This document shows, piece by piece, positions 1 through 64,000 of a stretch of 64,000 bases of DNA. Within the stretch, counting starts at the first letter, position 1, and every line of letters begins with the position of its first letter. Source of the stretch: an uncultured Rhodospirillales bacterium (lineage in GTDB: Bacteria > Pseudomonadota > Alphaproteobacteria > Rhodospirillales > UBA2165); NCBI GenBank assembly GCA_913055735.1, contig CAJXKD010000002.1:984150-1048149 (forward strand). The letters are read 5' to 3'. Made by a program: the position numbers and the translations under genes. Below the pieces are notes generated by a model. It worked only from the letters and a program-made list of their open reading frames with translations. It was not told where the DNA came from and searched no databases.

Positions 1-852
1 CGCGGCGGCGGCGGCCACCTGCACCGGCGTAAAGGCGCCATAATCGAGATACGATTTGATGCGCGCCAACGCGGCAATGAGATGCTTGTTGCCGGTGGCG
101 AAGCCGATCCGCCAGCCTGGCATGGAATAGGTTTTGCTCATGGACGTGAATTCGACGGCCACGTCCCGCGCGCCCGGTACCTGCAGGATGGACGGCGGCG
201 GCGTTGCGTTGTCGAAATACAATTCCGCATAGGCGAGATCTGACAGAATATAAATCTCGTGGAAACGGCAGAAATCGACGATCTGCTCATAGAAGCCGAT
301 ATCCGTCACCGCCGCGGTGGGATTGTTGGGGTAGTTGAGCACCACCGCCGTCGGTTTGGGCACGGAATGGATCACCGCCCGTTCGAGCGCTTCGAAATAG
401 TTCGCATCGGGCTCCACCGGCACGTTGCGCACGGACGCGCCGGCAATGATGAAACCGAATTGATGGATCGGGTAGCTCGGATTGGGCACCAGGATCACGT
501 CACCGGGGCTGGTGATCGCGGCCGCCAGATTGGCCAGCCCTTCCTTCGAGCCGAGCGTCGCGATGGTTTCCGTATCGGGATCGATCTCGACGCCGAAGCG
601 GCGGCCGTAATAGGCGGCAATCGCCTTGCGCAAACCGGGAATGCCGCGCGACGCGGAATACCGGTGCGTCCGCGGATCTTTCACCGTTTCCACCAGCTTA
701 TCGACGATATGCTGAGGCGTTGCCGAATCCGGGTTGCCCATGCCGAAATCGATGATGTCCTCGCCGGCAGCTCGGGCGCGGGCCTTCATCGCGTTCACTT
801 CATTGAACACATAAGGCGGAAGCCGCTTAATCCTGTGGAATTCCTTTTCCAT
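1..852 (-). CDS. PLP-dependent aminotransferase, class I/II (AlaC/AspC-like); C-terminus cut by the window edge
   Basis: Absent from the ORF track because it runs off the window. Reading the minus strand from ATG 852-850 gives MEKEFHRIKRLPPYVFNEVNAMKARARAAGEDIIDFGMGNPD...VLNYPNNPT...SMSKTYSMPGWRIGF with no stop down to base 1. NPT and SxSK (PLP-Lys)...GxR are class I aminotransferase signatures. The + ORF 259..888 is its antisense shadow. Confidence 0.85.
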   Translation of the reverse strand, partial: MEKEFHRIKRLPPYVFNEVNAMKARARAAGEDIIDFGMGNPDSATPQHIVDKLVETVKDPRTHRYSASRGIPGLRKAIAAYYGRRFGVEIDPDTETIATLGSKEGLANLAAAITSPGDVILVPNPSYPIHQFGFIIAGASVRNVPVEPDANYFEALERAVIHSVPKPTAVVLNYPNNPTAAVTDIGFYEQIVDFCRFHEIYILSDLAYAELYFDNATPPPSILQVPGARDVAVEFTSMSKTYSMPGWRIGFATGNKHLIAALARIKSYLDYGAFTPVQVAAAAA

Positions 853-969
853 CACCCGGTGCCGCGAAAACTCGCGTCTCTTCTATAGTTTAAACAGATT
901 AAATAGCCGACGACGCCCAGCCGTGCCAGACGCCATCCGCAAAGTTCAGCCGGTTTACAGCGTGGGAGG

Positions 970-2196
970 TCAGAAATCGATAAAAATTTCGGCCCGGCGG
1001 TTCCCGGCCTCTCCCGTCGGCATGAATTCCTCATAAACCGGTTCGGAATCGGAGGCGGCGCCGACGAACAAACTATCGGGCGGAGAGCCCAATTTCATCA
1101 GTTCCCGGGCAACGGCATCGGCCCGCGCCACCGAAATCTGGAAATTGACCATCTTATGCTGAACCACGTCCATATTGCGGGTCCGGCTGCTGGCATGACC
1201 AACAACCCGAATAGTCCCGCCGGTCTGCCGCTGCTGGTTCACGACCTGGCGCAGAATACGGCGATCGTCGGCATCCAAGTTGGCCGAACCGTTGTCGAAC
1301 AGGATGGTCGCCACTTGGTAGGTGCCACGGACGCCGGTGGGGTCGAATTCGGCAAGGGAGCGCGGCGCACCGGCCGGCGAAGCACGCAAGGCGCGGCGAG
1401 AGCGGGCGGGCGATGCCGCCGTTTCCATCGGCCGGGTGCCCGAACTGGACACCACGACGGTCCCGATTTCATCCTCGACCGATTGGAAGCTCGGAGATGC
1501 AAACCGCGGCGGCGGCGGCGCGTTGGACAGATCGACAATGGGCTCACGCGGCACGGCAGCAACTTGGGGCATCGTCGGTGCTGCAGTCGGCGCCCTCGCC
1601 ATTGATGGCTCCTGGGGTGCGGGCATCATCGGACGGGGCGCCGGCGGGGTTGGCGCTTGCATGGCTTCCGGGCTTGTACCGGACATCACCGGTGGAATTG
1701 GTTGGGCCGGCGGCGCGGGTGCCAATTCAGCCTGGCGTGTTGCACCTTCGGGCTGCAACGGGTTTACCACCTCTCCATCACGCCGGGCGATGCTGTCGGA
1801 ATACTGGCGGGCGTTTTCCCGATCGGCAACGAGGCCACGGGCAATCCGTTCACGTTCGATCCGCGAGGGCACGTCGGGCCGCTGCGGCACGGAGGAAACT
1901 TCGGGGATCGGCTCATCGCTGCCTGGCGGCGGTGTGTTCCGCTCCCCGGCCAGGCGGTTTTCGGCTTGCTGATCGCCGGCGCCGTTGGCCTGTTCCTCAT
2001 CGTCTCCGGTAATAAGGTCGCGCGCGCCCTTGTACCACTCGACGGGATTAACGGCGTCGGGGACGGATGAACAGCCGGCCAACAGCGCAATCATGCCAAT
2101 GGCCGCCAACTTGGAAGGCGTAATTGTCATCGGGAGGCCCAATCCTTTGTCGGATTTGCGGGATGAATCGGAATTGAAGTGAGTCTTATCTGCCAT
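970..2196 (-). CDS. OmpA-family lipoprotein with a long Pro/Ala-rich linker
   Basis: C-terminal OmpA-like peptidoglycan-binding domain (ILFDNGSANLDADD...IRVVGHASSRT...VARADAVAREL...GNRRAEIFIDF). Lipobox LLAGC follows an internal Met (ATG at 2130), which is the more likely true start. The middle of the protein is low-complexity P/A-rich. Confidence 0.8.
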   Translation of the reverse strand: MADKTHFNSDSSRKSDKGLGLPMTITPSKLAAIGMIALLAGCSSVPDAVNPVEWYKGARDLITGDDEEQANGAGDQQAENRLAGERNTPPPGSDEPIPEVSSVPQRPDVPSRIERERIARGLVADRENARQYSDSIARRDGEVVNPLQPEGATRQAELAPAPPAQPIPPVMSGTSPEAMQAPTPPAPRPMMPAPQEPSMARAPTAAPTMPQVAAVPREPIVDLSNAPPPPRFASPSFQSVEDEIGTVVVSSSGTRPMETAASPARSRRALRASPAGAPRSLAEFDPTGVRGTYQVATILFDNGSANLDADDRRILRQVVNQQRQTGGTIRVVGHASSRTRNMDVVQHKMVNFQISVARADAVARELMKLGSPPDSLFVGAASDSEPVYEEFMPTGEAGNRRAEIFIDF

Positions 2197-2446
2197 CTGC
2201 CCTCGGAATCCCCTATCGCTTATCCCGCCCTCATGGGAGCTATCGGCATCAGATTAGTGGAAGTGCCGGCAATAAATGGTTAACAGGTTGCGTGTTTCAG
2301 AAGCCATCCGCCATATTTGCGGCAGTATCCCCATCAAATATATACCAAATATATAGAGGATGGTGGCTTCGAAAGGAAGCAGTGCGGCATCGTTTCCGTC
2401 GACTGCTTGCATCCGTTCGGCAAACCGGTGCCGCCTTGTCCCCCAA

Positions 2447-2974
2447 TCAACCCTCGAGATTTCGGCGATGCGTTATGCCAAGTTGCCGGTAATGCTCGAC
2501 TTGCGCGGGCCAGGTGGCGACCTCCTCGGGCCTCAAATCGCGCATTTTCTTCGCCGGGTTACCCGCCCACAATTCGCCTTTCTTGACCCGTTTTCCGGGC
2601 GCGACCAGCGCCCCGGCGGCAACCATTGCCCCTGATTCGACGACGGCGCCATCCAAGACGGTGGCGTGCATGCCGACGAAACAGTTGTCTTCCAAGGTAC
2701 AGGCGTGGATCAGAGCCATATGGCCGATGACGATATTGGCGCCGATATAGGTGTCGAACGCATTCTTGGTGATGTGGACGACGCTGCCGTCCTGGAGGTT
2801 CGTATTCTCGCCCACATAGATCGAGCCGTCATCGCCCCGCAAGACACAGCCGTACCAGATATTCGCCCCAGAGGCGATTTTGGTATTTCCGATCACGGTC
2901 GCGTTCGGCGCGATAAAGGCATCTTCGGCGATTTCGGGGTGAGTTCCCTCATAGGGTACGATTAGTCCGCTCAT
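2447..2974 (-). CDS. gamma-carbonic anhydrase family / hexapeptide-repeat protein (YrdA/PaaY-like)
   Basis: 175 aa. Left-handed beta-helix hexapeptide pattern (IAPNATVIGNTKIASGANIWYGCVLRGD...IYVGENTNLQDGSVVH...IGANIVIGHMALIHACTLED) typical of this family. Confidence 0.8.
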   Translation of the reverse strand: MSGLIVPYEGTHPEIAEDAFIAPNATVIGNTKIASGANIWYGCVLRGDDGSIYVGENTNLQDGSVVHITKNAFDTYIGANIVIGHMALIHACTLEDNCFVGMHATVLDGAVVESGAMVAAGALVAPGKRVKKGELWAGNPAKKMRDLRPEEVATWPAQVEHYRQLGITHRRNLEG

Positions 2975-3157
2975 GGCTCTTCCTTATTGGATTTCCTTGG
3001 CTTGCCGCCGGTTCTTCAGAACCTAGCCCATGAAAAGGTTAACGCCAAGCACCCCCGACAAGGGCCGCCAAGATTGACATTATGGCCCAATTCCCGTACT
3101 TCCGCGCCAACGCGCGATGCGGTCGCGCCTTATGAAATCGATCTGGAAGCCTAATAC

Positions 3158-4495
<1,338 letters not shown>

Positions 4496-4608
4496 AACGC
4501 GGCCCCACGCACCGCGTATGGCGCTTTGACAATTGCGGCTGTTTGGCGACAAACTACGGCGACCAGTTGTCTGGGCGACAAGAAACAACACGCGGGGAAT
4601 ACCGACAG

Positions 4609-4851
4609 ATGCAAACAATCTTCATACAGGTCAAATGCGAACTGGGTGAAGCCTACAACGTAGCCGACCAAGCCGTCGAAACGGTCGAACAAGTGTCGGA
4701 AGTTCACTCCACGTCAGGCGAATACGATCTGTTGATCAAATGCTATCTCGACGACGAAACCGATATCGGGCACTTCGTCACAGAGAAGATTCAGCGTCTC
4801 CCCGGCGTCAAAGACACGTTTACCATCATCACGTTTAAAGCGTTCGCTTAG
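4609..4851 (+). CDS. stand-alone Lrp/AsnC-type ligand-binding (RAM) domain protein
   Basis: MQTIFIQVKCELGEAYNVADQAVETVEQVSEVHSTSGEYDLLIKCYLDD...IQRLPGVKDTFTIITFKAF is the AsnC_trans_reg beta-alpha-beta-beta-alpha-beta pattern with no HTH. I start at the internal ATG 4609 (GGGGAA upstream) rather than 4543. Confidence 0.7.
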   Translation: MQTIFIQVKCELGEAYNVADQAVETVEQVSEVHSTSGEYDLLIKCYLDDETDIGHFVTEKIQRLPGVKDTFTIITFKAFA

Positions 4852-4858
4852 GGCCTGT

Positions 4859-4894
4859 CCTATTTCGCGGCCTATTCCGCGGCCTATTCCGCGG
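4859..4894. repeat. 3 x 12-nt tandem repeat (cctatttcgcgg / cctattccgcgg / cctattccgcgg) spanning the stop codon of the TauD-like gene
   Basis: Read directly. The last copy (4883-4894) encodes the final codons AAE plus TAG of the minus-strand gene. The two preceding copies sit in the 33-nt convergent spacer. Confidence 0.9.
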
Positions 4895-5876
4895 CGGGAC
4901 GCACACCGCCGCCGGCGCGATCCGTATTGCCGATGAACTTCATCGGTTCGACGCGCGGCGACCAATCCGGCATCACCAGCCACAACCGCAACAAATGACG
5001 CCGCAACGCCGGATCGGTGTGATCGCGGTAGTCGGTGCGCGCGTGATAAAGCCGCCGGTTGTTGAGGAACTGGATGTCGCCCGGCCGGAAATGCATATCG
5101 AGATAAATTTCGGGCCTGCGGGTGACGTCGGCGAGATAGTTCAGTGCTTCCCACTGCGCGTCCGTCGTGTGATACCCCTCTTTCTCCGCCGACCGGACGG
5201 CGACCGGCAGCAGAAATGTCTCCACCCCATCCGCCCCTTCGGCAAAGACCGGAATGGACGCCGGTTGTTCATGCCCCTTGTGGGTTTGCCGGCTGTTGAA
5301 AACAGGCTGATACAGTATATCCAACAGGTCCGGACGTTCTTCGGCAATGACGTTATGCACAGCCATGGCGCTGGCGATGCGACTCGCGCCTCCCTCCACC
5401 GCCGCACGCAAACACAGCAGGCCGACCACGTCGATGGGATCCATGTGAAACTCCAACGCGCCGCCGACGGTATAATATCTGCCGTCCCCATCGCCGCCCC
5501 GGTCGAAGACATGCCCGAGCCGGTCGCCGTCGGCGCTTTGCGACACACCGATCCCCAGGTGCGCACCGATTCCCCAGAAAATGACGCCGAGTTCGTCATC
5601 CGAGTAATCCTCGACCGGCAGGCCCCGCACCATGACAAACCCGCGCCCGACCCGCAGTTCATCGCGGACCGCCGCAAAACTTTTCTCGAGTGTGGGCAGA
5701 TTGAAATCGGCGAGTGTCACGTCATCAAGCGTGAGGCCCCGCGCGCGGACGTCTTCCGCCGCCCGCTCCAGTTCCGCGCGTTCGTCGGCGCTCAGCCGGA
5801 GAATCCAATCATCGCGCCGCTGCTGATCGGCACCAAACCAGACATGCGGCCCAGCCACCAAGTCATGTGCCGTCAT
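4884..5876 (-). CDS. TauD/TfdA-family Fe(II)/2-oxoglutarate-dependent dioxygenase
   Basis: MTAHDLVAGPHVWFG...RGFVMVRGLPV...GALEFHMDPIDVV (HxD iron motif)...NNRRLYHARTDY are typical of the TauD-like clavaminate-synthase fold. Start set at ATG 5876 (MTAHD), not the upstream 5984. Confidence 0.75.
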   Translation of the reverse strand: MTAHDLVAGPHVWFGADQQRRDDWILRLSADERAELERAAEDVRARGLTLDDVTLADFNLPTLEKSFAAVRDELRVGRGFVMVRGLPVEDYSDDELGVIFWGIGAHLGIGVSQSADGDRLGHVFDRGGDGDGRYYTVGGALEFHMDPIDVVGLLCLRAAVEGGASRIASAMAVHNVIAEERPDLLDILYQPVFNSRQTHKGHEQPASIPVFAEGADGVETFLLPVAVRSAEKEGYHTTDAQWEALNYLADVTRRPEIYLDMHFRPGDIQFLNNRRLYHARTDYRDHTDPALRRHLLRLWLVMPDWSPRVEPMKFIGNTDRAGGGVRPAAE

Positions 5877-6046
5877 GAATATGTTCTCCCAAAACCATCG
5901 CGTTTTCCTGATCTTATTCGACCGCCAAGCACGAACCAAGGCAACCGTAATAAGTGTCCGCGAATGGGGGCTGTACAGGGACAAGCGGTTCGGCCCATAG
6001 TCCTCAACGTAACATTATATTCATTCCCGACGGGCCATGAAGGACC

Positions 6047-7741
6047 GTGACGAGCACGCAGGAGGGAAACGGGCAGCCAATGACCGCGGCGGTTTTTTTT
6101 GAAGGTCTCCCAATTCAGGAGGACCGCCCCCTCGGCATCAATGTCGCAACGGCCGAGTTTCATCGTGCCTTCGCCCGATATGCCCGACAGAGCGATCTTC
6201 CCGCGATCTGCGACGGCACATCTCATTTCAGCAAGTACCGGGAATTGGTTTCGGCCGCCAGCGCCGATCCCAGCCGCTGCGTTCAGGTCAACCGGTTGGA
6301 CGGCGATGCGTTGGCCAAAGTGGGAACCGCCGTGCGCTATGATCCGGCCATAACGGAGCAACTCTGGCTGCGCCGCGCCCAGGGACAAACGCGCTACAGT
6401 ATCGTCGGCTTCACCCACGCCAGTTCGACCGCCGCCGTCATGGATGCACTCGGCAGCTATGCAATCGCACCGGCGCAATCCTGGGACGCCTTGATCTGTG
6501 CCTCCAACGCCATCAAATCGGCCGTACAGACACTATTGGACGGCTGGTGCGACTATCTTTCGGCACTGACCGGCGGATCGGCGTCGTGCCCGATGCAGTT
6601 CCCGGTTATCCCCTTGGGCGTCGACGCCGAGAGGTTCTCTTCGGCCGTGCGGCCCGAGGAACGTCAGCGCCAACGGAATGCCCTCGGTCTCGATCACGAT
6701 GCCATCGCCGTTCTCTACTCTGGACGCCTCAACCATATCGCCAAGGCAAATCCCTTGCCATTGTTTCTCGCCGCAGAAGAAGCCGCGCAAGCAATCAGTG
6801 TCCCGCTGCATGTTATCTTTCACGGTTATTTCCCCGACGACGCCATCGAACCCGCCTTCAAGGAAGCGGCTGCAAAACTGTGCAAGGTGGCGCGTGTTTC
6901 GTTCATCGCCCATGACGACCGCAATTTCCCCGACGGCGTCTGGGCCGCAGCCGATATTTTCTGTTCCCCCGTCGACAACATCCAGGAGAGCTTCGGCCTG
7001 ACACCGGTCGAGGCCATGGCCGCCGGCCTTCCGGTGATCGTCAGCGACTGGGACGGATATCGGGACACGGTGCGCGACGGCGTGGACGGATTTGCCGTCT
7101 CGACGATTCTTCCCGCCGCCGGGACGGGGACGGACATTGCCTTCGCTTATTTCGACAATCCCGGCATGTACGGCGATTTCCTGAGCGCCACCTCTCAATC
7201 GACGGCGATCGATACCCATGCGCTCGCGGTTGCGCTGCGCCGGCTTGCCGAGCATCCCGAGCTACGCGAAAAGATGGGTGCGGCCGGCCAGGCCCGCGTC
7301 GCGGCGACGTTCGACTGGCGGCACGTTATTGCCGCTTATGACGATCTGTGGCACGAGTTGGCCGATCGCCGCGCGTCGGGAACCGAGCGCGTGCCGATGG
7401 CAGATGGAGGAGACTTCCATCCCCTGCGCCCCGACCCGTTCCGCATGTTCGCCGATTTCGCAACGGCGTCGTTCGAGGACGGCGGCGCGGTGGAACTCGC
7501 CGCGACGGAATGGGCCGATACGATCAAACGGATGGGACTGAAAATCGGCACCGTCCACGCAGGTGCCCTCATCGACCTGGAGGACCTGCCGCTGGTGTTC
7601 GCGCACCTGGAGGCGTCCCCGGGGATGACCCTGGCCGAGCTGTGCGGGCGGCTGGATGCGTTTGACGGTGCCCGGCTGCGCCGCACGATCGCCTGGTTGG
7701 TGAAACTCGGGATCTGCCGCTACCGGGCGCCGAACGCGTAG
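6047..7741 (+). CDS. glycosyltransferase, GT-B fold (family 4/group 1-like) with C-terminal extension
   Basis: Characteristic GT1/GT4 C-terminal core ESFGLTPVEAMAAGLPVIVSDWDGYRDTVRDGVDGF. 564-aa ORF with an alternative start at ATG 6080. Confidence 0.75.
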   Translation: MTSTQEGNGQPMTAAVFFEGLPIQEDRPLGINVATAEFHRAFARYARQSDLPAICDGTSHFSKYRELVSAASADPSRCVQVNRLDGDALAKVGTAVRYDPAITEQLWLRRAQGQTRYSIVGFTHASSTAAVMDALGSYAIAPAQSWDALICASNAIKSAVQTLLDGWCDYLSALTGGSASCPMQFPVIPLGVDAERFSSAVRPEERQRQRNALGLDHDAIAVLYSGRLNHIAKANPLPLFLAAEEAAQAISVPLHVIFHGYFPDDAIEPAFKEAAAKLCKVARVSFIAHDDRNFPDGVWAAADIFCSPVDNIQESFGLTPVEAMAAGLPVIVSDWDGYRDTVRDGVDGFAVSTILPAAGTGTDIAFAYFDNPGMYGDFLSATSQSTAIDTHALAVALRRLAEHPELREKMGAAGQARVAATFDWRHVIAAYDDLWHELADRRASGTERVPMADGGDFHPLRPDPFRMFADFATASFEDGGAVELAATEWADTIKRMGLKIGTVHAGALIDLEDLPLVFAHLEASPGMTLAELCGRLDAFDGARLRRTIAWLVKLGICRYRAPNA

Positions 7742-7747
7742 CCGGGC

Positions 7748-8878
7748 CTAGAGATAGAATTCTTTCAGGGGCGGGAAACCGTTGAAGCCGACGGACGAAT
7801 AGGTCGTCGTATAGGCACCGGTATTGAGAATGTCGACCTGATCGCCGACCTTTAAACTCAACGGCAAGCGGTATCCGGATTTCTCATAAAGAATATCGGC
7901 GCCGTCACAGGTCGGTCCGGCGACGGCGACCGGTCCCGTCTCATCGCCATCCCGCAGCGTACGGATCGGGTATTTGATGGCCTCGTCCATGGTTTCGGCC
8001 AGGCCGCCGAACTTGCCGACATCCAAATAGACCCAGCGCACGTCATCGCCGTAATCCTTGCTGGAGATCAGCACCACCTCGGTCCGCAACAGACCGGCCG
8101 TGGCAGTCAGGTAGCGGCCCGGTTCGATCATCACCGTGGGAATGCGGTTTCCGAAGGAACGAACCAGCCCGTCCATGATGGTATCGGCCACCTCCTGGAT
8201 ATCCGGCACGTCATCGCGATAGCGAATGGGAAAACCGCCTCCCAGGTCGATCATGCCCAGTTCGATACCGGCCGCCCCAAGGGTGGTGAAAATCATCGCG
8301 GCATCGCCGATGGCGGCCTGCCATTGCAGCGGATCGGTTTGCTGGGAGCCGACATGGAACGACAGGCCATAAGGCACCAAACCTTTATCGCGAGCTTCGA
8401 TCATCAGATCGGCCGCCATACGGGCGGAACAGCCAAACTTGCGCGACAACGGCCACTGGGCGCCGCCGTTCTCCACCAGGATGCGGCAAAACACTTTCGC
8501 CCCCGGCGCGGCAACGGCGAGCTTCTCCAACTCGGTAGCGCTGTCGAAGGCAAACAAACGGACGCCCTGGGCAAAGGCGGTGGCGATATCGTCCTGCTTC
8601 TTGACGGTATTGCCGAAGGCGATTCGCTCCGGATCGACGCCCGACGCCAAGCACCGGTCGACCTCGGAAATACTCGCAACGTCGAAATTGGAGCCCAGGC
8701 CGGCCAGCCGGTCGAGCACCTGCGATGCCGGATTGGCTTTCACCGCGTAATAGATTTCGGCACGCGGCAGCGCATTCTTGAGGGCGTGGTAGTTGTCCTC
8801 GACCACGTCCAAATCGACGACCAGACACGGGGTCTGGGGTCGGTGCTCCGCGAGAAATTTTTCGATATGAGGCGTCAT
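7748..8878 (-). CDS. type III (alanine-racemase-fold) PLP-dependent ornithine/lysine decarboxylase
   Basis: PCLVVDLDVVEDNY...IYYAVKANP (PLP-Lys), SFHVGSQ, DLGGGFP and GPTCDGADIL match the eukaryote-type ODC/DapDC family. 376 aa. Confidence 0.85.
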   Translation of the reverse strand: MTPHIEKFLAEHRPQTPCLVVDLDVVEDNYHALKNALPRAEIYYAVKANPASQVLDRLAGLGSNFDVASISEVDRCLASGVDPERIAFGNTVKKQDDIATAFAQGVRLFAFDSATELEKLAVAAPGAKVFCRILVENGGAQWPLSRKFGCSARMAADLMIEARDKGLVPYGLSFHVGSQQTDPLQWQAAIGDAAMIFTTLGAAGIELGMIDLGGGFPIRYRDDVPDIQEVADTIMDGLVRSFGNRIPTVMIEPGRYLTATAGLLRTEVVLISSKDYGDDVRWVYLDVGKFGGLAETMDEAIKYPIRTLRDGDETGPVAVAGPTCDGADILYEKSGYRLPLSLKVGDQVDILNTGAYTTTYSSVGFNGFPPLKEFYL

Positions 8879-9098
8879 ACGAGCGGCCCTTCCAAGTGCG
8901 CCACCAAGGGTGCGCGGTTATACGGCATTCTCGGAGGAATAAAAGAGAAAAATGCCCCCACAAAAAACCCGACTATTTCGGTCGGTTATACTGGATTTCC
9001 CAGTGATAACGGCCTAAATTGGCACCACACTGACGCCCCGCAAGGGCCGCGAAATAATATCGTTAAACCGCAGAAAAGTGCCGAAAAAGGACGTCCTA

Positions 9099-9929
9099 AT
9101 GTTTATTCAGACCGAAGCCCTCCCCGATCCCAACCGGCTGAAATTCATCCCGGGTGAAGAGGTGCTACCGTCCGGAACCGCCGAATTCCCCGACGAGGAG
9201 TCGGCGGAACGCTCTCCCCTCGCCGCCCGCCTATTCGGCGTCGACGGCGTGACGGGCGTGACCCTAGCCACCGATCATTTGGTGGTCGCCAAGGAAGGGG
9301 GCGAAGATTGGATGGTCCTCAAACCCATGCTGCTGGGCGCGATCATGGATCACTTCATGTCGGGCGCGCCGGCGGTGCATGGCCTTACCCCCAGTGCCGC
9401 GCCTGTCGCGGATAATTCGGACGGCGATCCGGTGGTCGCGGAGATCAAAGACCTCATCGAGACGCGTATCCGGCCGGCCGCGCAACAGCATGGCGGCGAC
9501 GTCCATTTCCGCGCGTTCAAGGACGGCGACGTGCTGTGCGAGTTCGAAGGCAGCGCCTTTTCGCTCATCGGCGGTATGACCAACGTGTTGCGTCACTACG
9601 TGCCGGAAGTGGTGGCGGTGAAGGACTACCGTGACGCGCTGCCCAAACCGGGTCTCGAAACGCCGACGGCGGAAGCCATTCAGAAGCTGCTCGACGAACG
9701 CATCAACCCGGCCGTCGCCGGACATGGCGGCTACATCTCGCTGATCGACGTGCAGGACGACCGCGCCTACATCCGTCTCGAGGGCGGCTGCCAGGGCTGC
9801 GGCATGGCCGACGTGACGTTGAAACAAGGCGTCGAGGTGGAAATCAAATCGGCGGTACCGGAGATCTCGCAGGTGCTCGACGTCACCGATCACGCCGAAG
9901 GCACGAACCCCTACTACCGGCCCGCTTAA
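9099..9929 (+). CDS. NifU/Nfu-family Fe-S cluster protein (Nfu_N domain plus two NifU_C-like modules)
   Basis: MFIQTEALPDPNRLKFIPG is an Nfu_N start (AGGA 7 nt upstream of ATG 9099). The last module carries the CxxC site (IRLEGGCQGCGMADVTLK). The middle module (IRPAAQQHGGDVHFRAFKDGDVLCEFEGSAF) lacks it. Confidence 0.8.
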   Translation: MFIQTEALPDPNRLKFIPGEEVLPSGTAEFPDEESAERSPLAARLFGVDGVTGVTLATDHLVVAKEGGEDWMVLKPMLLGAIMDHFMSGAPAVHGLTPSAAPVADNSDGDPVVAEIKDLIETRIRPAAQQHGGDVHFRAFKDGDVLCEFEGSAFSLIGGMTNVLRHYVPEVVAVKDYRDALPKPGLETPTAEAIQKLLDERINPAVAGHGGYISLIDVQDDRAYIRLEGGCQGCGMADVTLKQGVEVEIKSAVPEISQVLDVTDHAEGTNPYYRPA

Positions 9930-10595
9930 TTACATTTTCGCCTTTTCGGCGCGGCCCGTATTGACGATGTGCCACATCATCTGGGCGGCGACACTGCGCC
10001 ACGGGCGATAGACCTCCCCCGCATCCCACAACTGTTTGCGGTTGGGCCGTTCGGGCAGGTTCTTGAGCTGCTGATAGCCCATCATGATGCCGAGATCGTC
10101 GGCGGGCCACAAATCGGGACGGCGCAGCGCGAACATCAAATAGATTTCCGCCGTCCAGCGCCCGACGCCCTTAAGGGTGACGAGTTTCTCGATGGCGGCT
10201 TCGTCCTCCATGCGCGCAACGCCGCGCAAGGAAACATGCCCGTCAACGATGGCTTCGGCGATGGCGCGGCCATAATTGCCCTTCTGTCGGCTGAGGCCGA
10301 TGGTGCGGTGATCGTCGTCGCTGAGCGACAGGAACACTTCCGGCGTCATGGGATCGGCAAAGGAATTAAGGCGCCCCTGGATGGCGCGCGCCGATGCGGT
10401 CGAGACTTGCTGCGCGACAATGATCTTGAGCAGCGAATCATATCCGGGCGGGCGCGAGCGCGGCTTCGGCACGCCGTAGACCTCGACGGCACGGGCGAAA
10501 TCGGGATCGAGAGCGGACAACGCGGCGATCCCCTCCGCCATGCCGGATTTGGTTATTTTAAGGACCATGCCGCACACGTTAGTATGTCGTAACAC
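9930..10595 (-). CDS. HhH-GPD superfamily DNA-3-methyladenine glycosylase II (AlkA-like)
   Basis: IIVAQQVSTASARAI...LKGVGRWTAEIYLMFAL...PDLWPADDLGI is the HhH-GPD motif with the catalytic Asp. The start is uncertain (several in-frame Met codons near the 5' end). Confidence 0.8.
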   Translation of the reverse strand: MLRHTNVCGMVLKITKSGMAEGIAALSALDPDFARAVEVYGVPKPRSRPPGYDSLLKIIVAQQVSTASARAIQGRLNSFADPMTPEVFLSLSDDDHRTIGLSRQKGNYGRAIAEAIVDGHVSLRGVARMEDEAAIEKLVTLKGVGRWTAEIYLMFALRRPDLWPADDLGIMMGYQQLKNLPERPNRKQLWDAGEVYRPWRSVAAQMMWHIVNTGRAEKAKM

Positions 10596-10615
10596 CAGAC
10601 GAAAGGGAGAACACC

Positions 10616-11407
10616 GTGATCGTCGAACAGATCTGGACTGATAACAAATTCCGAAACTTCAATTACCTCATCGTGTGCCCGGAAACCGGCCAGGCGATGG
10701 CGGTCGACCCCCTCGAGCACGAGCAATGCCTGCGCGTCGCCAAGGAAAACGGGTGGGAGATCACCGAGATTCTCAACACCCACCATCACCATGACCATAT
10801 CGGCGGCAATGCGCCCCTGGTCGAGGCGACCGGCGCCCGCATCCTCGCCCACGCCATGGCGCGTGACGAGATCCCCGACATGGATGTCGGCCTGTCGGCG
10901 GGCGACGTGATCACCATCGGCAAGACCGTGGAGATGGAAGTGCTCGATACGCCCGGCCATACCATGAGCCACGTCTGCCTGTTCGCGCGCACCGACCATC
11001 CGGCGCTGATCTGCGGCGACACCTTGTTCAATGCCGGTGCCGGCCATTGCAAGGGCGGCGGCCAACCGGAACCGCTCTACCAAACCTTCGCGACGCAACT
11101 TTCCAAGCTGCCCGACAATACCCGCATTTTCCCGGGTCACGACTACATCGAGAACAACCTCAACTTCACCCTCGACCGCGAGCCCGATAACGAACGTGCG
11201 GCCAAGCTCAAGGAAGAAGTGGCGGGCCAGGACACCAACGAGGCCTTCGTCACGACGCTGGGTTTGGAGAAAGAGGTGAACACGTTCTTCCGGCTGCACA
11301 ACCCGACGGTGATCGCGCGCCTCAAGGAAGCGTTCCCCGATCTGCCCGACGAACCGGACGAAAAGACGGTGTTCCTCAAACTGCGCGAACTGCGCAACGA
11401 CTGGTAA
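10616..11407 (+). CDS. gloB: hydroxyacylglutathione hydrolase (glyoxalase II)
   Basis: Metallo-beta-lactamase motif THHHHDHIGG, later TPGHT and FPGHDY. Length ~260 aa with a HAGH_C-like tail. Confidence 0.88.
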   Translation: MIVEQIWTDNKFRNFNYLIVCPETGQAMAVDPLEHEQCLRVAKENGWEITEILNTHHHHDHIGGNAPLVEATGARILAHAMARDEIPDMDVGLSAGDVITIGKTVEMEVLDTPGHTMSHVCLFARTDHPALICGDTLFNAGAGHCKGGGQPEPLYQTFATQLSKLPDNTRIFPGHDYIENNLNFTLDREPDNERAAKLKEEVAGQDTNEAFVTTLGLEKEVNTFFRLHNPTVIARLKEAFPDLPDEPDEKTVFLKLRELRNDW

Positions 11408-11416
11408 GGCGGGAAA

Positions 11417-12721
11417 TTATTCTGCCGGTTGAGCGGCGGCGCGGGCCCCAGCGCGTTTGTACACCCGTGCCGCCCACCCCGCCGCCACGGCGAAGCCCAG
11501 CGTCACCAGCATCAGGATGGCGGAGGCGAGGAAAATCCCTGCGGGTACGTCGTGATCCATGATGGTGCCGTTGAGTACCGGACCGATGAAGCCGCCGACA
11601 CTGAACCCCGTCGAGACGAACCCGAACGCCTTGCCCGTGGCGCCCGCGGGCGCGATGGACGAAACCATCAGATCGCGCGACGGCATCACCGCGCCAATCA
11701 TGAAGCCTGCAAAGGTCAGCCCCGCGACCACCCCGCCGAACGGCAGCAACGACGCGGCGATGGCGATCAGCGCCGCCGCAGACAACCCATAACCGATGGC
11801 GGCGAGCACGTCGAAGCGCTTGAGCCAGGTAGTGACCATGCCGCCCGCGAACACGCCGATGGTGATGCCCCACAGATAAGTGGCGATGGCCTGGTTGGCG
11901 GCCACCACGTCGATCTCGAACATCTGGATCAGCGCCGTGATGCCGAAGGTCTGAATGCCGTTGCCGGACAAAGCGGTGGCCACATAGAAACCGAACATCA
12001 GCAGGATCGGCGTCGAGAACACAAAGGAGGCCGCACCCGGTTTCTTGGCGTCCGCCTTCTCGGCTTTTGCCGCCGCGAGCGCGGGCGTTTCCACACCCTT
12101 TAGCAACTTGGCGAACACGATCAGCAACACAGCGCCGGCCAATCCGGCGAGGCCCAAAATATGGATAATACCGCGCCAGTCGAAATGCGGCGCCAGGAAC
12201 GCGACCACCGTCGGCGTTGCGGCGAAGCCGAGGAAACCGCCGGTGGTGTGGATGGCGTAAGCCTTGCCGCGCCAGCCTGGCCGCACCCGGTCGGTGAGGA
12301 TGGAATAGTCGGAGGGATGGAACTGGCTGTCGGCGAGCCCGGCGACGGCGGCGAGCACCACCAGCACCAGCACGGACTCCGCGAAGCCCATGAGGAACAC
12401 CGACGCCGACACGATGGCGAGGCCGCCGATGAGAAACGGCCGCGCGCCGATCTTGTCCATATAGACGCCCGCCGGATACTGCCCCGCCGCCGACATGCCG
12501 GCATAGGCGGTCATGATCAGGCCGAACAGGACGAAGGCGCTTTCGGCGCCGAGATCGGCGCGGATCAAGGGCAGCAGCGACGGCACGGTGAGGACGAAGA
12601 AATGGCTGAAGAAATGCGCCATGGTCACGAGACCGATGACGGTGAGTTCCTTCGACGTGCTGGAGGTTTCTGCGGCTACTGGGCTGGTCGGTCCGGGCAT
12701 ACGGACGGAATCCTTTTTCAT
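11417..12721 (-). CDS. MFS transporter
   Basis: 434 aa and highly hydrophobic, with about 12 predicted TM stretches and a central loop. MFS-like D-R/K loop (MDKIGARP). Confidence 0.8.
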   Translation of the reverse strand: MKKDSVRMPGPTSPVAAETSSTSKELTVIGLVTMAHFFSHFFVLTVPSLLPLIRADLGAESAFVLFGLIMTAYAGMSAAGQYPAGVYMDKIGARPFLIGGLAIVSASVFLMGFAESVLVLVVLAAVAGLADSQFHPSDYSILTDRVRPGWRGKAYAIHTTGGFLGFAATPTVVAFLAPHFDWRGIIHILGLAGLAGAVLLIVFAKLLKGVETPALAAAKAEKADAKKPGAASFVFSTPILLMFGFYVATALSGNGIQTFGITALIQMFEIDVVAANQAIATYLWGITIGVFAGGMVTTWLKRFDVLAAIGYGLSAAALIAIAASLLPFGGVVAGLTFAGFMIGAVMPSRDLMVSSIAPAGATGKAFGFVSTGFSVGGFIGPVLNGTIMDHDVPAGIFLASAILMLVTLGFAVAAGWAARVYKRAGARAAAQPAE

Positions 12722-12823
12722 TTCTTCTTATATGGGGCCTCTGCCCACTCTTCGATCCCTATGCCTCCAGGCCCGGTTTGGCAAGCACTTCACAATACCA
12801 GCGAGACAACCACCAGGACGAAA

Positions 12824-13762
12824 CTAGCTTGGTGGAACAATCTGGTTATCAGGTAGATTAATCTGTTCGATTGTCTCGTTTCCGAATTTGTTGCGAATTC
12901 TGCCCAGGAACTCAGGTTCGACTGCGCGGATAAAACTTAAGTAGCCGACGAGATACTTTATTTCCTCTGGAGTGGCATTCCCGGTTCGAAATCGATGTAT
13001 CAATCCACGAACATAACGTTTCTGCCCTCTTCCAATGGATATGCCACCTTCGTTTGTTAAAACCAGGCCTGTCACTCTCATTCGCTTTTTTTTCGAAGAG
13101 TGGTGTGTTTTTTGATCGTTGATTTGAAGGTGCGGGTAGTCGAGATTCTCGGCTACATGTCGAACATGGTTAATCAGGCCACCAAGTTGATCAGGTAGAT
13201 TCGACGAAAAAGTCAGATCATCTGCATATCGAGAGTATCGAATTCCGAGTTGATTACATCGTTCGTGAATCAGCGTGTCAAAGACATACATTATCGTATT
13301 GGACACAACCGGTGAACTTGGCGCTCCGATTACCAATGATCCACGCTTGCATACTGCAGCGCATACAAAGGGAATTTCGTCAGCACTAAGGAGATCCGGA
13401 AGAAGGTGTAAATTATTGTTCAGAAGGCTTCTGATATCTGCTGCCGTGATTGACCTAAAGAATTCGGTAAAATCCATCTTTAATAGAAAACGCTGCCCCT
13501 GGTGAACACGAGCATTGTGATAGATATTGATGTTACTTCTGTAGGCAAACGCTGCTTCGTGAACGGGAAGCCTTCCGAAAATTTCTCTGGCCATCCATCT
13601 TTGGACTACTTTCAGTCGTCTCGACGGGTGTTCAATTTGGCGAACCCCACCATCCCTTTTTTCTATCGGATAAGATTTATAACGATGATTGGCTGCAAGT
13701 ACGGTCGCAGCTACAAAACCTTGGCTGAGGCCCAAATCCGCAGAAATTTTCTCAATAATCAT
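12824..13762 (-). CDS. retron-type reverse transcriptase (RNA-directed DNA polymerase)
   Basis: 312 aa, RT domain only. RT1 GGVRQIEHPSRRLKVVQ. Retron-typical NAxxH (YHNARVHQG). RT3 LKMDFTEFFRSI. RT4 GAPSSPVVSN. RT5 YSRYADDLTFS. RT7 NDQKT...RVTGLVL (retron VTG). Thumb-like tail LVGYLSFIRAVEPEF. ATG 13762 overlaps the upstream stop (ATGA). Confidence 0.9.
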   Translation of the reverse strand: MIIEKISADLGLSQGFVAATVLAANHRYKSYPIEKRDGGVRQIEHPSRRLKVVQRWMAREIFGRLPVHEAAFAYRSNINIYHNARVHQGQRFLLKMDFTEFFRSITAADIRSLLNNNLHLLPDLLSADEIPFVCAAVCKRGSLVIGAPSSPVVSNTIMYVFDTLIHERCNQLGIRYSRYADDLTFSSNLPDQLGGLINHVRHVAENLDYPHLQINDQKTHHSSKKKRMRVTGLVLTNEGGISIGRGQKRYVRGLIHRFRTGNATPEEIKYLVGYLSFIRAVEPEFLGRIRNKFGNETIEQINLPDNQIVPPS

Positions 13763-14661
13763 GCGTTTTGTGCCCTCAACTCTAACAGATGTGACGCATC
13801 TCTCTGATAGACGCTTAAAATTTTGGCCTTAATTTCGTCAGTTGAGATTCCCTCTATCTCGGCCAATGTAAAGTCGCTCACATTCGCGAAGAAAAGAGGC
13901 TCGTCCTCGCCTCTAGTTATATATTTCGCTGAGGCCAATACAGATACAATATAACGCACTTCGCTATAATTTGATTTTCCAAAAATATTCTTGAACAGAA
14001 TAGAAAGCTCAACCGGGTGAAGAATGGGAAAAACTGAAAATAAATGAATTGCGATATAAAATTTCTGCTTTAACCCAGCATTCTCAATTTCGTCTCCTTC
14101 TATTCGATAGCTCTTTTTGTGTCCCGCACTTCCAAGTACACCCTTTATTGGCTCAAAATCTGGTTCATTGCCGTCACAAACAACATATACGGTCTGACCA
14201 AATTGAGATTTTTGGTTGATTTTGTGTATTGGACCAAGATTTAGAAATGAAGGATCTGCCTGATGACCAATTTGATTTGCAACTAATGTTTTCGCGGAAA
14301 GATCATCAAACGCGGAAAAATATCCTACTTCCGCAAACGAGCCTGCGCTTTCAGGAAAAATGAGAACAAAATCAGCGACATCGCAGATAAATCTCTCAAG
14401 ATCAGAGATATTGATGAAATTGTGATCGCCGTCGGCACGAATATCCGAAAATGAACTTTCGGCTAAAAATATTTTGTAATCCGGCAAGTTTTCAGCCGAG
14501 TACTGAAGAAACGCACTTCGGTGGTTTTTCTCGTTCGTGGGTCCTCCGCAAACAAACAGTAGTTTGTGATCTCTGCGTATAAGTAATCTGCCAGAACGAA
14601 AAATTTGGGCCACTTCCTGCACAAGTGCTTGCCCTTGAGGCAATTGGAGAAAGTGGCCCAC
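13759..14661 (-). CDS. putative retron effector: N-terminal Rossmann/NDT (nucleoside deoxyribosyltransferase)-SLOG-like domain plus C-terminal winged-helix-like domain
   Basis: 300 aa with a GTG start at 14661 (AAGGGG 9 nt upstream). LLFVCGGP...VLIFPESAGSFAEVGYF resembles the glycine-rich loop and catalytic-Glu strand of NDT/SLOG-type folds. Its position immediately upstream of the RT, with coupling to it, mirrors type II retrons (Sen2/St85 order). Confidence 0.6.
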   Translation of the reverse strand: MGHFLQLPQGQALVQEVAQIFRSGRLLIRRDHKLLFVCGGPTNEKNHRSAFLQYSAENLPDYKIFLAESSFSDIRADGDHNFINISDLERFICDVADFVLIFPESAGSFAEVGYFSAFDDLSAKTLVANQIGHQADPSFLNLGPIHKINQKSQFGQTVYVVCDGNEPDFEPIKGVLGSAGHKKSYRIEGDEIENAGLKQKFYIAIHLFSVFPILHPVELSILFKNIFGKSNYSEVRYIVSVLASAKYITRGEDEPLFFANVSDFTLAEIEGISTDEIKAKILSVYQRDASHLLELRAQNA

Positions 14662-14885
14662 TTCAAGAACCCCTTACCTAACGCGAGGCGATATCTAAAG
14701 TCGCCTTGCAGAACTGCGAGGCGACTTTAGATATCGCCCGCAGCATGACGTTCAATTCCAAACGGCTTGGCTATAGCACCAAGCGCAAGACACTCAACAA
14801 CCGTGAGGTGTCCAACTAAGAGGCAGGCTACAACGGTTACCTACTCAAAGGAAGCTGTCAAGACGGCGACCAAAACTTTAGCGAA
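14662..14885 (-). ncRNA. candidate retron non-coding RNA (msr-msd) region
   Basis: A 314-nt gap lies upstream of the effector on the coding strand. It contains a perfect 19-bp inverted repeat (14687-14705 / 14720-14738, extendable by about 3-4 pairs into the loop). It also has two short hairpins (14765-14784 gcttgg/ccaagc; 14789-14812 gacac(c)tca/tgagtgtc). A third partial copy of the arm (ctaaagt[tttgg]tcgcc) lies at about 14865-14881. The a1/a2 repeats and the branching G could not be fixed by eye. Confidence 0.4.
14687..14738. repeat. perfect 19-bp inverted repeat (ggcgatatctaaagtcgcc / ggcgactttagatatcgcc), 14-nt spacer
   Basis: Read directly from the sequence. The spacer ttgcagaactgcga is itself partly self-complementary. 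No U/T-run follows on either strand, so it is not a classical intrinsic terminator. Confidence 0.95.
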
Positions 14886-14975
14886 CACGAGATTTCATTA
14901 AACCGCGCATAGATTGGGTGCGTTCTTTAGCTTTCGATACCTCTGCCTTCGGGCCAGATTTGGCATCCCACTTGC

Positions 14976-15368
14976 TCACAGGGTAAAAATACCACCTATG
15001 AAAATAAATAGGCCCCCGATGATAAACAGGCCGAGCGACGTCCACATTAACGATACGCTGAAAAAACAAATCCTCGGTTCTTTTAGGTTGAATCCGAATA
15101 TTTTCCCGGCGGGAGGGCTATACCCGTGGCTTTCATACTCAAGAGAACATAAACGCCGGAACCGATTGTGAATGACTGCACAAACCAGCCCAAGCTGAAA
15201 TGCCAAAAGCGCCCACAAAATCGACCAAGAAAGTGGGGCAAACTCCGATTTGCCGATAACGGTGGGCAAAAGAGCGAGAAGGGCAACAGCGCCACCGCCG
15301 TTCAAAAGCACCAATCCTTTGACAACATCGCTGTCAATTTGTGCGCGTATTTCCAATCCTTTTGTCAT
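14976..15368 (-). CDS. small integral membrane protein (about 3 TM), function unknown, within the AT-rich island
   Basis: 130 aa with hydrophobic stretches (GLVLLNGGGAVALLALLPTVI; LSWSILWALLAFQLGLVCAVI; ICFFSVSLMWTSLGLFIIGGLFIFIGGIF). Strong SD GGAGGA 8 nt upstream of ATG 15368. Same strand as the RT operon. Confidence 0.6.
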   Translation of the reverse strand: MTKGLEIRAQIDSDVVKGLVLLNGGGAVALLALLPTVIGKSEFAPLSWSILWALLAFQLGLVCAVIHNRFRRLCSLEYESHGYSPPAGKIFGFNLKEPRICFFSVSLMWTSLGLFIIGGLFIFIGGIFTL

Positions 15369-15519
15369 TGAGCAAATCCTCCATCCGGAAATTGAAGCTA
15401 CAAGGCGCCCAATAGCAGAAAAGGACTAGCCCAGACGGGCTTGATCCCTGTTAAAGCTTTTATTCTAAGGTTTGGATAGTTTAAGTCAGTACGCGGGATG
15501 AGCGCAAAGGCACGAGATA

Positions 15520-15945
15520 ATGCCGCCGATTAAACAAAAAATGCACCTAATCTTCGTCGGTGCTATTGCGATCTGGTTGGGCGTAACATCGATCCAAACC
15601 GCAGTGGCAGACGAGACGTTGAGCCGCGACGCGCTGACGGCGCTGTTCGCCAACAAAAGCATCGTTTATCCGTATAAAGAGTCAGACGAAAACGCCGTCG
15701 TCTTCATGGACCGGTTCGGCGGCACGGAGACCTACGTGCCGTGCGAGTTTTCCCACGGCACATGGTGGGTGAGCGAGGATGCGCGCCTGTGCTGGCAGGA
15801 CAGCCAAGAAAACAATATGGGCGATCCGGCGCCGCAGTGTTTCACGCCGCAGATGTCGGGAAGCGACATCGAACTCACCGATGCAAGCGGCGCGCTCGCC
15901 GTTGCCGGCAAGCTCATCGAAGGCAGCCGCATTCCCACCGGCTGA
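15520..15945 (+). CDS. secreted hypothetical protein (signal peptide; possibly DUF995-like)
   Basis: N-terminal signal sequence MHLIFVGAIAIWLGVTSIQTAVA|DE. Four Cys in a G-T-W-W-V...LCW...QCF pattern. No catalytic motif recognised. Confidence 0.6.
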   Translation: MPPIKQKMHLIFVGAIAIWLGVTSIQTAVADETLSRDALTALFANKSIVYPYKESDENAVVFMDRFGGTETYVPCEFSHGTWWVSEDARLCWQDSQENNMGDPAPQCFTPQMSGSDIELTDASGALAVAGKLIEGSRIPTG

Positions 15946-15982
15946 CTGATCGAGTATCCCGATCCCGGCGCGTGACGCCGGG

Positions 15983-16462
15983 CTAGATCAACGCAAGAAG
16001 AAAACACACCAGCGCCGCTGCTGACGCCGCCGTGCGCACGTGGTTCCAGGCGGTCCAGCGGCGCAGATAGTCGGCCCACAATTCCTCGCCGGCGGCAGTG
16101 CCCACCTCGCTCGCCGCAAGGGCGTTGTTCATCGGTACATTGAAGATCACGGTTACCAGGAATCCCCCGACGATATAGAGGGTGCTACCCGCGAGCAGCC
16201 AGCCGCTGCCGGGCGCGCCCCAGGCGAACAAGCAATACACCGCGAGAACGGCACAGGCCGCGAGCGCGCCGAAAAAGATCACGAAGAAAAGAGGGTTCAG
16301 GATGGTGACGTTCATTGCCTTCATGGCAGTCATTCCCTCAGCCCGAGACAAACCACCGAGCGCCTGCATCACGCAACGGGAAAAGGCATAGAAAATTCCT
16401 GCCATTAACCCCGCGCCGAGGGCGGCAAGAACGATCACGATGGGAAGCCATTGTCCGCTCAT
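15983..16462 (-). CDS. DUF1772 (anthrone-oxygenase-like) membrane protein
   Basis: Four TM segments and the family-typical FNVPMNNALA...LWADYLRRWTAWNHVRT. Start set at ATG 16462 (MSGQW). Confidence 0.7.
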   Translation of the reverse strand: MSGQWLPIVIVLAALGAGLMAGIFYAFSRCVMQALGGLSRAEGMTAMKAMNVTILNPLFFVIFFGALAACAVLAVYCLFAWGAPGSGWLLAGSTLYIVGGFLVTVIFNVPMNNALAASEVGTAAGEELWADYLRRWTAWNHVRTAASAAALVCFLLALI

Positions 16463-16528
16463 GTGGCTATTTAATCCCAATCACCACAGACGGGCAAAGG
16501 CCTCTTGGAAGGCAAAATGTCGCGGAGA

Positions 16529-17680
16529 TCACCCCCACAACTCGTCGCTGGCGATCTTGGCGCCTTCGGAGAGGGATTCCAGCTTGGCCCACATGATAGC
16601 GGGGTCGACGCGCTGGATGCCTTCCACCTGGGCAAAGCCGCAATCGGTGCCGGCAATGACGTTCTCACGCCCCACCAACTTGGCAAAGCGAACGATGCGG
16701 TCGGCCACCAGGCGCGGGTGCTCGACAGTGATGGTGTGGTGCGTCACCACGCCGGGGATGAGGATCTTGCCCTCGGGTAGGCGGCCGTTTTCCCAAATGC
16801 GCCATTCGTGTTCGTGGCGGACGTTGGCGGATTCGATGGAATAGGCCCCGGCGCGCACCTCGAGGACAAAATCGATGATCTCTTCGAGCGGTGCATCCGA
16901 GGTATGGGGCACGTGCCAGCTGCCGAAACAGACGTGATAGCGCACCCGGTCCTCGGGGATGCCGTCGAGGGCATGGTTGAGCGCCTCGATGCGCAGGCCC
17001 GCCCATTCCTTGTAGCGTTCCGGGCTTTGGCGCACGAGGTGGTCGTACATATTGGCAAGCACCGCGTCGTCCACCTGCACCAGGAAGCCCGCTTCGTGGA
17101 TGATGCGGTATTCGTTCCGGAGCGCGTCGGCGATGGCATAGATGTAATCGTGCTCGTTCTTGTAATACTCGTCGAGCCCGTCATAGGCGGTGCTGGCGGG
17201 CGCAACGGCGGTGATAAATGCCTCTTCCACGTTCACGCCGTCGAGGGCGGCACGCAGATTGGCGGCATCACGTTTCAGGCTGCCATCATCCTGATAGGCG
17301 ATCGGGCCGATGCAGGCCTCGGTCGGACGCTCCAGGGCGTTGGGCATTTCCCGGGCGATGTGATCGTGGAACCGTTCGATCTCGTTCCCGAGCCAAACGA
17401 CGGGACGCTTCTGATCGGGGCGCAGTTCGAAGCCGGTCATGCGTTCGAGAACGTAGGCTGCCCAACTCGATTTCCCCCATTCGCCGTCATTGACGATGTC
17501 GATGCCGGCATCGGCCTGCATGGCGACAACCTCCTTCACGCTTTCGCTCAGGAGCGCTTCATAGGTCTGCTTATCGGCCGGGCTGCCGTCGCGCGCTTTC
17601 TTCGACGTATCCAGCAAAGCCTTCGGGCGGATCAGGCTGCCGACATGGGTGGTGAGGATTCGATTTTCGCTGCGTTTCAT
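16529..17680 (-). CDS. cobalamin-independent methionine synthase-like protein (MetE C-terminal/UROD-fold family)
   Basis: 383 aa single domain. N-terminus ILTTHVGSLIRP and later YHVCFGSWH...ESANVRHEHEW...AGTDCGF fit the COG0620-type Zn-dependent methyltransferase family. Confidence 0.7.
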   Translation of the reverse strand: MKRSENRILTTHVGSLIRPKALLDTSKKARDGSPADKQTYEALLSESVKEVVAMQADAGIDIVNDGEWGKSSWAAYVLERMTGFELRPDQKRPVVWLGNEIERFHDHIAREMPNALERPTEACIGPIAYQDDGSLKRDAANLRAALDGVNVEEAFITAVAPASTAYDGLDEYYKNEHDYIYAIADALRNEYRIIHEAGFLVQVDDAVLANMYDHLVRQSPERYKEWAGLRIEALNHALDGIPEDRVRYHVCFGSWHVPHTSDAPLEEIIDFVLEVRAGAYSIESANVRHEHEWRIWENGRLPEGKILIPGVVTHHTITVEHPRLVADRIVRFAKLVGRENVIAGTDCGFAQVEGIQRVDPAIMWAKLESLSEGAKIASDELWG

Positions 17681-17840
17681 GGGCCGTCCCTGCTTTTTAT
17701 ATGGCTTGAATTACGCATAGAGTTGCAGGCGCGGCGCGCCGTGGCAAGACACTGATGGCGGGCCAAGTGATGGGCCACTTGATTGGTCAAGTGGTAGGCC
17801 GGGCGCTAGGCGCGTGGGACGCCACCCTCCCCGGGCGTCA

Positions 17841-17916
17841 TGCGCGGGCTTGACCCGCGCATCCACCTTGGAAACGGCAGAGACCGCAAAGATGGATTAC
17901 CGGGTCAAGCCCGGTA
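17841..17916. repeat. pair of REP-like palindromes in mutually inverted orientation
   Basis: tgcgcgggcttgacccgcgca (17841-17861) and taccgggtcaagcccggta (17898-17916). The cores cgggcttgacccg and cgggtcaagcccg are exact reverse complements. Intergenic location. Confidence 0.8.
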
Positions 17917-18068
17917 ATGACGATGGGAACAGTGGGAAAATACGCTCAAAGCAGCTTGCGAAAGATTGGGGAATTTGTCCGGCAACCCACCTGACGATTC
18001 CCCTGGCTATCGCCGATTATCGATTGCGGTTAGATTGATCGGAGTGTCGTGCCGAAAGTGGGAGCCAC

Positions 18069-18428
18069 ATGCTCACTTATCTCACGCTGATCCTGTGCTG
18101 CCAATTGATCGGCGAGTTCTTCGTCACCTGGAGCGGCCTGCCCGTGCCCGGCCCGGTGTGCGGCATGGTGCTTTTGTTTGTGGGATTGTTGATCAAGGGC
18201 GGCATCCCCGACGATCTTTCCATGGTCGCCGATACGTTGTTGCGTCATTTGTCGTTGCTGTTCGTGCCGGCGGGTGTCGGCGTGCTGTTGCATGTGGGCC
18301 TGCTGGAAGAAGACTGGCTGCCCGTGTCGGCCGCGTTAATCGTCAGCACGCTCCTGACCATCGCCGTCACCGCCTTCGTCATGGCCTGGTTGAGCAGAAA
18401 CACCACGCCGCAAGAGAAACAGGGCTGA
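18069..18428 (+). CDS. CidA/LrgA-family holin-like membrane protein
   Basis: 119 aa with 4 TM. MLTYLTLILCCQLIGEFFVTWSGLPVPGPVCGMVLLF is the LrgA signature. Immediately followed by an LrgB gene. Confidence 0.85.
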   Translation: MLTYLTLILCCQLIGEFFVTWSGLPVPGPVCGMVLLFVGLLIKGGIPDDLSMVADTLLRHLSLLFVPAGVGVLLHVGLLEEDWLPVSAALIVSTLLTIAVTAFVMAWLSRNTTPQEKQG

Positions 18429-18432
18429 TGCC

Positions 18433-19149
18433 ATGACCGAGGTGCGCGACATCTGGGTCTATTTGAGCGCCAGCCCGCTGCTACATCTGACGCTCACCTT
18501 GCTCGCCTATCAGGCCGGCAATGTTCTGTATAAGAAGGCCAACCTCAACCCGTTGCTCAACCCGGTCCTCATCGCCATCGTCGTGCTGGTGATTGCGCTT
18601 TACTCAACGGACACAAGTTACGAGACCTATTTCGAAGGCGCCCAGTTCGTGCACTTCCTGCTCGGTCCGGCGACGGTGGCGCTGGCCATTCCGCTCTACC
18701 GCCAGTTCCATTATCTGCGCCGCTCCGCCGCCGCCATCCTCATCGCCATCGCCACCGGATCGCTGACCGCCGCGTTGTCGGCCTTGGCCATTGGCGCTTT
18801 GTTGGGCGGCTCGGACGCAACCCTCATCGCATTGGCGACCAAGTCCGTTACCACGCCCGTCGCCATGGGCATTGCCGAACAGTTGGGCGGCCTGCCGTCG
18901 CTGACGGCGGTGATGGTCATCCTCACCGGCATCCTCGGCGCGATGCTCGGCCCCCTGCTCCTCAATCTGTTGCGCATCAAAAACTGGGCGGCGCGCGGCT
19001 TGGCCATGGGCACGGCCAGCCACGGTATCGGCACCGCGCGCGCCTTGCAGGTCAACGAAACGGCGGGCGCTTTTTCCGGATTGGCGATGGGGTTGAACGC
19101 GCTGGCAACGGCAATCCTGATGCCGATCCTGTGGCGGCTGTTGTTTTAA
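18433..19149 (+). CDS. LrgB/CidB-family membrane protein
   Basis: 238 aa polytopic. KSVTTPVAMGIAEQLGG and GLAMGTASHGIGTARA are conserved LrgB motifs. 4-nt gap after the LrgA-like gene. Confidence 0.85.
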   Translation: MTEVRDIWVYLSASPLLHLTLTLLAYQAGNVLYKKANLNPLLNPVLIAIVVLVIALYSTDTSYETYFEGAQFVHFLLGPATVALAIPLYRQFHYLRRSAAAILIAIATGSLTAALSALAIGALLGGSDATLIALATKSVTTPVAMGIAEQLGGLPSLTAVMVILTGILGAMLGPLLLNLLRIKNWAARGLAMGTASHGIGTARALQVNETAGAFSGLAMGLNALATAILMPILWRLLF

Positions 19150-19159
19150 ACTTGGTGTT

Positions 19160-21160
19160 CTAGATTTTCGCAATCGCGTTCTTGAAGAAGTCTTCGAGCG
19201 CACGCACCGGTTTGAGATCATCGAATAGCACGTCGCGACGTTCGACGATGCGGCGTTCGAGATCGTTGCGGCGGTCGGTATCGGTCGCGAGCGCAACCGC
19301 GATCTCCGCGCACTGTTCCGGCGTTTCGCCGATCGCGTCCTCGATCTCCATCATCCGGTATTGGCCCAAGGTCACGCGCCCGCGCATGAATTCACCCGCA
19401 TGCGTGACCAGCGCCTTGCCCATCATGAAGGTTTCGTAGGACGTGTTGCCGCCCGAGAAATGCGGCGCATCGAGCACCACATCCACTGCCCCCAGCAGCG
19501 ACAGAAAATCCTCCGGTGCGACGCGCGGCAGGACGGTCACCCGCTCCGCCACATCGGGAATCGTCTCGCGCATCCGCGTCCGCACAAGTTCCGTCCAGTG
19601 CGGCACGGCGGCATCCAACAATAGAAACTCGGCCTTGGGGTCGTTGCGCAAGATGCCCGCGGCCATCACGTCGAGATCGGGATGATATTTGATGGTGGTC
19701 TGCGCACAGAGATAGAGGTTCTTGTCGGTGGGCAAGCCGAGATCGTCACGCGAGCATGGATCGGCCGGCACGTCGGGGCGCGGGTAGCACGTCGGCAGGC
19801 TCGGCAGCAGATGCAGCTGTTCGCTGTAGTGCATTTGCGTATCGCCGTCCTCGATCAATTCGCTTGAGAGAAAGTAGTCGACGTTGGGAATGCCGGTGGT
19901 GTCGGGATGCCCCCAGGTCACGCATTGCACGGGGGCGAGCCGGGCGAAGGCAAGAAAATAGGTGCGGATGTCCATGCCGAGATCGCCGTAGAACAAAACG
20001 TCCTGTTCGGCATCCAAAATGGCTTGGCGCGCCTCGGGGAATCCATCGGGAAAAATAATCACTTTGTCGGCGGCGGCGTTGATGGCCTGCGCTACCGGAT
20101 CGTTCGGCGCATGCGCATCTTGGGGAAAGGTGAACACGGTGACCTCGAACACGTCGCGATCGAATTGTTCGACAAAACCGCGCATGAGGCGGCCGACCGA
20201 ATGGCGGCGGAAATAAGCCGACACCAGCCCGAGCTTGATCTTACCGTTTGGGGCGCGGGGATTTTCGCAATGGGGGGCGACCGTCGCCAAGTCCGGGCAC
20301 GCCTTGAGATGCAGGGCCGCCACCTTTTCCTGCAATGTTTTGTCGTTGAGGGCATGATAGGCAAGAAAGAACGTCGTGGTCGAGGTTTCGAGCGCCGGGT
20401 CCTCGACCTTGAGCGGGCGGTCCATCAACTCATCGATCCGCGCCTCGAAATCCGCGCGGGTTTGGCAGATGTCATCCCAAGACCGCGTCACCACCGGCAG
20501 CGACAAGGCGCGTTTGATGGCGAGGCCGTCATGGGGATCACGCGCAAGCGCCGCACCGTATGCCGCGAGCGCCTCCTCCACCTCCCCCATCCGGCGGTAG
20601 GTATTGCCGAGATGGACATAGGCGCGCGCCGCCCCCAAATCGTCCCGGCTCGTCTCGGCGGCGCGTTTAAAGGTCTCGACCGCTTCATCATGACGACCGG
20701 TATCGGCAAGTATGTTGCCGAGATTGAGCATGGCATCGACCCGGTTCGGATCGGCGTCCAATGTGCGAATATAGGTAAGGATGGCCGCTTCGTCGTGGCC
20801 CAACTGCCGGTAAAGCTTGGCGAGATTGTAGAGGGGATCCGCGGACGCCGGATCGATTTCGATGGCCGCTTCGTAATGCTTCTGCGCGAGATCGAACCGG
20901 TTCAGGTTCTGATACATCACGCCGAGATTGTTGTGATAATCGGCGCGCCGTCCGTTGATCTCGACGGCCCGGCAAATCATATCGACGGCGTTTTCCGTTT
21001 GGCCGCTTTGGCCCAACAACACGCCAAGCATATGCAGCGCGTCGGCGTGACGTGGATCGGCGCGCAGGATTTGCTCGTAGAGATCGCGCGCCGCGTCCAG
21101 GCGGCCCGCCGTGTGATGTTTTTGGGCGTCGTTGTAGAGATCGGCGGCGGTGCTCGGCAC
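19160..21160 (-). CDS. TPR-repeat protein fused to an O-GlcNAc-transferase-like (GT41/SPINDLY-type) domain
   Basis: The N-terminal ~230 aa are TPR repeats (AxxxYxxAL...P..A.A...LG pattern repeated). The C-terminal ~400 aa show a GT41-like pattern (IGLVSAYFRRHSVG...VTWGHPDTTG...YLCAQTTIKYHPD). Confidence 0.75.
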   Translation of the reverse strand: MPSTAADLYNDAQKHHTAGRLDAARDLYEQILRADPRHADALHMLGVLLGQSGQTENAVDMICRAVEINGRRADYHNNLGVMYQNLNRFDLAQKHYEAAIEIDPASADPLYNLAKLYRQLGHDEAAILTYIRTLDADPNRVDAMLNLGNILADTGRHDEAVETFKRAAETSRDDLGAARAYVHLGNTYRRMGEVEEALAAYGAALARDPHDGLAIKRALSLPVVTRSWDDICQTRADFEARIDELMDRPLKVEDPALETSTTTFFLAYHALNDKTLQEKVAALHLKACPDLATVAPHCENPRAPNGKIKLGLVSAYFRRHSVGRLMRGFVEQFDRDVFEVTVFTFPQDAHAPNDPVAQAINAAADKVIIFPDGFPEARQAILDAEQDVLFYGDLGMDIRTYFLAFARLAPVQCVTWGHPDTTGIPNVDYFLSSELIEDGDTQMHYSEQLHLLPSLPTCYPRPDVPADPCSRDDLGLPTDKNLYLCAQTTIKYHPDLDVMAAGILRNDPKAEFLLLDAAVPHWTELVRTRMRETIPDVAERVTVLPRVAPEDFLSLLGAVDVVLDAPHFSGGNTSYETFMMGKALVTHAGEFMRGRVTLGQYRMMEIEDAIGETPEQCAEIAVALATDTDRRNDLERRIVERRDVLFDDLKPVRALEDFFKNAIAKI

Positions 21161-21212
21161 GTTTACCCCGTAACCCGTGGGTGCCGGCGGTCCCGCAATC
21201 TAGAACCCTTGG

Positions 21213-22205
21213 CTAGATGAGGCCCGCCAGCGGCGATGACGGATCAGCATACATCTTTTTCGGCATCCGTCCGGCAAGATACGCCAAGCGCCCGGCCTCG
21301 ATACCGAGCTTCATGGCGCGGGCCATCTTGACCGGATCGTGAGCTTCGGCAATTGCGGTATTCATCAACACACCGTCGCAGCCAAGCTCCATCGCTACCG
21401 CGGCATCCGACGCAGTGCCGACCCCGGCATCGACCAAAATCGGGACATTGGCCTGCTCGATAATGATGCGCAGGCCGACTGGATTCTGGACACCGAGGCC
21501 GGAGCCGATAGGCGCGGCAAGCGGCATGACCGCTGCGCAGCCGAGTTCCTCGAGCCGCTTGGCCATCACAGGATCGTCGCTGCAATAGACCATGACCTTG
21601 AAATCTTCCTTGATTAGCATCTCTGCGGCCTTGAGGGTTTCGGTCATGTGCGGATAGAGCGTAACGTGATCCCACAGCACCTCGAGCTTGACCAAATCCC
21701 AACCACCCGCTTCGCGCGCCAGACGCAAGGTGCGCACCGCCTCCTCGGCGGTATGGCAACCGGCCGTGTTCGGCAGGTAGGTGTATTTCTTGGGATCGAC
21801 GTAATCGACCAGCATCGGCTGATTGGGATCGGTGATATTGACCCGGCGGACCGCCACGGTGACGATCTCCGCCCCCGAAGCTTCGATGGCCTCCGCCGTT
21901 TCCTCGAAATCCTTGTATTTGCCAGTACCGACGAGCAGCCGCGATTTGTAGGTGCGCCCGGCAATCTCGAAAGTATCGTCAGCTGGGGGCGTGACACCCT
22001 CCGGCGCGCCACCGCCGATGAAATGGACGATCTCGAACTTGTCGCCGTCGCTCACGGAGATGTTGTCGTATTGCGACCTAGGGACGATCTCGAGATTACG
22101 CTCGACCGCCACTTTGCGCGCGTCCAGCCCGAGTTCTGCGATCAAGCCCTGAACGGTCAGAGGCGCCGCGACTTGGCGTGCCTCGCCGTTGATGGTCACA
22201 TTCAT
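21213..22205 (-). CDS. thiG: ThiS-ThiG fusion (sulfur-carrier protein fused to thiazole synthase)
   Basis: The first 66 aa, MNVTINGE...[10 protein letters not shown], are a complete ThiS ending in the activating GG. They continue in frame through a short linker into ThiG ([10 protein letters not shown]...LPNTAGC...KLEV...[10 protein letters not shown]...VDAGVGT). Start chosen at ATG 22205; the ORF extends to a GTG at 22232. Confidence 0.85.
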
Positions 22206-22445
22206 GAATAATCTCGCCGTTTGTATGTTCACGGTTCACTAATCCCTGGGATGGTATTTCGCCAAGTATGGGACGCGAATCGGCCCCTTTCAACCGCAAT
22301 TCCCAGCGGGACAAGATGCGGATGGGAGACCGCTCCCACCGGCGGAAACCAGGGGTGATGGGCAGGATCGCGCCGTTTGCCCGAGAATGGTTCCGCCCCG
22401 GTTATTGCCATGGTATAAGGCCGCTCGATTTGTTTAGGCAGTCCC

Positions 22446-22877
22446 ATGTCCAAGTCCATCCAGATCCTCAACGGCCCCAACCTCAACATGCTGGGCACAC
22501 GGGAGCCGGAGATTTACGGCTCGCAGACGCTTGCCGATATCGAGGCGCTATGCCGGCAGCACGCGGCCCCGTTGGGATTGGAGATCGACTTCCGGCAAAG
22601 CAATTCGGAAGGCGAGCTGGTCGATTGGATTCAAGCGGCACATCAGCAATTCGCCGCCATCATCCTCAACGCGGGCGCGTATACCCACACATCCATCGCG
22701 ATCCTCGATGCGTTGAAAGCCTGTGGCGTGCCGGTCATCGAAGTGCACCTGTCGAATATTTTTCAGCGCGAAGGGTACCGGCACCAATCGTACGTGTCCG
22801 AGGCCGCCAAGGGCGTGATCTGCGGCTTCGGCGCGCAAGGATATTTACTGGCCTTGGACGCGGCGGCAGAATTATAA
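22446..22877 (+). CDS. aroQ: type II 3-dehydroquinate dehydratase
   Basis: [19 protein letters not shown]...[16 protein letters not shown]...EVHLSNI are canonical AroQ motifs. 143 aa. Confidence 0.93.
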
Positions 22878-22908
22878 GCGAACCGACTGCCCGCGCGACG
22901 GTGGCCGA

Positions 22909-23601
22909 ATGACACCGACCGACACTCCCGATCTTCACGAATTGCGGCTGACGCCCGAGGTGCTGTTGCGCGCCTATTCCGCCGGCATCTTTCCTATGGC
23001 GGAAACGCGCGAAGACCGCACCCTGTTCTGGGTCGACCCCGAACAGCGGGGGATCCTTCCCCTCGACCGCGTCCGCGTTTCCAAACGGCTGCGGCGGACA
23101 TTGCGCAAGAATGTCTTCGAGATTCGCGCCAATACCGCCTTCGACGAGGTGTTGCACGCCTGCGCCGAGAAAACCGACGATCGCCCGGAAACCTGGATCA
23201 ACGACGATTTGCTGCGGCTCTATACTGAATTGCACCGTATGGGCCATGCCCATTCCATCGAGAGTTGGCTCGACGGCAAACTGGTGGGCGGCTTATACGG
23301 CGTATCGCTCAAGGGCGCCTTCTTCGGCGAGAGCATGTTTTCGCGTGTCACGGATGCGAGCAAGGTTGCGCTCGTCCATTTGGTGGCGCGACTGAAAGCC
23401 GACGGCTTCACGCTGCTGGATACGCAATTCGTGACCGATCATCTGAAGCAATTCGGCGCAATGGAGATTCCGCGTTACGCCTACCTTCAAATGCTGAACG
23501 CGGCGTTGCATGCCAAGGCGTCGTTCTATTCGGATTTCTCTTCTGGCGACGCCAACGAACTGGTCGACGGATTCTTGCAGTCGATTACCCAAACGTCATA
23601 G
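22909..23601 (+). CDS. aat: leucyl/phenylalanyl-tRNA--protein transferase
   Basis: [12 protein letters not shown]...[12 protein letters not shown]...GHAHSIE.W...[17 protein letters not shown]...LLD.Q is the Aat signature. Confidence 0.9.
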
Positions 23602-23942
23602 ACCGGGTGCTCCATTGCCGACAGCGCCGGGCTCGAGGCAAACATCCATCCCCGATAGACGCTTACCGCCGGTTCATTGGGCCGCACCTCCCAAATATCG
23701 AGGAAGGCAGCACTTTCGGGCTGTTCCTCCGGCGGCCGCTTGTCGCAAACGCGGGCGATGATTTCCAACGTGCCGAAGCGCACGGTATCGCCCACCGGGG
23801 CGGTAAAGGTGGAAACCTGCGCCGTGACTTTGTCGAGGCCCTGCAACACGGCCTGGGCATACTTCTCCGCCCCCGCGGTCGCCGGGAACAGCAACACTGT
23901 CCAGACGCCGAGAGCCAACAATAAAGAACCGCGTCGGTTCAT
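23526..23942 (-). CDS. DUF2155-family secreted protein
   Basis: Signal peptide [25 protein letters not shown], then [44 protein letters not shown] and [23 protein letters not shown], typical of DUF2155. The 3' end overlaps aat convergently by 76 nt. Confidence 0.75.
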
Positions 23943-23969
23943 CGGAAAGGAATCCATTTCGGGACGGGC

Positions 23970-24434
23970 TTAAAGTCCGCTGCCACCACTCTCGCTTCCC
24001 GTTGCCAGGAAAATGATCTCGCCCACCTGATCTTCGATGGTCTTGAAATCCTGGGTATTCTGCAAACGTTGGCCATCCGCCAAATATTCCGTCGCCTTAC
24101 CGGGCTTGAGACCGACATAGTTGCCGCCCAACAATCCGTCACCGGTGATCACCGCAACGGTATCTACGGGCAGCTTCACCGAGCGGTCGATATTCAGGGT
24201 GACGTCGGCAAAGAAATCCTGCGTCAAATGGCGTTCGACGACGGTGCCGACGGTAATACCGTTAACACGCACATCACTGCCGGGCTGTAACCCCGAGACC
24301 GTCGAGAATTGCGCGGTCACGCGGTAACCATCGGAGGTCTTGATCTGCGTCGTGTCATAGAAGAACCACAGAAACACGATGGCGACGATCAGCACCACAC
24401 CACCCAATACGCTCTCCAGCAGATTCCTGTTCAT
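23970..24434 (-). CDS. mlaD: MlaD/MCE-domain protein (paralogue 2)
   Basis: N-terminal TM anchor plus MCE domain (YRVTAQFSTVSGLQPGSDVRVNGITVGTVV...VKLPVDT.A.I...GLLGGNYVGL.PG). Confidence 0.8.
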   Translation of the reverse strand: MNRNLLESVLGGVVLIVAIVFLWFFYDTTQIKTSDGYRVTAQFSTVSGLQPGSDVRVNGITVGTVVERHLTQDFFADVTLNIDRSVKLPVDTVAVITGDGLLGGNYVGLKPGKATEYLADGQRLQNTQDFKTIEDQVGEIIFLATGSESGGSGL

Positions 24435-24910
24435 TTGCCGTCCCGTTTCTCGGTTGCCGATTTCGCACGGTTGGCATGCCCCTGCGCGATGATCTGATCC
24501 AAAAGGTCCTGCAGCACCAGCGATCCCTGCGTAAAGCCGATCTTGTCACCCGGCTGCAGGTTCTTCTCATCACCACCTGGGGTCAGTTCAATATACTTGG
24601 ATCCGAACAATCCATCGGTGAGCACCCGAGCTCCCGTATCCGTCGGCACCTTAACGTGTCCATCAAGGACCATCGCCAAATTGGCACGGTAATTATCGAC
24701 GAGCGTCATCGACCGGACCTCGCCGACCTTTACGCCGCTCAAAAGTACATCATCGCCGACAGCGACACCGTCAACGCGGGAGAAGGTTCCGTAAATCGTA
24801 TAACCGGCGGTGGGCTTCACGGCGGAAGGAGAAAACGACAGCGCGGCAAGACCGATCAGAACGGCCAATGTCGCTACCCCAACGACGATATTTTTTGTTT
24901 CTTCGTTCAT
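24431..24910 (-). CDS. mlaD: MlaD/MCE-domain protein (paralogue 1)
   Basis: Same architecture (YTIYGTFSRVDGVAVGDDVLLSGVKVGEVRSMTL...VKVPTDTGARVLTDGLFGSKYIELTPG). Its stop overlaps the start of the next MlaD gene by 4 nt. Confidence 0.8.
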   Translation of the reverse strand: MNEETKNIVVGVATLAVLIGLAALSFSPSAVKPTAGYTIYGTFSRVDGVAVGDDVLLSGVKVGEVRSMTLVDNYRANLAMVLDGHVKVPTDTGARVLTDGLFGSKYIELTPGGDEKNLQPGDKIGFTQGSLVLQDLLDQIIAQGHANRAKSATEKRDGK

Positions 24911-24946
24911 GCGCCAGTTGATTATCTATGGGCGATCGAAGATGCG

Positions 24947-25303
24947 TTATTCGGGTGACCACGCCTCATAGTCACCGGTGGCCCTCTTCCGCTGACCGCC
25001 TTTGTATTCGTGCCCGGCGGGACGATACGCCTCGGGCGATCCCGTCAAGTTCGGCTGATGCTCCATCTGCCAAGCCCGCGCCTTGGCGGCCTTCTCGGTG
25101 AGGGGATCGTCGACGGTATGATGCAGCCAGGCATGCCATTCCGGCGGCACTTTCGAAGCTTCGACCTTGCCGCGATACACGACCCAGCGACGCTCGCGGC
25201 CGTTCAGCTTGCGGCCGCGCCCCCGGTAGTATCGATTACCGAACTCATCGGTGCCGACCAAATCACCATTCACCAGGGTATAGATAAAAGTGCCAAGAGA
25301 CAT
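24947..25303 (-). CDS. NDUFA12-family (NADH:ubiquinone oxidoreductase subunit A12-like) protein
   Basis: LVGTDEFGNRYY......RRWV.Y.G..EAS.VPPEWH.WLHHT is the NDUFA12/B17.2 signature. 118 aa. Confidence 0.85.
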   Translation of the reverse strand: MSLGTFIYTLVNGDLVGTDEFGNRYYRGRGRKLNGRERRWVVYRGKVEASKVPPEWHAWLHHTVDDPLTEKAAKARAWQMEHQPNLTGSPEAYRPAGHEYKGGQRKRATGDYEAWSPE

Positions 25304-25538
25304 TGTGGTTCCCGTTCGATGTGGTTCCCGTCCGAACGCCGCGGAATTCCGCCTGAATTCGTTATATCACCCGAAGGCCGACCCGGCCTAACGCCAAAAA
25401 AAGGGCCGGCGAGTGCCGCACGGGGCGAACTTCCAGGCAACATGTGACCCCACCCCACTTATGTCAATATCGGACTTTTTTACAACAATTTTAAGGCTCT
25501 CCTGCCAAAACTAGAGTGTCCGGGCCTGGAAGCCCGGC

Positions 25539-27188
25539 ATGGAGGGCGCCATTCAGGACATACGTCACGACAAACGGCAGCCGGCAGCCGACGCGCAGAT
25601 AGAAGGCAATCAATCTTCGATTCTTGCCGAATCGGAGCACTCGGCCCGGTTATGGTTCCAGCGTGCCGCAGGCCGCGAATCCACGGCGCCGGCCGAAGCG
25701 ATCGACGCCTATCGCGTGGCGGTGACACTCAACCCCGCCTTTGTCGAAGCGCATCACAACCTTGCCCGCCTGCTCCGTAAAGTCGGCCGCATCGAGGAAT
25801 CCGTCACGCATGCGCGGCTCGCCGTTTCGCTGGCCGAAACGCACCCGGCCATCCAACTGTCGCTTGGCCTGTCCCTCGAGAGCGCCGGCGATATGGACGG
25901 TGCCATCGGCGCCTACCGGGCGGCCATCGATGTCAAACCCAGCTACGTTCAGGCGCATGTGAATCTAGGCCGCGCTCTCGAAGCCGCGGGCCGCTCCCCC
26001 GAAGCCGCCAAGGTGCTTCGGGCGGCCGCCGAACAGTTCCCGAAATCACCCGAGATCACCCTCAATCTGGCGCAAACTTTCTTATCGCTGGGAAACAGCG
26101 AAGGTGCCGCCGACCTCGCCGACAAACTGATTGCGACGGGAGACTTCCTGCCGGCCGCATTCAACATCCGCGGCGCGGCACATATGATCGCCAAACAAAC
26201 GGAAAAAGCGATCCATGCCTTCACGTCTGCCGTCAGGCTCGAAGCCGATTTCGCCGGTGCCCACGAAAATCTCGCGTTGGCGCTGTTGCAAAACCGGCAA
26301 TTCGACAGAGGCTGGCAGGAATACGAGTGGCGTTGGCAAAATCCAAACAATGCCCTGACTAAGGTCGCGTTTCCATGGCCCCGCTGGGACGGCTCCCCCT
26401 TGAAGGGGCGCACGTTGCTGCTTCACGGCGAACAAGGGTTGGGCGATGTCCTCCAATTCATTCGATTCGCCGACCTCATCGACAAACAGGGCGGGGAAGT
26501 GATTCTCGCCTGTGCACCGCAATTGCAACGCCTGTTAGCCACGGCGCCGGGGGTAGACACCGTCTGCAATCTCGGCGACACGCCGTCCGGGGTCGATTAC
26601 TATCTGCCCATGATGAGCCTGCCCCATATCTTGGGAGCGCCCGGCCCGGAAGCCTGGCCCAAGGCGCCCTATCTGCACGGGCCGGAGGGCAACCCCGCGC
26701 CGCGGCTGCTCGACCCGAAAGCCATCCGGGTTGGCGTGTGCTGGGCGGGCCGTCCAAAGTTCCAACATGATCCGTCACGCAACCGAAGCTTTCCGGGCAA
26801 ACTGCTTGTTCAACTCCTCTCGCTCGACAATACGCAGCTGGTTGGTTTTCAACGCGGTCCCGAAAGCGCCTGCCCGGCACTTCAATCGCAGGACACGGGA
26901 TATGCCGATGCCGGCGCGGCCGCCGCCGACTTCTTCGACGATGCCGCGATCTTGATGCAAATGGATCTGGTGATCACCGCAGACACGGCGCTCGCCCATT
27001 TGGCCGGCGCGCTTGCGATTCCAACCTGGCTTCTGTTGCCGTACGTCGCCGACTGGCGCTGGGAACAAGAGCGGACCGACACCCCCTGGTATCCGTCCAT
27101 GCGGCTTTTCCGCCAACCCAAACCCGGTGATTGGCAAAGCGTGATCGACCAGGTCGTCAAACAATTGAGTGCAACAATCGACAAATAG
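25539..27188 (+). CDS. TPR-repeat protein with C-terminal GT9 (heptosyltransferase)-like domain
   Basis: TPR repeats cover the first ~250 aa. The C-terminal half has GEQGLGDVLQFIRF...DLVITADTALAHLAGALAIPTWLLLP...DWRW......PWYPSMRLFRQ, typical of the TPR-GT9-like fusions common in alphaproteobacteria. Confidence 0.75.
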   Translation: MEGAIQDIRHDKRQPAADAQIEGNQSSILAESEHSARLWFQRAAGRESTAPAEAIDAYRVAVTLNPAFVEAHHNLARLLRKVGRIEESVTHARLAVSLAETHPAIQLSLGLSLESAGDMDGAIGAYRAAIDVKPSYVQAHVNLGRALEAAGRSPEAAKVLRAAAEQFPKSPEITLNLAQTFLSLGNSEGAADLADKLIATGDFLPAAFNIRGAAHMIAKQTEKAIHAFTSAVRLEADFAGAHENLALALLQNRQFDRGWQEYEWRWQNPNNALTKVAFPWPRWDGSPLKGRTLLLHGEQGLGDVLQFIRFADLIDKQGGEVILACAPQLQRLLATAPGVDTVCNLGDTPSGVDYYLPMMSLPHILGAPGPEAWPKAPYLHGPEGNPAPRLLDPKAIRVGVCWAGRPKFQHDPSRNRSFPGKLLVQLLSLDNTQLVGFQRGPESACPALQSQDTGYADAGAAAADFFDDAAILMQMDLVITADTALAHLAGALAIPTWLLLPYVADWRWEQERTDTPWYPSMRLFRQPKPGDWQSVIDQVVKQLSATIDK

Positions 27189-27632
27189 TTGCGCTTTTTT
27201 TGTTTATTTTTGCACCCGGTTTAGGCGAAACGACGCTTCCCGCAGCTTCAATTTCGAGTTCCTCAACGCTCCCCAACCACTTGATTCAAAGGTAAATACT
27301 TGCCGCACGGCCGGTTGTAGTCACACCCGGCCTGACATCTTTACGTGCTTAGATATTGGCCGAGCGCTCAAGTCTAACGGACTGAATTACTTGGGTTTAC
27401 TACCGCATCTTGTAATCGTTGTTTCGGAAAACCCCAATATATAGAAAATCCTTGTTGCGCCTATAACTTGGCTTCGCTAGATTTTCCCTACTGTGAGGCC
27501 ATGACCTACAAGATTTTGTACTCTCCACAAGATGGCGTAGGTCGGAAATGTGACACGGCAGACCGCCCTGGGAACGGTCAAAAGCTCGCGAAGGCATTCT
27601 GCCGGTTTCACTAGGGAAATATCGGGGGATCG

Positions 27633-30600
27633 ATGCAAGTCAAACGCCACTTCACCACTGAGGAATCCGGCCCCTACGCCGGGATTGAATTCAGGACCAC
27701 GACAAGCGAAATCCGCAATCCGGACGGGTCTGTCGTCTTCCAACACGAAGGGATCGAGGTCCCCGAGAACTGGTCGCAGGTTGCGTGCGATGTCCTGGCG
27801 CAAAAGTACTTCCGCAAGGCCGGTATTCCTGCCGAGATGAAACCAGTGCGCGAGGACGACGTGCCGTCGTGGTTGTGGCGCAGCGTTCCCGATGAAAAAG
27901 CGCTCGCCGCCCTGCCCGAGGACAAGCGCTTCAGCGGCGAGCAGTCGTGCAAGCAGGTGTTCCATCGGCTTGCCGGCACTTGGACCTATTGGGGCTGGAA
28001 AGGCGGCTACTTCGACAGCGAAGCCGATGCCAAGGCCTATTACGACGAAATGTCGGCCATGCTATGCCTCCAGATGGCGGCGCCCAATTCCCCGCAATGG
28101 TTCAACACCGGCCTCCATTGGGCCTATGGCATCGATGGCCCCGGCCAGGGTCATCACTACGTCGATTACAAGACCGGTGAATTGACCGAATCCGACTCGG
28201 CCTACGCCCATCCCCAACCGCACGCGTGTTTTATCCAGAGCATCGACGATGATCTGGTCAACAATGGCGGCATCATGGACTTGTGGGTGCGCGAGGCCCG
28301 GCTGTTTAAATACGGATCCGGTACCGGCACCAATTTCTCCGCCTTACGCGGCGAGAACGAGCCTCTCTCCGGCGGCGGTAAGTCGTCCGGCGTCATGAGC
28401 TTCCTCAAGATCGGCGACCGCGCCGCCGGCGCCATTAAGTCCGGTGGCACCACCCGCCGGGCCGCCAAGATGGTGATCCTCGATATCGACCATCCGGATG
28501 TCGAAGCCTTCATCAATTGGAAGGTCAAGGAGGAGCACAAGGTCGCCTCTCTGGTCGCCGGCTCCAAGCTTCTCGAGCAGCACATGAACGAGATCATCGC
28601 GGCCTGCCATGCAGAAGACGGCGATGACCGGTTTGATCCGAAAAAGAACAAAGGCCTCAAAAAGGCCATCGCGGCCGCGCGCCGGTCGATGATCCCCGAG
28701 AATAGCATCCAGCGCGCCCTCGAGTTCGGCCAGCAAGGCTATACCGGCGTCAGCATCCCCACGTACGACACCGATTGGGATTCCGAGGCCTACCTCACGG
28801 TCTCCGGCCAAAATTCCAACAACACCATCCGTATCACCGACGATTTTCTGCGCGCCGTGCAAACCGGCGGCGACTGGGAACTGACCCGGCGCGTCGATGG
28901 CAAGGTCCATAAGCGCATGCCCGCCCAGCAATTGTGGGATCAGATCGCCGAAGCGGCCTGGGCCTGCGCCGATCCGGGGCTGCAATTCGATACCACGATC
29001 AACGAATGGCATACCTGCCCGACATCCGGCCGCATCAACGGTTCCAACCCCTGCTCCGAGTACATGTTCCTCGACAACACGGCCTGCAATCTGGCGTCGC
29101 TGAACCTGAAAGCTTTCCAACAGGCGGATGGAACTTTCGATGTCGAGGCGTTTTCCTACGCCGTAAGGCTGTGGACGATCACCCTGGAGGTCGCCGTGCT
29201 GATGGCACAGTTCCCCTCCAAGGAAATCGCCGAGCTCAGCTACCGCTACCGCACCCTCGGCCTCGGCTACGCCAACATCGGCGGCATGCTGATGTCTATG
29301 GGCATCCCCTATGACAGCGACGAAGGCCGCCGTCTGTGCGGCGCCATTACCGCACTGATGACCGGTGTCTCCTATGCTACCTCGGCGGAGATGGCCGAAC
29401 TCATGGGCGCCTTCCCCGGTTACGACGAGAACCGGGACGACATGCTCCGGGTCATGCGCAACCATCGCCGTGCCGCCTTTGGCCAGAAGAGTGGCTACGA
29501 AGGCCTGTCGATCAAGCCGGTTCCCCTCGAGGAAGCAGCTGACAGCGAGGCCACCGGAATCATCGACGCGGCCCGCGAGGCCTGGGACCAGGCGGTCGAA
29601 ATGGGCGAAACCCACGGGTACCGCAATGCGCAGGTTTCGGTAATCGCACCGACCGGCACCATCGGTTTGATCATGGATTGCGACACCACCGGCGTCGAAC
29701 CCGACTTTGCGCTGGTGAAGTTCAAGAAGCTGGCCGGCGGCGGTTATTTCAAGATCATCAACCGCACCGTCCCGGTCGCGCTGCAGCGCCTCGGCTATTC
29801 CGAGACCCAGATCGAAGACATGATCAAATACGCGGTCGGCCACGGCACCTTGGTCGGGGCCCCCGGCATCAATCACCAAAGCCTTGCCGCCAAGGGCTTC
29901 GGCGAAGCCTCGCTGGCGACCGTCGAGAATGCCCTCGCCGATGCCTTCGACATCAAGTTCGTGTTCAACAAATGGACGCTAGGCACTGATTTTTGTACGG
30001 ATGTTTTGGGCTTCAGTGAAGCGCAACTCAACGACATGTCGTTCGACATGCTCACCGCGTTGGGCTTTTCCAAGTCCGAGATCAGCGCCGCCAACACGTA
30101 CGTTTGTGGCGCCATGACCTTGGAAGGCGCGCCGCACCTGAAGGATGAACACCTGCCGGTGTTCGACTGCGCCAACGCCTGTGGCCGCGACGGCAAACGT
30201 TTCCTGTCCGTCGAAAGTCACATTCGCATGTTGGCGGCCGCGCAGCCCTTTATTTCGGGCAGCATTTCCAAGACCATCAACATGCCGAATGCGGCAACCA
30301 TCGAGGACTGCAAGGCGGCTTATCTGCTGTCCTGGCAACTGGGCCTCAAGGCCAACGCGCTCTATCGCGACGGCTCCAAGCTGTCGCAGCCGTTGAACGC
30401 ACAACTCCTCGACGCTGATGACAAAGACAGCGCCGATCTCGCCGAGGAAATCGCCGAGAAGCCGGCGGCGGCCCGCGCCGAAATGGTGGCGGAACGCATT
30501 GTCGAGCGGTTCATCGCCGAACGCATGCGGCTCCCCGACCGGCGCAAAGGTTACACGCAGAAGGCGGCGGTGGGTGGCCACAAGGTCTATCTGCGGACCG

Positions 30601-31358
30601 GCGAGTACGAGGACGGCCGGGTCGGTGAGATTTTCATCGACATGCACAAGGAAGGCGCCGCTTTCCGCTCGCTGATGAACAACTTCGCCATCGCGATTTC
30701 CATCGGCCTGCAATACGGCGTGCCGCTGGAAGAATTCGTCGAGGCCTTTACCTTCACCCGCTTCGAACCGCAGGGCATGGTGGAAGGCAACGATTCCATT
30801 AAGATGGCCACCTCCATCCTCGACTACATCTTCCGTGAATTGGCCGTGTCCTATCTCGGACGCACCGATCTTGCCCACGTTCAACCCGATGACCTGACCC
30901 CCGATACGGTTGGGCGCGGTATGGGCGAAGACGGCTTCCTGAACGATGCCGGGACCATGGAAGTGGTCGAGCGGGTCGCGAGCCAAGGCTACATCCGCAG
31001 CAATCTCCGTGTCGTCAACGGAGGGCGCGGAAACGGCCATGGAAACGGCCAAGGAAACGCTCAGGAAAGCACCCAGGCGACCGTCGCCAGCCGCACGAAC
31101 GGCGGTGGCAGCGCAACCGCAACGGGGGCTGGCATGGAATTGCAGCCAACGGCCGACGGCACCACCGTGAAATCGGACACGATGGTTGTCGAAGAATCGG
31201 TCATGACGGCAACGGATACGCGGATCGAGATGGTCCGCGAAGCGAAAATGAAAGGCTACGAAGGCGACGCCTGCGGCGAATGCGGCAACTTCACGCTCGT
31301 GCGGAACGGCACCTGCATGAAGTGCGTGACCTGCGGCGCGACGAGTGGTTGCTCATGA
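27633..31358 (+). CDS. nrdJ: adenosylcobalamin-dependent ribonucleotide reductase, class II
   Basis: 1241 aa. N-terminal F.....PY..IEF..R...I.N.DGS.VF....IEVPE.WSQ.A..VLA.KYF, catalytic-core NPCSEY and SISKTINMP, and a C-terminal Cys cluster [22 protein letters not shown]. Confidence 0.95.
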
Positions 31359-31515
31359 TGCAGAGTTTTAAGTCTCGACTCCTCTCTGATGATCCGGGAT
31401 CGCCCGGGGGAATGCGGTGGCGGCTGCCTTTTCTGCCTGCCATGCCTATCGAAGGCGACGCCGCGGCATTCCAGTCATCAGCGGGTCGGGACGAGAGTTC
31501 CTCCCTGGTGAACTT

Positions 31516-31576
31516 GGGGTGCGAGACGGTACGGTCCTGCCAGCCATTGCCATACCTGACGCACCCCACTTTTTTT
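31516..31576 (+). terminator. intrinsic terminator (copy 1 of the tandem element)
   Basis: The ggggtgcg (31516-31523) / cgcacccc (31560-31567) stem is extended by ggtacgg/ccatacc and followed by 7 T (31570-31576). Confidence 0.75.
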
Positions 31577-31614
31577 CACCAGACCGATGGTTACGGTTCC
31601 TCCCTGGTGAACTT

Positions 31615-31674
31615 GGGGTGCGAGACGGTACGGTCCTGCCAAAACTGCCATACCTGACGCACCCCACTTTTTTT
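31615..31674 (+). terminator. intrinsic terminator (copy 2 of the tandem element)
   Basis: ggggtgcg (31615-31622) / cgcacccc (31658-31665) followed by 7 T (31668-31674). Confidence 0.75.
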
Positions 31675-31705
31675 CTTCTATCCAAGCCAGGCTTTCCTGA
31701 CAAGC

Positions 31706-31740
31706 GCCGCAGATTGCATCTGCGGCTTTGACGTTTTTTA
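31706..31740 (+). terminator. third, unrelated intrinsic terminator
   Basis: gccgcagat-tgc-atctgcggc (9-bp stem, 31706-31726) followed by tttgacgtttttta. Confidence 0.65.
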
Positions 31741-31836
31741 AGGGCGTTTTATGATCGCGCCGTCTTCGCCATGAGGTGCGTACAGGCGCAGTATCGACAA
31801 AATTCGCGAATCAGCGGTTAACAGGGAGCAAAATTT

Positions 31837-32304
31837 ATGGCCGGAACGATCGAAAAACGTCTTCAGGAACTGGGGATCGACCTTCCCGAGGCGGCGTCAC
31901 CGGTCGCCAACTACGCACCCTGGGTGGTCACCGGCAATCAGGCGGTCATTTCCGGCCAAATCACTTTCTGGAACGGCGAATTGCAGGTTACCGGCCGGCT
32001 CGGCGATGGCGTCTCCGTCGAAGACGGCCAGAAAGCCGCGCGCGTCTGCGCCCTGAACCTGATCGCGCAACTACGCGATGCCTGCGGCGGCGATCTCGAC
32101 CGGGTGGTGCAAGCGGTCAAGCTGACCGGTTACATCAATTGCACCCCGGACTTTACCGACCAGGCGGCGGTCATGAACGGTGCCTCTGATTTGATCTTCG
32201 ACGTGTTCCAAGACCGCGGCAAACACGCGCGCGCCGCGGTCGGCTGCGCCGCCCTGCCCCTGGGCTCTGCCGTCGAGGTAGACGGCATTTTCGAGATCAA
32301 ATAG
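31837..32304 (+). CDS. RidA/YjgF/TdcF-family (endoribonuclease L-PSP fold) protein
   Basis: 155 aa. ...AVISGQI......G.........Q...A..N.........G..L..VV...V.....DF......V...A......ARAAVG...LP.G..VEV..IFE is the RidA-family layout. Confidence 0.75.
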   Translation: MAGTIEKRLQELGIDLPEAASPVANYAPWVVTGNQAVISGQITFWNGELQVTGRLGDGVSVEDGQKAARVCALNLIAQLRDACGGDLDRVVQAVKLTGYINCTPDFTDQAAVMNGASDLIFDVFQDRGKHARAAVGCAALPLGSAVEVDGIFEIK

Positions 32305-32329
32305 GCGACAGAAAAAGCGGGAGGCCCTT

Positions 32330-32701
32330 ATGGAATTCAAGCGCATCGATCACGTCGCGCTGCACGTTAAAGATCTCGCCGCGTCCAAGGCGTTCTACGA
32401 AACCCATTTCGGTTTCGAGACCTATTTCGAGCACGACGTGCCGGCGGGATTCGATATCGCCTATCTGCGGCTCGGCGATACGGTGCTCGAACTCACGGGC
32501 TTTGCCGATCCGCCCGTGAACGGCTTTCATTTCTGCCTGGAAACCGACGATTTCGATGGCGCCGTCGCCGCGCTGAAAGCTGCGGGCGTCGAAGTCGTCC
32601 AGGAACCGCACAAGACCGCCGCCCGCGCACCACGCGAGGAAACCTGGCGCCGCGTCGTCTTCCGCGGCCCCGACGGCGAACAGGTAGAGATTAGGGGGTA
32701 A
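32330..32701 (+). CDS. VOC-family (glyoxalase I/bleomycin-resistance fold) protein
   Basis: IDHVALHVKDLAASKAFYETHFGF...GFHFCLETDDFDGAVAALKAAGVEV...FRGPDGEQVEI is a typical VOC beta-alpha-beta-beta-beta module. Confidence 0.8.
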   Translation: MEFKRIDHVALHVKDLAASKAFYETHFGFETYFEHDVPAGFDIAYLRLGDTVLELTGFADPPVNGFHFCLETDDFDGAVAALKAAGVEVVQEPHKTAARAPREETWRRVVFRGPDGEQVEIRG

Positions 32702-32754
32702 CGCGACGTCATTCCCCCTTGCCGCGGCCCTGCTTCCTCCCCTACTCTCGGTGT

Positions 32755-33918
32755 ATGCCCGACGGCAACGAGAAGATCACCGTCAAGGTGGTGGCCAGCA
32801 TCGGCGACGTAAGCGCCGCCGACTGGGACGCTTGCGCCGGGAGCAATAACCCCTTCGTTTCACACGCTTTCCTCAGCGCCCTCGAGCAATCGGGCTCCGT
32901 GACCGCGCGCACCGGCTGGCAGCCGCAGCATCTGGTGGCCGCCGATGAGAACGGCCGCGTCGCCGCTTGTGCGCCCATGTATCTGAAAAGCCATTCATAC
33001 GGCGAATACGTGTTCGATTGGGGCTGGGCCGACGCCTATGAGCGCGCCGGCGGCAATTATTACCCCAAATTGCAATCGGCGGTGCCGTTCACGCCGGCCA
33101 CCGGACCGCGGCTCCTGGTCCGGCCCGACGCGCCCGACAGTTTCCACGACGTGCTCATCGCCGCCATGGTGCAGCTCTCGCGCCAGCATCAGGTGTCTTC
33201 CCTGCATGTTACCTTCCCGACGAAGGAACAATGGGACCGGTTCGGCGATCAGGGTTTCCTCAAACGTACCGGCAAGCAGTTCCACTGGGAAAACAGGGGT
33301 TATGAAACCTTCGACGATTTCTTGGACGAGCTCGCCTCACGTAAGCGCAAGGCGATCCGAAAGGAACGCCGCGAGGTGGCCGAGCAAGGCGTGAAGCTTC
33401 GCGCTCTTACCGGCGACGAGATCACGCCCGACCATTGGGATGCGTTCTACGCCTTCTATCTCGATACCATCGACCGCAAATGGGGCCGGCCCTATCTCAA
33501 CCGCGAATTCTTTGCCATTCTGGGCGAAAGCATGGCGGACCTTGCGGTGCTGATTATCGGCGAAGAAGGCAACGACCTGGTCTGCGGCGCCCTCAACCTG
33601 CGCGGCGAGGACACCCTCTATGGCCGCAACTGGGGCTGCACCAAGGATGTCAAATACCTGCATTTCGAGGCCTGCTATTACCAGGCCATCGATTTCGCCA
33701 TCGCCCACGGCCTGCAATGGGTCGAAGCCGGCGCGCAAGGGCCGCACAAGATTCAACGCGGCTATCTGCCCCGCGAAATCTACAGTGCGCACTGGATCGA
33801 GGACCCCAACTTCCGCGACGCTGTCGAACGGTTCGTCGAGCACGAACGCCGCGAAGTAGATTACGAGATCGCCGGCCTCATGGAATACTCGCCCTACCGC
33901 AACGCGGACGCCGACTAA
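32755..33918 (+). CDS. DUF482/FemAB-like GNAT-fold acyltransferase family protein
   Basis: About 388 aa. W.AC.....NPF.SHAFL.ALE.SGS....TGW.P.HL......G...A..P.Y.KSHS.GEYVFD..WA.A...AGG.YYPKL and a C-terminal Y.A.WI are the pattern I associate with COG3146/DUF482. Start at ATG 32755. Confidence 0.6.
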   Translation: MPDGNEKITVKVVASIGDVSAADWDACAGSNNPFVSHAFLSALEQSGSVTARTGWQPQHLVAADENGRVAACAPMYLKSHSYGEYVFDWGWADAYERAGGNYYPKLQSAVPFTPATGPRLLVRPDAPDSFHDVLIAAMVQLSRQHQVSSLHVTFPTKEQWDRFGDQGFLKRTGKQFHWENRGYETFDDFLDELASRKRKAIRKERREVAEQGVKLRALTGDEITPDHWDAFYAFYLDTIDRKWGRPYLNREFFAILGESMADLAVLIIGEEGNDLVCGALNLRGEDTLYGRNWGCTKDVKYLHFEACYYQAIDFAIAHGLQWVEAGAQGPHKIQRGYLPREIYSAHWIEDPNFRDAVERFVEHERREVDYEIAGLMEYSPYRNADAD

Positions 33919-33927
33919 TCCAACCGT

Positions 33928-35262
33928 CTAAATGAACGACATACCGAGGAGGCCGGTGCTGAGCCCTGGGAAGGCGATCAGGATGATCAATACCAGCAGC
34001 ATGGTCACGGCAAACGGGAAGGCGCCCGAGAAAATATCGAAAAGTGAAACTGTGGGATCGTTGATCGTCGATTTGATGACGAAACACGAAATCCCCAGCG
34101 GTGGTGTCAGGAGCCCGATCTCCGCGCCCACTACGGTGACGATGCCGAACCAGACGAGATCCACGCCAAAACTGTCGAGCACCACCAGGAACAGCGGCAC
34201 CACGATCAGGATGATCGATGATGTATCGAGAATGGTGCCAAGCAGAATCAACAGGATCACGTAGATAACCATCAATTGCACCAAATTGAGATCCATATCG
34301 ATCAGGAATTCGCCGAACAAGGTCGGCAGACCAGCGATACCGAGCATCCGGCTGTACATGGATGCAGTGATAATCAAGAAGAGGATCGAGGCGGCGATAT
34401 GGCCGGTTTCGACCAGGATTTCCCAGAAATCACGCCACGTAAGTGCCTTTTTCGCCAGCGCGATAAGAATTGCAGCGGCAGCGCCTAGAGCGCCTGCCTC
34501 CACCGGCGTTACGACACCGCCATAGATGCCGCCCAGCACGACGAAAACCAATATCAGAACCGGCGTCACCTTGCCGACGAGATCGAACCAAGTGAGGTTG
34601 GCCCAGTCTTCGGCCGCAACCTCTTTCGATTCCTGCCCCCCTACATAACGGGGCACGAGATAGGCCAGAAAGATGATCAACACGCCGTACGCGATGGCCA
34701 GCAGAATGCCGGGCACGATACCGGCGATGAACATCTGGCCGATGGATTGCTCGGTCACGATGGCATAGATGATCAGCATGTTGGACGGCGGAATGAGCAT
34801 GCCGAGGACGCTCGAGCCTGCCACGACCCCGACCGAAAACCGGGTCTTAAAGCCGAAACGGCGCATTTCCGGCACGGCAACCCGCGTAAAAACCGACGCC
34901 GATGCGATCGATGACCCGGTTATCGCCGCGAACACCGCGTTCGCAGCAACGGTCGCAATGCCGAGACCGCCACGAATGCGGTAGAAGACAAAATTGGCGA
35001 CCTCGTAGACGTCCTTGCCCACCCCCGCTTTGGACGTCACCAACCCCATCAATGCAAAAAGCGGAATGGTAGCGAACGTCAATTCGGAAATCGTTCTGGC
35101 TATGGATTCGGACAATAGCGCAGTCGCAATGTCCGGCTCCCCGCGGATAATCCACACGCCGACAAAGGACACCAACCCCAATGCGATCGGAATATAGAGC
35201 CCTGTATAGATCAGGACGACGATAAGGGCTACGGACGCGGCGCCAATTTCGATGGGAGTCAT
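33928..35262 (-). CDS. TRAP transporter large permease subunit (DctM family)
   Basis: 444 aa polytopic with a DctM-like pattern (ITGSSIASASVF...IPPSNMLIIYA...GLLTPPLGISCFV). Adjacent to DctQ and DctP genes. Confidence 0.88.
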   Translation of the reverse strand: MTPIEIGAASVALIVVLIYTGLYIPIALGLVSFVGVWIIRGEPDIATALLSESIARTISELTFATIPLFALMGLVTSKAGVGKDVYEVANFVFYRIRGGLGIATVAANAVFAAITGSSIASASVFTRVAVPEMRRFGFKTRFSVGVVAGSSVLGMLIPPSNMLIIYAIVTEQSIGQMFIAGIVPGILLAIAYGVLIIFLAYLVPRYVGGQESKEVAAEDWANLTWFDLVGKVTPVLILVFVVLGGIYGGVVTPVEAGALGAAAAILIALAKKALTWRDFWEILVETGHIAASILFLIITASMYSRMLGIAGLPTLFGEFLIDMDLNLVQLMVIYVILLILLGTILDTSSIILIVVPLFLVVLDSFGVDLVWFGIVTVVGAEIGLLTPPLGISCFVIKSTINDPTVSLFDIFSGAFPFAVTMLLVLIILIAFPGLSTGLLGMSFI

Positions 35263-35271
35263 GAGGTAAGG

Positions 35272-35841
35272 TCAGTCCGTTGAAACAGGGGACGCGGTTT
35301 CGCGGCCGGTCACGTGAACGCGCCAGACGACCCTGGCGAATTGAAGCAGAGTGACCAGACAACCGAGAACAACGACCGCCCTGATTGGCCATTCGGGAAA
35401 TGTGAACAGGCCTTCTTCCCCGACGAAATAGTTCCGCACCCAGGCATCGATCAAATCGGGCACGGCCCCGTAGAGGACGATGGCAAGAAAGACTATACCC
35501 AGGCCCTGAAAGAGGAGCGCCTGAAGGCGCCATACACCTGGCCAGTGCCGATGCACCAGATTATAGAAACCGTCGGAGCGGGTTAACCGCCCGCGCCGGG
35601 TCGCATCGCCCAATTGCATGAAGACGATGCCGACAATGGACATCTCGACCATCTCGGTCACGCCATGGAACGGGTGCGCGAAAAACGTCCGTCCGAAGGC
35701 GTCGGTGCAGATCATCACCATGAGAGCGAAGATCCACCCGGAACCGATAGCGTTCATCACATTGAGCACCCAGTCGAGAACTGAACCGAGTGCCCGTAGG
35801 GCGCCGCCCGAAAGCGGCGCCCCAACGGAAGTGTCAGACAT
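35272..35841 (-). CDS. TRAP transporter small permease subunit (DctQ family)
   Basis: 189 aa with 4 TM, located between the DctP and DctM genes. Confidence 0.8.
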   Translation of the reverse strand: MSDTSVGAPLSGGALRALGSVLDWVLNVMNAIGSGWIFALMVMICTDAFGRTFFAHPFHGVTEMVEMSIVGIVFMQLGDATRRGRLTRSDGFYNLVHRHWPGVWRLQALLFQGLGIVFLAIVLYGAVPDLIDAWVRNYFVGEEGLFTFPEWPIRAVVVLGCLVTLLQFARVVWRVHVTGRETASPVSTD

Positions 35842-35875
35842 TGTCTAGGTCAACCAATCAATTTCGGGAGGAATA

Positions 35876-36964
35876 TTATTCCTTGTCCCATTGCCGGATA
35901 ATCGGCTGATTGGCGGCACGCATGGTGTTCATGTAGCTCGTCAGCACCTCGGAGCCGGGAAGCCCCTTGCTGTCCAGTGACGCAGCCCAGGTCTTGGCGA
36001 CATTGGGCATGGACTTGGCCCATTTCACCCGTTCCGCTTGGGAAAGTTCGGTGATCTTGCCACCGCCTTCCACGTACGCGGCGAGGCTTGCCTTGGCAAC
36101 GTCGAGCGCCATCGTCGACGTATGATCGCGATAGCCGATCGCGACCTCTTGAATGGCCGCCTGCACCGACCCGGGCAGCTTCTTCCAGGTGTCGGCATTT
36201 ACCGCGATGACCTTCGAGTTCGCGGTGCCGAGATCCGCCTTCAGCATGTAGGGCGCGACCTCGTACATCTTCCGTCCGACAACGGCTTCCGGCCACAGCA
36301 TGATGGCATCCAACACGCCGGTCTTCAGCTTGTTGTAGTAGCTGACCAAGCTACCCGCGACGCCGGCGGCACCGAACCCTTCGAGCCAGCGCAGATTGAG
36401 GCCGGCGCTGCCGATCTTCAGGCCCCTCAAGTCTTCAAGGGAGGAAATCGGCTCCTTGGAAAAGATCTGATAGGTATCGAATACGGCGACGCTCGTGAGA
36501 TAGTGCAGATTGAACTTGTCGAAGGTTCCCTTGAAGGCAGGAATTTCGTCGGCGAGGCCGTCAACGGTCTTGGAGACCAACACCGGGTCGTTTGTCACGA
36601 ACGGCGTCGCATAGGCGACCATTTGCATCGGCACCTTGTCCGAATGGAAAACGGTGGTCACAACCCCGATGTCGCCGAGCCCCTTCTGCAAACCGCCCAG
36701 AACGCCGCGCGGCTTGACAATTTGGCCCCAGGCTTGGTTCCACTGGATTTTGTACTTGCCTTCGGCCGCCAAGCGCTTGTCGACCTCGGGGATGAAATAG
36801 TCGATGAACGTCTTCACCCACATGGATTTCGGCGAGTAGCCGTCCATCGCGGTGAGTTTGATGGTTTCGGCAGCTTGGGCGGGCGTTGCTACTGCGAGCC
36901 CAGCGGCAATCATCACGCCGGTCAGCGCCGTTCCCATGGAGAATTTTCGCGGATTGATGCGCAT
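35876..36964 (-). CDS. TRAP transporter substrate-binding protein (DctP family)
   Basis: Signal peptide ...GLAVATPAQA|AE. 362 aa. First gene of a P-Q-M cluster. Confidence 0.85.
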   Translation of the reverse strand: MRINPRKFSMGTALTGVMIAAGLAVATPAQAAETIKLTAMDGYSPKSMWVKTFIDYFIPEVDKRLAAEGKYKIQWNQAWGQIVKPRGVLGGLQKGLGDIGVVTTVFHSDKVPMQMVAYATPFVTNDPVLVSKTVDGLADEIPAFKGTFDKFNLHYLTSVAVFDTYQIFSKEPISSLEDLRGLKIGSAGLNLRWLEGFGAAGVAGSLVSYYNKLKTGVLDAIMLWPEAVVGRKMYEVAPYMLKADLGTANSKVIAVNADTWKKLPGSVQAAIQEVAIGYRDHTSTMALDVAKASLAAYVEGGGKITELSQAERVKWAKSMPNVAKTWAASLDSKGLPGSEVLTSYMNTMRAANQPIIRQWDKE

Positions 36965-37189
36965 TTTAGCCTTCCTGTCCTGTTGTGAAGTGGCAAATTC
37001 TTCTTATTTTCGATGGGATAAGCCCCAGTCTTATGTATGACCTTAGGTCAGCCCTCCCATTGCTGTCAATTGGTCTCCCCGACGTTCCCAACGCTCCCTC
37101 CGGTACGTACTTGCGGCCCATCCCAGGGTTCGTGTAGTTCGAATAAGAGAAAAACGAAATATAAGCCTTAATCAGACAGGGGAACCGTC

Positions 37190-37654
37190 ATGGTAACCGT
37201 AAAAGAAAAGATGGTCGTGACCCAGAAACTGAGCGCGACCTGTCCCACCCATGCCCGTTGCGACATTTCCGTCCGCGACGTCGAGACCGTCACCGACGAA
37301 CCGCTGGATCGTGACGGCACCAACCTCGGCCTTACGCCTACCGAGACGCTTTCCGCGGCCCTGATTGGCTGCACCAACAACATCGCGACCAAGATCGCCC
37401 ATAAGGCCGGTCTCGATTTCGAGGTGGAGAGTGTCGATGTGGAAGCGGACTTCGACCGGCGCGGCGTAACCTTGCAGGAAGAGCTAGATGTCCCGTTCGA
37501 GGAAATCCGGCTGTTTATCACGGTCCGGACGACCGCAAGCGACGAAGAGATTGCCAAGGTGAAGCATGACCTGCCGCGCTTTTGCGCTATTTCCAAGGTG
37601 ATCCGGCACGCGGGCACGCGGATCGTCGAGAATTGGACGATCAAGCGCCCCTAA
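37190..37654 (+). CDS. OsmC/Ohr-family peroxiredoxin-like protein
   Basis: 154 aa. GTNLGLTPTETLSAALIGCTNN...LPRFCAISKV carries the two conserved Cys of the OsmC family. Confidence 0.8.
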   Translation: MVTVKEKMVVTQKLSATCPTHARCDISVRDVETVTDEPLDRDGTNLGLTPTETLSAALIGCTNNIATKIAHKAGLDFEVESVDVEADFDRRGVTLQEELDVPFEEIRLFITVRTTASDEEIAKVKHDLPRFCAISKVIRHAGTRIVENWTIKRP

Positions 37655-37678
37655 AAATTACGACCATCCCGAAAACAA

Positions 37679-37716
37679 AACGCCCCTGGCGGTTTTCCGT
37701 CAGGGGCGTTGTTTTG
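37679..37716. terminator. bidirectional intrinsic terminator between OsmC-like gene and clpA
   Basis: aacgcccctg (37679-37688) / caggggcgtt (37701-37710) form a 10-bp stem. It is flanked by aaaacaaaa upstream and gtttt downstream, between convergent genes. Confidence 0.75.
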
Positions 37717-37732
37717 AAAGAATGCGTAGGCG

Positions 37733-37773
37733 CTATTCGACCAACGCTATTCGACCAACTCTATTCGACCAAC
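37733..37773. repeat. 3 tandem copies of ctattcgaccaac (period 14 nt), the last containing the clpA stop codon
   Basis: Copies lie at 37733-37745, 37747-37759 and 37761-37773. The third encodes ...LVE plus TAG of clpA on the minus strand. The other two lie in its 3' UTR. Confidence 0.9.
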
Positions 37774-40127
37774 TCTGGCGTCTTGCTCTTGCCCTTGGGG
37801 CCTTTCTTCGGGCCGCGCTTGGGCTTACCGCCGCCCTCGGAGCCGCCCTTGCCGGCAGGTCCCTTGGGAAGCGCGGTCTTGGGATAATCGAAGGCGATCT
37901 CGTCGTCCTCAACCGTGACCAGCACCGTGCCGCCCTTAGAGAGCTTGCCGAACAGCAACTCTTCCGCCAGCGGCTTCTTGACGTGTTCCTGGATAATCCG
38001 CGCCAGAGGACGGGCACCGAACAGCTTGTCGTAGCCCTTTCTGGCCAGCCATTCGCGCGCCGCATCGTCGAGTTCGATGGTGACGTCACGGTCGCTGAGT
38101 TGAGCTTCCAGTTCCATGATGAACTTGTCCACCACACGGCTCATGACTTCCGGCGTCAAGTTGGCGAACGGAATAACCGCATCGAGGCGATTCCGGAATT
38201 CCGGGGTGAACATCCGTTCAATCGCTTCCTGATCGTCGCCGGTCCGTTCCTCACGCTCAAAACCGAAGGCCGGCTTGGCGAGGTCGGCGGCACCGGCATT
38301 CGTCGTCATGATCAGAACGACGTTCCGGAAATCGACCTTCTTGCCGTTGTGATCGGTCAGCTTGCCGTGGTCCATAACCTGCAACAGGATGTTGAACAGA
38401 TCGGGATGGGCCTTCTCGATTTCGTCGAGCAACAACACGCAATGAGGATGCTGATCGACCGCATCGGTCAGCAGACCGCCCTGATCGAAACCGACATAGC
38501 CGGGAGGCGCGCCGATCAACCGCGAAACGGTATGGCGCTCCATATATTCGGACATGTCGAAGCGGGTCAGCTCGATACCCAACGACCGCGACAACTGACG
38601 GGCGACCTCGGTCTTACCGACACCCGTCGGGCCCGAGAACAGATAGGCACCGATGGGCTTTTCCGGTTCGCGCAAGCCGGCGCGGGCCAGCTTGATGGCG
38701 CTGGCCAGTGCATCGATGGCGTTATCCTGACCGAAGACCATTGTCTTGAGGTCGCGCTCGAGATTGGCCAGCGACTTTTTGTCGTCGCGGGATACCGATT
38801 TCGGAGGAATGCGCGCGATCTTGGCGACCACGGCCTCCACATCCTTGACGCTGATTGTCTTGCGGCGCTTGCTTTCCGGCAAAAGCATCCGCGACGCGCC
38901 CACTTCGTCGAGCACGTCGATCGCCTTATCCGGCAATTTACGGTCATGAATATACCGCGCCGCCAGCTCAACCGCCTGACGGATCGCCTCGGACGTATAG
39001 CGCACCTGATGGTGCTTTTCGTAATACGGCTTGAGACCCCGCAGGATTTTCACCGCATCCTCGACCGATGGCTCGTTGACATCGATCTTCTGGAAACGCC
39101 GCACCAGGGCGCGATCCTTCTCGAAATAGCTGCGGTACTCCTTGTAGGTCGTCGACCCAATGCAGCGCAGCGATCCATTTTGCAGCGACGGCTTCAACAG
39201 GTTGGAGGCGTCCATCGACCCGCCCGACGTGGCCCCTGCTCCGATCACCGTATGAATCTCGTCGATGAACAGGATGCTGCCTTCGATCTGTTCGAGCTCC
39301 GTCAGCACCGCCTTGATGCGTTCTTCGAAATCGCCGCGATAGCGGGTTCCCGCCAGCAACGACCCCATATCGAGGGAATAGATGGTGGCGCGTTTCAAAA
39401 CATCAGGCACTTCGCCGTTGTAAATCCGGCGAGCCAACCCTTCAGCGATCGCCGTCTTGCCGACACCCGGGTCGCCCACATAAAGCGGATTGTTTTTCGT
39501 GCGGCGGCACAACACCTGGATGGTCCGCTCGATTTCCGCATCACGACCGATCAACGGATCGATCTTACCGTCCGCGGCTTTCTGATTGAGATTGACGCAG
39601 TAGCTCTCAAGAGCTTCGTGGCCCTTACGCACCACTTTTTCCTCGGCAGCCTCTTCGTCGGCACCGTGTACCGCCTGCGCGCTCGAATAACCGGGCACCT
39701 TGGCGATCCCATGGGAAATATAATTGACCGCATCCAGGCGCGTCATGTCATGCAGTTGCAGAAAGTAAACCGCATGCGCCTCGCGCTCCGAGAAGATCGC
39801 TACCAGGACATTGGCGCCGGTGACTTCCTCGCGGCCGGAAGACTGAACGTGAATGGCGGCACGCTGAACCACCCGCTGAAAGCTGGCGGTCGGCTTCGGT
39901 TCGGTCAATTTGCTGGTGACGAGATCGTTGAGTTCTTCGTCGATGAACTCCGTCAAGTCCTTGCGCAATTGCTCGATTTCGACGCCGCATGCGCGAAGAA
40001 CGGCTATGCTGTCCTGATCTTCAGTAAGGGCAAGAAGCAAATGCTCCAACGTCGCGTATTCGTGGTTACGCTCCGTCGCGAGTCCTAATGCCCGATGCAG
40101 ACTTTGTTCCAGATTACGAGACAACAT
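37761..40127 (-). CDS. clpA: ATP-dependent Clp protease ATP-binding subunit ClpA
   Basis: Clp_N repeat at the N-terminus and two AAA+ modules (Walker A GDPGVGKT and GPTGVGKT; Walker B LFIDEIH and LLLDEIEKAH). Follows clpS. Lys/Gly-rich tail. Confidence 0.96.
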   Translation of the reverse strand: MLSRNLEQSLHRALGLATERNHEYATLEHLLLALTEDQDSIAVLRACGVEIEQLRKDLTEFIDEELNDLVTSKLTEPKPTASFQRVVQRAAIHVQSSGREEVTGANVLVAIFSEREAHAVYFLQLHDMTRLDAVNYISHGIAKVPGYSSAQAVHGADEEAAEEKVVRKGHEALESYCVNLNQKAADGKIDPLIGRDAEIERTIQVLCRRTKNNPLYVGDPGVGKTAIAEGLARRIYNGEVPDVLKRATIYSLDMGSLLAGTRYRGDFEERIKAVLTELEQIEGSILFIDEIHTVIGAGATSGGSMDASNLLKPSLQNGSLRCIGSTTYKEYRSYFEKDRALVRRFQKIDVNEPSVEDAVKILRGLKPYYEKHHQVRYTSEAIRQAVELAARYIHDRKLPDKAIDVLDEVGASRMLLPESKRRKTISVKDVEAVVAKIARIPPKSVSRDDKKSLANLERDLKTMVFGQDNAIDALASAIKLARAGLREPEKPIGAYLFSGPTGVGKTEVARQLSRSLGIELTRFDMSEYMERHTVSRLIGAPPGYVGFDQGGLLTDAVDQHPHCVLLLDEIEKAHPDLFNILLQVMDHGKLTDHNGKKVDFRNVVLIMTTNAGAADLAKPAFGFEREERTGDDQEAIERMFTPEFRNRLDAVIPFANLTPEVMSRVVDKFIMELEAQLSDRDVTIELDDAAREWLARKGYDKLFGARPLARIIQEHVKKPLAEELLFGKLSKGGTVLVTVEDDEIAFDYPKTALPKGPAGKGGSEGGGKPKRGPKKGPKGKSKTPELVE

Positions 40128-40168
40128 GAGCCAGTCGGCCTTTTTTGTTAGAGTTCAAGTGGGTCGTT

Positions 40169-40537
40169 CTATTCCTTCTCGATCGTGCACTGCAGCGGAT
40201 GTTGGTGCTGTTGCGCCAGATCCATGGTTTGATTCACCTTCGTTTCAGCAACCTCGTAGGTATACACGCCGCAGATACCGACGCCCTTCTGGTGCACATG
40301 CAGCATGATGCGCGTCGCTTCTTCGTGGCTCTTGCTGAAAAACTGTTCCAATACATGGACAACGAATTCCATCGGGGTGTAGTCGTCATTCAGCATCAAG
40401 ACCTTGTACATCGAGGGCTTCTTGGTCTTGGCCCTACTTTTTACGACGACACCATTTTCCAGGTCGTCGTCCCCACCCGTTCTTTTATCGTCGTTTCGTT
40501 TCATAATCCTTGTTACGTCAGCTGAAATTTCCGGCAC
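40169..40537 (-). CDS. clpS: ATP-dependent Clp protease adaptor ClpS
   Basis: Core [27 protein letters not shown]....[12 protein letters not shown]...CGVYT.EVAETK is the ClpS signature. Start uncertain (GTG 40537 or ATG 40504). Confidence 0.92.
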
Positions 40538-40776
40538 CGAAGTTTTAGGCCATATTCCCTGGTCAATTTTCTAGACCAAAATTCGAGGCCAGGCTTTTCA
40601 CGAAGTCGCTGTCCAACTAATCAAAAAGAGTACCTGTAATATCCTAAAAGGCCAACCTATCCGGCTTCAAAATCAAAACATTCTACAGTTAAATATATTG
40701 ATTTTTCCCAACAGTGCAAAAGCCCAAAGGTTAACGTAATTGCCTGTAATTTCACGGCAATGGGCCGTTTTGAGCC

Positions 40777-41523
40777 CTACCGTAACCTGATCCGCGTGCG
40801 GTTCAGGCCATCGCTATCTACCTTAACCTCAAATAGATTTATGTGCTCTTGCGAATCATTCGTACCATATATGCTGAATTCGCTGGTCACACGGGGGGGA
40901 TTTACCGGGATTCCTGTTTTGTCCCAGGAGGCTAAAAGTCCCGGAAACGTAAGGGATTTGAACCGATCGCTAGGCCACAGGAAGGCATTAAATCGGTATT
41001 TTCCGTCATGGCAGGCGGAGAGAACCCAATAGAACTGGATAGAGGACATCCGAAGCCCCACCGGCGGAGGGCCGAAAACCCCATCTTTTTCGAGTGCTGC
41101 CCGCAATAAATCCAGCTGGGAATGGCCAAAGGGGATCCGGACCACCACCGGACGCCATGGCTTGAGGAGATCGGGCCTCCGGGCCTCCAGTTCGACATGG
41201 CTCAGATCGGCCGGCAAGGAGACGCTGGATACCATGGCATAGGCATCTCCGTCCCCTTCTTGGCGAATCTCATAGGATCTGACCTGCTCTATATAGACCC
41301 CATTATAGACCAGCCTATACCAATCGGAGGCCCCGGAAGCGCAGGCTTCCCTAATATCGTCTCCGTCCAGATAACCGAACCAGGTCAATTTCCGAAGGAT
41401 CGGATTGTCCGTCTCCTGGTGGTACGTACAACCCACAAGGAGCAAAAAAACCGCCGTAATTGGGGCTTTAATCGCCGCGCGGCGACCCCACATTAAGAGT
41501 TTATTGAGCGCAATCCGAGACAT
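40777..41523 (-). CDS. hypothetical lipoprotein
   Basis: 248 aa with lipobox LLLVGC|T after a signal-like segment. No motif recognised. Lies in a locally AT-richer stretch between clpS and the carboxypeptidase gene. Confidence 0.5.
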   Translation of the reverse strand: MSRIALNKLLMWGRRAAIKAPITAVFLLLVGCTYHQETDNPILRKLTWFGYLDGDDIREACASGASDWYRLVYNGVYIEQVRSYEIRQEGDGDAYAMVSSVSLPADLSHVELEARRPDLLKPWRPVVVRIPFGHSQLDLLRAALEKDGVFGPPPVGLRMSSIQFYWVLSACHDGKYRFNAFLWPSDRFKSLTFPGLLASWDKTGIPVNPPRVTSEFSIYGTNDSQEHINLFEVKVDSDGLNRTRIRLR

Positions 41524-41703
41524 TGATCACCTGCTGCTTCGCCCGCCCGGCGGACCGATTTCACGCCAGCTTCCGCGGCATTCGGGCACGCTGATATAGG
41601 AACGGCGACAGCGGATAGACAACGTGATCTTAATTCCCTACCTTCAAAATCAGGTTAGCGGATAATCCGGACTGTCGCAAAAGGGGCGAATGGAGGCCAA
41701 TTG

Positions 41704-42942
41704 ATGACGCGTGGGAACCGATCCCCTCTTGGGATGATCGCCCTTTTTGTGGGCACCATGATCGTCACGCTCTCTCTGGCGTCGCCCCTTCAGGCCAAAT
41801 ACGCCTCCTTCATTCTGGACGCGGACACGGGCGAAGTCCATCACTCGGTCAACGCGCAAACCAGGAACTATCCCGCCTCACTCACCAAAATGATGACCCT
41901 TTATCTGCTGTTCGAAGCCTTGGATACGGGTAAGGTCAATATGAACACACGGTTTGCCGTCTCGGCGCGTGCCGCACGGCAACCTGCATCTCACCTCGGG
42001 CTTCGGGCGGGACAATCGATTACGGTCGAGCAAGCCATTCTCGCGCTAATCGTCAAATCAGCAAACGATGTCGCCACGGTCGTCGCCGAGGCGCTGGGCG
42101 GCAGCGAACGCAAATTCGCGCTGGTGATGACCGCGACCGCCCGCAAGATCGGCATGGACCGAACGACCTTCCGCAATGCATCGGGGTTGCCGCATCGCGG
42201 ACAACTGTCGACAGCCGAAGATATGGCCGCGCTCGCCCGCGCGCTCCTCAATCGCTTCCCGCACTACTATCATTACTTCAGCCGCCCGACTTTCACCTAT
42301 AACGGACACACTTTCCGCACCCACAACAGGTTGTTGAAACGATATGGTGGCGTCGACGGTTTGAAGACGGGATATATCCGAGCGTCGGGCTTCAACATCG
42401 TGACATCGATCCGCCGCAACGGACAACGTCTTATCGGCGTCGTGTTCGGCGGTAAGACGGCACGCAAACGCGATTACCATATGGTGGCTCTGTTCGACAA
42501 AGTGTTCCTCGAACAGCGCCGTGCCCGCGCCGCCGCGCAGTTGGCAGCTGCGAATATCCGCCCCGGACAGAAACCGGAGGTGGTCGCGGAGACGAAACCC
42601 GCCCCCCGCCGGCAAGTACGGCAGGTAGCGTCGGCAACGCCGACGAACTCCTCGGGCTCGGTTTGGGGTATCCAGGTCGGCGCCTATTACAAGAAAGAGC
42701 CGGCTCTCGCCGCTGCCTACAAGGCCCTCAATCAGTTGGGAACTTTGGCCGACGGCGGCGAGGTGACTGTTATGCCGCTCAAAAAGTCCCGCGGACGGGT
42801 TCTCTATCGCGCCCGGATCATCGGCTTGGGACGGCGTGACGTCTATCGTGCCTGCCGGCTCCTGAAGCGCCAGAAGACCGGGTGCCTGGAATTGAGGTTG
42901 CCACCCGACGTGGAATTCGCCTCCACCGGCTCGTCTTCCTGA
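41704..42942 (+). CDS. D-alanyl-D-alanine carboxypeptidase (S11, PBP5/6-like) with C-terminal SPOR domain
   Basis: SxxK active site (YPASLTKMMT), SxN (VKSAND) and KTG (LKTGY). The C-terminal ~80 aa are SPOR-like (WGIQVGAY....A......L........V.........YRARI.GL....A..AC..L). GGAGG lies 8 nt upstream of ATG 41704. Confidence 0.85.
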   Translation: MTRGNRSPLGMIALFVGTMIVTLSLASPLQAKYASFILDADTGEVHHSVNAQTRNYPASLTKMMTLYLLFEALDTGKVNMNTRFAVSARAARQPASHLGLRAGQSITVEQAILALIVKSANDVATVVAEALGGSERKFALVMTATARKIGMDRTTFRNASGLPHRGQLSTAEDMAALARALLNRFPHYYHYFSRPTFTYNGHTFRTHNRLLKRYGGVDGLKTGYIRASGFNIVTSIRRNGQRLIGVVFGGKTARKRDYHMVALFDKVFLEQRRARAAAQLAAANIRPGQKPEVVAETKPAPRRQVRQVASATPTNSSGSVWGIQVGAYYKKEPALAAAYKALNQLGTLADGGEVTVMPLKKSRGRVLYRARIIGLGRRDVYRACRLLKRQKTGCLELRLPPDVEFASTGSSS

Positions 42943-42952
42943 TCGCTTCCGT

Positions 42953-43378
42953 CTATTTACCCAACGTTTCGACCCAACGCGCGACGCCTGTCAGATAACG
43001 GCGCCTGTGGCGTAACTGCCATTGCCGCAGATCCCAGGGTTCGTCGCTCGCCGGCAATCTGCCCGTCCCCATAAAGACCAATGCCGGCCGCTGGCGCCGA
43101 TCCCGGGTCGCCACGTCCCGTATCTCGGCAGTGTAGCCATCATCTTCGAACTGGTGAATTCGGTGTGCTTCCGGCTCACGCAAGCCGGCGACGAACACCC
43201 CCTCGGCGGCTTCGCCGGGTGCCTCGATCAGAACGGGAAAAAGCCGGCCGGTCACGTATTGTGCGGTATATCCAGACAAGGTCGCCGGACGCAGGCGGGT
43301 CAGCGGCATGCGCCGCCCGGTCACCAAAGAAAGCACCAAGGGATCAGACAGCGTGCCGTAGAAAAAATAGTCGGCCAT
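42953..43378 (-). CDS. gamma-glutamylcyclotransferase-like (AIG2/GGCT fold) protein
   Basis: MADYFFYGTLSDP...L.GY......G..FP.L is GGCT-like. Start set at ATG 43378. The longer ORF (to 43552) would overlap the 3' end of the upstream phosphomannomutase gene and adds only Arg-rich junk. Confidence 0.65.
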   Translation of the reverse strand: MADYFFYGTLSDPLVLSLVTGRRMPLTRLRPATLSGYTAQYVTGRLFPVLIEAPGEAAEGVFVAGLREPEAHRIHQFEDDGYTAEIRDVATRDRRQRPALVFMGTGRLPASDEPWDLRQWQLRHRRRYLTGVARWVETLGK

Positions 43379-43407
43379 CGGTCCGCTCCGTTGAGACGGC
43401 CGCCGGA

Positions 43408-44811
43408 CTAGGCGAATTCCGACGGCGGTGTAATGCCGCTGGCTTTCAGTTGGTCCGCGACGGCGGCTTTCAATCGGCCAAGCCCCGCTTCGTCTTCCGC
43501 CTCGCAGCGCGCGACGAGCACGGCCTGTGTGTTGGACGCCCGCAGCAGCCACCAGCCGTCCTCGGTCTCCACCCGCACGCCATCGATATCGTGAACCGTA
43601 ACGCCGGTTTCCTTTTTTAGCCGGTCCCGCACCTCATCGATGATCGCGAACTTACGGTCTTCCGAACAATCGAACCGCAGTTCCGGCGTATTGACCATCT
43701 GGGGCAGCGCATCGCGGATATCGGCGAGACTCTGGCCCGCATTGGCCAATATGGACATCAGCCGGACGGCAGCAAAGATGGCATCGTCATAGCCGTAATA
43801 CCCGTCGGCAAAGAAGATATGGCCACTCATCTCGCCCGCGAGCGGCGAACCGGTTTCCGCCATTTTCGTTTTGATCAGGGAATGTCCCGCTTTCCACATT
43901 AGGGGCTTGCCGCCGGCTTTGGCGATTTCATCGAATAGCACCTGGCTTGCCTTCACGTCTGCGATGATGGTCGCACCGGGATTGCGGGACAGAACGTCGC
44001 GGGCCAACAGGACCATGATCTGGTCGCCCCAGAGCACGCGTCCCTTGGAATCGATCACGCCGATACGGTCGCCGTCGCCGTCGAACGCGAGGCCGAGATC
44101 GCATTGCTCGCGGAGCACGACCGCACGCAGTTGCTCGAGATTCTTTTCCACCGTTGGATCTGGATGGTGGGCGGGAAAAGTCCCGTCGATCACCTCGTTG
44201 ATCAGCACGTGGGTGTGTGGCAAGCGGCGGACGAGTTTCTGCACGATATCGCCGCTTGCCCCGTTGCCGGGATCCCAAGCCACCCGCAGCGGCAGTCCGA
44301 GGGAAAACCCCGCAAGAAGCCGGTCAACGTAAGCATCGGCGATATCCTGATCCGATACGGCCCCCTGCCCCTCGGCAAAATTGCCAGCCGCAATGCGTTT
44401 TCCAAGCGCCTGAATATCGTCGCCGTAAAACGCCTTGCCCTGAAGGACCATCTTGATGCCGTTGTATTCGGCTGGATTGTGCGACCCGGTGATCATCATA
44501 CCGCCGTCCACATCCAACTTATGCGTAGCGAAATACAGCATGGGGGTCGGGCCGCGCCCGATACGGATGACATCGGCGCCGCTTTGGGTAAGTCCGTCCA
44601 CCAGCGCGTCGGCCAGCTCCGGTGAACTCAAGCGCCCGTCATAGCCGACGGCGATACGCGGCGCGGTGCCCGTCTCGCCGGCCACCGTGGCAAATGCCCG
44701 GCCGACGGCACGAACGTCTTCGACATGCAACGTTTGTCCGACGACACCGCGAATGTCGTACTCGCGAAGGATCGTGGAATCCAATTGCCGGCCCTTGCTC
44801 ATCTTACCCAC
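43408..44811 (-). CDS. phosphomannomutase/phosphoglucomutase (alpha-D-phosphohexomutase family)
   Basis: Active-site loop MITGSHNPAEYNG, Mg loop FDGDGDR and sugar-binding GEMSGH. 467 aa. Confidence 0.92.
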   Translation of the reverse strand: MGKMSKGRQLDSTILREYDIRGVVGQTLHVEDVRAVGRAFATVAGETGTAPRIAVGYDGRLSSPELADALVDGLTQSGADVIRIGRGPTPMLYFATHKLDVDGGMMITGSHNPAEYNGIKMVLQGKAFYGDDIQALGKRIAAGNFAEGQGAVSDQDIADAYVDRLLAGFSLGLPLRVAWDPGNGASGDIVQKLVRRLPHTHVLINEVIDGTFPAHHPDPTVEKNLEQLRAVVLREQCDLGLAFDGDGDRIGVIDSKGRVLWGDQIMVLLARDVLSRNPGATIIADVKASQVLFDEIAKAGGKPLMWKAGHSLIKTKMAETGSPLAGEMSGHIFFADGYYGYDDAIFAAVRLMSILANAGQSLADIRDALPQMVNTPELRFDCSEDRKFAIIDEVRDRLKKETGVTVHDIDGVRVETEDGWWLLRASNTQAVLVARCEAEDEAGLGRLKAAVADQLKASGITPPSEFA

Positions 44812-44827
44812 CTACGCCCCTATGCGC

Positions 44828-46153
44828 CTAACTGGCTTCCCGGGACACCGGCGGACGGCCGACACTCACATAGTCGAAGCCGGCGGCCTCCATGTCGGCC
44901 GGGTCGTAGATGTTCCGATAGTCGACCATGCGCGGCGCGGCCATGAGCGACTTAACCCGTTCCAAGTCCAGCGCCCGGAACTCATTCCATTCGGTGACAA
45001 TGGCCACGACATCGGCTCCGGTTACGGCGTCATAGGAGTTCTCGCACCAAATAACACCTTCCAGGAGCTTCTTCGCTTCATCCATCCCCTGCGGGTCAAA
45101 CGCCCGGACCTTTGCCCCGCGATTGAACAGAGACGGAATAATTTCCAGGCTCGGCGAATCCCGCATGTCGTCGGTATTGGGCTTGAAAGTCAGCCCAAGG
45201 ACGGCCACCACCTTCCCCTCCAGTCTGCCGCCGCAGATTTCCGATATCTTGCCGGACATACTTTTCTTGCGCCGATCGTTCACGTCCACGACGGTTTCGA
45301 CAATGCGCATGGGGCTTTTGGCATCCTGCGCAGTGCGCACAAGCGCCAAGGTATCCTTGGGGAAACAGGAGCCGCCGTAGCCCGGCCCGGCATGGAGGAA
45401 CTTGCGGCCGATGCGCCCATCGAGCCCGATCCCCCGCGCCACGTCCTGAACATTCGCGCCGAGGGTTTCACAAAGGTCCGCAATTTCGTTGATGAAGGTG
45501 ATCTTGGTCGCAAGAAACGTATTGGCGGCATATTTGATCAACTCCGCCGTCCGCCGCTGCGTGAAGATGATCGGCGTTTCGATCAAATAAAGGGGACGGT
45601 AAAGAGCGCGCATGACTTCGCAGGCACGTTCCGACGACGATCCGATCACGACACGGTCCGGCCGCATGAAATCGGTAATCGCCGAACCTTCGCGCAGGAA
45701 TTCGGGGTTCGAGACGACATCGAATTCGGCATCCGGCCGCACCCGGCGGACAATCTTTTCCACCTCGTCTCCGGTGCCTACCGGCACCGTCGATTTGGTG
45801 ACGATGACGGTGTACCCATCCATCGCCTCCGCGATCTCTTTCGCGGCGTCGAAAACATATGTCAGGTCGGCATGGCCATCGCCCCTGCGGCTCGGCGTTC
45901 CGACGGCGATAAACACCGCATCCGCCCCGCGCACCGCGGCCAGCAGGTCAGTAGTGAATGACAAACGGCCCGCCCGTGCGTTCGATTCGACGAGGCTGTC
46001 CAACTCGGGCTCATATATAGGAATTTCGCCGGCGTTAAGCTTGGCGATTTTGTCCGCGTCCTTGTCTACGCAGACGACATCGACCCCGAATTCCGAGAAA
46101 CAAGCGCCCGACACCAACCCCACATAACCGGTGCCGATCATCGCTACTCGCAT
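44828..46153 (-). CDS. ugd: UDP-glucose 6-dehydrogenase
   Basis: N-terminal Rossmann MRVAMIGTGYVGLVSGACFSEFG, catalytic GGSCFPKD and a C-terminal UDP-binding domain. 441 aa. Confidence 0.93.
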   Translation of the reverse strand: MRVAMIGTGYVGLVSGACFSEFGVDVVCVDKDADKIAKLNAGEIPIYEPELDSLVESNARAGRLSFTTDLLAAVRGADAVFIAVGTPSRRGDGHADLTYVFDAAKEIAEAMDGYTVIVTKSTVPVGTGDEVEKIVRRVRPDAEFDVVSNPEFLREGSAITDFMRPDRVVIGSSSERACEVMRALYRPLYLIETPIIFTQRRTAELIKYAANTFLATKITFINEIADLCETLGANVQDVARGIGLDGRIGRKFLHAGPGYGGSCFPKDTLALVRTAQDAKSPMRIVETVVDVNDRRKKSMSGKISEICGGRLEGKVVAVLGLTFKPNTDDMRDSPSLEIIPSLFNRGAKVRAFDPQGMDEAKKLLEGVIWCENSYDAVTGADVVAIVTEWNEFRALDLERVKSLMAAPRMVDYRNIYDPADMEAAGFDYVSVGRPPVSREAS

Positions 46154-46193
46154 ATCTTATCCTTTTTTTGTTCGACTGTGCGCCTGTACACGC

Positions 46194-47060
46194 TCAAAGG
46201 TTTTTGAGCATATCCCGAATTTGATTCCGCATATTTTCCCGTGCGAGCGCAAACGCGACATTGGCTTCAATGAAACCGAAATGATTGCCGCAATCGAACC
46301 GGCGCCCGTCAAAGCGCATGCCGTGAAACGGGATTTTCGATATCGTCTTGGCCATGGCGTCGGTCAGCTGAATTTCGCCCCCCGCGCCTTTTTCCTGCTT
46401 GTCCAACTCCTGGAACACTTCCGGCTGCAGAATGTAGCGGCCGATAATAGACAGGGTTGAAGGCGCATCGGCGGGCTTCGGCTTTTCCACCAGGCCTTGC
46501 GCACGGGCGAGGCGGCCGTCGTCCTCAGTGACATCGAGCACACCGTACCGGTCGGTCTGATCCCGCGGCACATCTTCAACGGCCACCAAATTGCCCCCGA
46601 TTTCGTTGTAGGTCTCCACCATCTGCGCGAGGCAACCTGGTTGCGCCATAATCAGGTCATCGGCGAGCAAAACCGCAAACGGCTCATCACCGACCAACCG
46701 GCGCGCACACCAGACGGCGTGACCAAGGCCCAACGGCTTCTGCTGACGGGTATAAGCGATCCGTCCCGGTTCCAAATTCATCTCGCGGACGGCGGCAAGC
46801 GCATCCGTCTTACCGCTCTCCTCCAACGATCGTTCCAATTCGGCAGAGGTGTCGAAATGGTCTTCGATGGCGGTTTTCGCCCGGCCCGTGACGAATATAA
46901 TCTCTTCGATACCCGCCGCCCGCGCCTCGTCGACGGCGTATTGGATCAGCGGCCGATCGACGATGGGCAGCATTTCCTTGGGCATTGCCTTGGTCGCGGG
47001 AAGAAACCGAGTACCTTGTCCGGCAACCGGAAACACCGCCTTCTTAACTGACTTGATCAT
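46194..47060 (-). CDS. galU: UTP--glucose-1-phosphate uridylyltransferase
   Basis: KAVFPVAGQGTRFLPATKAMPKEMLPIVDRPLIQY...LLADD...VEKP are canonical GalU motifs. 288 aa. Confidence 0.93.
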   Translation of the reverse strand: MIKSVKKAVFPVAGQGTRFLPATKAMPKEMLPIVDRPLIQYAVDEARAAGIEEIIFVTGRAKTAIEDHFDTSAELERSLEESGKTDALAAVREMNLEPGRIAYTRQQKPLGLGHAVWCARRLVGDEPFAVLLADDLIMAQPGCLAQMVETYNEIGGNLVAVEDVPRDQTDRYGVLDVTEDDGRLARAQGLVEKPKPADAPSTLSIIGRYILQPEVFQELDKQEKGAGGEIQLTDAMAKTISKIPFHGMRFDGRRFDCGNHFGFIEANVAFALARENMRNQIRDMLKNL

Positions 47061-47190
47061 AGGACTCCATCGATGCCCAGCAGCGGGGCCTGGTGAATTT
47101 GGCTGTTTTTGCCACAGGCACCGGACTTGGGCAAGGCGGGCGGTAACCGCCCCCTCGGTGTCACACTACCGCAACATTTGAAAATCCCTA

Positions 47191-47952
47191 TTAATCAGGC
47201 TTGTAATAACTGCCGGGAATTACGGGGATCGCCTCGGGATCAGCCTTTTCCGCGGCCGCACGTTTCTCCGACAAGCCCTTAAAATCGGCGACGGCCTGAG
47301 GCCCGGCCTGCTCAAGCCCGGCCATGAATTTCTTCCGGTCGCGGGGGCTCCAAGAGGCTCGCTCCGTATAGAACGGCACCCATTGATTCTTGATACGGTT
47401 CGTCTGGAAATCGATGGCCCCTTCGAGCGCTTCTTCGACATCGCCGAGAGCGGTCCAAGCGGCCTTATAAAATACGAACCCGCCGCGGCCGATAATCCAG
47501 GTCATGTTCGGCGCGGACCCAAAAGCCTGGTGGGCGCCACCATCCAAACCATCGAGCAGTATCTGACGACGGACACCGAACCGCTCCTTGAAGGCGCGGG
47601 CATTGGCGCGCTTGCCGTCCATCGAGGTATGGTGGCGAAAATTTTCGCCCGGATGAGCTTCCCGCGTATAGATGAATACCGAGCGCACGGCTTGGTCCGC
47701 ATAACGGTCGGCGAGGTCTTCCATGGCCTCCGCCGCCATCGCGCAATAGGGTCAGGTGATCGAGCCGAACTCGATCAGCGCGATACCCTTTGTCCAAAGT
47801 TCCCTCATCTCGACGGTTTCACCGGTCTCCAAGTCTTCGAGAGGAAACGACGGTGCCCGCATAGTGGCCTTTGGCGCCACATGCGCGAATTCTTCGAACT
47901 CTTCGAGATCCACATAAAAGACGCTGTAATTATATTCCTCAGCCGTCTTCAT
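47191..47952 (-). CDS. deiodinase-like thioredoxin-fold selenoprotein (in-frame TGA at 47754-47752 read as Sec, codon 67)
   Basis: Track ORFs 47752..48018 and 47191..47739 are in the same frame, separated only by TGA CCC TAT TGC GCG. The joined protein reads ...GIALIEFGSIT-U-PYCAMAAEAMEDLADRYADQAVRSVFIYTREAHPGENF. This matches the iodothyronine-deiodinase family active site FGS.T-U-P and the downstream Y..EAHP motif. AGGAGG lies 8 nt before ATG 47952. Confidence 0.7.
47709..47735 (-). promoter_or_regulatory. candidate bacterial SECIS hairpin
   Basis: mRNA positions 20-46 after the U of UGA read CGGC-G-GAGG [CCAUGGAAGA] CCUC-GCCG. That is an 8-bp stem with one bulged G and a GG in the 10-nt apical loop about 30 nt from the UGA, within the usual bSECIS window. 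Confidence 0.45.
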
Positions 47953-48114
47953 TGTTCGCCCTCCTAACAATCTCGTTGACGCGCACCATAGCAATCGAGG
48001 CGAATCTTTCCACTTCAACTTTGCGGGAGGAAAGGCTGGACTGACCGCCGATACGGACTAACTTAGGCGCACCAGACCGACCTGAATGCGACTGGAACTA
48101 GGGGAATTGAGGTT

Positions 48115-48963
48115 ATGTCAGAGAAACGTTTTCTTGCCCGAACCGCCCCCGGCATGCCGACCACCGACGGCGCCGGCGTCAAGCTGACCCGGATGGTCGG
48201 AACGCCGTACCTGGATATGGTCGACCCGTTTCTGATGCTCGATCGTATGGATTCCGACGACCCCGATAGTTATATCGCGGGATTTCCCAATCATCCCCAT
48301 CGCGGTTTCGAAACCGTGACGCTGATCCTCGAAGGGCTGATGCGTCACAAGGATTCGGTCGGCAACGAAGGCGTTTTGGGTCCGGGCGACGTCCAATGGA
48401 TGACGGCGGGACGCGGTATCATCCACTCGGAAATCCCCGAGATGGTCGAGGGCCGGCTCAAAGGCTTCCAATTGTGGGTCAATCTTCCCTCCCACCTGAA
48501 AATGACGGCGCCGACATATCAGGATATTCCCGCGCAGGAGGTACCGGTCGTCGAAGGCCCCGGCAGTAGCGTGCGAGTGATCACCGGTTCTCATGAAGGC
48601 CATGACGGCCCGGCAAAGGCGCACACGCCGATCCGTGTCCTCGATGTGCGCCTCGACGCGGGTTCGACTTGGACGACAACCCCCGCGGACGGCAACGGCC
48701 TGTTCATGTGCGTATACGAGGGCTCGATCACGGCGCTCGACAATCTTGGCCGCGAGCAGGAAATTGAAGCGCCCAAATCCGGGATATTCCACGGCGACGG
48801 ACCCGTCGAAGTTACCGCAGGAGCCGACGGCGCCGAGATCCTTTATTGCGAAGGCGCGCCCATCAATGAACCCGTTGCCCGGTACGGCCCCTTCGTCATG
48901 AATACCAATCAGGAATTGGAACAAGCGGTGCGCGACTACAACGCGGGTCTTTTGGCGACCTAA
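48115..48963 (+). CDS. pirin-family protein (bicupin)
   Basis: GFPNHPHRGFETVTLILEG...H.DS.GN.G.L..GDVQWMTAGRGIIHSE is the pirin N-terminal cupin signature. 282 aa. Confidence 0.9.
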   Translation: MSEKRFLARTAPGMPTTDGAGVKLTRMVGTPYLDMVDPFLMLDRMDSDDPDSYIAGFPNHPHRGFETVTLILEGLMRHKDSVGNEGVLGPGDVQWMTAGRGIIHSEIPEMVEGRLKGFQLWVNLPSHLKMTAPTYQDIPAQEVPVVEGPGSSVRVITGSHEGHDGPAKAHTPIRVLDVRLDAGSTWTTTPADGNGLFMCVYEGSITALDNLGREQEIEAPKSGIFHGDGPVEVTAGADGAEILYCEGAPINEPVARYGPFVMNTNQELEQAVRDYNAGLLAT

Positions 48964-48970
48964 ATCGAGG

Positions 48971-50446
48971 TCAGCGATTTTCCCGCTCGTTGCGCCAGGC
49001 GATCAGGGCGTGTTGCGCATTGGGGCAGACATCCAGATATCCGGATGACCGGTCGAAAGCCTGCGGCAAACCGCCGACAGCCTTCACGGCCGCGATCTCC
49101 GTCATTAGCGCCTCGCATTCGAAGGCAATATCCTGAATGCGTTGGCCGTCCGCCGTCTTGCGCCCCCAATACCATCTATTCGCATAATCGGTCTGCCGGG
49201 CGATACGGTCCCGTAGCGCCTGTGCTTCCGGTGTGTGCTCCTTGCCCGCACTTTGCAGCGCGAGAAGTTTCCGTTGATCGGCGTCCGCCTTGGCCATCAA
49301 TTCGCCGGCACGCTGATCCTGCGCCGCATGGGTACCCTCGTGAACGATGTTGCGCAGCATCAGCAAGGGCGAGGAATAGAGGACGTCCTGGCGAACGAAG
49401 AAGATCCGATGTCCCGGACGTGAAAGGCCACGGTCATAGTACGCCGCCTTGGCGTCGATCCTGCCGCCCCTCACCATATGCCGGGAGATGGGATTGTAAT
49501 GAACTTCATCAATGATCCCGACATATTTCCTGAGGTCGTCCGGCAGGCCTTCCGCCATGCGAAGCGCTTGCTCCATCAGCGTGAAAAACGGCTGATTGCG
49601 GATATCTGGATAGAGAGAACCGAATACGTCGATATCGGCGATCGTTCGGTGCGCCGGATCATCCAGTTCCGATCCGGCGAGACGCGCATAAACCTGGCGT
49701 TTGGTCACCAACAGGATCCTCTGCGCCAGATAATCCAAGGTCTTATCGTTGAAGCTGCTCATGGGGAGACGCAAGATGTTCCCGTCCCTATCGCCAAGCC
49801 AGCCGGCGTGGCGGTGATAACGGTTGTCGGATGGGGCATAGAACTCGACACCATCGATCAACGACAAATAGGAGTGGGCGTCAACGGCAAGCCCCGTTGC
49901 CAGTTCCGCCGCCTGTTCAAGCCGCGCCTTTGCGTCCGTCTCGGGACCATTGGCCACCGAGCGATGAAACCAAACGTCGAACGAGATTTTTTTCGCGGGC
50001 GGAGCCTCGACCAGAAACCCTCCGTTGCACTCAATCCCGCCGGCACGCCAGCGGTCGAGGCGCGTGTCGATGATCTTATGTTCGAACGTCGGCATTTCGT
50101 GCCGATAGGTCTCGAACAATTTTTTCGCCCCAGAATCGCCGGCCCGTGACGCCAGGCCCGCCCAAAAGGCCGCTTCGGACGGCGAATAGCGGAGGCCGAT
50201 CCCCTCCCCGTGCAGAATGGCGATTTGACGTTGTGCCGGTGCGAAGCCCGCGCTGGCAAGAGGTTGCCAACGGTCGCGGGCCGCCCATGGCCGGCCCTCT
50301 TTCAATTCGTCGGTCCCCGCGTCGTACCACGCAACAACATCATCCAGGGTACAGCGCCCCTCCGCGTACGCGGGCGCCGGCGCAACGGCCATCCCCACGG
50401 CAAGCCAAAGGAATGCGGCAAACCGGAGACAATGCGGCCGGGTCAT
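48971..50446 (-). CDS. secreted hypothetical protein with Sel1-like N-terminal region and an HExxH motif
   Basis: Signal peptide ...[13 protein letters not shown]|EG. Sel1-like segment ([30 protein letters not shown]). [11 protein letters not shown] near residue 370 could be a zincin motif. No family recognised. Confidence 0.5.
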
Positions 50447-51192
50447 GTCCGCGTTCCCAAAAGCAGGTCCTTGGCCTGGTTGATCTTGGAAGCCAAATAG
50501 GTCGACCCGCCGCGATCGGGATGCAATTTGCTCATCAAATCTCTATGGGCCTCTTTGATCTCTTCTTCGCTTGCGCCGGAAGAAAGGCCGAGAATTTCGT
50601 AGGCCTCTTCCCGGGTCATAGCCCCCGCACCATACTGTCCGGAACCGGCCCCTCCGGCGCCATCCCCCGCCCCTGGCGACGCGGCATGCTCCTGCCATTC
50701 ATCGGGGTAGTAGCGTTCCAGATACGACATCAGGACCTGACTGGACTGATCATCTTCAGAACATTCCGCCAAAAGCCTTACCAGTTCGTCAAAGGACAGA
50801 TCGCCCAGCTGACGACCCGAAAACTGCCCTTCCAGAACCTCCCCCTGCATCTCCCCGGACCCGAGATCGAGCTTCATACGCAGAAACCGGGTATCGACGG
50901 ACGAAGATTGTCCGCCTCCAGGCCGTGGCCCGCCGGATTTCATTCGCTGCCAATTCTTGGCCGCGCGAGCGGCGCTGCGAAGGCGCAAAACCCACGGCAA
51001 CAACGCGGGCAACAGGAAAAACAGGAAATGGGCCCCGCCGCGGATAACCAAAAAAACGGTCAGCGGCACGAAAATGAGCACCAAGACCCATTTGAGGACC
51101 CTGGCAACCTGTGCGGGCGGCGCATTGGCGAACCAACGCGCGGCGAGCATCCCGCCGACCAATAATGCGAAACCGGCTATTAAATATGGCAT
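50443..51192 (-). CDS. membrane-anchored J-domain protein (DjlA/Tim14-like)
   Basis: Two N-terminal TM segments and a C-terminal J domain ([51 protein letters not shown] with HPD). Its stop overlaps the downstream gene's start (ATGA). Confidence 0.8.
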
Positions 51193-51198
51193 GTGAGC

Positions 51199-51906
51199 TT
51201 AACCGCGCTTCACCTGGTGTGCGATTTGAAGGACCGCACCGCCCCGTTGCCGGGCGAAATTCTCGAGCGCACGGCGCCCGCCCGCCGCATAAACGGCGAC
51301 CGCTTCCAATAACTCACGCAAGGTCTGAGGACTGTCCGCATCGAACCGGCAATGCGCGCCGTTGGTCAAATGCGCAATTTGCTTAAACGCAAATTCGGCA
51401 ACGGCGTCCCGGCCCTCCTGAAATACGAAAACGGGCACGCCGAGAATGCCCAACTCTCCGGCAACGTGGCCTAACTTGTCGACGTCCTCCTCGACACAAT
51501 CCCCGACGAAGACCACGGCATTCACGCGCTTCTTCTTGGTTTCCTGAACGGCATGACGCAGCACTTTGCGAATTTGTGTTTCGCCGGCGAGGCAGAAGAC
51601 ACCGGACATCTGCCGCAACAACGCGTCGGAGTCCGTCATCCACTTCGTCGCCTTGAACTCGCCGAAGCCACGGTAATAGGCGAGCTGTATCTCCAGCCCG
51701 CCAAGCGCCGAGGTTTCCTGAAACATGGCCCCTTGCAGTTGGCTGGCGCGATCCCAGGTGGGTTCGCGGCTGGCCGTCGCGTCCATGGCGAATATCAGCC
51801 GGCCGCGCTCTCCTGCCGGCACGCGCATCGGCGTCGCCGCAACCTTCTTCAGAAACGCTTGAACCTCGTCACGCGAAGATTTTGTGGGTAGCTTTTCATC
51901 GCCCAT
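51199..51906 (-). CDS. VWA (von Willebrand factor A) domain protein
   Basis: LIFAMDATASREP is DxS/TxS MIDAS-like. NAVVFVGDCVEED...VPVFVFQEG is a typical VWA beta-strand pattern. Start at ATG 51906. Confidence 0.7.
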   Translation of the reverse strand: MGDEKLPTKSSRDEVQAFLKKVAATPMRVPAGERGRLIFAMDATASREPTWDRASQLQGAMFQETSALGGLEIQLAYYRGFGEFKATKWMTDSDALLRQMSGVFCLAGETQIRKVLRHAVQETKKKRVNAVVFVGDCVEEDVDKLGHVAGELGILGVPVFVFQEGRDAVAEFAFKQIAHLTNGAHCRFDADSPQTLRELLEAVAVYAAGGRRALENFARQRGGAVLQIAHQVKRG

Positions 51907-52080
51907 GGATGAAACTTTCCTCGCTTCGCGGCCAATTGGCCATTTTTCTTTTCCCGTTCCGAGCGCGAGTTTTTGTGTTGCCGCACAAATAGGCACACCT
52001 TGATTGGGCCCGAGTCTACCTCTGCCCCTGAATCAAAACAATATCGTAGCCTTCTGACCGCGACTCAGCGGAGCTACGTT

Positions 52081-53139
52081 CTATTTGTGAAGCTTACCGT
52101 CCGGCCGGAACGCATGAAAGACGAAGGCGAAAGTAATATCGTGTACTTCGTCGACAAGCTTTCCCGCCACCTTCCGTTGCACGATGACGTTACCGACATC
52201 CCGGCCCTGCGAAATGTCCCGGGAGTCGAGCGCTGAGTTCTGCCCTGTTGTCCAACTCAGGATCAAATTACCGCTTTCGATCCTCTTCTTTTTGCGCAGC
52301 AAATCCAACGTCCAGGCCTCTGCGCCAACCGCAATCACGCGCGCAAGGGCAGGCACATCATTGGGCAACGGCCCACGATAGAGGAACGGCGCTTGCGAGC
52401 TGTCATACCCTACGTATGGGTTCAGCCCGCCCCGCCCGCGAGAGACGAATACCGGCTTCAGCACCTGGCCGTCCGGAAATCGTTGTTTGAACTTCCCGTA
52501 AGCTTCGAGACGCGATGGCAACATCTTCAGTTGAGTACCGGTCAACTTACCCACGATGGCCTCGCCAAGGAACTGTTGCCACCAGCTTTCCGTTGTGCGG
52601 TCGTACATGACGAGATCAGAGTTTCGCAGTTTGCCGGTTGTCCCAAACCTCAGCACCTGTCCGTCGACCCGTGCATCAAAGACGATGGCCGCATTGCAAA
52701 GCGGACAATACGTAACCGCCACCGGCACGCCGCCGACCGTATCATTGACGATCTCGTGGTTCATCAGGATGCCCAGGGGATAGGCCCGGGCGTCGCCGTT
52801 CATGGAAAAGCTAATAACGGGAACGGTATCGGCGAGACCATCCACTTTGGCAATCGGCTCGAATTCGGGATGATCGATAGAAGGAATGCCGTCCTTGGGC
52901 GGACCGCCCGAAATGATTTCATCGAAATCGACGGACGTTTTGGCGAAGTCCGTGTTGGGCCATTCGAATTTCCAGAACAGAGGATTGGCGCAAGCCGCCT
53001 TGTAGCCAAGTCCCAACAGCACGCAAATGAACAGTGCGGGTACGATTGCCTTGCGGTGTCGACTGAATTTTCGTGAAGCCACTCCCATAGCTGGAAGCTT
53101 GCATCGGTGACGATGCAAGAACAAATCACGCCCCTTCAC
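52081..53139 (-). CDS. DUF3179-domain protein
   Basis: GGPPKDGIPSIDHPEF...PVISF..NGDARAYP...M.HEIVND.VGG.PVAVTYCPLC..A..F...V.G..L.FG..G.L..SDLVMYD..T.S.WQQ is the DUF3179 pattern. Start uncertain (53139 or ATG 53088). Confidence 0.75.
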   Translation of the reverse strand: MKGRDLFLHRHRCKLPAMGVASRKFSRHRKAIVPALFICVLLGLGYKAACANPLFWKFEWPNTDFAKTSVDFDEIISGGPPKDGIPSIDHPEFEPIAKVDGLADTVPVISFSMNGDARAYPLGILMNHEIVNDTVGGVPVAVTYCPLCNAAIVFDARVDGQVLRFGTTGKLRNSDLVMYDRTTESWWQQFLGEAIVGKLTGTQLKMLPSRLEAYGKFKQRFPDGQVLKPVFVSRGRGGLNPYVGYDSSQAPFLYRGPLPNDVPALARVIAVGAEAWTLDLLRKKKRIESGNLILSWTTGQNSALDSRDISQGRDVGNVIVQRKVAGKLVDEVHDITFAFVFHAFRPDGKLHK

Positions 53140-53182
53140 GTGTGGGTGAAGGGGCGTGTCTTTGTTTTGGATATTCTTAGGG

Positions 53183-54190
53183 TCAGACTTTCAGGCGTGG
53201 GAAGACGGCCCGCGCGTTATCCTCGAACACCTGCTTCTTCTCCGCGTCGGACAGATTCGGTGTCGCGTCGATGTACCGCTTGGTGTCGTCATAGGCATGG
53301 CCCGTGGTCGGATCGTCGCCACGTACCGCCCCGACCATCTCGGAGGCGAACAGAATGTTCTTGGTCGGGATCACCTTAGTCAGACAGTCGATGCCCGCCT
53401 GATGATAGACGCACGTATCGAAGTACACGTTGTTCATAAGATGGCCGTCCAGAATCTTCTCCTGCATCTGCGCCAAGCCACGGTACCGGCCCCAGTGATA
53501 GGGCACCGCGCCGCCGCCGTGCGGAATGATGAACTTCAGTGTCGGGAAATCCTTGAACAGGTCGCCGAGGATGAGCTGCATGAACACCGTCGTGTCCGCG
53601 GCGATGTAGTGCGCACCCGTATGGTGGAAGTTGGGGTTGCAAGAACCGGACACATGGATCATCGCCGGCACGTCCAACTCCACCAGCTTCTCATAAAGCG
53701 GATACCACCAGTCTTTGTCGGTCATCGGCGGATCGGACCACATGGCGCCGGAAGCGTCAGGGTTCAGGTTGCAGCCGATGAAGCCCATCTCATTGACGCA
53801 ACGCTCGAGCTCGGGAATGCAATTCTTCGGGTTCACGCCCGGATATTGGGGCAGCGCACAAACAGGAATGAAGCTGTCGGGATAAAGATCGCAGACCCGG
53901 CGGATCATATCGTTGGACAGTTGGGTCCACTCCATGGATGTTTCCGCGGTGCCGAGGTGGTGACCCATGCCGACGGCACGCGGCGAGAAAATGGTGTAAT
54001 CGGTGCCACGTTCGTCCTGGAGCTTTTTCTGGTTGTTGTCGATGCCCTCGCGGATTTCATCATCGGAGATGGAAAGCTCGGCGCGGGTGGCCTTGAAGGG
54101 CCCGCTCTCGACGAGTTTGAGCTGGCGATCGCGCCAATCCTTCTGGGCTTGAGGTTCGGTGGTGAAGTGACCGTGACAATCGATAATCAT
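53183..54190 (-). CDS. amidohydrolase-2 family enzyme (LigJ/ACMSD-like hydratase/decarboxylase)
   Basis: MIIDCHGHFTT (HxH metal site) and ...IHVSGS...FIIPHGGG...VYFDTCVY fit the amidohydrolase_2 TIM barrel. It resembles 4-oxalomesaconate hydratase-type proteins. Confidence 0.7.
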   Translation of the reverse strand: MIIDCHGHFTTEPQAQKDWRDRQLKLVESGPFKATRAELSISDDEIREGIDNNQKKLQDERGTDYTIFSPRAVGMGHHLGTAETSMEWTQLSNDMIRRVCDLYPDSFIPVCALPQYPGVNPKNCIPELERCVNEMGFIGCNLNPDASGAMWSDPPMTDKDWWYPLYEKLVELDVPAMIHVSGSCNPNFHHTGAHYIAADTTVFMQLILGDLFKDFPTLKFIIPHGGGAVPYHWGRYRGLAQMQEKILDGHLMNNVYFDTCVYHQAGIDCLTKVIPTKNILFASEMVGAVRGDDPTTGHAYDDTKRYIDATPNLSDAEKKQVFEDNARAVFPRLKV

Positions 54191-54218
54191 AATGAAATTC
54201 CCTGTCTTAGCGTTTCTA

Positions 54219-55106
54219 TCAGTCGCGCCCAGCGACTTCGCGTCCCTTGACGAGGCCCGGATAGGTCCGTGACACGCCGGTCATGAGGAAGCGGTATCCT
54301 TGTTCGATGAGGGCCTCCACGTTGGCGGCAGTGGCATGGGGGTGGCCGACAACGACATCATGCTCTTTGCAGACCGCGACCACTTCGGCCATCGCCTCCA
54401 GCAACGCTGGGTGATCGTATTGCCGGGGGAAACCGAGTTCCTGGCCGAGATCGCCTTCGCCGATCAGGATCGCGCCGATACCGGGAACGTTCTTCAACAT
54501 GTCGGGCAGGTTCTTGATGCCCAATGTGTCTTCGATCTGCAGGATACAGAAAATTTCGCCATTGGGGTCATAGGGCCAGACGTCGGCCTTGGCGTAGTAT
54601 TCCTGTTGGGTGATACCCCAATAGCGGACCGCCGCCGTCGGACCGTCGCCGCGGATACCCTGCGGCTCATGGCGCTCCTTGTCCGCAAGGCGGGGATAGC
54701 GCGCCGCGGCAACCGCGTTATAGGCCTGCTCCACGGTCGAGATATGCGGAAACACGATGCCGTAGCAACCCGCATCCAGGGCCTGCTTGGCTTGCCATTG
54801 TGCCATCTCGACGCCGTTGACCGGCACCCGGCACATGGGCGTGACCTTGGGCGCCAGGCTGCCGCCTTTGACCAGTTGACCGCGCAGCAGCATGTATTGC
54901 AGGCAATCGCGGAGATTGGCTGAGTCCCACGGGTTATGCTCCATCTCGATGACGATGCCGTCGTAATCGGACGACGCAAAGGCCATCGCGTCGGACGGGT
55001 TGGGCGGACAGAAGGAGGTGAAAGCCACCTGCCCCTTTTCCAACGCGCCGATAACACCGTTCAGTCTCGGAAGTCCGCTCAAGATCCCCTCCCTGGCGTA
55101 AGTCAA
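54219..55106 (-). CDS. HpcH/HpaI-family aldolase
   Basis: SDYDGIVIEMEHNPW...VTPMCRVP...ALDAGCYGIVFPHI...LQIEDT.G..N...........G...I.IGEGDL is the HpcH/HpaI (class II pyruvate aldolase) pattern. Confidence 0.75.
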   Translation of the reverse strand: MTYAREGILSGLPRLNGVIGALEKGQVAFTSFCPPNPSDAMAFASSDYDGIVIEMEHNPWDSANLRDCLQYMLLRGQLVKGGSLAPKVTPMCRVPVNGVEMAQWQAKQALDAGCYGIVFPHISTVEQAYNAVAAARYPRLADKERHEPQGIRGDGPTAAVRYWGITQQEYYAKADVWPYDPNGEIFCILQIEDTLGIKNLPDMLKNVPGIGAILIGEGDLGQELGFPRQYDHPALLEAMAEVVAVCKEHDVVVGHPHATAANVEALIEQGYRFLMTGVSRTYPGLVKGREVAGRD

Positions 55107-55246
55107 TTCCGGGCCGTTATGACCCTGTCCCGTTTGTCCGCATCATCCCGGATGAGACAGGGATTCGCCAGACCTATTCACAAAAAATCGCAGGCGAATT
55201 CGGTTTTTGTCCGAATTCCCTTGACCCGACTCATGACGCCCAACTC

Positions 55247-56059
55247 CTACGCGAGGCCAGCCAGATACTCGTCACGGCGTTTGCGCACCCGGTCCCGAAT
55301 GGCGCCGCCATAGGTTTTCATGGATGCGACGTCCTCGTCGGTAAGCTTGCCGGAAACGGCCGCCTTAAAGCTGGGCCGTTCCTTGGCCCGCGCCCACCAA
55401 GCCTGCACATGCGGGCGATCCGCGGTCCAGATGTCCAACAGATCGAGATATTCCATACGTGCGACGTAAGGCATCAGATTGATATCGGCGAGAGAATAGG
55501 TTTCGCCAAGCATCCAGGTCCGGCCATCCGATAAATCCTGCTCCATGTTCTTGAACAACTTCTCGAAGGTCGCGATCGCTTGAAAGACATAGGGTGACTC
55601 GACGCCTTCCGCATAGGTCGATTTGAACCGCGCCGTGCGCGCCGGATCACCGACGTTGCGGAACCGCGCCTGACGCTGTTCCTCGCTCATCGCTTTCATT
55701 TTTTCGCGGAACATGGCGGAGAAACTCAGTTCCCGCGTTGCCTCGAAAATGCCCTCGTCGATGGCCTTGCTCCAAAGGCGCATGCGGGCGCGCTGATGCG
55801 GCGCGTCAGGGACCAGCGATGGTTCCGGGAAAACGTCGTCGAGATACTCGCAGATCAGGGTGGATTCGATGACGATATTGCCGTCATGGTCGAGCGACGG
55901 CACCACGCCCTTCGGATTGATCTTTAGGTATTCCGGGCTGTACTGCTCGTGGGTGAACAGGTTGATGTTCTGAGTATCGTAGGGCAGTCCCTTCTCGTCG
56001 AGGGTGATCTGCACCTTCTGCGTACAGATGGAATTTCCTGCCTGATAGAGCTTGAGCAT
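55247..56059 (-). CDS. glutathione S-transferase family protein
   Basis: MLKLYQAGNSICTQKVQITLDEKGLPY...INPKGVVPSL.HDG..I.ES..I.EYLD is a GST N-terminal thioredoxin-like domain, followed by an alpha-helical C-domain. Start at ATG 56059. Confidence 0.8.
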   Translation of the reverse strand: MLKLYQAGNSICTQKVQITLDEKGLPYDTQNINLFTHEQYSPEYLKINPKGVVPSLDHDGNIVIESTLICEYLDDVFPEPSLVPDAPHQRARMRLWSKAIDEGIFEATRELSFSAMFREKMKAMSEEQRQARFRNVGDPARTARFKSTYAEGVESPYVFQAIATFEKLFKNMEQDLSDGRTWMLGETYSLADINLMPYVARMEYLDLLDIWTADRPHVQAWWARAKERPSFKAAVSGKLTDEDVASMKTYGGAIRDRVRKRRDEYLAGLA

Positions 56060-56066
56060 TGTCTTT

Positions 56067-56103
56067 CCCTGTTGGCATTCCCGTTGGCGTTCCCGTTGGC
56101 GTT
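56067..56103. repeat. three tandem copies of cccgttggcgtt (first copy imperfect: ccctgttggcatt)
   Basis: Read directly. It lies 8 nt upstream of the GST start codon, in the divergent spacer shared with the FAD-oxidoreductase gene. Confidence 0.9.
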
Positions 56104-56227
56104 CCGAGGTCTGCAAGGCATAGCGAATGCGGCCGATGAGAGCAAACAGACTGCACGACGGCATGAAAGGGATTTTCGATCCCCTCCGATACCTCTATTT
56201 TCCTCCGGCTTGAGATGAAAGGCTGGC

Positions 56228-57337
56228 ATGACTGAGAAAATAGATTGCGCCGTCATCGGCGCGGGGGTGGTCGGCTTGGCGGTCGCCAGGGAACTGGCGC
56301 AAATGGGCCGCGAGGTCATCATCCTCGAAACCGCCGACGCCATCGGGACGGGCACGAGCTCGCGCAACAGCGAGGTGATTCATGCCGGTATCTATTACCC
56401 CCAAGGCAGCCTCAAGGCCGAGGCCTGCGTCAGCGGCAAGCACATGCTCTACCGCTATTGCGAGGCGCATGGCGTGCCGCACAAACGCTGCGGCAAATTG
56501 ATCGTCGCGTCGGATGAAATCCAAATTCCGACCCTCAAGGAAATCGGCAAGAAAGCCGCTGCCAACGGCGTCGACGACATGCAGTGGCTCGATCAGGACG
56601 AAGTTCTGGCGATGGAACCAGCACTCAATGCTGTTGCGGCGCTGCTGTCGCCTTCCACCGGGATCATCGACAGCCACGCGCTAATGCTCGCCTATCAAGG
56701 CGACGCCGAGGCTGCGGGTGCCGTGATCGCCTTTATGTCGCCGGTAACCGGCGGTCAGATCACAAAAGACGAGATCGTGTTGGAAGTCGGCGGCGACGCG
56801 AACATGAGCCTCGCCTGCACCACGGTCGTCAACTGCGGCGGCCTGTTCGCGCCCGACGTGGCCGCTTCGATAAAAGGGCTGCCGGCCAAATTCGTACCCA
56901 AGGCCTATTACGCCAAAGGAAACTACTTCACCCTCGCCGGACGGGCGCCCTTCGATCACCTGATCTATCCCGTGCCCGAGGAAGCCGGTCTCGGCGTTCA
57001 CCTGACCCTCGACATGGGCGGCCAGGCACGATTCGGTCCTGACGTCGAATGGATCGATAAGATCGACTATCGGGTCGACCCCCGGCGCGGTGATAAATTC
57101 TATGACGCGGTACGGCGGTATTGGCCCGACCTCAAGGACGGATCCTTGCAGCCGGGTTACTCCGGCATCCGTCCGAAGATCCAGGCGCCGGGTGAACCGG
57201 CCAAGGATTTCGTCATCAGCGGTCCCGCCGAACACGGCATTCCCGGCTTGGTCAACATGTTCGGAATCGAGTCGCCGGGCCTCACCTCGTCATTGGCATT
57301 GGCGTCAATGGTTACCCGCCAATTAACCAATTCGTGA
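56228..57337 (+). CDS. FAD-dependent oxidoreductase (DAO family; L-2-hydroxyglutarate oxidase-like)
   Basis: N-terminal dinucleotide fold [36 protein letters not shown], and a C-terminal [10 protein letters not shown]. Confidence 0.8.
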
Positions 57338-57349
57338 CACTCCCTCGCC

Positions 57350-58468
57350 ATGCTTCCGGGCATGGTGTTTGCGGCTACGTTTCCGTTCCGGCGAAAGAGT
57401 ATTGCACGTCTATGGGCGACAATTGCCGCTGCCATGTTGCTGGGTGCGGCGCCGATCGCGGCGGCGCAGGAACCGGGTGTGCGCGCCCAAGGCGAAGACG
57501 TTCTCCCCACGGACCCTGCGGCCGAGCGGCGCTCGGCGCAAAGGATCGACCCGCGCACCGAAATGCGCCGCCTCATCCGCGATTCGAGCCGCTATCTCCG
57601 CAGCCTCAATCCCAGTTTCATCGTCATCGTCGAAGGCGGTCTCGACCTTCTCGAAACGGAAGATCTGGTCGATCCCACGGCGATGGTGCCCGCCACCAGC
57701 TACATCCGCGCCTTGGACGGGATTCTGGTGCAGGGTATCAAGTTTCCGCTGAAACTCGTGGGCGACACGGAAGCCGCCCGAAAACGGGAAACCGAACGTA
57801 TCGAACGGCTTGCTGATTTGGCACGCGCCAACGACTTGAAGGTGTTGGTCACCGATTTCGTATCGTCTGCCGAGGAAACTCGCCTTGCCGTTCAATTTAA
57901 TCGGTCGAAAGGTTTCGTAACATTCGCCGCTGCGAAAAACGGCCGCTTTAGATCAGTGCCGAAATATCCTCCACGCCCGTTCGGAGAAAACCATCACAAC
58001 ATTACCGGCATCGGCGACGTTCAAAACTTTCTCCATATCACCGATTCCTCAGAACACGATACCCACGAAGATTTCGTCCTTCATCTAGCAGCCTCCAATT
58101 TCGACGCGGTGATCGTGGATGTGTTTCATCGCGGCAGGACGCCGTTTGCCCGCCGGCACGTCGACAGCATGAAGTATAAAAAGTTGGGAGCTCGCCGATT
58201 GGTTCTCGCATATATGGACATCGGACATGCAACAAACCATGCCTATTATTGGAAACCGGAATGGCGGGAAGGAAATCCCTATTGGATTGCAGCACCGGTA
58301 GCCGGCGAACCGCATCGCCACTTCGTTGAGTACTGGCAGCCAGGCTGGCGCAGCGTCGTGACTGGAAACACCAATTCCTACCTTTACGGGATAGCCGCGC
58401 AAGGATTTGACGGCGTCGTCATCGGCGGCGTCGACGCATACCGTTTCTTTGAAGGCACGGTCCAATAA
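57350..58468 (+). CDS. secreted GH114-like (TM1410-type) putative glycoside hydrolase
   Basis: Signal peptide ...GAAPIAAAQE. VLAYMDIGHA....YYWK.EW......WI.......P...FVEYW.P.W......G..SYLYGI...GFDGV....VDAY resembles the endo-alpha-1,4-polygalactosaminidase/TM1410 TIM-barrel family. Confidence 0.6.
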   Translation: MLPGMVFAATFPFRRKSIARLWATIAAAMLLGAAPIAAAQEPGVRAQGEDVLPTDPAAERRSAQRIDPRTEMRRLIRDSSRYLRSLNPSFIVIVEGGLDLLETEDLVDPTAMVPATSYIRALDGILVQGIKFPLKLVGDTEAARKRETERIERLADLARANDLKVLVTDFVSSAEETRLAVQFNRSKGFVTFAAAKNGRFRSVPKYPPRPFGENHHNITGIGDVQNFLHITDSSEHDTHEDFVLHLAASNFDAVIVDVFHRGRTPFARRHVDSMKYKKLGARRLVLAYMDIGHATNHAYYWKPEWREGNPYWIAAPVAGEPHRHFVEYWQPGWRSVVTGNTNSYLYGIAAQGFDGVVIGGVDAYRFFEGTVQ

Positions 58469-58473
58469 TCGGC

Positions 58474-58713
58474 TTATTCGAAACCGCTGAGCTTTAGGCC
58501 TTCGACGACGAACCCTTCGGCGGTCGGCCAACGGTCCTCGATCATATCCCAGGCTTCTTTTTCGTTGTGCGCGACAACATCCTGGATTTGAACATCCGCC
58601 CAGTGATCGCCGTAGACTGCATGGCTGCGATTATCCTTCACGGCGGCGCGGACTTCTCGGTTATAGACGGCGACTTCAAAGGCCTTCTTTTCCCGACTGT
58701 TGTATTGAAGCAT
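58474..58713 (-). CDS. small hypothetical protein, paralogue A (79 aa)
   Basis: FEVAVYNREVRAAV...HWADVQIQDVVAHNEKEAWDMIEDRWPTAEGFVVEGL aligns by eye with the 70-aa ORF at 58899..59111, and a substantial fraction of positions is identical. Confidence 0.6.
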   Translation of the reverse strand: MLQYNSREKKAFEVAVYNREVRAAVKDNRSHAVYGDHWADVQIQDVVAHNEKEAWDMIEDRWPTAEGFVVEGLKLSGFE

Positions 58714-58898
58714 CCCAGCAATTTCCCTGACGTGTTACCTGATAAACGGGTCCTTCGGTCAGCTTGGCGTGCACCGCCAAACCCCGCCTAAAACCCTAGG
58801 AAGGTAAGATTAAAATTGCTTGAACCCTGAGCAATATTGGGAAGATTTAAGGGAGAAATCCGGGGAGAAACAGGCTTCTCGGAGGAACGCCGAGATCG

Positions 58899-59111
58899 TT
58901 AAAACTTCGATTCCTCAACTGAATCGATAACGTAGCCTTGTTGGGGCGGATATTTGCGGGAAACCTGGGCCCGTGCCTCAGATTCGCTGTCGGCCACGAT
59001 TTCTAAATAGTGAAGATCCGCCCATTCATCGGAGAGATTGCGGTGGCGCTCCCCCCCTTCGACGCATTCACGGACTTCCTTATTATAAATTGCCACTTCA
59101 AAATCCGGCAT
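58899..59111 (-). CDS. small hypothetical protein, paralogue B (70 aa)
   Basis: MPDFEVAIYNKEVRECV...EWADLHYLEIVADSESEARAQVSRKYPPQQGYVIDSV. Same strand, 36 nt downstream of the Hpt gene. Confidence 0.6.
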   Translation of the reverse strand: MPDFEVAIYNKEVRECVEGGERHRNLSDEWADLHYLEIVADSESEARAQVSRKYPPQQGYVIDSVEESKF

Positions 59112-59147
59112 GCCGCCCCTCCTTAAGCACGAAATCAGGCACTTCCA

Positions 59148-59642
59148 CTAATCTTGACCGCTGCTCCGTTTAGCAATCACCTTTTCGAGACCGGAAAGGA
59201 GGTTGCTGCCGACGTCGCCGCCGTCGCCTTTGAGGTCCTGGGCAATCACGACCTGCAGAGCGTCGACGTGCAACGCAATAACCTCTATGTCGGCAGGCTT
59301 AACATTGCCTTTAAGTTCTTCGATAAAATTGCAGAGCTGACGGCTGATGGTGGTGATCAAGTCGTATTTGAAGCTACCGCCCTGCCCTTTGATGTCATGG
59401 GTCATGCGATAGATATTGTCGAGCGTCGCAGCATCGCCGCCGTTCGATTTCAGCGCCTCGAGTTCCTTATGAAGGTTGGCCACGTCTTCGTGAACCATGT
59501 CGACGAAACTGCCGGCCATGTCCAAGATGACTTTTTCGGCACGCGCCAACGCTGCCTGATCGACAGACCCGGGCCCCCCGACCGAAACCTTGTTTCTTAT
59601 ATCGGTGGGTGGCCTTATGAAGACGCCATCATCACCACTCAT
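59148..59642 (-). CDS. Hpt (histidine phosphotransfer) domain protein
   Basis: MTHDIKGQGGSFKYDLI is the H-D-[IL]-K-G phospho-His motif of Hpt domains, and the surrounding sequence is helical. 164 aa. Confidence 0.75.
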   Translation of the reverse strand: MSGDDGVFIRPPTDIRNKVSVGGPGSVDQAALARAEKVILDMAGSFVDMVHEDVANLHKELEALKSNGGDAATLDNIYRMTHDIKGQGGSFKYDLITTISRQLCNFIEELKGNVKPADIEVIALHVDALQVVIAQDLKGDGGDVGSNLLSGLEKVIAKRSSGQD

Positions 59643-59733
59643 CGGTGCCGTTCCTTTTTTCGGAACACGCTATTAATTTCGCATTCCCAAGACTCTGCCT
59701 CCGGCATGCCCTCGCATGTCTTCGGAGACATGA

Positions 59734-60333
59734 TCATCCATTCATCAACGCTTCGACTTCTGCCTGCGACAGCTCGCCGCCTTCTCCACCTTCCGACGGT
59801 TCGGCCTCAGCGGCATCGACAACTTTCTTTTGTGCGTTTTTGCGGCGCTCGGGTCCGCGATAGTCGATCTGTTGCCGCCGCCGGTCAGGACCGAAGTAAG
59901 TCTTGGTCCGGACGAACTCACGCGGGCGTTCGATGATCGATCTAATGCGCGAATAAAGCGACTTCGCAGAAATCGGTTTCGCGAGGAACTCATGCACACC
60001 GGAATCACGCGCTTCCATCACCTTGGTCATTTCCGTGTGGCCGGTCAGCATGATGATCGGCACATACGGATTCGGGCTGTCCGAGCCGGTGCGCACCAGC
60101 TTGACGAAATCGAGCCCGTCCAAGGGCTGCATGTTCCAATCGCAGATAATGATGTCGGCGGGGAAATGCCGAAGCTCTTTGAAAGCCTCGGCGCCGTCCG
60201 CCGCCTCGTGAACGCTTTTCGATCCGAGTGCGTGCAAGATCGTCTTCACCAACGCGCGCATATGCTTGTTGTCGTCGACGATCAAGAAGTTGATACGTTC
60301 GAGGTTGTAACTTTTCTTCGGATCCGCGTCCAT
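59734..60333 (-). CDS. response regulator (receiver domain) with Arg-rich C-terminal tail
   Basis: INFLIVDDN...ADIIICDWNMQPLDG (phospho-acceptor Asp)...PIIMLTG...FLAKP. Tail YFGPDRRRQQIDYRGPERRK. No recognisable output domain. Start at ATG 60333 (GTG 60348 possible). Confidence 0.85.
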   Translation of the reverse strand: MDADPKKSYNLERINFLIVDDNKHMRALVKTILHALGSKSVHEAADGAEAFKELRHFPADIIICDWNMQPLDGLDFVKLVRTGSDSPNPYVPIIMLTGHTEMTKVMEARDSGVHEFLAKPISAKSLYSRIRSIIERPREFVRTKTYFGPDRRRQQIDYRGPERRKNAQKKVVDAAEAEPSEGGEGGELSQAEVEALMNG

Positions 60334-60525
60334 TTGCCTCGTACCCACTACCGAAATGGCCCAGTTTCTCCCGCCAAGGAGGGTCTGGGCGTTTCTTAAG
60401 TAATGTGGGGACGACGGCCCCGATTTAAAGCTTCACGGGGGTTTGCAACGTTTGTCGCGGAATTCTTATATCTAATTATTTACAAAATAGGAATTTAATT
60501 CCCATTCTTGTTTGGGCCGGTCAAC

Positions 60526-61944
60526 CTACCCAAGCAATCCAAGGAACTTCCACCAAGCGTAGTTAATCGGCACGAGAACGGCAAAGCCGACCAAACTCGA
60601 CAAAAGCGCAAGTTTAACGCCGTTGCCGAGGGGTACCTTACCCATCGCCATTGCCACAATTAAGGGTGATGCCTGATAGGGCAGGATGATGTTGGTGAAG
60701 CCGATGACCTGGCTCATCAATACTGTCATCACCGGCAGGCCGGTAACGTCAGCGATCTCCTGTGCCAAGGGACTTAGCACCGCGGGGATCCCCGGATTGG
60801 TCACCAAAAGACCCATGGCGCTGGATAGAATGGCCAGGGCGCCATAGTTGACGGCATCGGCCCCCTGCGCGAACGGGAGGATGGAGAACAGCCAGTTTCC
60901 CGCGACGACAGCGAGGCCGGATTCGGACAGCATTGCGCTCAGACCGAGCACCGCGCTGACATAAAATACCGAACCGTAATCGAGTTCGCGGTCGAAGGCG
61001 CGCGGGCCCACCATGCCGCTTCCGGGAATTAAGATGACCAGGGCAGCGGCCAACGCCACCCATGCCGGTGAAATGCCGTGAACGAAGTCCGTCACCCAGA
61101 AAACAAGCGCGACGATCAATACCCAGGCAAGCCATTTCTCCGGCGAAGATGGCGGCGCCTGCCCCTCGTCTGCCACGACCTCACCGGGTGGCTCACCGAA
61201 CAGCCATGCGGCAATGAGCACCGTGAACACGATTTTGAGAAGGCCAAGTACCGGGAAATGAATCTGCAGGAAGCCGGCATAGGTGATTTCGATCCCGTAC
61301 AGGGTTTCCGCAAGACCGGCCAAGGCCAGCCCCGGAACCAAGGCCGGCAGAATGGTGCCCGCCGAGGTGAAGGACATGAAGGCCGTCGCCAAAATCAATC
61401 CGTGGCGCCCCTTGGTACCCGGCGCATACCCCAACCGGTCTGCCAGAACCGTCACGATCGGCACCAGCAGCACCACGCGTCCCATGGTCGACGGCATCAC
61501 GAAGCCGAGCGCCAGACTGACCAAGGCTAGTCCGCTCAGAACCTTCAGATACGATCCGCCCAGCCTCCCGACGAGCCCGCGCGCGATCCGCTCACCCAGC
61601 CCCGTATGGCGCACCGACGCGCCGATGACCAAGCCCCCGAACACAAGCCACAGTGCCGCGGACGCAAAGCCGGAGAACACCAGCGCCGGGGGATGGATCT
61701 GAAACAACACGGCGAACAGAAACAAGGCGACGGCAGTCAACCCGATGGGCCAAACGCCGGTCGCCCAAAAGCCGATCGCGAACACGGTCAGTGCCGCCGT
61801 GCGCATCAGCCCGCCATCGACATCCGCAAAAAACGGAACCACCGCGAGGATAATCGCGACAGCGGCGATCACGGCGGCTAGCATCTTGGCGATGCCAAAC
61901 GAGGCTACTCGTCCACGAGAACTGCCCGCCACACGATCTTGCAT
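60526..61944 (-). CDS. SLC13/DASS-family (divalent anion:Na+ symporter-like) permease
   Basis: 472 aa polytopic membrane protein with the two-repeat CitMHS/DASS-like layout (…FMSFTSAGTILPA… / …TNPGIPAVLSPL…). Confidence 0.7.
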   Translation of the reverse strand: MQDRVAGSSRGRVASFGIAKMLAAVIAAVAIILAVVPFFADVDGGLMRTAALTVFAIGFWATGVWPIGLTAVALFLFAVLFQIHPPALVFSGFASAALWLVFGGLVIGASVRHTGLGERIARGLVGRLGGSYLKVLSGLALVSLALGFVMPSTMGRVVLLVPIVTVLADRLGYAPGTKGRHGLILATAFMSFTSAGTILPALVPGLALAGLAETLYGIEITYAGFLQIHFPVLGLLKIVFTVLIAAWLFGEPPGEVVADEGQAPPSSPEKWLAWVLIVALVFWVTDFVHGISPAWVALAAALVILIPGSGMVGPRAFDRELDYGSVFYVSAVLGLSAMLSESGLAVVAGNWLFSILPFAQGADAVNYGALAILSSAMGLLVTNPGIPAVLSPLAQEIADVTGLPVMTVLMSQVIGFTNIILPYQASPLIVAMAMGKVPLGNGVKLALLSSLVGFAVLVPINYAWWKFLGLLG

Positions 61945-61945
61945 A

Positions 61946-62383
61946 TCAAATCAGTCCTAGGTCACGTAACTCGGCCGCCAAGTCATCCGGCAAGTCCGCC
62001 GATGAGTCTCCTCCGCGGCCAACGTCGGGCGGAGCGTCCTCCGGCCGAAGATAGCGCCACCCCTGAAAGGCTTTTTGAGGCCGGGGCTCCACAAGCACAA
62101 GATTGGGATCGAGGGCCAATGCACAACGGTCACGCCCCTCTTTGTCGGTTATCCGGTCCACGCCGAGAACGCGCTGGCGTACACGGATCAGGCTTTTGAT
62201 CACCCAATAGATCGACCCGCCATCGATCAACTCCTCCGCCCGCCTGGGAACGTTGCGGGTGTAGGTCTGCAACAGATCCTCACCGGTTTGTTGGCGAAGG
62301 GACGCGATACGAGCCGCCTGAAAGCGGCGGACGTCGTCAAGGCTCTCGGCGCCGACGGCCAAGCGGAGAAGATGAACGGTCAT
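61946..62383 (-). CDS. DUF1489-family protein
   Basis: MTVHLLRLAVGAESLDDVRRFQ......T....TR..P.R..EL..GGSIYWVIK is the pattern I associate with alphaproteobacterial DUF1489. 145 aa. Confidence 0.65.
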   Translation of the reverse strand: MTVHLLRLAVGAESLDDVRRFQAARIASLRQQTGEDLLQTYTRNVPRRAEELIDGGSIYWVIKSLIRVRQRVLGVDRITDKEGRDRCALALDPNLVLVEPRPQKAFQGWRYLRPEDAPPDVGRGGDSSADLPDDLAAELRDLGLI

Positions 62384-62456
62384 GGAGCAGGATTTGGCGT
62401 TGTGTCGAAGAATTCAATCGGTACCGCAATCCAGGTCCCGGCGCAACGACGGGCCT

Positions 62457-63251
62457 CTAGTCGCCCGGATACCAATTAGGCTTGCGCTTGCCGAGAAAGG
62501 CCTGAAATCCTTCGATACCCTCCGGCGTGCCACGTCCCGCCGCGCTTTTGGCGGCAAGACGGTCGGCAAGATCATCGGCGATATCGCATTCGGATACCTC
62601 GGCGATCAGGCGCTTCGTATCGCGAACGGCGATGGGCGCGCTCAACAGCAGCGCATCGATAACGGGTTTCGCCGCATCGTCGAGCCCGCCTACGGGACAA
62701 ACCTCACTCACCAACCCGATATGCTGTGCGCGATAGACGTCGAATGTCTCTGCGGTCACGGCATAACGCCGCGTATGACGCAATCCGATGGCCGTGATCA
62801 ACTGCCGCAATATGGGGGCGGGCGTGATGCCGATGCGCACCTCGGTCACGGCAAAACGGGCATCCTCCGACGCGATCACCACATCACACGCGGCGGCATA
62901 GCCGACGCCCCCGCCGAAACACGCATTATGGACAAGCGCGATGGTCGGTTTCGGCATTTCGTAAAGGCCACGCATGGCTCCCGTCGACAAGTCGGCCGCC
63001 GTCTTGCGCTGTTCGGGCGTTGCCTCGGCCAATTCCTTGAACCAATTAACATCAGCGCCCGCCGAAAAATGTTTGCCGGCACCGCGCACCAGCACCACGC
63101 GCACGGCATCATCCGCCGCCAACCGGCCGACCGTCTCCGTCAACGCGGTCAACAACGCCGGGTTATAGGCGTTGAACACCTCCGGTCGATTGAGGGTGAT
63201 GGTCGCGATGCCTTTGGCATCGATATCGGTGAGGACAACAGCCTCGGACAT
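62457..63251 (-). CDS. enoyl-CoA hydratase/isomerase (crotonase) family protein
   Basis: TLNRPEVFNAY......L.......L..D..VRVV.VRGAGKHFSAGADV....E and GG. 264 aa crotonase fold. Confidence 0.85.
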   Translation of the reverse strand: MSEAVVLTDIDAKGIATITLNRPEVFNAYNPALLTALTETVGRLAADDAVRVVLVRGAGKHFSAGADVNWFKELAEATPEQRKTAADLSTGAMRGLYEMPKPTIALVHNACFGGGVGYAAACDVVIASEDARFAVTEVRIGITPAPILRQLITAIGLRHTRRYAVTAETFDVYRAQHIGLVSEVCPVGGLDDAAKPVIDALLLSAPIAVRDTKRLIAEVSECDIADDLADRLAAKSAAGRGTPEGIEGFQAFLGKRKPNWYPGD

Positions 63252-63280
63252 CAGGTCTCTCCCATTTTATTCGTTTGTCG

Positions 63281-63883
63281 TTACCAGCCGCCGCGTTCGA
63301 GCCACGCGTCGATCATTTCCAACCGGTCGTTGCCCCAAAACGGTTCGCCATCCACGAACACGAACGGCGACCCGAACGCACCTCGGTCGATCCCGGTCTG
63401 CGTTTCGTTCTTGAGCCGGTCCTTGTAAACAGGATCGTTGATGGCGGCCAGACACGCCTCATGGTCACCGCCTGCTTTTGCGGCAATGTCTGCCACCGTT
63501 TCCCGTGTTCGGATGTCGACGTTCTCGGCGAAATAGGCCGTCATTGCCGCCTTGGCGAAAATTTTCGCCAATTCCGGATCGCTGTCGTCGAGAAAGTAAA
63601 ACACCCGGCCTGCAGCTTGGGTCGGGATGGGAAACGGATCGGGTAATTGGAACGGAATATTATAGAGACGGCTTACCCGGTTCAGGTCATGAAGCGAATA
63701 GGTGTTCTTGAGAGGAATTTGGACGAGCGGCTTCATCCCGCTGACGGGAAATACCGCCCCCAACAAATAAGGCCGCCACGTTACGCTCCGCCCATGTTTC
63801 GCCGCGATGTCATCGATGCGAAAACTTGCGAGATATCCGTATGGCGACGAGAAATCGAAATAGAACTCCAGCTGCTCAGCCAC
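63281..63883 (-). CDS. 2-hydroxychromene-2-carboxylate isomerase family (DsbA-like thioredoxin fold) protein
   Basis: LEFYFDFSSPYGYLA...I.W.P.LLG.......P...P.K..Y...D..R......IP........FP......A.R...GAFGSPFVFVDGEPFWG.DRL is the HCCA-isomerase/GSTK-like pattern. Confidence 0.8.
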   Translation of the reverse strand: MAEQLEFYFDFSSPYGYLASFRIDDIAAKHGRSVTWRPYLLGAVFPVSGMKPLVQIPLKNTYSLHDLNRVSRLYNIPFQLPDPFPIPTQAAGRVFYFLDDSDPELAKIFAKAAMTAYFAENVDIRTRETVADIAAKAGGDHEACLAAINDPVYKDRLKNETQTGIDRGAFGSPFVFVDGEPFWGNDRLEMIDAWLERGGW

Positions 63884-63941
63884 AATACGTCCTCCCTGAT
63901 GCGCAGTTTATCAGCCCCTGTCCGGCGGCGTCACGCATCGC

Positions 63942-64000
63942 TTAGGCCCCAATCAGGCCACGGATCAATTCGATGATCGCCAGCAATCCGGTAAGAACGA
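63942..64000 (-). CDS. 3' end of an unidentified gene (hydrophobic C-terminus), truncated by window edge
   Basis: The minus-strand frame reads ...VLTGLLAIIELIRGLIGA then TAA (63944-63942). Only 19 codons are visible. Confidence 0.3.
   Translation of the reverse strand, partial: VLTGLLAIIELIRGLIGA

Follow-up and report, generated by a model that had tools for sequence, protein, structure and literature searches.

In the window, i.e. the whole stretch of 64,000 nucleotides that was analyzed, a non-coding RNA (ncRNA), an effector gene and a reverse transcriptase (RT) gene follow one another on the reverse strand. The effector gene (13759-14661) encodes a protein of 300 aa and the RT gene (12824-13762) a protein of 312 aa. 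The RT start codon overlaps the effector stop codon by 4 nt (ATGA at 13762-13759). The ncRNA, comprising the msr and msd parts of a retron, spans 156 nt from a1 to a2 (14669-14824) and was delimited by folding, covariation and a covariance model. Both the order ncRNA-effector-RT and the 4-nt overlap are shared with the closest relative, termed L001 in the following. The initial annotation of this DNA had described the two ORFs and their overlap exactly in this way, together with the RT motifs, the lack of an extension domain in the RT, an AT-richer block and a horizontal origin, all of which were recovered here. Its view of the locus as a type II retron like Sen2/St85 agrees with the curated models, the PADLOC models and the covariance model.

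The RT was assigned to the St85 family (type II-A1, RT clade 1) by profile scores. With the NCBIfam model NF038233 (retron_St85_RT) it reaches 319 bits at a cut-off of 235. Best among the PADLOC models is RT_II-A (PDLC02939; 358 bits, 8.6e-108), which aligns with residues 1-301 of the RT over a profile of 304 positions, followed by RT_I-A with 291 bits, and retron RT models account for 25 of the 25 PADLOC matches listed. This comparison with PADLOC and retron RT models had been proposed initially, as had the structural search described below. The NAxxH motif occurs as NARVH (residues 83-87), followed by YADD (179-182) and by RVTGLVL (229-235) with the VTG triplet at 230-232. An alignment of 32 homologs shows no variation at residues A84, H87, Y179, D181, D182 and G232. 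RVT_1 is the sole Pfam match over the 312 aa, and neither a maturase/endonuclease domain nor any other additional domain was detected in this Pfam search. Among solved structures, the nearest RT is that of 22et, a “Retron” entry, followed by Ec78/Eco7 and Ec83 and then by Ec86; of the named RTs, Ec78 and Ec83 are thus nearer than Ec86. Placement by HMM and PDB scores would put the RT in clade 1, as in types I-A and II-A1. The closest public relative shows 59% identity and most members of the St85 family about 45%. Related loci were retrieved with the RT alignment as query, whereas a single RT sequence gave no matches.

The 300-aa protein is predicted to be an RcaT-like toxin with an NDT-like N-glycosidase domain at the N-terminus and a second domain at the C-terminus. 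Its start codon is ambiguous: translation may begin at GTG 14661 (300 aa) or at GTG 14622 (287 aa), which is used in some public gene calls. According to the initial annotation the effector could be placed only at the level of its fold; a family assignment was nevertheless obtained by sequence profiles. The NCBIfam model NF038232 (STM3845_fam, “retron St85 family effector”) matches with 143 bits at a cut-off of 100, and PADLOC NDT_II-A with 2.2e-40, whereby residues 15-287 correspond to profile positions 4-270 of 279. In the precomputed annotation, PF28093 is carried by all effector homologs among the matches listed, and a HyaE match in a local Pfam copy was rejected as spurious and below threshold. 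The AlphaFold2 model of the protein has a pLDDT of 92.4. A Foldseek search with this model returned the Ec86/Eco1 effector at the top (7xjg_J, 8qbl_E and 8qbk_E), aligned at full length over 304-311 columns with E values of about 1e-11. The next ranks are taken by MilB, DNPH1 and NDTs, which the N-terminal domain resembles. In the structural alignment the two effectors share only 19% identity. Residue E111, which is invariant in 47 homologs, is aligned with the catalytic E106 of Eco1. The closest public relative of the effector shows 66% identity, most St85-family homologs about 30-35%, and the St85-family effectors found in phage and plasmid collections are all distant, with about 30% identity. 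Profiles and model together identify the protein as the canonical NDT-like effector of the St85 family.

Upstream of the effector gene, the initial annotation had noted 314 nt with strong secondary structure. As a whole this region (14662-14975) folds better than 100 of 100 shuffled sequences (z = -3.9). However, the structured signal is confined to the proximal 156 nt (14669-14824; z = -8.15, none of 200 shuffled sequences as good). The distal 151 nt (14825-14975) fold no better than random (z = +0.61) and are not conserved in L001, so the earlier statement holds for the proximal part only. The ncRNA on the reverse strand begins with the inverted repeat a1 GCCUCUUA (14817-14824), which pairs with a2 UAAGGGGU (14669-14676). 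Directly 3' of a1 lies the predicted branching guanosine (14816), which would provide the priming 2'-OH if the known retron mechanism applies (PMC11701397). It is followed by msr stem-loop 1 (14788-14813, predicted fold), a variable element in which the upper stem has changed in sequence between the window and L001 while the pairing is retained. Stem-loop 2 of the msr (14765-14784) carries in its loop the family-conserved motif GGUG(N)UAUAGCC, which across the family lies upstream of the effector gene at a constant distance. The msd hairpin (14682-14742), the predicted template for the msDNA stem, was defined by its fold and by compensatory changes against L001. Its arms of 25 nt are 96% complementary and contain two GATATC palindromes, and the complementary DNA strand of 14677-14763 folds with z = -9.3. 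A long hairpin of differing sequence was found at the msd position in all relatives.

Comparison with other loci gave further evidence for the ncRNA. It is 90% identical to that of L001, with five compensatory pairs in the msd stem. Searches with a covariance model of these two sequences (window and L001) gave full-length matches just upstream of the effector gene in nine further II-A loci and in an annotated E. coli locus of the St85 family (E 9e-12). With default filters cmsearch missed four loci, which were recovered with the filters off. Since the alignment to the covariance model misplaces a1 and a2 in distant members, these repeats were set by direct search and constrained folding. Their sequences vary by locus yet always pair, for example GUCUCUUA/UAAGAGAC in locus L004 and GCUUUUUAC/GUAAAAAGC in locus L011. 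In 10 of the 10 loci compared, a1 and a2 covary and a G directly follows a1. Rfam contained nothing meaningful for this region at E values up to 10, and at gathering scores no family was matched anywhere in the window.

Upstream of a1, the only blocks conserved with L001 are two promoter-like boxes on the reverse strand (14833-14861), namely TTGACA at 14861-14856 and TAGGTAACCGT at 14843-14833. They were not called in a scan for consensus sigma-70 promoters because their spacing is 12-13 nt, and they may serve as a promoter. At the other end of the ncRNA, the purine-rich part of a2 lies where the Shine-Dalgarno sequence of the effector gene is expected, 7 nt before GTG 14661. In a divergent subclade (the window, L001, L009 and L004) the effector has a non-AUG start codon 4-8 nt after a2, and on this ground the purine-rich half of a2 might itself act as Shine-Dalgarno sequence. 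Folding or processing of the ncRNA could in that case control whether the toxin and the coupled RT are translated. Independently of this, the GATATC palindromes that pair in the msd stem could enable the msDNA to sense phage methylases of the Dam or EcoRV-like kind. Taken together we regard these two ideas as unlikely; if true, ncRNA-gated translation of toxin and RT would be an additional regulatory layer which is not described for retrons.

Type II-A1 was defined by Mestre et al. (2020; PMC7736814). Its effectors (cluster 42_2) combine an NDT-like domain at the N-terminus with a DNA-binding domain at the C-terminus, and the type has RT clade 1 and ncRNA type IA/IIA1 in common with type I-A (PMC7736814). 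In the window, the general hallmarks of retrons are present with the RT motifs and with an msr and msd enclosed by a1 and a2 with a G after a1. On the effector side, an NDT-like domain and the full-length fold of the Ec86 effector were found, in which DNA binding by the C-terminal domain is only putative. The ncRNA was assigned to the type by covariance matches and by its layout. As described for Vmi1 and Sen2 (PMC11701397), it consists of the repeats a1/a2, a predicted branching G directly following a1, two stem-loops in the msr and a single long hairpin in the msd. Sen2/St85 and its type II-A1 relatives Vmi1/Vm85, Vch2/Vc81 and Eco3/Ec73 show the same order of msr-msd, effector and RT, and both proteins of the window pass the curated St85 models. 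We conclude that the module is very probably an intact type II-A1 retron of the Sen2/St85 family, with its ncRNA at 14824-14669, its effector at 14661-13759 and its RT at 13762-12824. The undescribed variant that had been expected initially was not found, as the effector is canonical for the St85 family and the module agrees with type II-A1 in every point that could be tested. It is an ordinary instance of a well-studied anti-phage family.

Several features separate the module from Sen2/St85 itself. Both proteins are distant, as seen from the identities of their best public relatives (59% for the RT, 66% for the effector), and the host is an uncultured bacterium with about 60% GC and not an enterobacterium or vibrio. 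The effector start codon is situated 7 nt after a2. In addition, the retron occupies a slot swapped by recombination instead of a prophage or dusA island, with no integrase or tRNA gene near.

The promoter-like boxes deviate from consensus and the effector starts with GTG, which might indicate a decayed or silent remnant that has lost msDNA production and phage defence. Such decay is unlikely, since both ORFs are full length against the family profiles (RT 1-301 of 304, effector profile 4-270 of 279), all catalytic and retron-specific residues are intact, and the ncRNA has almost perfect stems that show covariation with the nearest relative.

The retron lies in a strain-variable segment of 2.8 kb (12788-15605), the junctions of which were determined by alignment to the sister strain L094. 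With a GC content of 0.447, compared to 0.621 and 0.603 in its flanks, this segment forms the lowest GC trough of the whole window. In the syntenic sister strains L095 and L096 the retron is replaced by PD-Lambda-5. Effector ORF and RT are absent together from the syntenic sister strains, which argues against an upstream ORF with a housekeeping function, as had been considered initially. No tRNA gene was detected in the window, and the Pfam-annotated gene calls surrounding the island include no integrase. The left junction is located inside the 5' end of orf141; this favours replacement by homologous recombination over site-specific integration. From the low GC content and the absence from sister strains, the retron is horizontally acquired and resides in a small strain-variable defence slot.

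The same segment contains a gene on the reverse strand for a membrane protein of 130 aa with three TM helices (14976-15368). It is located directly upstream of the ncRNA on the same strand, belongs to no known family and might be a second, membrane effector beside the NDT-like protein, which would make the module a new retron variant. This is very unlikely and the protein was rejected as a retron component: its homologs (up to 75% identity) lack an RT or STM3845 gene in three of three neighbourhoods examined, its gene is set apart from the ncRNA by the promoter-like boxes and by about 115 nt that are neither conserved nor structured, and type II-A1 retrons are complete without it (PMC7736814). 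The gene is considered unrelated to the retron. That the RT stems from another system (type I-A retron, DRT/UG, Abi or group II intron) with an unrelated upstream ORF is extremely improbable despite the high RT_I-A score and the nearness of the type I-A structures Ec78 and Ec83, as types I-A and II-A1 share RT clade and ncRNA type by definition, the partner gene is NDT-like, no ORF for a PtuA-like ATPase or PtuB-like HNH protein was found in 12.7-15.6 kb, and group II intron and DRT models, named initially among the alternative clades, stay far below their cut-offs (TIGR04416 38 against 300, Drt2 37/390, Drt3a 29/200, Drt4 15/450).

The toxin/antitoxin system of Sen2 has three components (bioRxiv 10.1101/2020.06.22.160168). 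Eco1 assembles into a filament with NAD(P)+-hydrolysing activity, for which a phage methylase is the trigger (PMC12673091). By analogy to these two systems, the ncRNA of the intact type II-A1 retron would fold with a1 paired to a2, and the RT would prime from the 2'-OH of G14816 and copy the msd hairpin into a branched msDNA. Its length is estimated at 70-90 nt, the same range as the 85-nt msDNA of the Sen2/St85 group. The RT-msDNA complex would bind the effector and hold it inactive, acting as antitoxin. If a phage factor then modifies, degrades or sequesters the msDNA, the effector may be freed, and its N-glycosidase activity (NAD(P)+ hydrolysis in Eco1) would arrest growth of the infected cell, i.e. 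abortive infection. NAD(P)+ hydrolysis by the effector of the window would be an extrapolation from type II-A3, because for Sen2-type effectors the literature consulted gives no established substrate. By the same analogy, the module probably produces msDNA and defends against phages; the slot shared with PD-Lambda-5 in sister strains supports a role in phage defence as genomic context.

Eco1/Ec86 (type II-A3; 7xjg, 8qbk-m) has the same two-domain effector fold with the catalytic Glu kept and the same tripartite logic. In contrast, its RT belongs to a different clade (113 bits for the Ec86 RT, about 195-204 for clade-1 RTs). The effector identity is only 19%. Filament formation and a Dcm trigger cannot be assumed for the window, the msd of which contains no CCWGG or GATC site. 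Among named RTs of solved structure, those of Eco7 (Ec78) and Eco4 (Ec83), both of type I-A, come closest (E 1e-49 to 1e-57). The two systems share RT clade 1 and ncRNA type IA/IIA1 with the window, whereas their effectors, a PtuA ATPase and a PtuB HNH nuclease, are both missing from the module.

The current understanding of retrons is unchanged by this module. It adds one intact type II-A1 retron, the ncRNA of which has clear boundaries, in an uncultured bacterium of high GC content. The module could be of use as a divergent case in which to test Sen2-type biology or, with its msd stem of 25 bp, as a chassis for retron editing. The exchange of the retron and PD-Lambda-5 in one chromosomal slot of near-identical strains clearly illustrates, on a small scale, a defence hot spot.

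The module on the minus strand of the window was confirmed as a type II-A1 retron, in which every testable feature of this type was found. Both proteins belong to the respective families and have intact catalytic residues, the non-coding RNA (ncRNA) is canonical and covarying, and the module is located in a defence island. The retron interpretation of the initial annotation was therefore upheld and narrowed. The features that define type I-A retrons, group II introns or DRTs were not found in the module.

The reverse transcriptase (RT) ORF (12824-13762, minus strand, 312 aa) follows an effector ORF of 300 aa (13759-14661, minus strand), which begins with GTG. The start codon of the RT overlaps the effector stop codon in an ATGA at 13762-13759, exactly as initially annotated. 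The previously listed RT motifs were all found, namely NARVH (residues 83-87), YADD (179-182) and RVTGLVL (229-235), and no variation was seen at their key residues when 32 homologs were aligned. RVT_1 is the sole Pfam domain of the protein, in agreement with the described lack of further domains. Curated NCBIfam models for group II introns and DRTs scored far below their cut-offs against the RT. It passes the NCBIfam model retron_St85_RT (319 bits, cut-off 235), and the top PADLOC model is RT_II-A (PDLC02939; 8.6e-108, 358 bits), which matches end to end and is followed by RT_I-A with 291 bits. The nearest solved RT structures are 22et, a retron entry, and those of Ec78/Eco7 and Ec83, which are retrons of type I-A; the RT of Ec86 is clearly more distant. 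Type II-A1 shares RT clade 1 and the ncRNA type with type I-A (Mestre et al., PMC7736814). Exactly this pattern is given for II-A1 in that study.

The effector had been regarded as not placeable beyond the fold level. Profile and structure searches, which had been suggested for this protein, identified it as a St85-family effector. It passes the NCBIfam model STM3845_fam ("retron St85 family effector protein"; 143 bits, cut-off 100) and is matched by PADLOC NDT_II-A (2.2e-40), and PF28093 is present in all listed effector homologs. A confident AlphaFold2 model was built from 47 homologs (pLDDT 92.4, pTM 0.89). Its three significant PDB matches are all the Ec86/Eco1 effector (304-311 columns, E 2e-11 to 1e-10, TM 0.54-0.57); below these rank MilB, BcmB and DNPH1, which are N-glycosidases of the NDT fold. 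E111 aligns with E106 of Eco1, the Glu mutated (E106A) in the inactive filament 8qbl, and is invariant across the effector family alignment.

The 314-nt region upstream of the effector, initially described as strongly structured, folds better than shuffled sequences (z = -3.9), but the signal is restricted to 14669-14824 (z = -8.15) and the distal part, 14825-14975, is random-like (z = +0.61). The closest relative is the II-A locus L001 (assembly GCA_964504425.1; RT 59%, effector 66% identical), whose upstream region can be aligned with the window only from a TTGACA box onward. Judged from sequence, both regions are predicted to fold as a canonical retron ncRNA. On the minus strand of the window, a1 (14824-14817, GCCUCUUA) is immediately followed by the predicted branching G at 14816. 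The first msr stem-loop (14813-14788) varies in sequence and the second (14784-14765) carries a GGUG(N)UAUAGCC motif in its loop. The msd hairpin (14742-14682) has arms of 25 nt with 96% complementarity and is followed by a2 (14676-14669, UAAGGGGU). Strong folding was also predicted for the DNA strand complementary to 14677-14763 (z = -9.3). The length of the msDNA can only be estimated at about 70-90 nt, because the sequence does not define how far the template extends on its 5' side. Two GATATC palindromes occur in the msd stem of the window (14682-14742, minus strand) and four in that of L001; GATC and CCWGG sites are absent from the stem in the window. Speculatively, this may have a bearing on the range of phage methylases capable of modifying the msDNA.

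Compensatory double changes between the window and L001 were seen at five base pairs in the msd stem. A covariance model made from this pair, run with filters off, gave full-length matches directly upstream of the effector gene in 9 further II-A loci (E 7e-19 to 4e-5). A further match of this kind was obtained in an E. coli locus annotated as "retron St85 family" on plasmid NZ_CP019246.1 (E 9e-12). The sequences of a1 and a2 vary with their complementarity kept in 10 of 10 loci, all ten have a G immediately 3' of a1, and a long hairpin of unrelated sequence fills the msd position in the ten loci compared. This layout agrees with msDNA-Vmi1 and Sen2, for which two RNA stem-loops, a DNA of 85 nt and a branching G close to the 5' end have been reported (PMC11701397). 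In more distant II-A loci a T-run or separate hairpin follows a2 (L029 2061-2071; L030 2070-2080; directly after a2 in L007 and L010). There, the a1/a2 stem with the U-tract resembles an intrinsic terminator between ncRNA and effector; such an element is absent in the subclade of the window.

Only 4-8 nt separate a2 from the start codon of the effector in the four closest loci (window 14661-14676, minus strand; L001 303-319; L009 2083-2101; L004 2063-2077). None of these start codons is AUG: the window and L004 use GTG, L001 and L009 use TTG. The expected Shine-Dalgarno position is thus taken by UAAGGGG, the purine-rich half of a2. Therefore, it is conceivable that folding of the ncRNA might gate translation of toxin and RT.

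By analogy to characterised retrons, the RT would prime from the 2'-OH of G14816 and copy the msd, resulting in branched msDNA. RT-msDNA would then bind and neutralise the effector, as described for RcaT of Sen2 (bioRxiv 10.1101/2020.06.22.160168), and phage factors altering the msDNA would release the effector. The Eco1 effector is an N-glycosidase which hydrolyses NAD(P)+ (PMC12673091), and the effector of the window may act in a similar way. The suggestion of an undescribed variant was not borne out: in comparison with characterised II-A1 members the sequences are considerably diverged, but architecture, domains and RNA are all standard.

Directly upstream of the module, within the same low-GC segment, an ORF of 130 aa (14976-15368, minus strand) encodes a protein with three predicted TM segments, for which no Pfam, NCBIfam or PADLOC family was found and whose own family is uncharacterised. 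It is matched by 62 proteins (its own entry included) from diverse Proteobacteria, the nearest with at most 75% identity. It was rejected as a retron component, since no retron lies near its homologs in the three neighbourhoods examined. At L086 and L087 the homolog precedes other unknown small genes.

The GC content is 0.39-0.49 over 12.75-15.5 kb compared to 0.60-0.66 outside. The delimited segment, 12788-15605, has a GC content of 0.447 with flanks of 0.621 and 0.603 and is the deepest trough within the window, in line with the AT-rich block noted initially. Two milder dips were observed at 40500-42000 (0.525) and 58500-60000 (0.539), compared to about 0.60. Contigs of near-identical sister strains (L094, L095 and L096) are collinear with the window on both sides of the slot, and the MetE-like protein of L094 is 99.7% identical to that of the window. 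Between orf141 and the MFS transporter they carry different low-GC cargo, which PADLOC identified as PD-Lambda-5; its A protein has 441/453 aa, and the B protein is a methyltransferase of the D12 class (L094 2412-4625; L095 4700-6877; L096 2146-4323, equivalent to 12788-15605 of the window). The slot is bounded at about 12788 on the right and at about 15605 on the left, where the junction falls within the 5' end of orf141. This secreted-looking protein (15520-15945, plus strand) has no family match and is kept in L094 at 88% identity except for its 21 N-terminal, signal-like residues, where the variable segment starts. An Anthrone_oxy/DUF1772 gene with host-like GC content (15983-16480, minus strand), located between orf141 and the MetE-like gene, is absent from all three sister contigs and represents a second strain difference beside the island. 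The window contains no tRNA, and the annotated genes on either side of the island include no integrase. The presence of PD-Lambda-5 in the same slot makes this site a small defence hot spot. Considering the alternative cargo, the junctions and the lack of tRNA and integrase, the retron is therefore a strain-variable cargo of this hot spot, and recombination in the flanking regions is the probable route of its exchange.

Follow-up and report, generated by a model that had tools for sequence, protein, structure and literature searches.

A probable type II-A1 retron with an RcaT/St85-family effector in an alphaproteobacterium-like genome

We examined a minus-strand gene in a 64,000-nucleotide stretch of DNA (hereafter the window) and found that it very probably belongs, as the effector gene, to a type II-A1 (St85/Sen2-like) retron with all of its three components, which would make up a toxin-antitoxin system directed against phages. 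On the minus strand the operon runs in the order promoter-like box, msr-msd non-coding RNA (ncRNA), effector gene and reverse transcriptase (RT) gene. The two protein-coding genes are the following.

13759..14661, minus strand: effector gene, RcaT / retron St85-family effector, 300 aa (from the ORF, family profiles, AlphaFold2 and Foldseek)
12824..13762, minus strand: retron reverse transcriptase, St85 family, 312 aa (from NCBIfam, PADLOC and Pfam)

The effector ORF is intact, with 300 codons from a GTG at 14661 to a TGA at 13759. Its bounds, and the motifs quoted for it in an earlier sequence-only reading of this DNA, were present exactly as given there; LLFVCGGP corresponds to residues 34-41 and FVLIFPESAGSFAEVGYF to residues 98-115. 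The public gene call begins at GTG 14622 and yields a protein of 287 aa, 13 residues shorter. Because the first 13 residues are conserved, being kept in homologues (M1, P8 and G10) and in the closest related locus (L001), we prefer the 300-aa start. An alignment of 50 homologues revealed that F36, V37, C38, G39, G40, R48, F51, E68 and E89 are invariant, as are F102, P103, E104, G107, E111, F115, F139 and G143. This invariance across 50 homologues indicated that the effector motifs are under selection and are not chance occurrences. Identity between the effector and most of its homologues was 28-35%. The environmental relatives came from Alphaproteobacteria, Acidobacteriota, Nitrospira, Binatia and other groups, with ∼30% identity to each other.

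Against NF038232, the NCBIfam equivalog for the "retron St85 family effector protein", the effector scored 143.2 bits (cut-off 100); positions 6-277 of the 277 in the profile were aligned with effector residues 29-285. The PADLOC model NDT_II-A (PDLC02928) matched residues 15-287 (2.2e-40). NCBI already uses the name 'retron St85 family effector protein' for the effector homologues, and PF28093 is listed in the database for every one of them; a Pfam scan of the effector with a model set that does not contain PF28093 returned only a spurious HyaE match below the cut-off. Judged from these profile matches, the effector belongs over its full length to the curated RcaT / St85 retron effector family. 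Its scores against the family models (137-143 bits) were well under the 327 bits that an enterobacterial member (L034) obtained against its own subtype model, and we therefore regard it as a divergent branch of the family.

An AlphaFold2 model of the effector, built on the 50-sequence alignment, had a pLDDT of 92.6 and a pTM of 0.88, and two domains are predicted from it.

Effector residues ∼25-165: predicted NDT-like N-glycosidase domain
Effector residues ∼185-300: predicted winged-helix DNA-binding domain with two terminal helices

In the N-terminal half of the model, a strand at residues 33-38 is followed by a Gly loop, and a strand at 98-101 is followed by a helix at 106-116, which agrees with the strand, Gly-rich loop and second strand that had been read from the sequence. 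A sequence search of solved structures gave significant matches to the Ec86/Eco1 retron effector only (7v9x_C and others, 4e-14), covering effector residues 34-162 and thus the N-terminal domain only. Foldseek against the PDB likewise ranked the Ec86/Eco1 effector first (7xjg_J and 8qbl_E), at full length (311-317 columns), with E values of 7e-12 to 5e-11 and TM scores of 0.55-0.57. The next Foldseek matches were DNPH1, MilB, BcmB, YtoQ and nucleoside 2'-deoxyribosyltransferases, with probabilities of 0.97-1.0, and TM to target was 0.44-0.66 for the matches in the NDT/DNPH1/MilB-BcmB superfamily.

The N-terminal half had been described beforehand as NDT-, SLOG- or TIR-like. The NDT fold was borne out by the Foldseek matches. 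The TIR and SLOG readings found no support, since the effector had no Pfam matches to TIR or SLOG/LOG and no TIR or LOG/SLOG structures occurred among the best 50 PDB fold matches. Classical NDT models (PF05014/PF15891) gave no sequence match to the effector in Pfam/HMMER searches at E values up to 1, and the kinship of the effector with NDT is therefore at the level of fold, a relationship already noted for the effector cluster by Mestre et al. 2020 (PMC7736814). The Rossmann-like fold of the N-terminal domain is that of the NDT, DNPH1 and MilB-BcmB N-glycosidases. Unlike members of that superfamily, the effector has an extra C-terminal winged-helix domain and a link to a retron; the substrate of Eco1, moreover, is NAD(P)+ and not a deoxynucleoside as in the NDT superfamily.

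The C-terminal part of the model consists of a helix at 197-210, a strand at 213-214, helices at 216-227 and 232-244, and strands at 248-250 and 257-259, followed by two terminal helices within residues 274-299, and the pLDDT of the C-terminal region was >84. The topology predicted for residues 197-259 follows the order of a winged helix, as had been suggested for this half of the protein, and DNA binding is a prediction from the structure.

Alignment and invariance together pointed to a predicted catalytic triad of F36, E89 and E111 in the effector. The codons concerned, together with that of a further invariant Glu, lie at these positions.

14329..14556, minus strand: span of the predicted catalytic triad codons (from alignment and invariance)
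14556-14554, minus strand: codon of F36
14397-14395, minus strand: codon of E89
14331-14329, minus strand: codon of E111
14352-14350, minus strand: codon of the invariant E104 of FPESAG

The three predicted catalytic residues align with Eco1 F33, E84 and E106, and the active-site segment FPESxGSFxExG is conserved between the effector and Eco1. The Glu of the effector that follows the PSxG loop occupies the nucleophile position of the NDT/DNPH1/MilB superfamily. The gap between the two Glu residues is 22 residues in the effector (E89-E111), in Sen2 (E85-E107) and in Eco1. The catalytic triad of Sen2 RcaT is F28/E85/E107, and the E107Q mutation abolishes its toxicity (bioRxiv 10.64898/2026.10.13.758329); PDB entry 8qbl is the Eco1 E106A mutant, and Eco1 E106 pairs with effector E111 (in SFAEVG). 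The sequence-only reading had proposed the Glu of FPESAG, E104, for mutation. This residue is invariant, but the residues shown to be catalytic in relatives, Eco1 E106 and Sen2 E107, align with E111 instead.

The RT gene lies directly downstream of the effector gene, with its ATG overlapping the effector TGA (ATGA). The protein carries the RT motifs NARVH at residue 83, YADD at residue 179 and VTG at residue 230, and it matched Pfam RVT_1 (6e-21) and scored 319 bits with NCBIfam NF038233 ("retron St85 family RT"), for which 235 is the cut-off. The best PADLOC model was RT_II-A PDLC02939 (8.6e-108, 358 bits), and RT_I-A was second with 291 bits. When one genome was scanned for each species, 50 loci with an effector homologue were found, 46 of which had an RT homologue within a few dozen bases downstream of it; among the 4 loci without a downstream RT, 3 are interrupted by a contig end, and L021 looks truncated. 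The closest locus, L001, belongs to an uncultured Hyphomicrobiales MAG, and its proteins are 67% and 59% identical to those of the window. The homologues are thus encoded next to RTs, the opposite of what the earlier reading had named as a refuting observation, and the earlier proposal of a type II retron effector beside an RT is substantiated by the curated profiles, by the Ec86/Eco1 matches and by a covarying ncRNA upstream.

This ncRNA and its putative promoter lie within the spacer upstream of the effector, which is 314 nt long.

14669..14824, minus strand: msr-msd non-coding RNA, 156-nt core (from the MFE fold, covariation and a covariance model)
14824-14817, minus strand: a1
14816, minus strand: candidate branching G
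14813-14788, 14784-14765 and 14764-14749, minus strand: msr stem-loops
14741-14683, minus strand: msd hairpin; core of 25 bp at 14738-14687
14676-14669, minus strand: a2
14856..14862, minus strand: promoter-like -35 box CTTGACA (from conservation with L001)

Conservation of the spacer with L001 begins at the CTTGACA box (14862-14856), which we read as a putative promoter -35 box; a consensus scan called no -10 box. The ncRNA is a canonical retron msr-msd, with an a1/a2 stem, a branching G and an msd hairpin. The MFE fold closes a1 and a2 as an 8-bp stem, and comparison of the msd stem with that of L001 revealed 5 pairs changed on both sides, all 5 of which are still paired. A covariance model built from two sequences, the ncRNAs of the window and of L001, gave full-length matches in ∼28 further loci, located on the strand of the effector and ending 0-200 nt before it; the effectors of these loci are only ∼30% identical. 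In the covariance-model alignment, 90.4% of cells were paired, compared with 38-44% when the partners were slid by 1-3 columns. In this alignment, which is fitted to the covariance model, 44 of the 54 pairs had double changes, among them all 23 pairs of the msd stem and 7 of the 8 in a1/a2. When 13 loci were analysed independently with MAFFT and RNAalifold, the structure obtained again contained a1/a2, the first and second msr stems and the msd hairpin at its base, and 15 pairs covaried. The junction TTA-G ... TAAG hardly varies, and 29 of the 30 full-length matches have the G after TTA; the TTA-G context of G14816 is typical of a retron branching guanosine, as in Ec86. An Rfam scan of positions 12000-16500 returned chance matches only, with no retron msr family among them.

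The retron of the window is of type II-A1, with the mapping of PADLOC model numbers to subtypes itself one that we infer. The RTs of the window, L002 and L037 matched PDLC02939 followed by RT_I-A, and their effectors matched the NDT model PDLC02928. In contrast, the RTs of the Eco1-like loci from Photobacterium and Serratia (L034 and L041) matched PDLC02941 followed by RT_XIII/III-A, and their effectors matched the NDT model PDLC02930 (327 bits); the ncRNA covariance model gave no match in the Eco1-like loci L032-L042. Because the RT and NDT models and the ncRNA group the window apart from the Eco1-like loci, we assigned it to II-A1. The II-A1 retrons (Sen2/St85, Vch2 and Eco3) have an RT clade and ncRNA type in common with I-A, whereas II-A3 (Eco1) has a clade-9 RT (PMC7736814).

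The locus resembles Retron-Sen2 (St85) in the order ncRNA, effector and RT, in scoring above the cut-offs of both St85-family HMMs, in the NDT-like plus DNA-binding architecture of the effector, in the spacing of the F/E/E triad and in an RT clade common with I-A. In addition, the start of the RT in the window (...SADLGL...) recalls the D9/L10-L12 contact of Sen2. It differs from Sen2 in its divergent sequence and its alphaproteobacterium-like genome, and also in its msd, which contains neither a GATC nor a CCWGG site, GATC being the site at which Sen2 detects Dam methylation. Retron-Eco1 (Ec86; PDB 7v9x, 7xjg and 8qbk-8qbm) is the best solved-structure match in both sequence and fold; despite the full-length fold match, however, the fold-aligned identity is only 18-19%.

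The known systems suggest how the three parts may work together (PMC7736814; PMC12673091; bioRxiv 10.64898/2026.10.13.758329). By analogy with Sen2 and Eco1, the RT would prime on the 2'-OH of G14816 and copy the template beside a2, and the product would be an msDNA of ∼70-85 nt with a long hairpin. The winged-helix domain and terminal helices of the effector may bind the msd stem-loop and the RT N-terminus, as the equivalent C-terminal parts do in Sen2 (bioRxiv 10.64898/2026.10.13.758329), and the RT-msDNA complex would hold the effector N-glycosidase inactive. If the analogy with Sen2, Eco9 and Eco1 extends to the trigger, then, once a phage activity has modified or destroyed the msDNA, the effector would be freed or re-arranged, and the released N-glycosidase would arrest the infected cell, resulting in abortive infection. 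The msDNA-altering phage activities in Sen2, Eco9 and Eco1 are DNA methyltransferases (bioRxiv 10.64898/2026.10.13.758329; PMC12673091). In Sen2, methylation of the msDNA at GATC lets toxic tetramers form (bioRxiv 10.64898/2026.10.13.758329), and the chemistry of Eco1 comprises NAD(P)+ hydrolysis and ADP-ribosylation (PMC12673091).

The word toxin may not apply literally to this effector, since some RcaTs (Eco1 and Eco3) are non-toxic on their own. It is conceivable, if on balance unlikely, that the gene encodes a non-toxic type II-A effector, an intrinsic dimer, harmless alone, that acts as an NAD(P)+ hydrolase only in an RT-msDNA filament after the msDNA has been modified. RcaT clades do differ in this respect, with dimeric members being non-toxic and tetramer-forming members toxic (bioRxiv 10.64898/2026.10.13.758329), and the only solved structures that we matched are those of the non-toxic Eco1 effector. 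However, the RT, effector and ncRNA models place the locus with II-A1 and not with the Eco1-like II-A3, and Sen2 itself is toxic.

The type II-A1 retron stands out from its surroundings in the window. GC content is 0.36-0.47 between ∼12722 and ∼15550 and 0.60-0.68 in the flanks, which delimits a 2.8-kb island. Of 41 related genomes, only the window's own had the effector family, in single copy; the other 40 lacked it. Among genomes that carry the flanking MFS gene, the closest, G011 (73% identity), keeps the arrangement nfu-alkA-gloB-MFS, and its synteny with the window stops at the MFS start; for this reason the borders of the island are drawn from GC alone. The low-GC island showed neither an integrase nor a repeat signature. 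Taken together, the low-GC island, the presence in 1 of 41 genomes and the synteny ending at the island indicate that the retron module is a horizontally acquired accessory element.

The island also contains a gene for a membrane protein.

15368..14976: 130-aa membrane protein, within the island and upstream of the ncRNA

We considered this membrane protein as a fourth retron component and rejected it. It was absent from all 50 related loci, and its homologues sit in non-retron contexts, one of them beside an integrase and an HEPN_AbiU2 gene.

That the acquired module is now a decaying or silent remnant, whose intact-looking genes have lost expression or function in the host, appears very improbable. 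A canonical -10 box was not found, and the related locus L021 retains an ncRNA and half an effector without an RT, both of which would agree with decay. Nevertheless, both ORFs of the retron have their full length and lack none of the invariant and catalytic residues, every helix of the ncRNA is kept, the genes are translationally coupled, and the effector model is confident throughout. Still less credible is a new effector subfamily that is superficially NDT-like and has another fold or target, because the 28-35% identity to most homologues, the absent Pfam NDT match and the restriction of sequence similarity with the Ec86 effector to the N-terminal domain are outweighed by full-length profile matches above curated cut-offs, by the full-length Ec86 effector fold match, and by an ncRNA family and RT clade common to homologues that NCBI names St85-family effectors.

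Similarity at motif level only, possibly marking such a new subfamily, had been suggested by the sequence-only reading. This suggestion fails because the St85/RcaT match (NF038232) is full-length and passes the equivalog cut-off and because the homologues are already named. Our results support the view that the locus adds to a known family, one that is curated, structurally characterised and mechanistically studied.

The msd of this type II-A1 retron contains two GATATC sites, which are also kept in L001. In the msd stems of the window and of this closest relative, the GATATC palindromes are kept and the intervening sequence co-varies. None of the methylation motifs GATC, GANTC, CCWGG and GATATC was common to the msd stems across the loci. 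The GATATC palindromes would be consistent with an msd that senses a GATATC- or GAT-specific adenine methyltransferase, an idea that we mention only as a lead. The Shine-Dalgarno sequence of the effector is located inside a2; therefore, folding or processing of the ncRNA might gate translation of the effector. We raise as speculation, and as improbable when its parts are taken jointly, that the locus represents an environmental II-A1 branch in which the msd stems are tuned to phage enzymes other than Dam/Dcm and in which effector translation is a2-gated.

The value of these findings lies mainly in annotation, in that the type II-A1 retron they describe is well formed and comes from an environmental genome that is alphaproteobacterium-like. 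With its ncRNA boundaries, branching G and catalytic residues mapped, the locus could serve as a divergent retron for msDNA production. The covariance model, which finds the ncRNA in ∼28 distant loci, aids the annotation of retrons in uncultured lineages.

The putative ribosome-binding region of the effector overlaps one of the inverted-repeat arms (a1 and a2) that close the retron ncRNA.

Window 14662-14676, minus strand: Shine-Dalgarno-like AAGGGG of the effector, within the ncRNA a2 arm
Window 14606-14660: 16-nt inverted repeat, 88% complementary, flanking effector codons 1–18

The AAGGGG motif lies 8 nt upstream of the effector GTG at 14661 and within a2; therefore, the ribosome-binding site would be covered by a1/a2 pairing. 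The 16-nt repeat is placed between this GTG and a second candidate start, GTG 14622, the later of the two and the one taken by the public gene call.

A partial locus, L021, was found in a related Rhizobiaceae MAG.

L021 2828-3513: ncRNA and N-terminal half of the effector (residues 1–172)

No RT followed within 3 kb, and L021 is probably a decayed retron.

Upstream of the retron in the window, and in the same orientation, lies a gene for a small membrane protein.

Window 14976-15368, minus strand: 130-aa protein with three TM segments, in the same low-GC island as the retron

Its homologue family is well conserved (50–75% identity), carries no Pfam domain, and is found without retrons, for instance in Rhodanobacter (L064), where the neighbours are genes for a phage integrase and HEPN_AbiU2, or at L063, next to genes for an FGGY kinase and a fatty-acid hydroxylase.

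Effector homologues are encoded by OK490413 and 12 other phage records (Klebsiella, 33.4 kb, P2-sized), with 30% identity over residues 33–195, which fits the known carriage of retrons by prophages and satellites.

The msd stem was compared with that of the closest related retron locus, L001.

Window 14683-14741, minus strand, and L001 240-292: msd stem with GATATC palindromes

Palindromes are kept in both stems (two in the window, four in L001), and the bases separating them show compensatory changes. Other related loci contain GATC, GANTC or no such motif. The GATATC palindromes may have arisen by chance or may be a sensing site for a phage methyltransferase.

Follow-up and report, generated by a model that had tools for sequence, protein, structure and literature searches.

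Comparative evidence for the msr-msd RNA gene of a type II-A1 (St85/Sen2-family) retron in an uncultured high-G+C bacterium

Retrons are characterised by a guanosine, conserved at the 3' end of the a2 arm of their non-coding RNA (ncRNA), that primes DNA synthesis through a 2'-5' bond. The general plan of this RNA, in which a2 and a1 enclose the msr and msd hairpins, was described by Mestre et al. (PMC7736814), who also stated that types I-A and II-A1 share the module of ncRNA and reverse transcriptase (RT). In the type II-A1 retrons Sen2 (St85, Salmonella Typhimurium) and Vmi1 (Vm85), the msr-msd is followed by an ORF and then the RT; the promoter lies 6 bp upstream, the branching G is at position 12 and the RNA forms two stem-loops (PMC11701397). 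RcaT is the toxin of Sen2, with the RT and msDNA as the antitoxin that is sensed by phage functions (bioRxiv 10.1101/2020.06.22.160168 and 10.1101/2020.06.22.160242). The effector of Retron-Eco1 (Ec86, type II-A3), a structurally solved system, acts as an N-glycosidase; it hydrolyses NAD(P)+ within RT-msDNA-effector filaments, and methylation of the msDNA triggers it (PMC12673091). For the hybrid RNA of the type VI Retron-Vpa2, repression of the toxin at the RNA level has been suggested (bioRxiv 10.1101/2025.10.22.683967).

The window analysed here is a 64,000-nt stretch of DNA from an uncultured, high-G+C bacterium, in which positions 14975-14662 had been proposed by an initial annotation as a candidate msr-msd. 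Read on the minus strand, the locus runs from a candidate promoter through the ncRNA and an effector gene to an RT gene, with the following features.

14856..14861, minus strand: candidate -35 box TTGACA, at a putative position; similarity to the closest relative (L081) starts here
14834..14839, minus strand: candidate -10 box TAACCG, weak; 16 nt after the -35 box and 9 nt before a2
14817..14824, minus strand: a2, the 5' arm of the closing helix, GCCUCUUA; pairs with 14676-14669
14816, minus strand: candidate branching (priming) G, immediately 3' of a2, from positional conservation
14789..14812, minus strand: msr stem-loop 1, gacac(c)tca / tgagtgtc, present in the minimum-free-energy fold
14765..14784, minus strand: msr stem-loop 2, GCUUGG / CCAAGC; its loop, GGUG-NNN(N)-AGCC, is conserved in the family
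14751..14756, minus strand: conserved AUUGAA linker from msr to msd, likely the region where reverse transcription stops
14682..14742, minus strand: long msd hairpin of about 27 bp; perfect 19-bp core with arms 14738-14720 / 14705-14687 and a 14-nt loop
14678..14750, minus strand: predicted msDNA template, about 73 nt, set by analogy with Ec86
14669..14676, minus strand: a1, the 3' arm of the closing helix, UAAGGGGU; pairs with a2
13759..14661, minus strand: effector (toxin) gene, 300 aa, GTG start at 14661
14599..14660, minus strand: terminator-like hairpin over effector codons 1-19; arms 14660-14645 / 14621-14606, then AA-UUUUU (14603-14599)
12824..13762, minus strand: retron RT gene, 312 aa; its ATG overlaps the effector stop codon (ATGA, 4-nt overlap)

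Our main reading, to which we assign a probability of roughly 0.9 on sequence evidence, is that the interval holds the msr-msd ncRNA gene of a type II-A1 retron of the St85/Sen2 family. The retron is an ordinary additional member of this known family. The RNA gene would extend from about 14827 to about 14669 on the minus strand, so the interval initially proposed was too wide.

The two protein genes place the locus in the St85 family. The effector scored 143 bits against the NCBIfam model NF038232 ('retron St85 family effector protein', cut-off 100) and matched the PADLOC model NDT_II-A at 2e-40. Its GTG start is backed by synonymous differences relative to L081, whose effector homologue carries PF28093 (STM3845). 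The RT scored 319 bits against NF038233 (retron_St85_RT, cut-off 235) and matched Pfam RVT_1 at 6e-21; RT_II-A was its best PADLOC match (8.6e-108), with RT_I-A second, and one homologue, P0081, carries the name 'retron St85 family RNA-directed DNA polymerase' in its source. NARVH, YADD and RVTG in its translation correspond to the retron signatures NAxxH, the catalytic YADD and the VTG of motif 7, the last of which is described in PMC8632793. Residues A84, H87, Y179, D181, D182 and G232 fall in invariant columns of a 35-sequence alignment (A1), and A180 in a nearly invariant one. NCBIfam and PADLOC thus both assign the RT to the St85 family (RT clade 1), and these searches together with the gene order show an NDT-like effector of the STM3845/RcaT family between ncRNA and RT, as in type II-A1.

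Among the closest PDB matches of the RT were the type I-A enzymes of Retron-Eco7 (Ec78, E = 1.7e-56) and Ec83 (3.7e-49); the effectors of these two retrons, however, are a PtuA-like ATPase and an HNH nuclease, and none of these genes is present here. The N-terminal domain of the effector is homologous to that of the Ec86 effector (E = 4e-14), which NCBI also names a St85-family protein, whereas the Ec86 RT is far more distant (E = 1e-31). Type II-A3 was considered and rejected. Its order is effector, ncRNA and clade-9 RT, as at the Ec86 locus (effector 1591-2514, ncRNA 2501-2670, RT 2752-3639), in contrast to ncRNA, effector and RT here; our RT is nearer to the clade-1 Ec78 enzyme, and the covariance model R1 described below misses Ec86. 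The locus resembles Sen2 and Vmi1 in having msr-msd, an effector of about 300-320 aa and the RT in that order, with a promoter just upstream of a2, a G about 10-16 nt in from the 5' end of the RNA, and two msr stem-loops together with one long msd hairpin (the Sen2 ncRNA being compared by its description). It differs from them in its uncultured high-G+C host and in its distant proteins, the St85-family RTs on enterobacterial and Vibrio plasmid records being 36-38% identical.

Every sequence string described in the initial annotation was found on the minus strand where it had been placed, including the two short hairpins and the long hairpin, which ends 25 nt before the effector GTG and, as had been noted, is not followed by a U-run. 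A repeat finder extended this long inverted repeat to 25-nt arms with 96% complementarity, and the whole 314-nt interval folds better than 100 of 100 shuffles (z = -3.9). Between 11000 and 16500, a search of Rfam (E up to 10) returned no retron or other credible family; the best match, of a miRNA model to the hairpin (E = 2), is spurious.

We then turned to homologous loci. A locus search of genome contigs with a single protein gave no relative; repeating the search with an alignment succeeded, and a2, the candidate G and a1 were placed by comparing about 50 loci, across which the retron plan of a2/a1, G, msr hairpins and long msd hairpin is seen. The closest relative, L081, has an RT 59% and an effector 67% identical to ours. 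Similarity to it begins at cTTGACA (about 14862), and the sequence further upstream is unrelated. A 46-nt msr block (14789-14744), stem-loop 2 included, is 100% identical between the two; stem-loop 1 has an identical stem base and a different tip, and relatives also carry a hairpin at its position. The initial annotation had called for an alignment of homologous loci in search of compensatory changes, and these were found: the 8 positions that differ between the msd arms of the two loci make up four compensatory double substitutions in the 19-bp hairpin, with no pair disrupted. The long 3' hairpins of the relatives have a median of 22 bp and unrelated sequences.

The closing helix also covaries. 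It is short (8 bp, two of them G-U pairs); it lies in register in 22 genome loci whose arm sequences are very different, with 86% paired. Taken jointly, a2/a1 and stem-loop 2 were paired in 87% of cells, against 38-49% with the partner slid, and 82 cells had changed on both sides against 29 in shuffles, a count reached by 0 of 500 shuffles. RNAalifold independently predicted the a2/a1 helix. The stem of stem-loop 2 covaries across the 22 loci (one pair, for example, is UA in 10, CG in 9 and GC in 3), and in unconstrained folds the closing helix was retained in 47 of 50 unique homologues, with the long 3' hairpin present. A different closing helix, pairing CUUUGAG...AACC (14850-14834) with GGUUCUUGAAG (14672-14662), was tried and rejected; none of the relatives supports it, and ...CUUA-G / UAAG... 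is in register in the aligned loci.

A covariance model (R1) was built from 17 loci, with the window and L081 left out. On both strands of the 64 kb its sole match was 14826-14667 on the minus strand, at full length (36.8 bits, E = 4.6e-5), so a model made from other family members recognises this RNA. R1 also matched just upstream of an NCBI-annotated pair of St85-family effector and RT in an E. coli record. Because R1 gave no match on the experimentally characterised ncRNA at the Ec86 locus, the link between G14816 and the mapped branching G comes from the shared end motif and a four-sequence alignment. In Ec86, a2 ends in ...CCUUA followed by the branching G, and a G precedes a1 (G-UAAGG...); G14816 has the matching setting, and the G equivalent to it in the aligned loci follows an invariant UA (UAC in one subclade). 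Ec86 also shares the overall plan of the RNA and the AUUGAA before the msd.

The msDNA can be outlined by the same analogy. Starting the template one base 5' of the invariant G before a1 and ending it after AUUGAA gives a predicted DNA product corresponding to the plus strand from 14678 to 14750, 5'-CTAACGCGAGGCGATATC...GCAGCATGACG-3', approximate to plus or minus a few nucleotides. Its 5' end, templated from 14678, would be approximately 5'-CTAACGCG.... AUUG is nearly invariant in alignment A3, and in Ec86 AUUGAA lies directly 5' of the last templated base. The product predicted here is shorter than that of Sen2 (about 73 against 85 nt).

The initial annotation had cautioned that the hairpin might be conserved without the RT, as a protein operator or transcriptional insulator, or that the true ncRNA might lie downstream of the RT. 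A motif-only scan of metagenomes found the effector directly after a1 in 32 of the 33 loci with at least 600 nt downstream and the RT in all 22 loci whose contig runs through the effector; where the contig was long enough to tell, the motif never occurred without retron genes, save at one locus (L096), which is unexplained. Downstream of the RT there is no room for the ncRNA, with about 100 nt from the RT stop codon to the start of the next gene. The core of the first reading, two short stem-loops and one long msd stem upstream of effector and RT, is therefore backed by the St85-family proteins, by the roughly 50 loci and by R1.

It is very unlikely that the region serves the effector-RT operon purely as a cis-regulatory leader, whether operator, insulator or attenuator, and that no msDNA is made from it. 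A terminator-like hairpin and sequestration of the Shine-Dalgarno sequence do exist at its 3' edge, which makes some cis-regulation likely besides the template role. A pure operator, however, would be expected to conserve sequence rather than pairing, and in the long hairpin the sequence drifts while pairing persists. Every sequence hallmark of a retron template is present (a covarying a2/a1, the invariant G and conserved msr loops), next to an intact retron RT with YADD, NAxxH and VTG. The RNA is an RT-adjacent ncRNA whose terminal inverted repeats a2/a1 enclose msr hairpins and one long msd hairpin, as in retrons.

A third, partial copy of the hairpin arm, ctaaagt[tttgg]tcgcc (14881-14865), had been suggested to pair with the distal arm of the long hairpin, either as an a1/a2-like closing helix or as an alternative, regulatory fold. 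The string is real and 12 of its bases can pair with ggcgactttag, but we give this pairing next to no credence. The copy is found further upstream than both the conserved block and the candidate promoter and has no counterpart in L081. The match is at chance level: its best local alignment score is 8, and 19.5% of dinucleotide shuffles, like 9.8% of window pieces of equal size, score as high. When the whole interval is folded, the minimum-free-energy structure makes no use of the copy. Moreover, no msd template would remain if the hairpin arm served as a1, and the a2/a1 pair is located elsewhere, with covariation.

The promoter first suggested, TTTAAT (14902-14897) and TAAAGT (14880-14875) with 16 nt between them, exists as a pair of strings; its role as a promoter was not supported, as it lies outside the conserved block and was not reported in a promoter scan. 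TTGACA/TAACCG is the better candidate. Relatives follow the pattern TTGAC(A/G/T), about 17 nt, a -10 box and then 5-6 nt to a2, and promoters of this pattern were flagged in two of them (L127 and L014). L081 carries the identical TAACCG hexamer after a 17-nt spacer and 6 nt before a2, in keeping with the pattern, and this sharing suggests that TAACCG is under selection. TAGGTA (14843-14838) was rejected as a -10 box; it leaves a spacer of only 12-13 nt to TTGACA, and TAACCG suits the family spacing.

The retron sits in a 2.8-kb island of low G+C (39-50% against about 62%), implying recent transfer; no flanking direct repeats and no tRNA gene were found at the island borders between 8000 and 22000. 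Together with the poor -10 box, for which the consensus scan reported no promoter, this island would fit a decaying or silent retron that is still recognisable and has lost its expression or function in a high-G+C host. We consider such decay improbable. Both ORFs are intact and complete, the stop codon of the first overlapping the start codon of the second; none of the catalytic and family-invariant residues is missing, the pairs of the ncRNA are intact and the -10 hexamer is common to L081. Equally, the same locus, whose sequence is known from metagenomes only, was recovered in identical form from two independent metagenome samples.

The msr-msd RNA is followed by a second structure. The core of a1, AAGGGG (14675-14670), doubles as the effector Shine-Dalgarno sequence 8 nt before the GTG, and in 39 relatives the long effector ORF has its first start codon at a median distance of 15 nt downstream of where a1 starts. 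The hairpin at the effector start (about -30 kcal/mol, z = -3.8) is probably an attenuator. Its helix is conserved and covaries across the family: in 34 loci it was paired in 73%, against 35-48% when slid, with 59 double changes against 25. Hairpins within 100 nt after a1 had a median of -25.6 kcal/mol, compared with -10.5 in control segments (p = 4e-9), and at least 5 U in the 8 nt after the hairpin were seen in 20 of 49 loci and 0 of 48 controls. Canonical terminators occupy the equivalent place in L127 and L014. RNAalifold predicted no pairs on the alignment of the effector start (A6), because about a quarter of the sequences have no helix or a shifted one; a count over named structures replaced it for this helix. 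We found no description of the post-a1 hairpin in the searchable literature.

It is a tentative possibility, somewhat short of even odds, that St85-family retrons combine a promoter, the ncRNA and an intrinsic terminator or attenuator, and that in this subclade the terminator hairpin within the first 19 codons of the toxin buries its start codon, a1 serves as the toxin Shine-Dalgarno sequence and the fold of the ncRNA is a cis-regulator of the operon. The arrangement recalls the type VI Retron-Vpa2 hybrid RNA, where the ribosome-binding site and start codon of the effector lie within stems of a structured retron transcript. Type VI differs in having a small-protein toxin with an HTH partner and no msDNA until triggered, in contrast to the 300-aa NDT-like effector and canonical msDNA-producing family here, and our hairpin looks terminator-like, unlike that of type VI (bioRxiv 10.1101/2025.10.22.683967). 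As regards a type VI-like riboregulator, no part of the predicted msDNA was seen by eye to be complementary to the effector-start hairpin.

By analogy with Sen2, this retron may act as a tripartite toxin-antitoxin system with anti-phage activity, in which an RcaT-type toxin is expected to be held by an RT-msDNA antitoxin (bioRxiv 10.1101/2020.06.22.160168). The ends of the RNA, whose pairing the comparison shows (a2 14824-14817 with a1 14676-14669), enclose the two msr stem-loops and the long msd hairpin. The RT would bind the msr stem-loops, prime on the 2'-OH of G14816 and reverse-transcribe the msd between about 14678 and about 14750; the resulting msDNA, about 73 nt long and able to form a hairpin, would stay branched to the msr RNA. 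The RT-msDNA complex would keep the NDT-like toxin inactive. Modification, degradation or sequestration of the msDNA by phage proteins would set the toxin free, and infection would be aborted. To this scheme we add the double use of a1 as Shine-Dalgarno sequence and the hairpin over the first 19 effector codons, which the comparison shows in part. Transcription is predicted to start near 14827 and to end mainly near 14599. Most transcripts would then likely be short, untranslatable ncRNA, with the toxin and the translationally coupled RT made through read-through only.

For the uncultured host, the analysis provides a well-delimited retron annotated with promoter, a2, candidate priming G, msr, msd, a1, effector and RT. 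Placement of a2/a1 and the candidate G by comparison is needed for annotation of the locus or for its reuse as a DNA-producing tool. If the regulatory reading of the effector-start hairpin is true, short untranslatable transcripts would be abundant, synthesis of toxin and RT would depend on read-through and on opening of both a2/a1 and the hairpin, and the arrangement would parallel, in a canonical retron, the translational repression reported for type VI hybrid RNAs. The family-wide hairpin after a1 suggests how these toxin-antitoxin retrons could hold their template RNA in large excess over the toxin.

Two overlapping genes follow the putative msr-msd region on the minus strand, and both encode members of St85 retron protein families.

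14661-13759, minus strand: effector ORF of 300 aa with a GTG start (NCBIfam and PADLOC)
13762-12824, minus strand: reverse transcriptase (RT) ORF of 312 aa, overlapping the effector ORF by ATGA

NCBIfam names the products 'retron St85 family effector protein' (143 bits, cut-off 100) and 'retron St85 family RNA-directed DNA polymerase' (319 bits, cut-off 235), and PADLOC assigned them to NDT_II-A (2e-40) and RT_II-A (9e-108), respectively. In an alignment of 35 sequences, the columns that hold the YADD, NAxxH and VTG motifs of the RT are all invariant or nearly so. When compared with the PDB, the N-terminal domain of the effector matched the Ec86 effector (E = 4e-14), and the RT was closer to those of Ec78 and Ec83 (E = 1e-56 to 1e-49) than to that of Ec86 (E = 1e-31). 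These matches agree with the type II-A1 class described by Mestre et al., which has its ncRNA-RT module in common with type I-A (PMC7736814). We class the element as a type II-A1 (St85/Sen2) retron, new and divergent but otherwise ordinary. Comparison with L081, the nearest locus (identity of 59% in the RT and 67% in the effector), supports the longer GTG start of the effector at 14661. The effector start is called differently in two JGI metagenome records (L124, 2141-3004, 287 aa; L125, 2102-3004, 300 aa).

The ncRNA, effector and RT lie inside a 2.8-kb island of 39-50% G+C, set in DNA of ~62% G+C.

about 12750-15500: low-G+C island, flanked by an MFS transporter gene and by ~62% G+C genes

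Flanking direct repeats, a tRNA gene and an integrase were looked for at the island borders and none was found; Rfam returned nothing for the retron region. The island also contains an ORF for a hydrophobic 130-aa product (15368-14976, minus strand), which matches no family. On the contig of the homologous protein P0010, the related locus L086 (4682-6348) has a DDE transposase before the retron and, after it, another RVT_1 gene and a gene with faint resemblance to phage integrases, an arrangement that suggests a mobile defence island.

To locate the closing helix of the ncRNA, 80 genome loci collected through an RT alignment and a few contigs of close homologues were searched by script for two pairing arms, the first with UA(C)-G at its end and the second, 90-300 nt downstream, beginning with UA. 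Such arm pairs recur locus after locus at 900-1000 nt upstream of the RT, that is, just before the effector, and their sequences vary widely (GTCTCTTA / TAAGAGAC; AATATGCTCTTA / TAAGAGCATATT; CATTTCCTA / TAGGAAATG). Further pairs of this type among the relatives are TGCTATATTCTA / TAGAATATAGCA and GGACTCTTTA / TAAAGAGTCC.

14824-14817, minus strand: a2, the 5' arm, GCCUCUUA, pairing with a1
14816, minus strand: candidate priming G, directly after a2
14676-14669, minus strand: a1, the 3' arm, UAAGGGGU, pairing with a2

Compensatory changes, which the initial annotation had proposed to seek in homologous loci, were found. Across a 22-sequence alignment, 87% of cells in the a2/a1 and stem-loop-2 helices were paired, compared with 38-49% when the partner was slid, and double-sided changes occurred in 82 cells, compared with 29 in shuffles (0/500 shuffles as high). 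RNAalifold independently predicted both helices. When 50 unique homologues were folded without constraints, 47 kept the closing helix, and the folds had a common plan of two msr hairpins followed by a long 3' hairpin.

The two short hairpins of the initial annotation (14812-14789 and 14784-14765) and its perfect 19-bp inverted repeat (arms 14738-14720 and 14705-14687, minus strand, 25 nt before the GTG at 14661) are all present, and no U-run follows the long hairpin, as had been noted. A repeat finder extends the arms to 25 nt at 96% complementarity, and the 314-nt interval folds better than every shuffle (z = -3.9). The arms differ between the window and L081 at eight positions, all of which belong to four compensatory pairs (T-A to A-T, A-T to G-C, A-T to T-A and G-C to A-T); no pair is disrupted. 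The 46 nt at 14789-14744, comprising the second stem-loop and linker, are 100% identical in L081, above the conservation of the proteins.

A covariance model built from 17 relatives, with the window and L081 excluded, gave a single match on both strands of the 64-kb window, at full length (14826-14667, minus strand; 36.8 bits, E = 4.6e-5). The same model matched an E. coli record at 783-957, directly upstream of NCBI-annotated St85-family effector and RT genes. The single window match, the a2/a1 covariation and the downstream retron genes bear out the core of the msr-msd reading. A hairpin acting only as a protein operator or insulator might be conserved without the RT. A metagenome scan that used the RNA motif alone (the G, stem-loop 2 and a portion of a2) returned 37 loci. 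Downstream sequence reaches 600 nt or more in 33 of them, and 32 of these have the effector directly after a1; the RT was present in all 22 whose contig runs through the effector, so the RNA motif was not found apart from retron genes. The one exception, L096 (metagenome contig WBZP01161926.1), lacks both an a1 partner and a match to the effector, and could be a fortuitous hit or a broken element. An ncRNA downstream of the RT, another case raised in the initial annotation, has no room there, as the RT stop lies only ~100 nt from the next gene.

The promoter was assigned differently from the initial annotation, which had proposed TTTAAT, 16 nt, TAAAGT (14902-14875) and a third partial copy of the repeat arm (ctaaagt[tttgg]tcgcc, 14881-14865). 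Both elements exist on the minus strand at these positions. Similarity to L081 begins at cTTGACA, and the two sequences are unrelated upstream of about 14862, the part that holds both elements; L081 has no upstream copy of its own hairpin arm. The best local score of the copy is 8, which 19.5% of shuffles and 9.8% of segments taken from the window also reach. Both ideas were dropped, as both elements fall in the unrelated part and the copy scores at chance level. Additional short partial copies of the msd arm occur at 14925-14936 (CTTTAGCTTTCG, 83%; also at chance level by the local-alignment test) and 13866-13877 (ATGTAAAGTCGC, 92%). Relatives share the pattern TTGAC(A/G/T), ~17 nt, a -10 hexamer, 5-6 nt and a2; a consensus scan flags such promoters in the related loci L127 and L014, and L081 has TTGACA, 17 nt, TAACCG, 6 nt, a2.

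14861-14856 and 14839-14834, minus strand: candidate promoter, TTGACA, 16 nt, TAACCG, then 9 nt to a2; at the family position, with a weak -10 box

From its placement, TTGACA/TAACCG would be the promoter of the window element; the transcript would then begin near 14827, with the G at about its 10th to 12th nt. For Vmi1/Sen2, the promoter is reported to lie 6 bp upstream and the G to be at position 12 (PMC11701397).

The window RNA resembles that of Ec86 in its end motif (...CCUUA-G and G-UAAGG...), its two msr hairpins and an AUUGAA just before the msd. The Ec86 ncRNA sequence used for comparison has 100% identical copies in 48 E. coli genomes. The template of the Ec86 msDNA has as its ends the base 5' of the G before a1 and the base that follows AUUGAA; the corresponding stretch here would be 14750-14678, with a predicted msDNA of ~73 nt. 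Gene order varies in the RT family: in Ec86 (L126, E. coli C, NZ_CP029371, 1591-3639) the effector gene comes first and its end overlaps the ncRNA, which precedes the RT; the order in the window is ncRNA, effector, RT. At the distant loci L023, L024, L033, L042, L045, L060 and L069, only 20-90 nt and no gene separate an a2/a1-type pair from the RT downstream. From work on Sen2 and Eco1, the RT would prime on G14816 to give a branched msDNA, and the toxin, which is NDT-like, would be neutralised jointly by the RT and msDNA. Its release would come from phage functions that act on the msDNA (bioRxiv 10.1101/2020.06.22.160168,.160242). The homologous effector of Eco1 hydrolyses NAD(P)+ as an N-glycosidase (PMC12673091).

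Only 8 nt separate the effector start from AAGGGG, the core of a1, and in 39 relatives the start of the long effector ORF follows that of a1 by a median of 15 nt. By this spacing the priming arm also serves as the effector Shine-Dalgarno, and the a2/a1 helix would hide the ribosome-binding site of the toxin. The a1 arm at this position in the 39 related loci and the window (14669-14676, minus strand) reads UAAGRGG. Immediately after a1 lies a further hairpin.

14660-14606, minus strand, then AA-UUUUU to 14599: effector-start hairpin, ~-30 kcal/mol, z = -3.8
Post-a1 hairpin in relatives: L127 958-989; L014 2110-2140; L085 2096-2160; also L003 and L008

It takes in U14660 and G14659 of the start codon and codons 2-19, leaving G14661 unpaired. 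In 34 aligned loci, 73% of the helix was paired (35-48% in slid controls), and both sides had changed in 59 cells (25 in shuffles). The best hairpin in the 100 nt after a1 had a median of -25.6 kcal/mol in 49 loci, compared with -10.5 in control segments deeper in the ORF (p = 4e-9), and at least five U in the following 8 nt occurred in 20/49 loci and 0/48 controls. In the subclade of the window the hairpin falls within effector codons 1-19 and covaries. Another subclade has a textbook terminator, between a1 and the effector start in L127 and inside the early ORF in L014 and L003. The hairpin is probably a partial terminator or attenuator, giving a short ncRNA transcript and holding down expression of the toxin and RT, and it probably occludes translation too. 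Our literature search found no paper combining retrons with an intrinsic terminator, and among the literature found, a repressed effector within structured retron RNA is reported only for type VI retrons. The post-a1 hairpin is the one feature of this retron locus that merits follow-up.

Follow-up and report, generated by a model that had tools for sequence, protein, structure and literature searches.

On its minus strand, at 47952-47191, the stretch of DNA analysed here (64,000 nucleotides, referred to as the window) carries a real, un-annotated selenoprotein gene of a kind that is already known. We are highly confident that the gene product is a selenoprotein of the prokaryotic "deiodinase-like" family with a UxxC motif. 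Very probably, it is a cytoplasmic thioredoxin-fold protein of 253 residues, in which an in-frame UGA is recoded and for which a role as a UxxC redox enzyme is proposed. From the comparative data given below, we infer that Sec is actually inserted at codon 67 in the source organism.

Gene and reading frame

Direct reading of the minus strand from 47952 to 47191 gives a single frame of 253 codons, and its sole interruption is the TGA at 47754-47752. The gene has the following features.

47191..47952, minus strand: selenoprotein coding sequence of 253 codons plus the TAA stop (47193-47191), with the ATG at 47952-47950.

47960..47965, minus strand: Shine-Dalgarno sequence AGGAGG, read directly from the sequence, 7 nt 5' of the ATG.

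47752..47754, minus strand: UGA codon 67, predicted to encode the catalytic residue Sec. The codon is TGA in 49/49 loci and a Cys codon in the homologue P0002, and it aligns with the Sec of AACY01552292 and of Dio2/Dio3.

47743..47745, minus strand: codon TGC of Cys70, the +3 partner in the UxxC motif and proposed resolving Cys. Cys is found at +3 in 50/50 sequences.

47644..47670, minus strand: codons 95-103, Y-T-R-E-A-H-P-G-E, a deiodinase-type motif with Tyr95, Glu98 and His100. It is invariant in the family.

Translation across the TGA gives ...LIEFGSIT-U-PYCAMAAEAMEDL...VFIYTREAHPGENF..., and the tryptic peptide that contains U67 is GIALIEFGSIT-U-PYCAMAAEAMEDLADR. The region had been listed as two ORFs, 47752..48018 and 47191..47739. 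Both are in a common frame with the TGA and the codons CCC TAT TGC GCG between them, which confirms the proposal of the sequence-only reading that one gene was listed as two same-frame ORFs lying TGA and four sense codons apart. In the rest of the window, the further same-frame ORF pairs split by TGA were spurious high-GC ORFs only.

Gene callers resolve the locus into two products, i.e., a 66-residue peptide ending at the UGA and a protein of 177-182 residues starting at ATG 47739 or 47727. There is indeed an in-frame ATG 5 codons past the TGA, and termination at the UGA is expected as a by-product under selenium scarcity. However, inspection of the sequence 5' of ATG 47739 revealed nothing resembling a Shine-Dalgarno sequence, and AGGAGG was found at 47965-47960 in front of ATG 47952, both as claimed earlier. 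Moreover, strand beta1 and the active-site U/C, both part of the thioredoxin fold, would be missing from the C-terminal piece. The Cys form, like each of the distant Cys relatives, is one full-length protein, and the two pieces are adjacent and in frame in 49/49 loci. We consider two separate products highly improbable; the preferred reading is a single recoded frame.

Conservation of the UGA codon

Homologous loci were scanned with one genome per species, and 49 loci were found in Alpha-, Beta- and Gammaproteobacteria, Acidobacteriota, Acidimicrobiia, Polyangiaceae and Holophagae. In all 49 species, the tblastn matches bridge the TGA and cover query residues of about 3-253. The exact codon is TGA in each of the 49 loci and TAA or TAG in none. 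It is followed by [PA]-[YF]-C in all family sequences (n = 50), and the Cys at +3 is invariant.

A protein search gave 341 homologues, of which 120 were among the matches listed. All but one of these 120 are confined to the region past the UGA, which amounts to about 62-72% of the query, and most of them have 177-196 residues. The sole full-length homologue among the listed matches is P0002 (254 residues, 56% identical), which reads FGSFT-C-PYC with the Cys codon TGC. More distant full-length relatives (30-37% identity) mostly have Cys in the Sec column, in contexts of the FGS.TCP type. Within the clade, Sec is used almost exclusively; of the roughly 50 genes sampled, one encodes a Cys form. 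The sequence-only reading had described a probable selenoprotein with an in-frame TGA at the catalytic position and had asked whether homologues carry Cys or Sec there. Both points hold: the TGA is present in 49/49 loci with Cys in P0002, and the column contains Sec (TGA) or Cys only, with a frame disruption nowhere.

The 66 residues upstream of the TGA are conserved as protein. An alignment of 50 full-length translations shows YNY..F, RAPSFPLEDL.TG..V.M..LW and EFGSFT in this part. Pairwise identity at the first, second and third codon positions is 0.70/0.77/0.46 on the 5' side of the TGA, the third position being the most variable. The values are 0.84/0.84/0.54 on the 3' side and 0.74/0.79/0.47 further downstream. 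Both sides of the TGA thus show protein-coding conservation in one frame.

These data bear on the view that the locus is a pseudogene, in which a former Cys codon (TGC/TGT) reads TGA through nonsense mutation or through an error of sequencing or assembly, and no full-length protein is made. A single base change turns TGC or TGT into TGA, the locus is cut into pieces of 66 and 177 residues in all public gene calls, and the window is without Sec machinery. On the other hand, the TGA is shared by 49/49 species from several phyla, conservation on either side of it is of the coding type, and it is followed by a hairpin under synonymous-site selection (see below). In addition, five independent metagenome assemblies carry the gene base-for-base identical, with 14 differences from the window in about 6,700 positions of their flanks; the TGA is therefore no sequencing artefact. 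The comparative data effectively refute a pseudogene, and we assign practically no probability to it.

A hairpin follows the UGA codon

The gene is predicted to form a hairpin shortly after the UGA.

47703..47740, minus strand: SECIS-like hairpin, nt 15-52 counted from the U of the UGA, with the core stem at 47735-47709.

The core stem begins 16 nt past the UGA and pairs CGGCG-GAGG with CCUC-GCCG around the loop CCAUGGAAGA. The apical loop holds AUGGA (47724-47720), which is invariant in the family. This invariance is ambiguous evidence because conserved Met-Glu/Asp residues could also explain it.

Run on the alignment of 49 sequences, over the 63 nt that start at the UGA, RNAalifold gave no consensus structure, as the pairing register varies between lineages and no fixed-column consensus results. 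Stability was, therefore, assessed position by position from folding energies and by resampling of synonymous codons. Averaged over 50 genes, the profile of the minimum free energy (MFE) in 42-nt stretches drops to a single deep minimum at +12..+15 past the TGA (-18.9 kcal/mol), and the remainder of the profile lies mostly at -7 to -14 kcal/mol. Family-wide, no other spot along the gene is as stable as the hairpin at 12-54 nt past the UGA. In the window gene, its MFE is -18.4 kcal/mol per 42-nt stretch, which is rank 3 of 237 windows along the gene. In the resampling, protein and codon usage were held constant. The real sequence was more stable than its synonymous resamples in 49/50 genes, with a mean z of -1.94. 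The hairpin is maintained by selection at synonymous sites. In the one Cys-form gene, P0002, no hairpin was found at this place (-6.2 kcal/mol, rank 124 of 241).

We also coded the published bSECIS model strictly (PMC13188914), i.e., with a loop of 3-9 nt, an upper stem of 4-16 bp, a spacing of 16-37 nt, a G within the first two loop positions and an MFE of at most -7.5 kcal/mol. A passing hairpin was present in 48/50 genes (mean energy -22.7), but 61% of the control positions pass as well (mean -10.9). Since so many controls pass in these GC-rich genes, a pass or a fail tells little by itself, and the information lies in the energy contrast. The window hairpin agrees with the model in spacing, stem and energy. 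Its MFE fold has the loop AUGGAA or a loop of 10 nt, and the GG is at loop positions 3-4, a near miss. Just one hairpin in the window gene passes strictly, and it is a different, non-conserved one. An Rfam search at gathering and at permissive thresholds gave no SECIS or other credible match. The earlier claim of a SECIS-compatible stem-loop with a GG-containing loop 16 nt past the UGA thus stands for its presence, spacing, stem and energy, and the hairpin is conserved in the family; it falls narrowly short of the model in the loop, where G is not at position 1 or 2.

Selenocysteine machinery

In the 64-kb window, tblastn with E. coli SelA, SelB and SelD as queries found no selA, selB or selD, and ARAGORN found no tRNA, tRNA-Sec included. 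Three of the homologous loci have sel genes or tRNA-Sec within 3 kb.

L044: The homologue is flanked by selA-selB on one side and by selD on the other.

L022: The homologue is about 2 kb from selB and tRNA-Sec.

L033: tRNA-Sec is 0.5 kb from the homologue.

Only two tRNAs were found in all 49 flanks, and both are tRNA-Sec (L022 and L033). By a rough estimate, fewer than one such co-occurrence of the gene with Sec machinery would be expected by chance.

Low-level insertion of Cys or Trp at UGA occurs in bacteria. The UGA could be read through by such near-cognate insertion, or by a reassigned code, with a Sec pathway that is lacking or unused, and the Sec machinery was indeed not seen within the 64-kb window. 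We rejected a reassigned code since TGA is an ordinary stop codon elsewhere in the window: it ends 13 of the 42 large ORFs, the neighbouring galU-like gene among them, so the genetic code is the standard one. Near-cognate insertion is at odds with the family-wide hairpin at SECIS distance and with selA/selB/selD and tRNA-Sec adjacent to the gene in three homologous loci. Moreover, if Cys were adequate, TGA should often be swapped for TGC, which was seen in 1 of about 50 genes. Read-through other than by Sec is very improbable. The hairpin at SECIS distance together with the neighbouring sel genes and tRNA-Sec points to SelB-dependent decoding, i.e., to Sec at codon 67.

Family assignment and fold

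The Pfam profile T4_deiodinase (PF00837) matches the protein with 28.9 bits, a small margin over the gathering score of 27, and AhpC-TSA matches with 27.5 bits, just above its gathering score of 26. The two profiles are about equal in the other family members (n = 10) as well, with 27.2-36.6 bits for T4_deiodinase in 9/10 and 25-38 bits for AhpC-TSA. The NCBIfam profile NF038285 ("deiodinase family protein") gave 51.4 bits over profile positions 175-339 of 347, far below its cut-off of 250 bits. The best PDB sequence matches are mouse Dio2 (9h48) and Dio3 (4tr3), in which Sec aligns on Sec and EAHP on EAHP; the region Y95-P101 aligns with YI(D/E)EAHP of Dio2/Dio3.

For the structure, the Cys homologue P0002 was modelled with AlphaFold, and the model is of moderate confidence (mean pLDDT 60.9, core 75-86). 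Its top Foldseek matches are CxxC oxidoreductases of the ResA/TlpA type with target-normalised TM-scores of 0.80-0.83 and an rmsd of 2.5 A. Dio3 follows at rank 9, and peroxiredoxins of the Bcp type shortly after. Foldseek does not separate the ResA/TlpA, peroxiredoxin and Dio folds. No hydrophobic segment, signal peptide or membrane anchor is present in the N-terminus MKTAEEYNYSVFYVDLEEFEEF, which is acidic.

The fold is that of thioredoxin, of the class that comprises peroxiredoxins, Dio and TlpA, and helix alpha1 has Sec at its N-terminus. The label "deiodinase-like" denotes the peroxiredoxin/Dio type of thioredoxin fold and is silent on activity. In this sense, the earlier description as a deiodinase-like thioredoxin-fold protein is supported by the T4_deiodinase score above gathering and by Dio2/Dio3 as best PDB matches. 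The deiodinase signature FGS.T-U-P with downstream EAHP was recovered in the Dio2/Dio3 alignment, Sec on Sec and EAHP on EAHP, and the proposed U-x-x-C arrangement is U67-P-Y-C70 in the window and U-[PA]-[YF]-C in 50/50 sequences.

Comparison with known proteins

Animal deiodinases: Dio1-3 and the window protein have in common a thioredoxin/peroxiredoxin-like fold and Sec in FGS-x-T-U-P. For deiodinases, a proton relay of Ser, Thr, Tyr, Glu, His and His has been proposed (PMC11592359). All relay residues of Dio1-3 are matched in the window protein, by S64, T66, Y95, E98, H100 and H108, and these are invariant or nearly so across the family. Of the insertion specific to Dio (omega loop, loop-D, SDGW...), 9-12 residues are missing in the window protein. 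Within it, SDGW corresponds to GENF/GENY in the family, so the conserved Trp is replaced by Phe or Tyr. The N-terminal membrane anchor of Dio1-3 is absent. The distal Cys of Dio3 (APGC) is missing, and the invariant Arg129 lies in that region. Whereas animal Dio reads UPPF, the window protein has Cys at +3 (UxxC). Thyroid hormones are not expected as substrates in bacteria.

TlpA/ResA/DsbE-type proteins: In these, too, the redox pair has C/U-x-x-C spacing where helix alpha1 starts, and they are the best structural matches to the P0002 model. They are membrane-anchored or periplasmic, whereas the window protein has no signal peptide or anchor. Sequence identity to the window protein is 15-20%, and the EAHPGE/His network is missing in them.

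Peroxiredoxins (AhpC/TSA, Bcp): As in the T/S-x-x-C motif of peroxiredoxins, Ser is found at -3 from the catalytic residue. The invariant Arg129 of the window family, located before the ILLD strand, is a possible further likeness. The PxxxTxxC motif is not complete, as the window protein has Ile instead of Pro at -7.

Prokaryotic deiodinase-like selenoproteins: Bacterial "deiodinase-like" selenoproteins were predicted from Sargasso Sea data in 2005 by Zhang and Gladyshev (PMC1088965). A further count, in the GOS data, gave 22 sequences with Sec and 21 with Cys (PMC2398784), and the family appears in reviews from 2022 and 2026 as "Deiodinase-like" with PF00837 and UxxC (PMC9312934, PMC13188914). 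One published member, AACY01552292, reads ...IIEFGSIT-u-SECALAAP...FIYTREAHPGE...LPNMTYIV...YKSDWT (PMC1088965 supplement). Over 161 residues, the window protein and AACY01552292 share 37% identity (E 5e-38), and their U residues are aligned. Identity to a Sargasso sequence of the Dio type (FGSYT-u-PPF...EAHPLDGW) is only 22%. Given the 37% identity with Sec on Sec to a published selenoprotein, the window gene adds to a known, computationally predicted family. Sec in FGSIT-U-xx-C is common to the window protein and this family, and so are FIYTREAHPGE, LVD.L.G..H..YG.LPNMT and YK..WT. The window clade and the family also have in common the hairpin past the UGA and the occurrence of both Sec and Cys forms. 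The clade is nevertheless distinct, with at least 52% identity internally against 37% to AACY01552292. Unlike the published example, it has a conserved helical extension of about 75 residues at the C-terminus (NR.K.QWVPFYSERSAW..RD...F..GLERAGPQAV.D). With respect to Sec use, the clade has Sec in 49/49 species, with one Cys form found. The literature searched gave no experimental study of any bacterial deiodinase-like protein, in line with the earlier statement that these proteins have no established function.

Proposed mechanism and function

UGA decoding: The UGA at codon 67 would be decoded as selenocysteine during translation. The mRNA hairpin within the coding sequence, about 12-16 nt past the UGA, would recruit SelB with Sec-tRNA(Sec).

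U67: The selenolate at the N-terminus of helix alpha1 would act as the nucleophile on an oxidised or halogenated substrate.

C70: Once oxidised by the substrate, U67 could be resolved by Cys70, giving an intramolecular selenenylsulfide. A thioredoxin- or glutaredoxin-type reductant may then reduce it. We regard this selenenylsulfide redox cycle of U67 and C70 as somewhat more probable than its absence.

S64, T66, Y95, E98, H100 and H108: By analogy with the Dio relay, this network probably gives the leaving group a proton.

Candidate substrates are peroxides, disulfides or sulfenic acids, and organohalides, none of which is strongly favoured. ORF clustering over the 49 flanks revealed no family-wide partner gene, and synteny was limited to close relatives.

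The clade, with its near-exclusive use of Sec and its complete relay network, might consist of true selenium-dependent reductive dehalogenases. Their hosts would be bacteria living freely in soil and water, and their substrates iodinated or brominated phenolics or compounds resembling iodotyrosine. U67 would then take up the halogen as X+, with Cys70 in the place of the animal distal Cys. We consider such an activity unlikely. If true, it would represent bacterial ancestor-type chemistry of the thyroid-hormone deiodinases.

Annotation and significance

In the five assemblies that carry the window gene, a separate 66-residue ORF is called upstream. Among the public gene calls listed, 119 of 120 (from 341 homologues) are without the N-terminal part, and the few that are named are "hypothetical protein". 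This agrees with the remark in the sequence-only reading that selenoproteins are mis-annotated as two ORFs. As the gene calls omit the N-terminal part, the catalytic residue is missing from the databases. Hence, selenoprotein counts are too low for many MAGs from soil, freshwater and marine sites.

The clade depends on Sec with unusual strictness, keeps the catalytic network of the animal deiodinases and uses a UxxC redox pair. This combination makes the window protein a good compact, soluble candidate for testing the function of bacterial deiodinase-like proteins, a question that dates from 2005.

Genomic context of the selenoprotein gene and its homologues

In the window, the selenoprotein gene lies between a divergently oriented gene and a run of genes:

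48115-48963, + strand: pirin gene, upstream of the selenoprotein gene, divergent orientation
44828-47060, - strand: galU / UDP-glucose dehydrogenase / phosphoglucomutase run, downstream of the selenoprotein gene

L001-L005, which are assemblies of the same organism, are the only loci in which this arrangement was found; it is not conserved across the 49 homologous loci. Elsewhere in the window, the longest gap between ORFs of at least 150 residues is 14662-15982 (1.3 kb), in which no such ORF is present on either strand.

Genes of the Sec machinery are located close to three homologues, in the loci L022, L033, and L044:

L022:5522-6734: tRNA-Sec (anticodon TCA) and adjoining selB, approximately 2 kb downstream of the homologue
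L033:4262-4357: tRNA-Sec (anticodon TCA), 0.5 kb downstream of the homologue
L044:335-2847, - strand: selB-selA
L044:3001-3678, + strand: deiodinase-like gene
L044:3767-4747, - strand: selD

Apart from the tRNA-Sec genes of L022 and L033, the 49 flanks contain no tRNA. In L044, a Rhodospirillales MAG, selB-selA is on one side of the deiodinase-like gene and selD on the other (L044:335-4747); here, the Sec-machinery cluster itself encloses a selenoprotein gene.

Length forms and active-site variation

C-terminal tail: In the family alignment, this region (window 47191-47290) occurs in two forms. Alpha- and betaproteobacterial members have the long form, a tail of about 30 residues with a conserved terminal (V/I)PGN(F/Y)Y motif. 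The short form, in acidobacterial, actinobacterial, and myxobacterial members, ends shortly past GPQAV.DFYG.

P0107 and P0118: Neither of these database homologues (266 and 269 residues) is a full-length Cys form; both begin after the UGA like the other hits. Their extra length consists solely of non-homologous C-terminal extensions, which probably derive from frameshifted or read-through gene calls.

P0135 and P0144: These distant full-length relatives carry the motif FGC(F/W)T-A-PPC, with Ala in the Sec/Cys column and Cys at -4 and +3. This motif suggests that some of the wider Cys family has a shifted active site.
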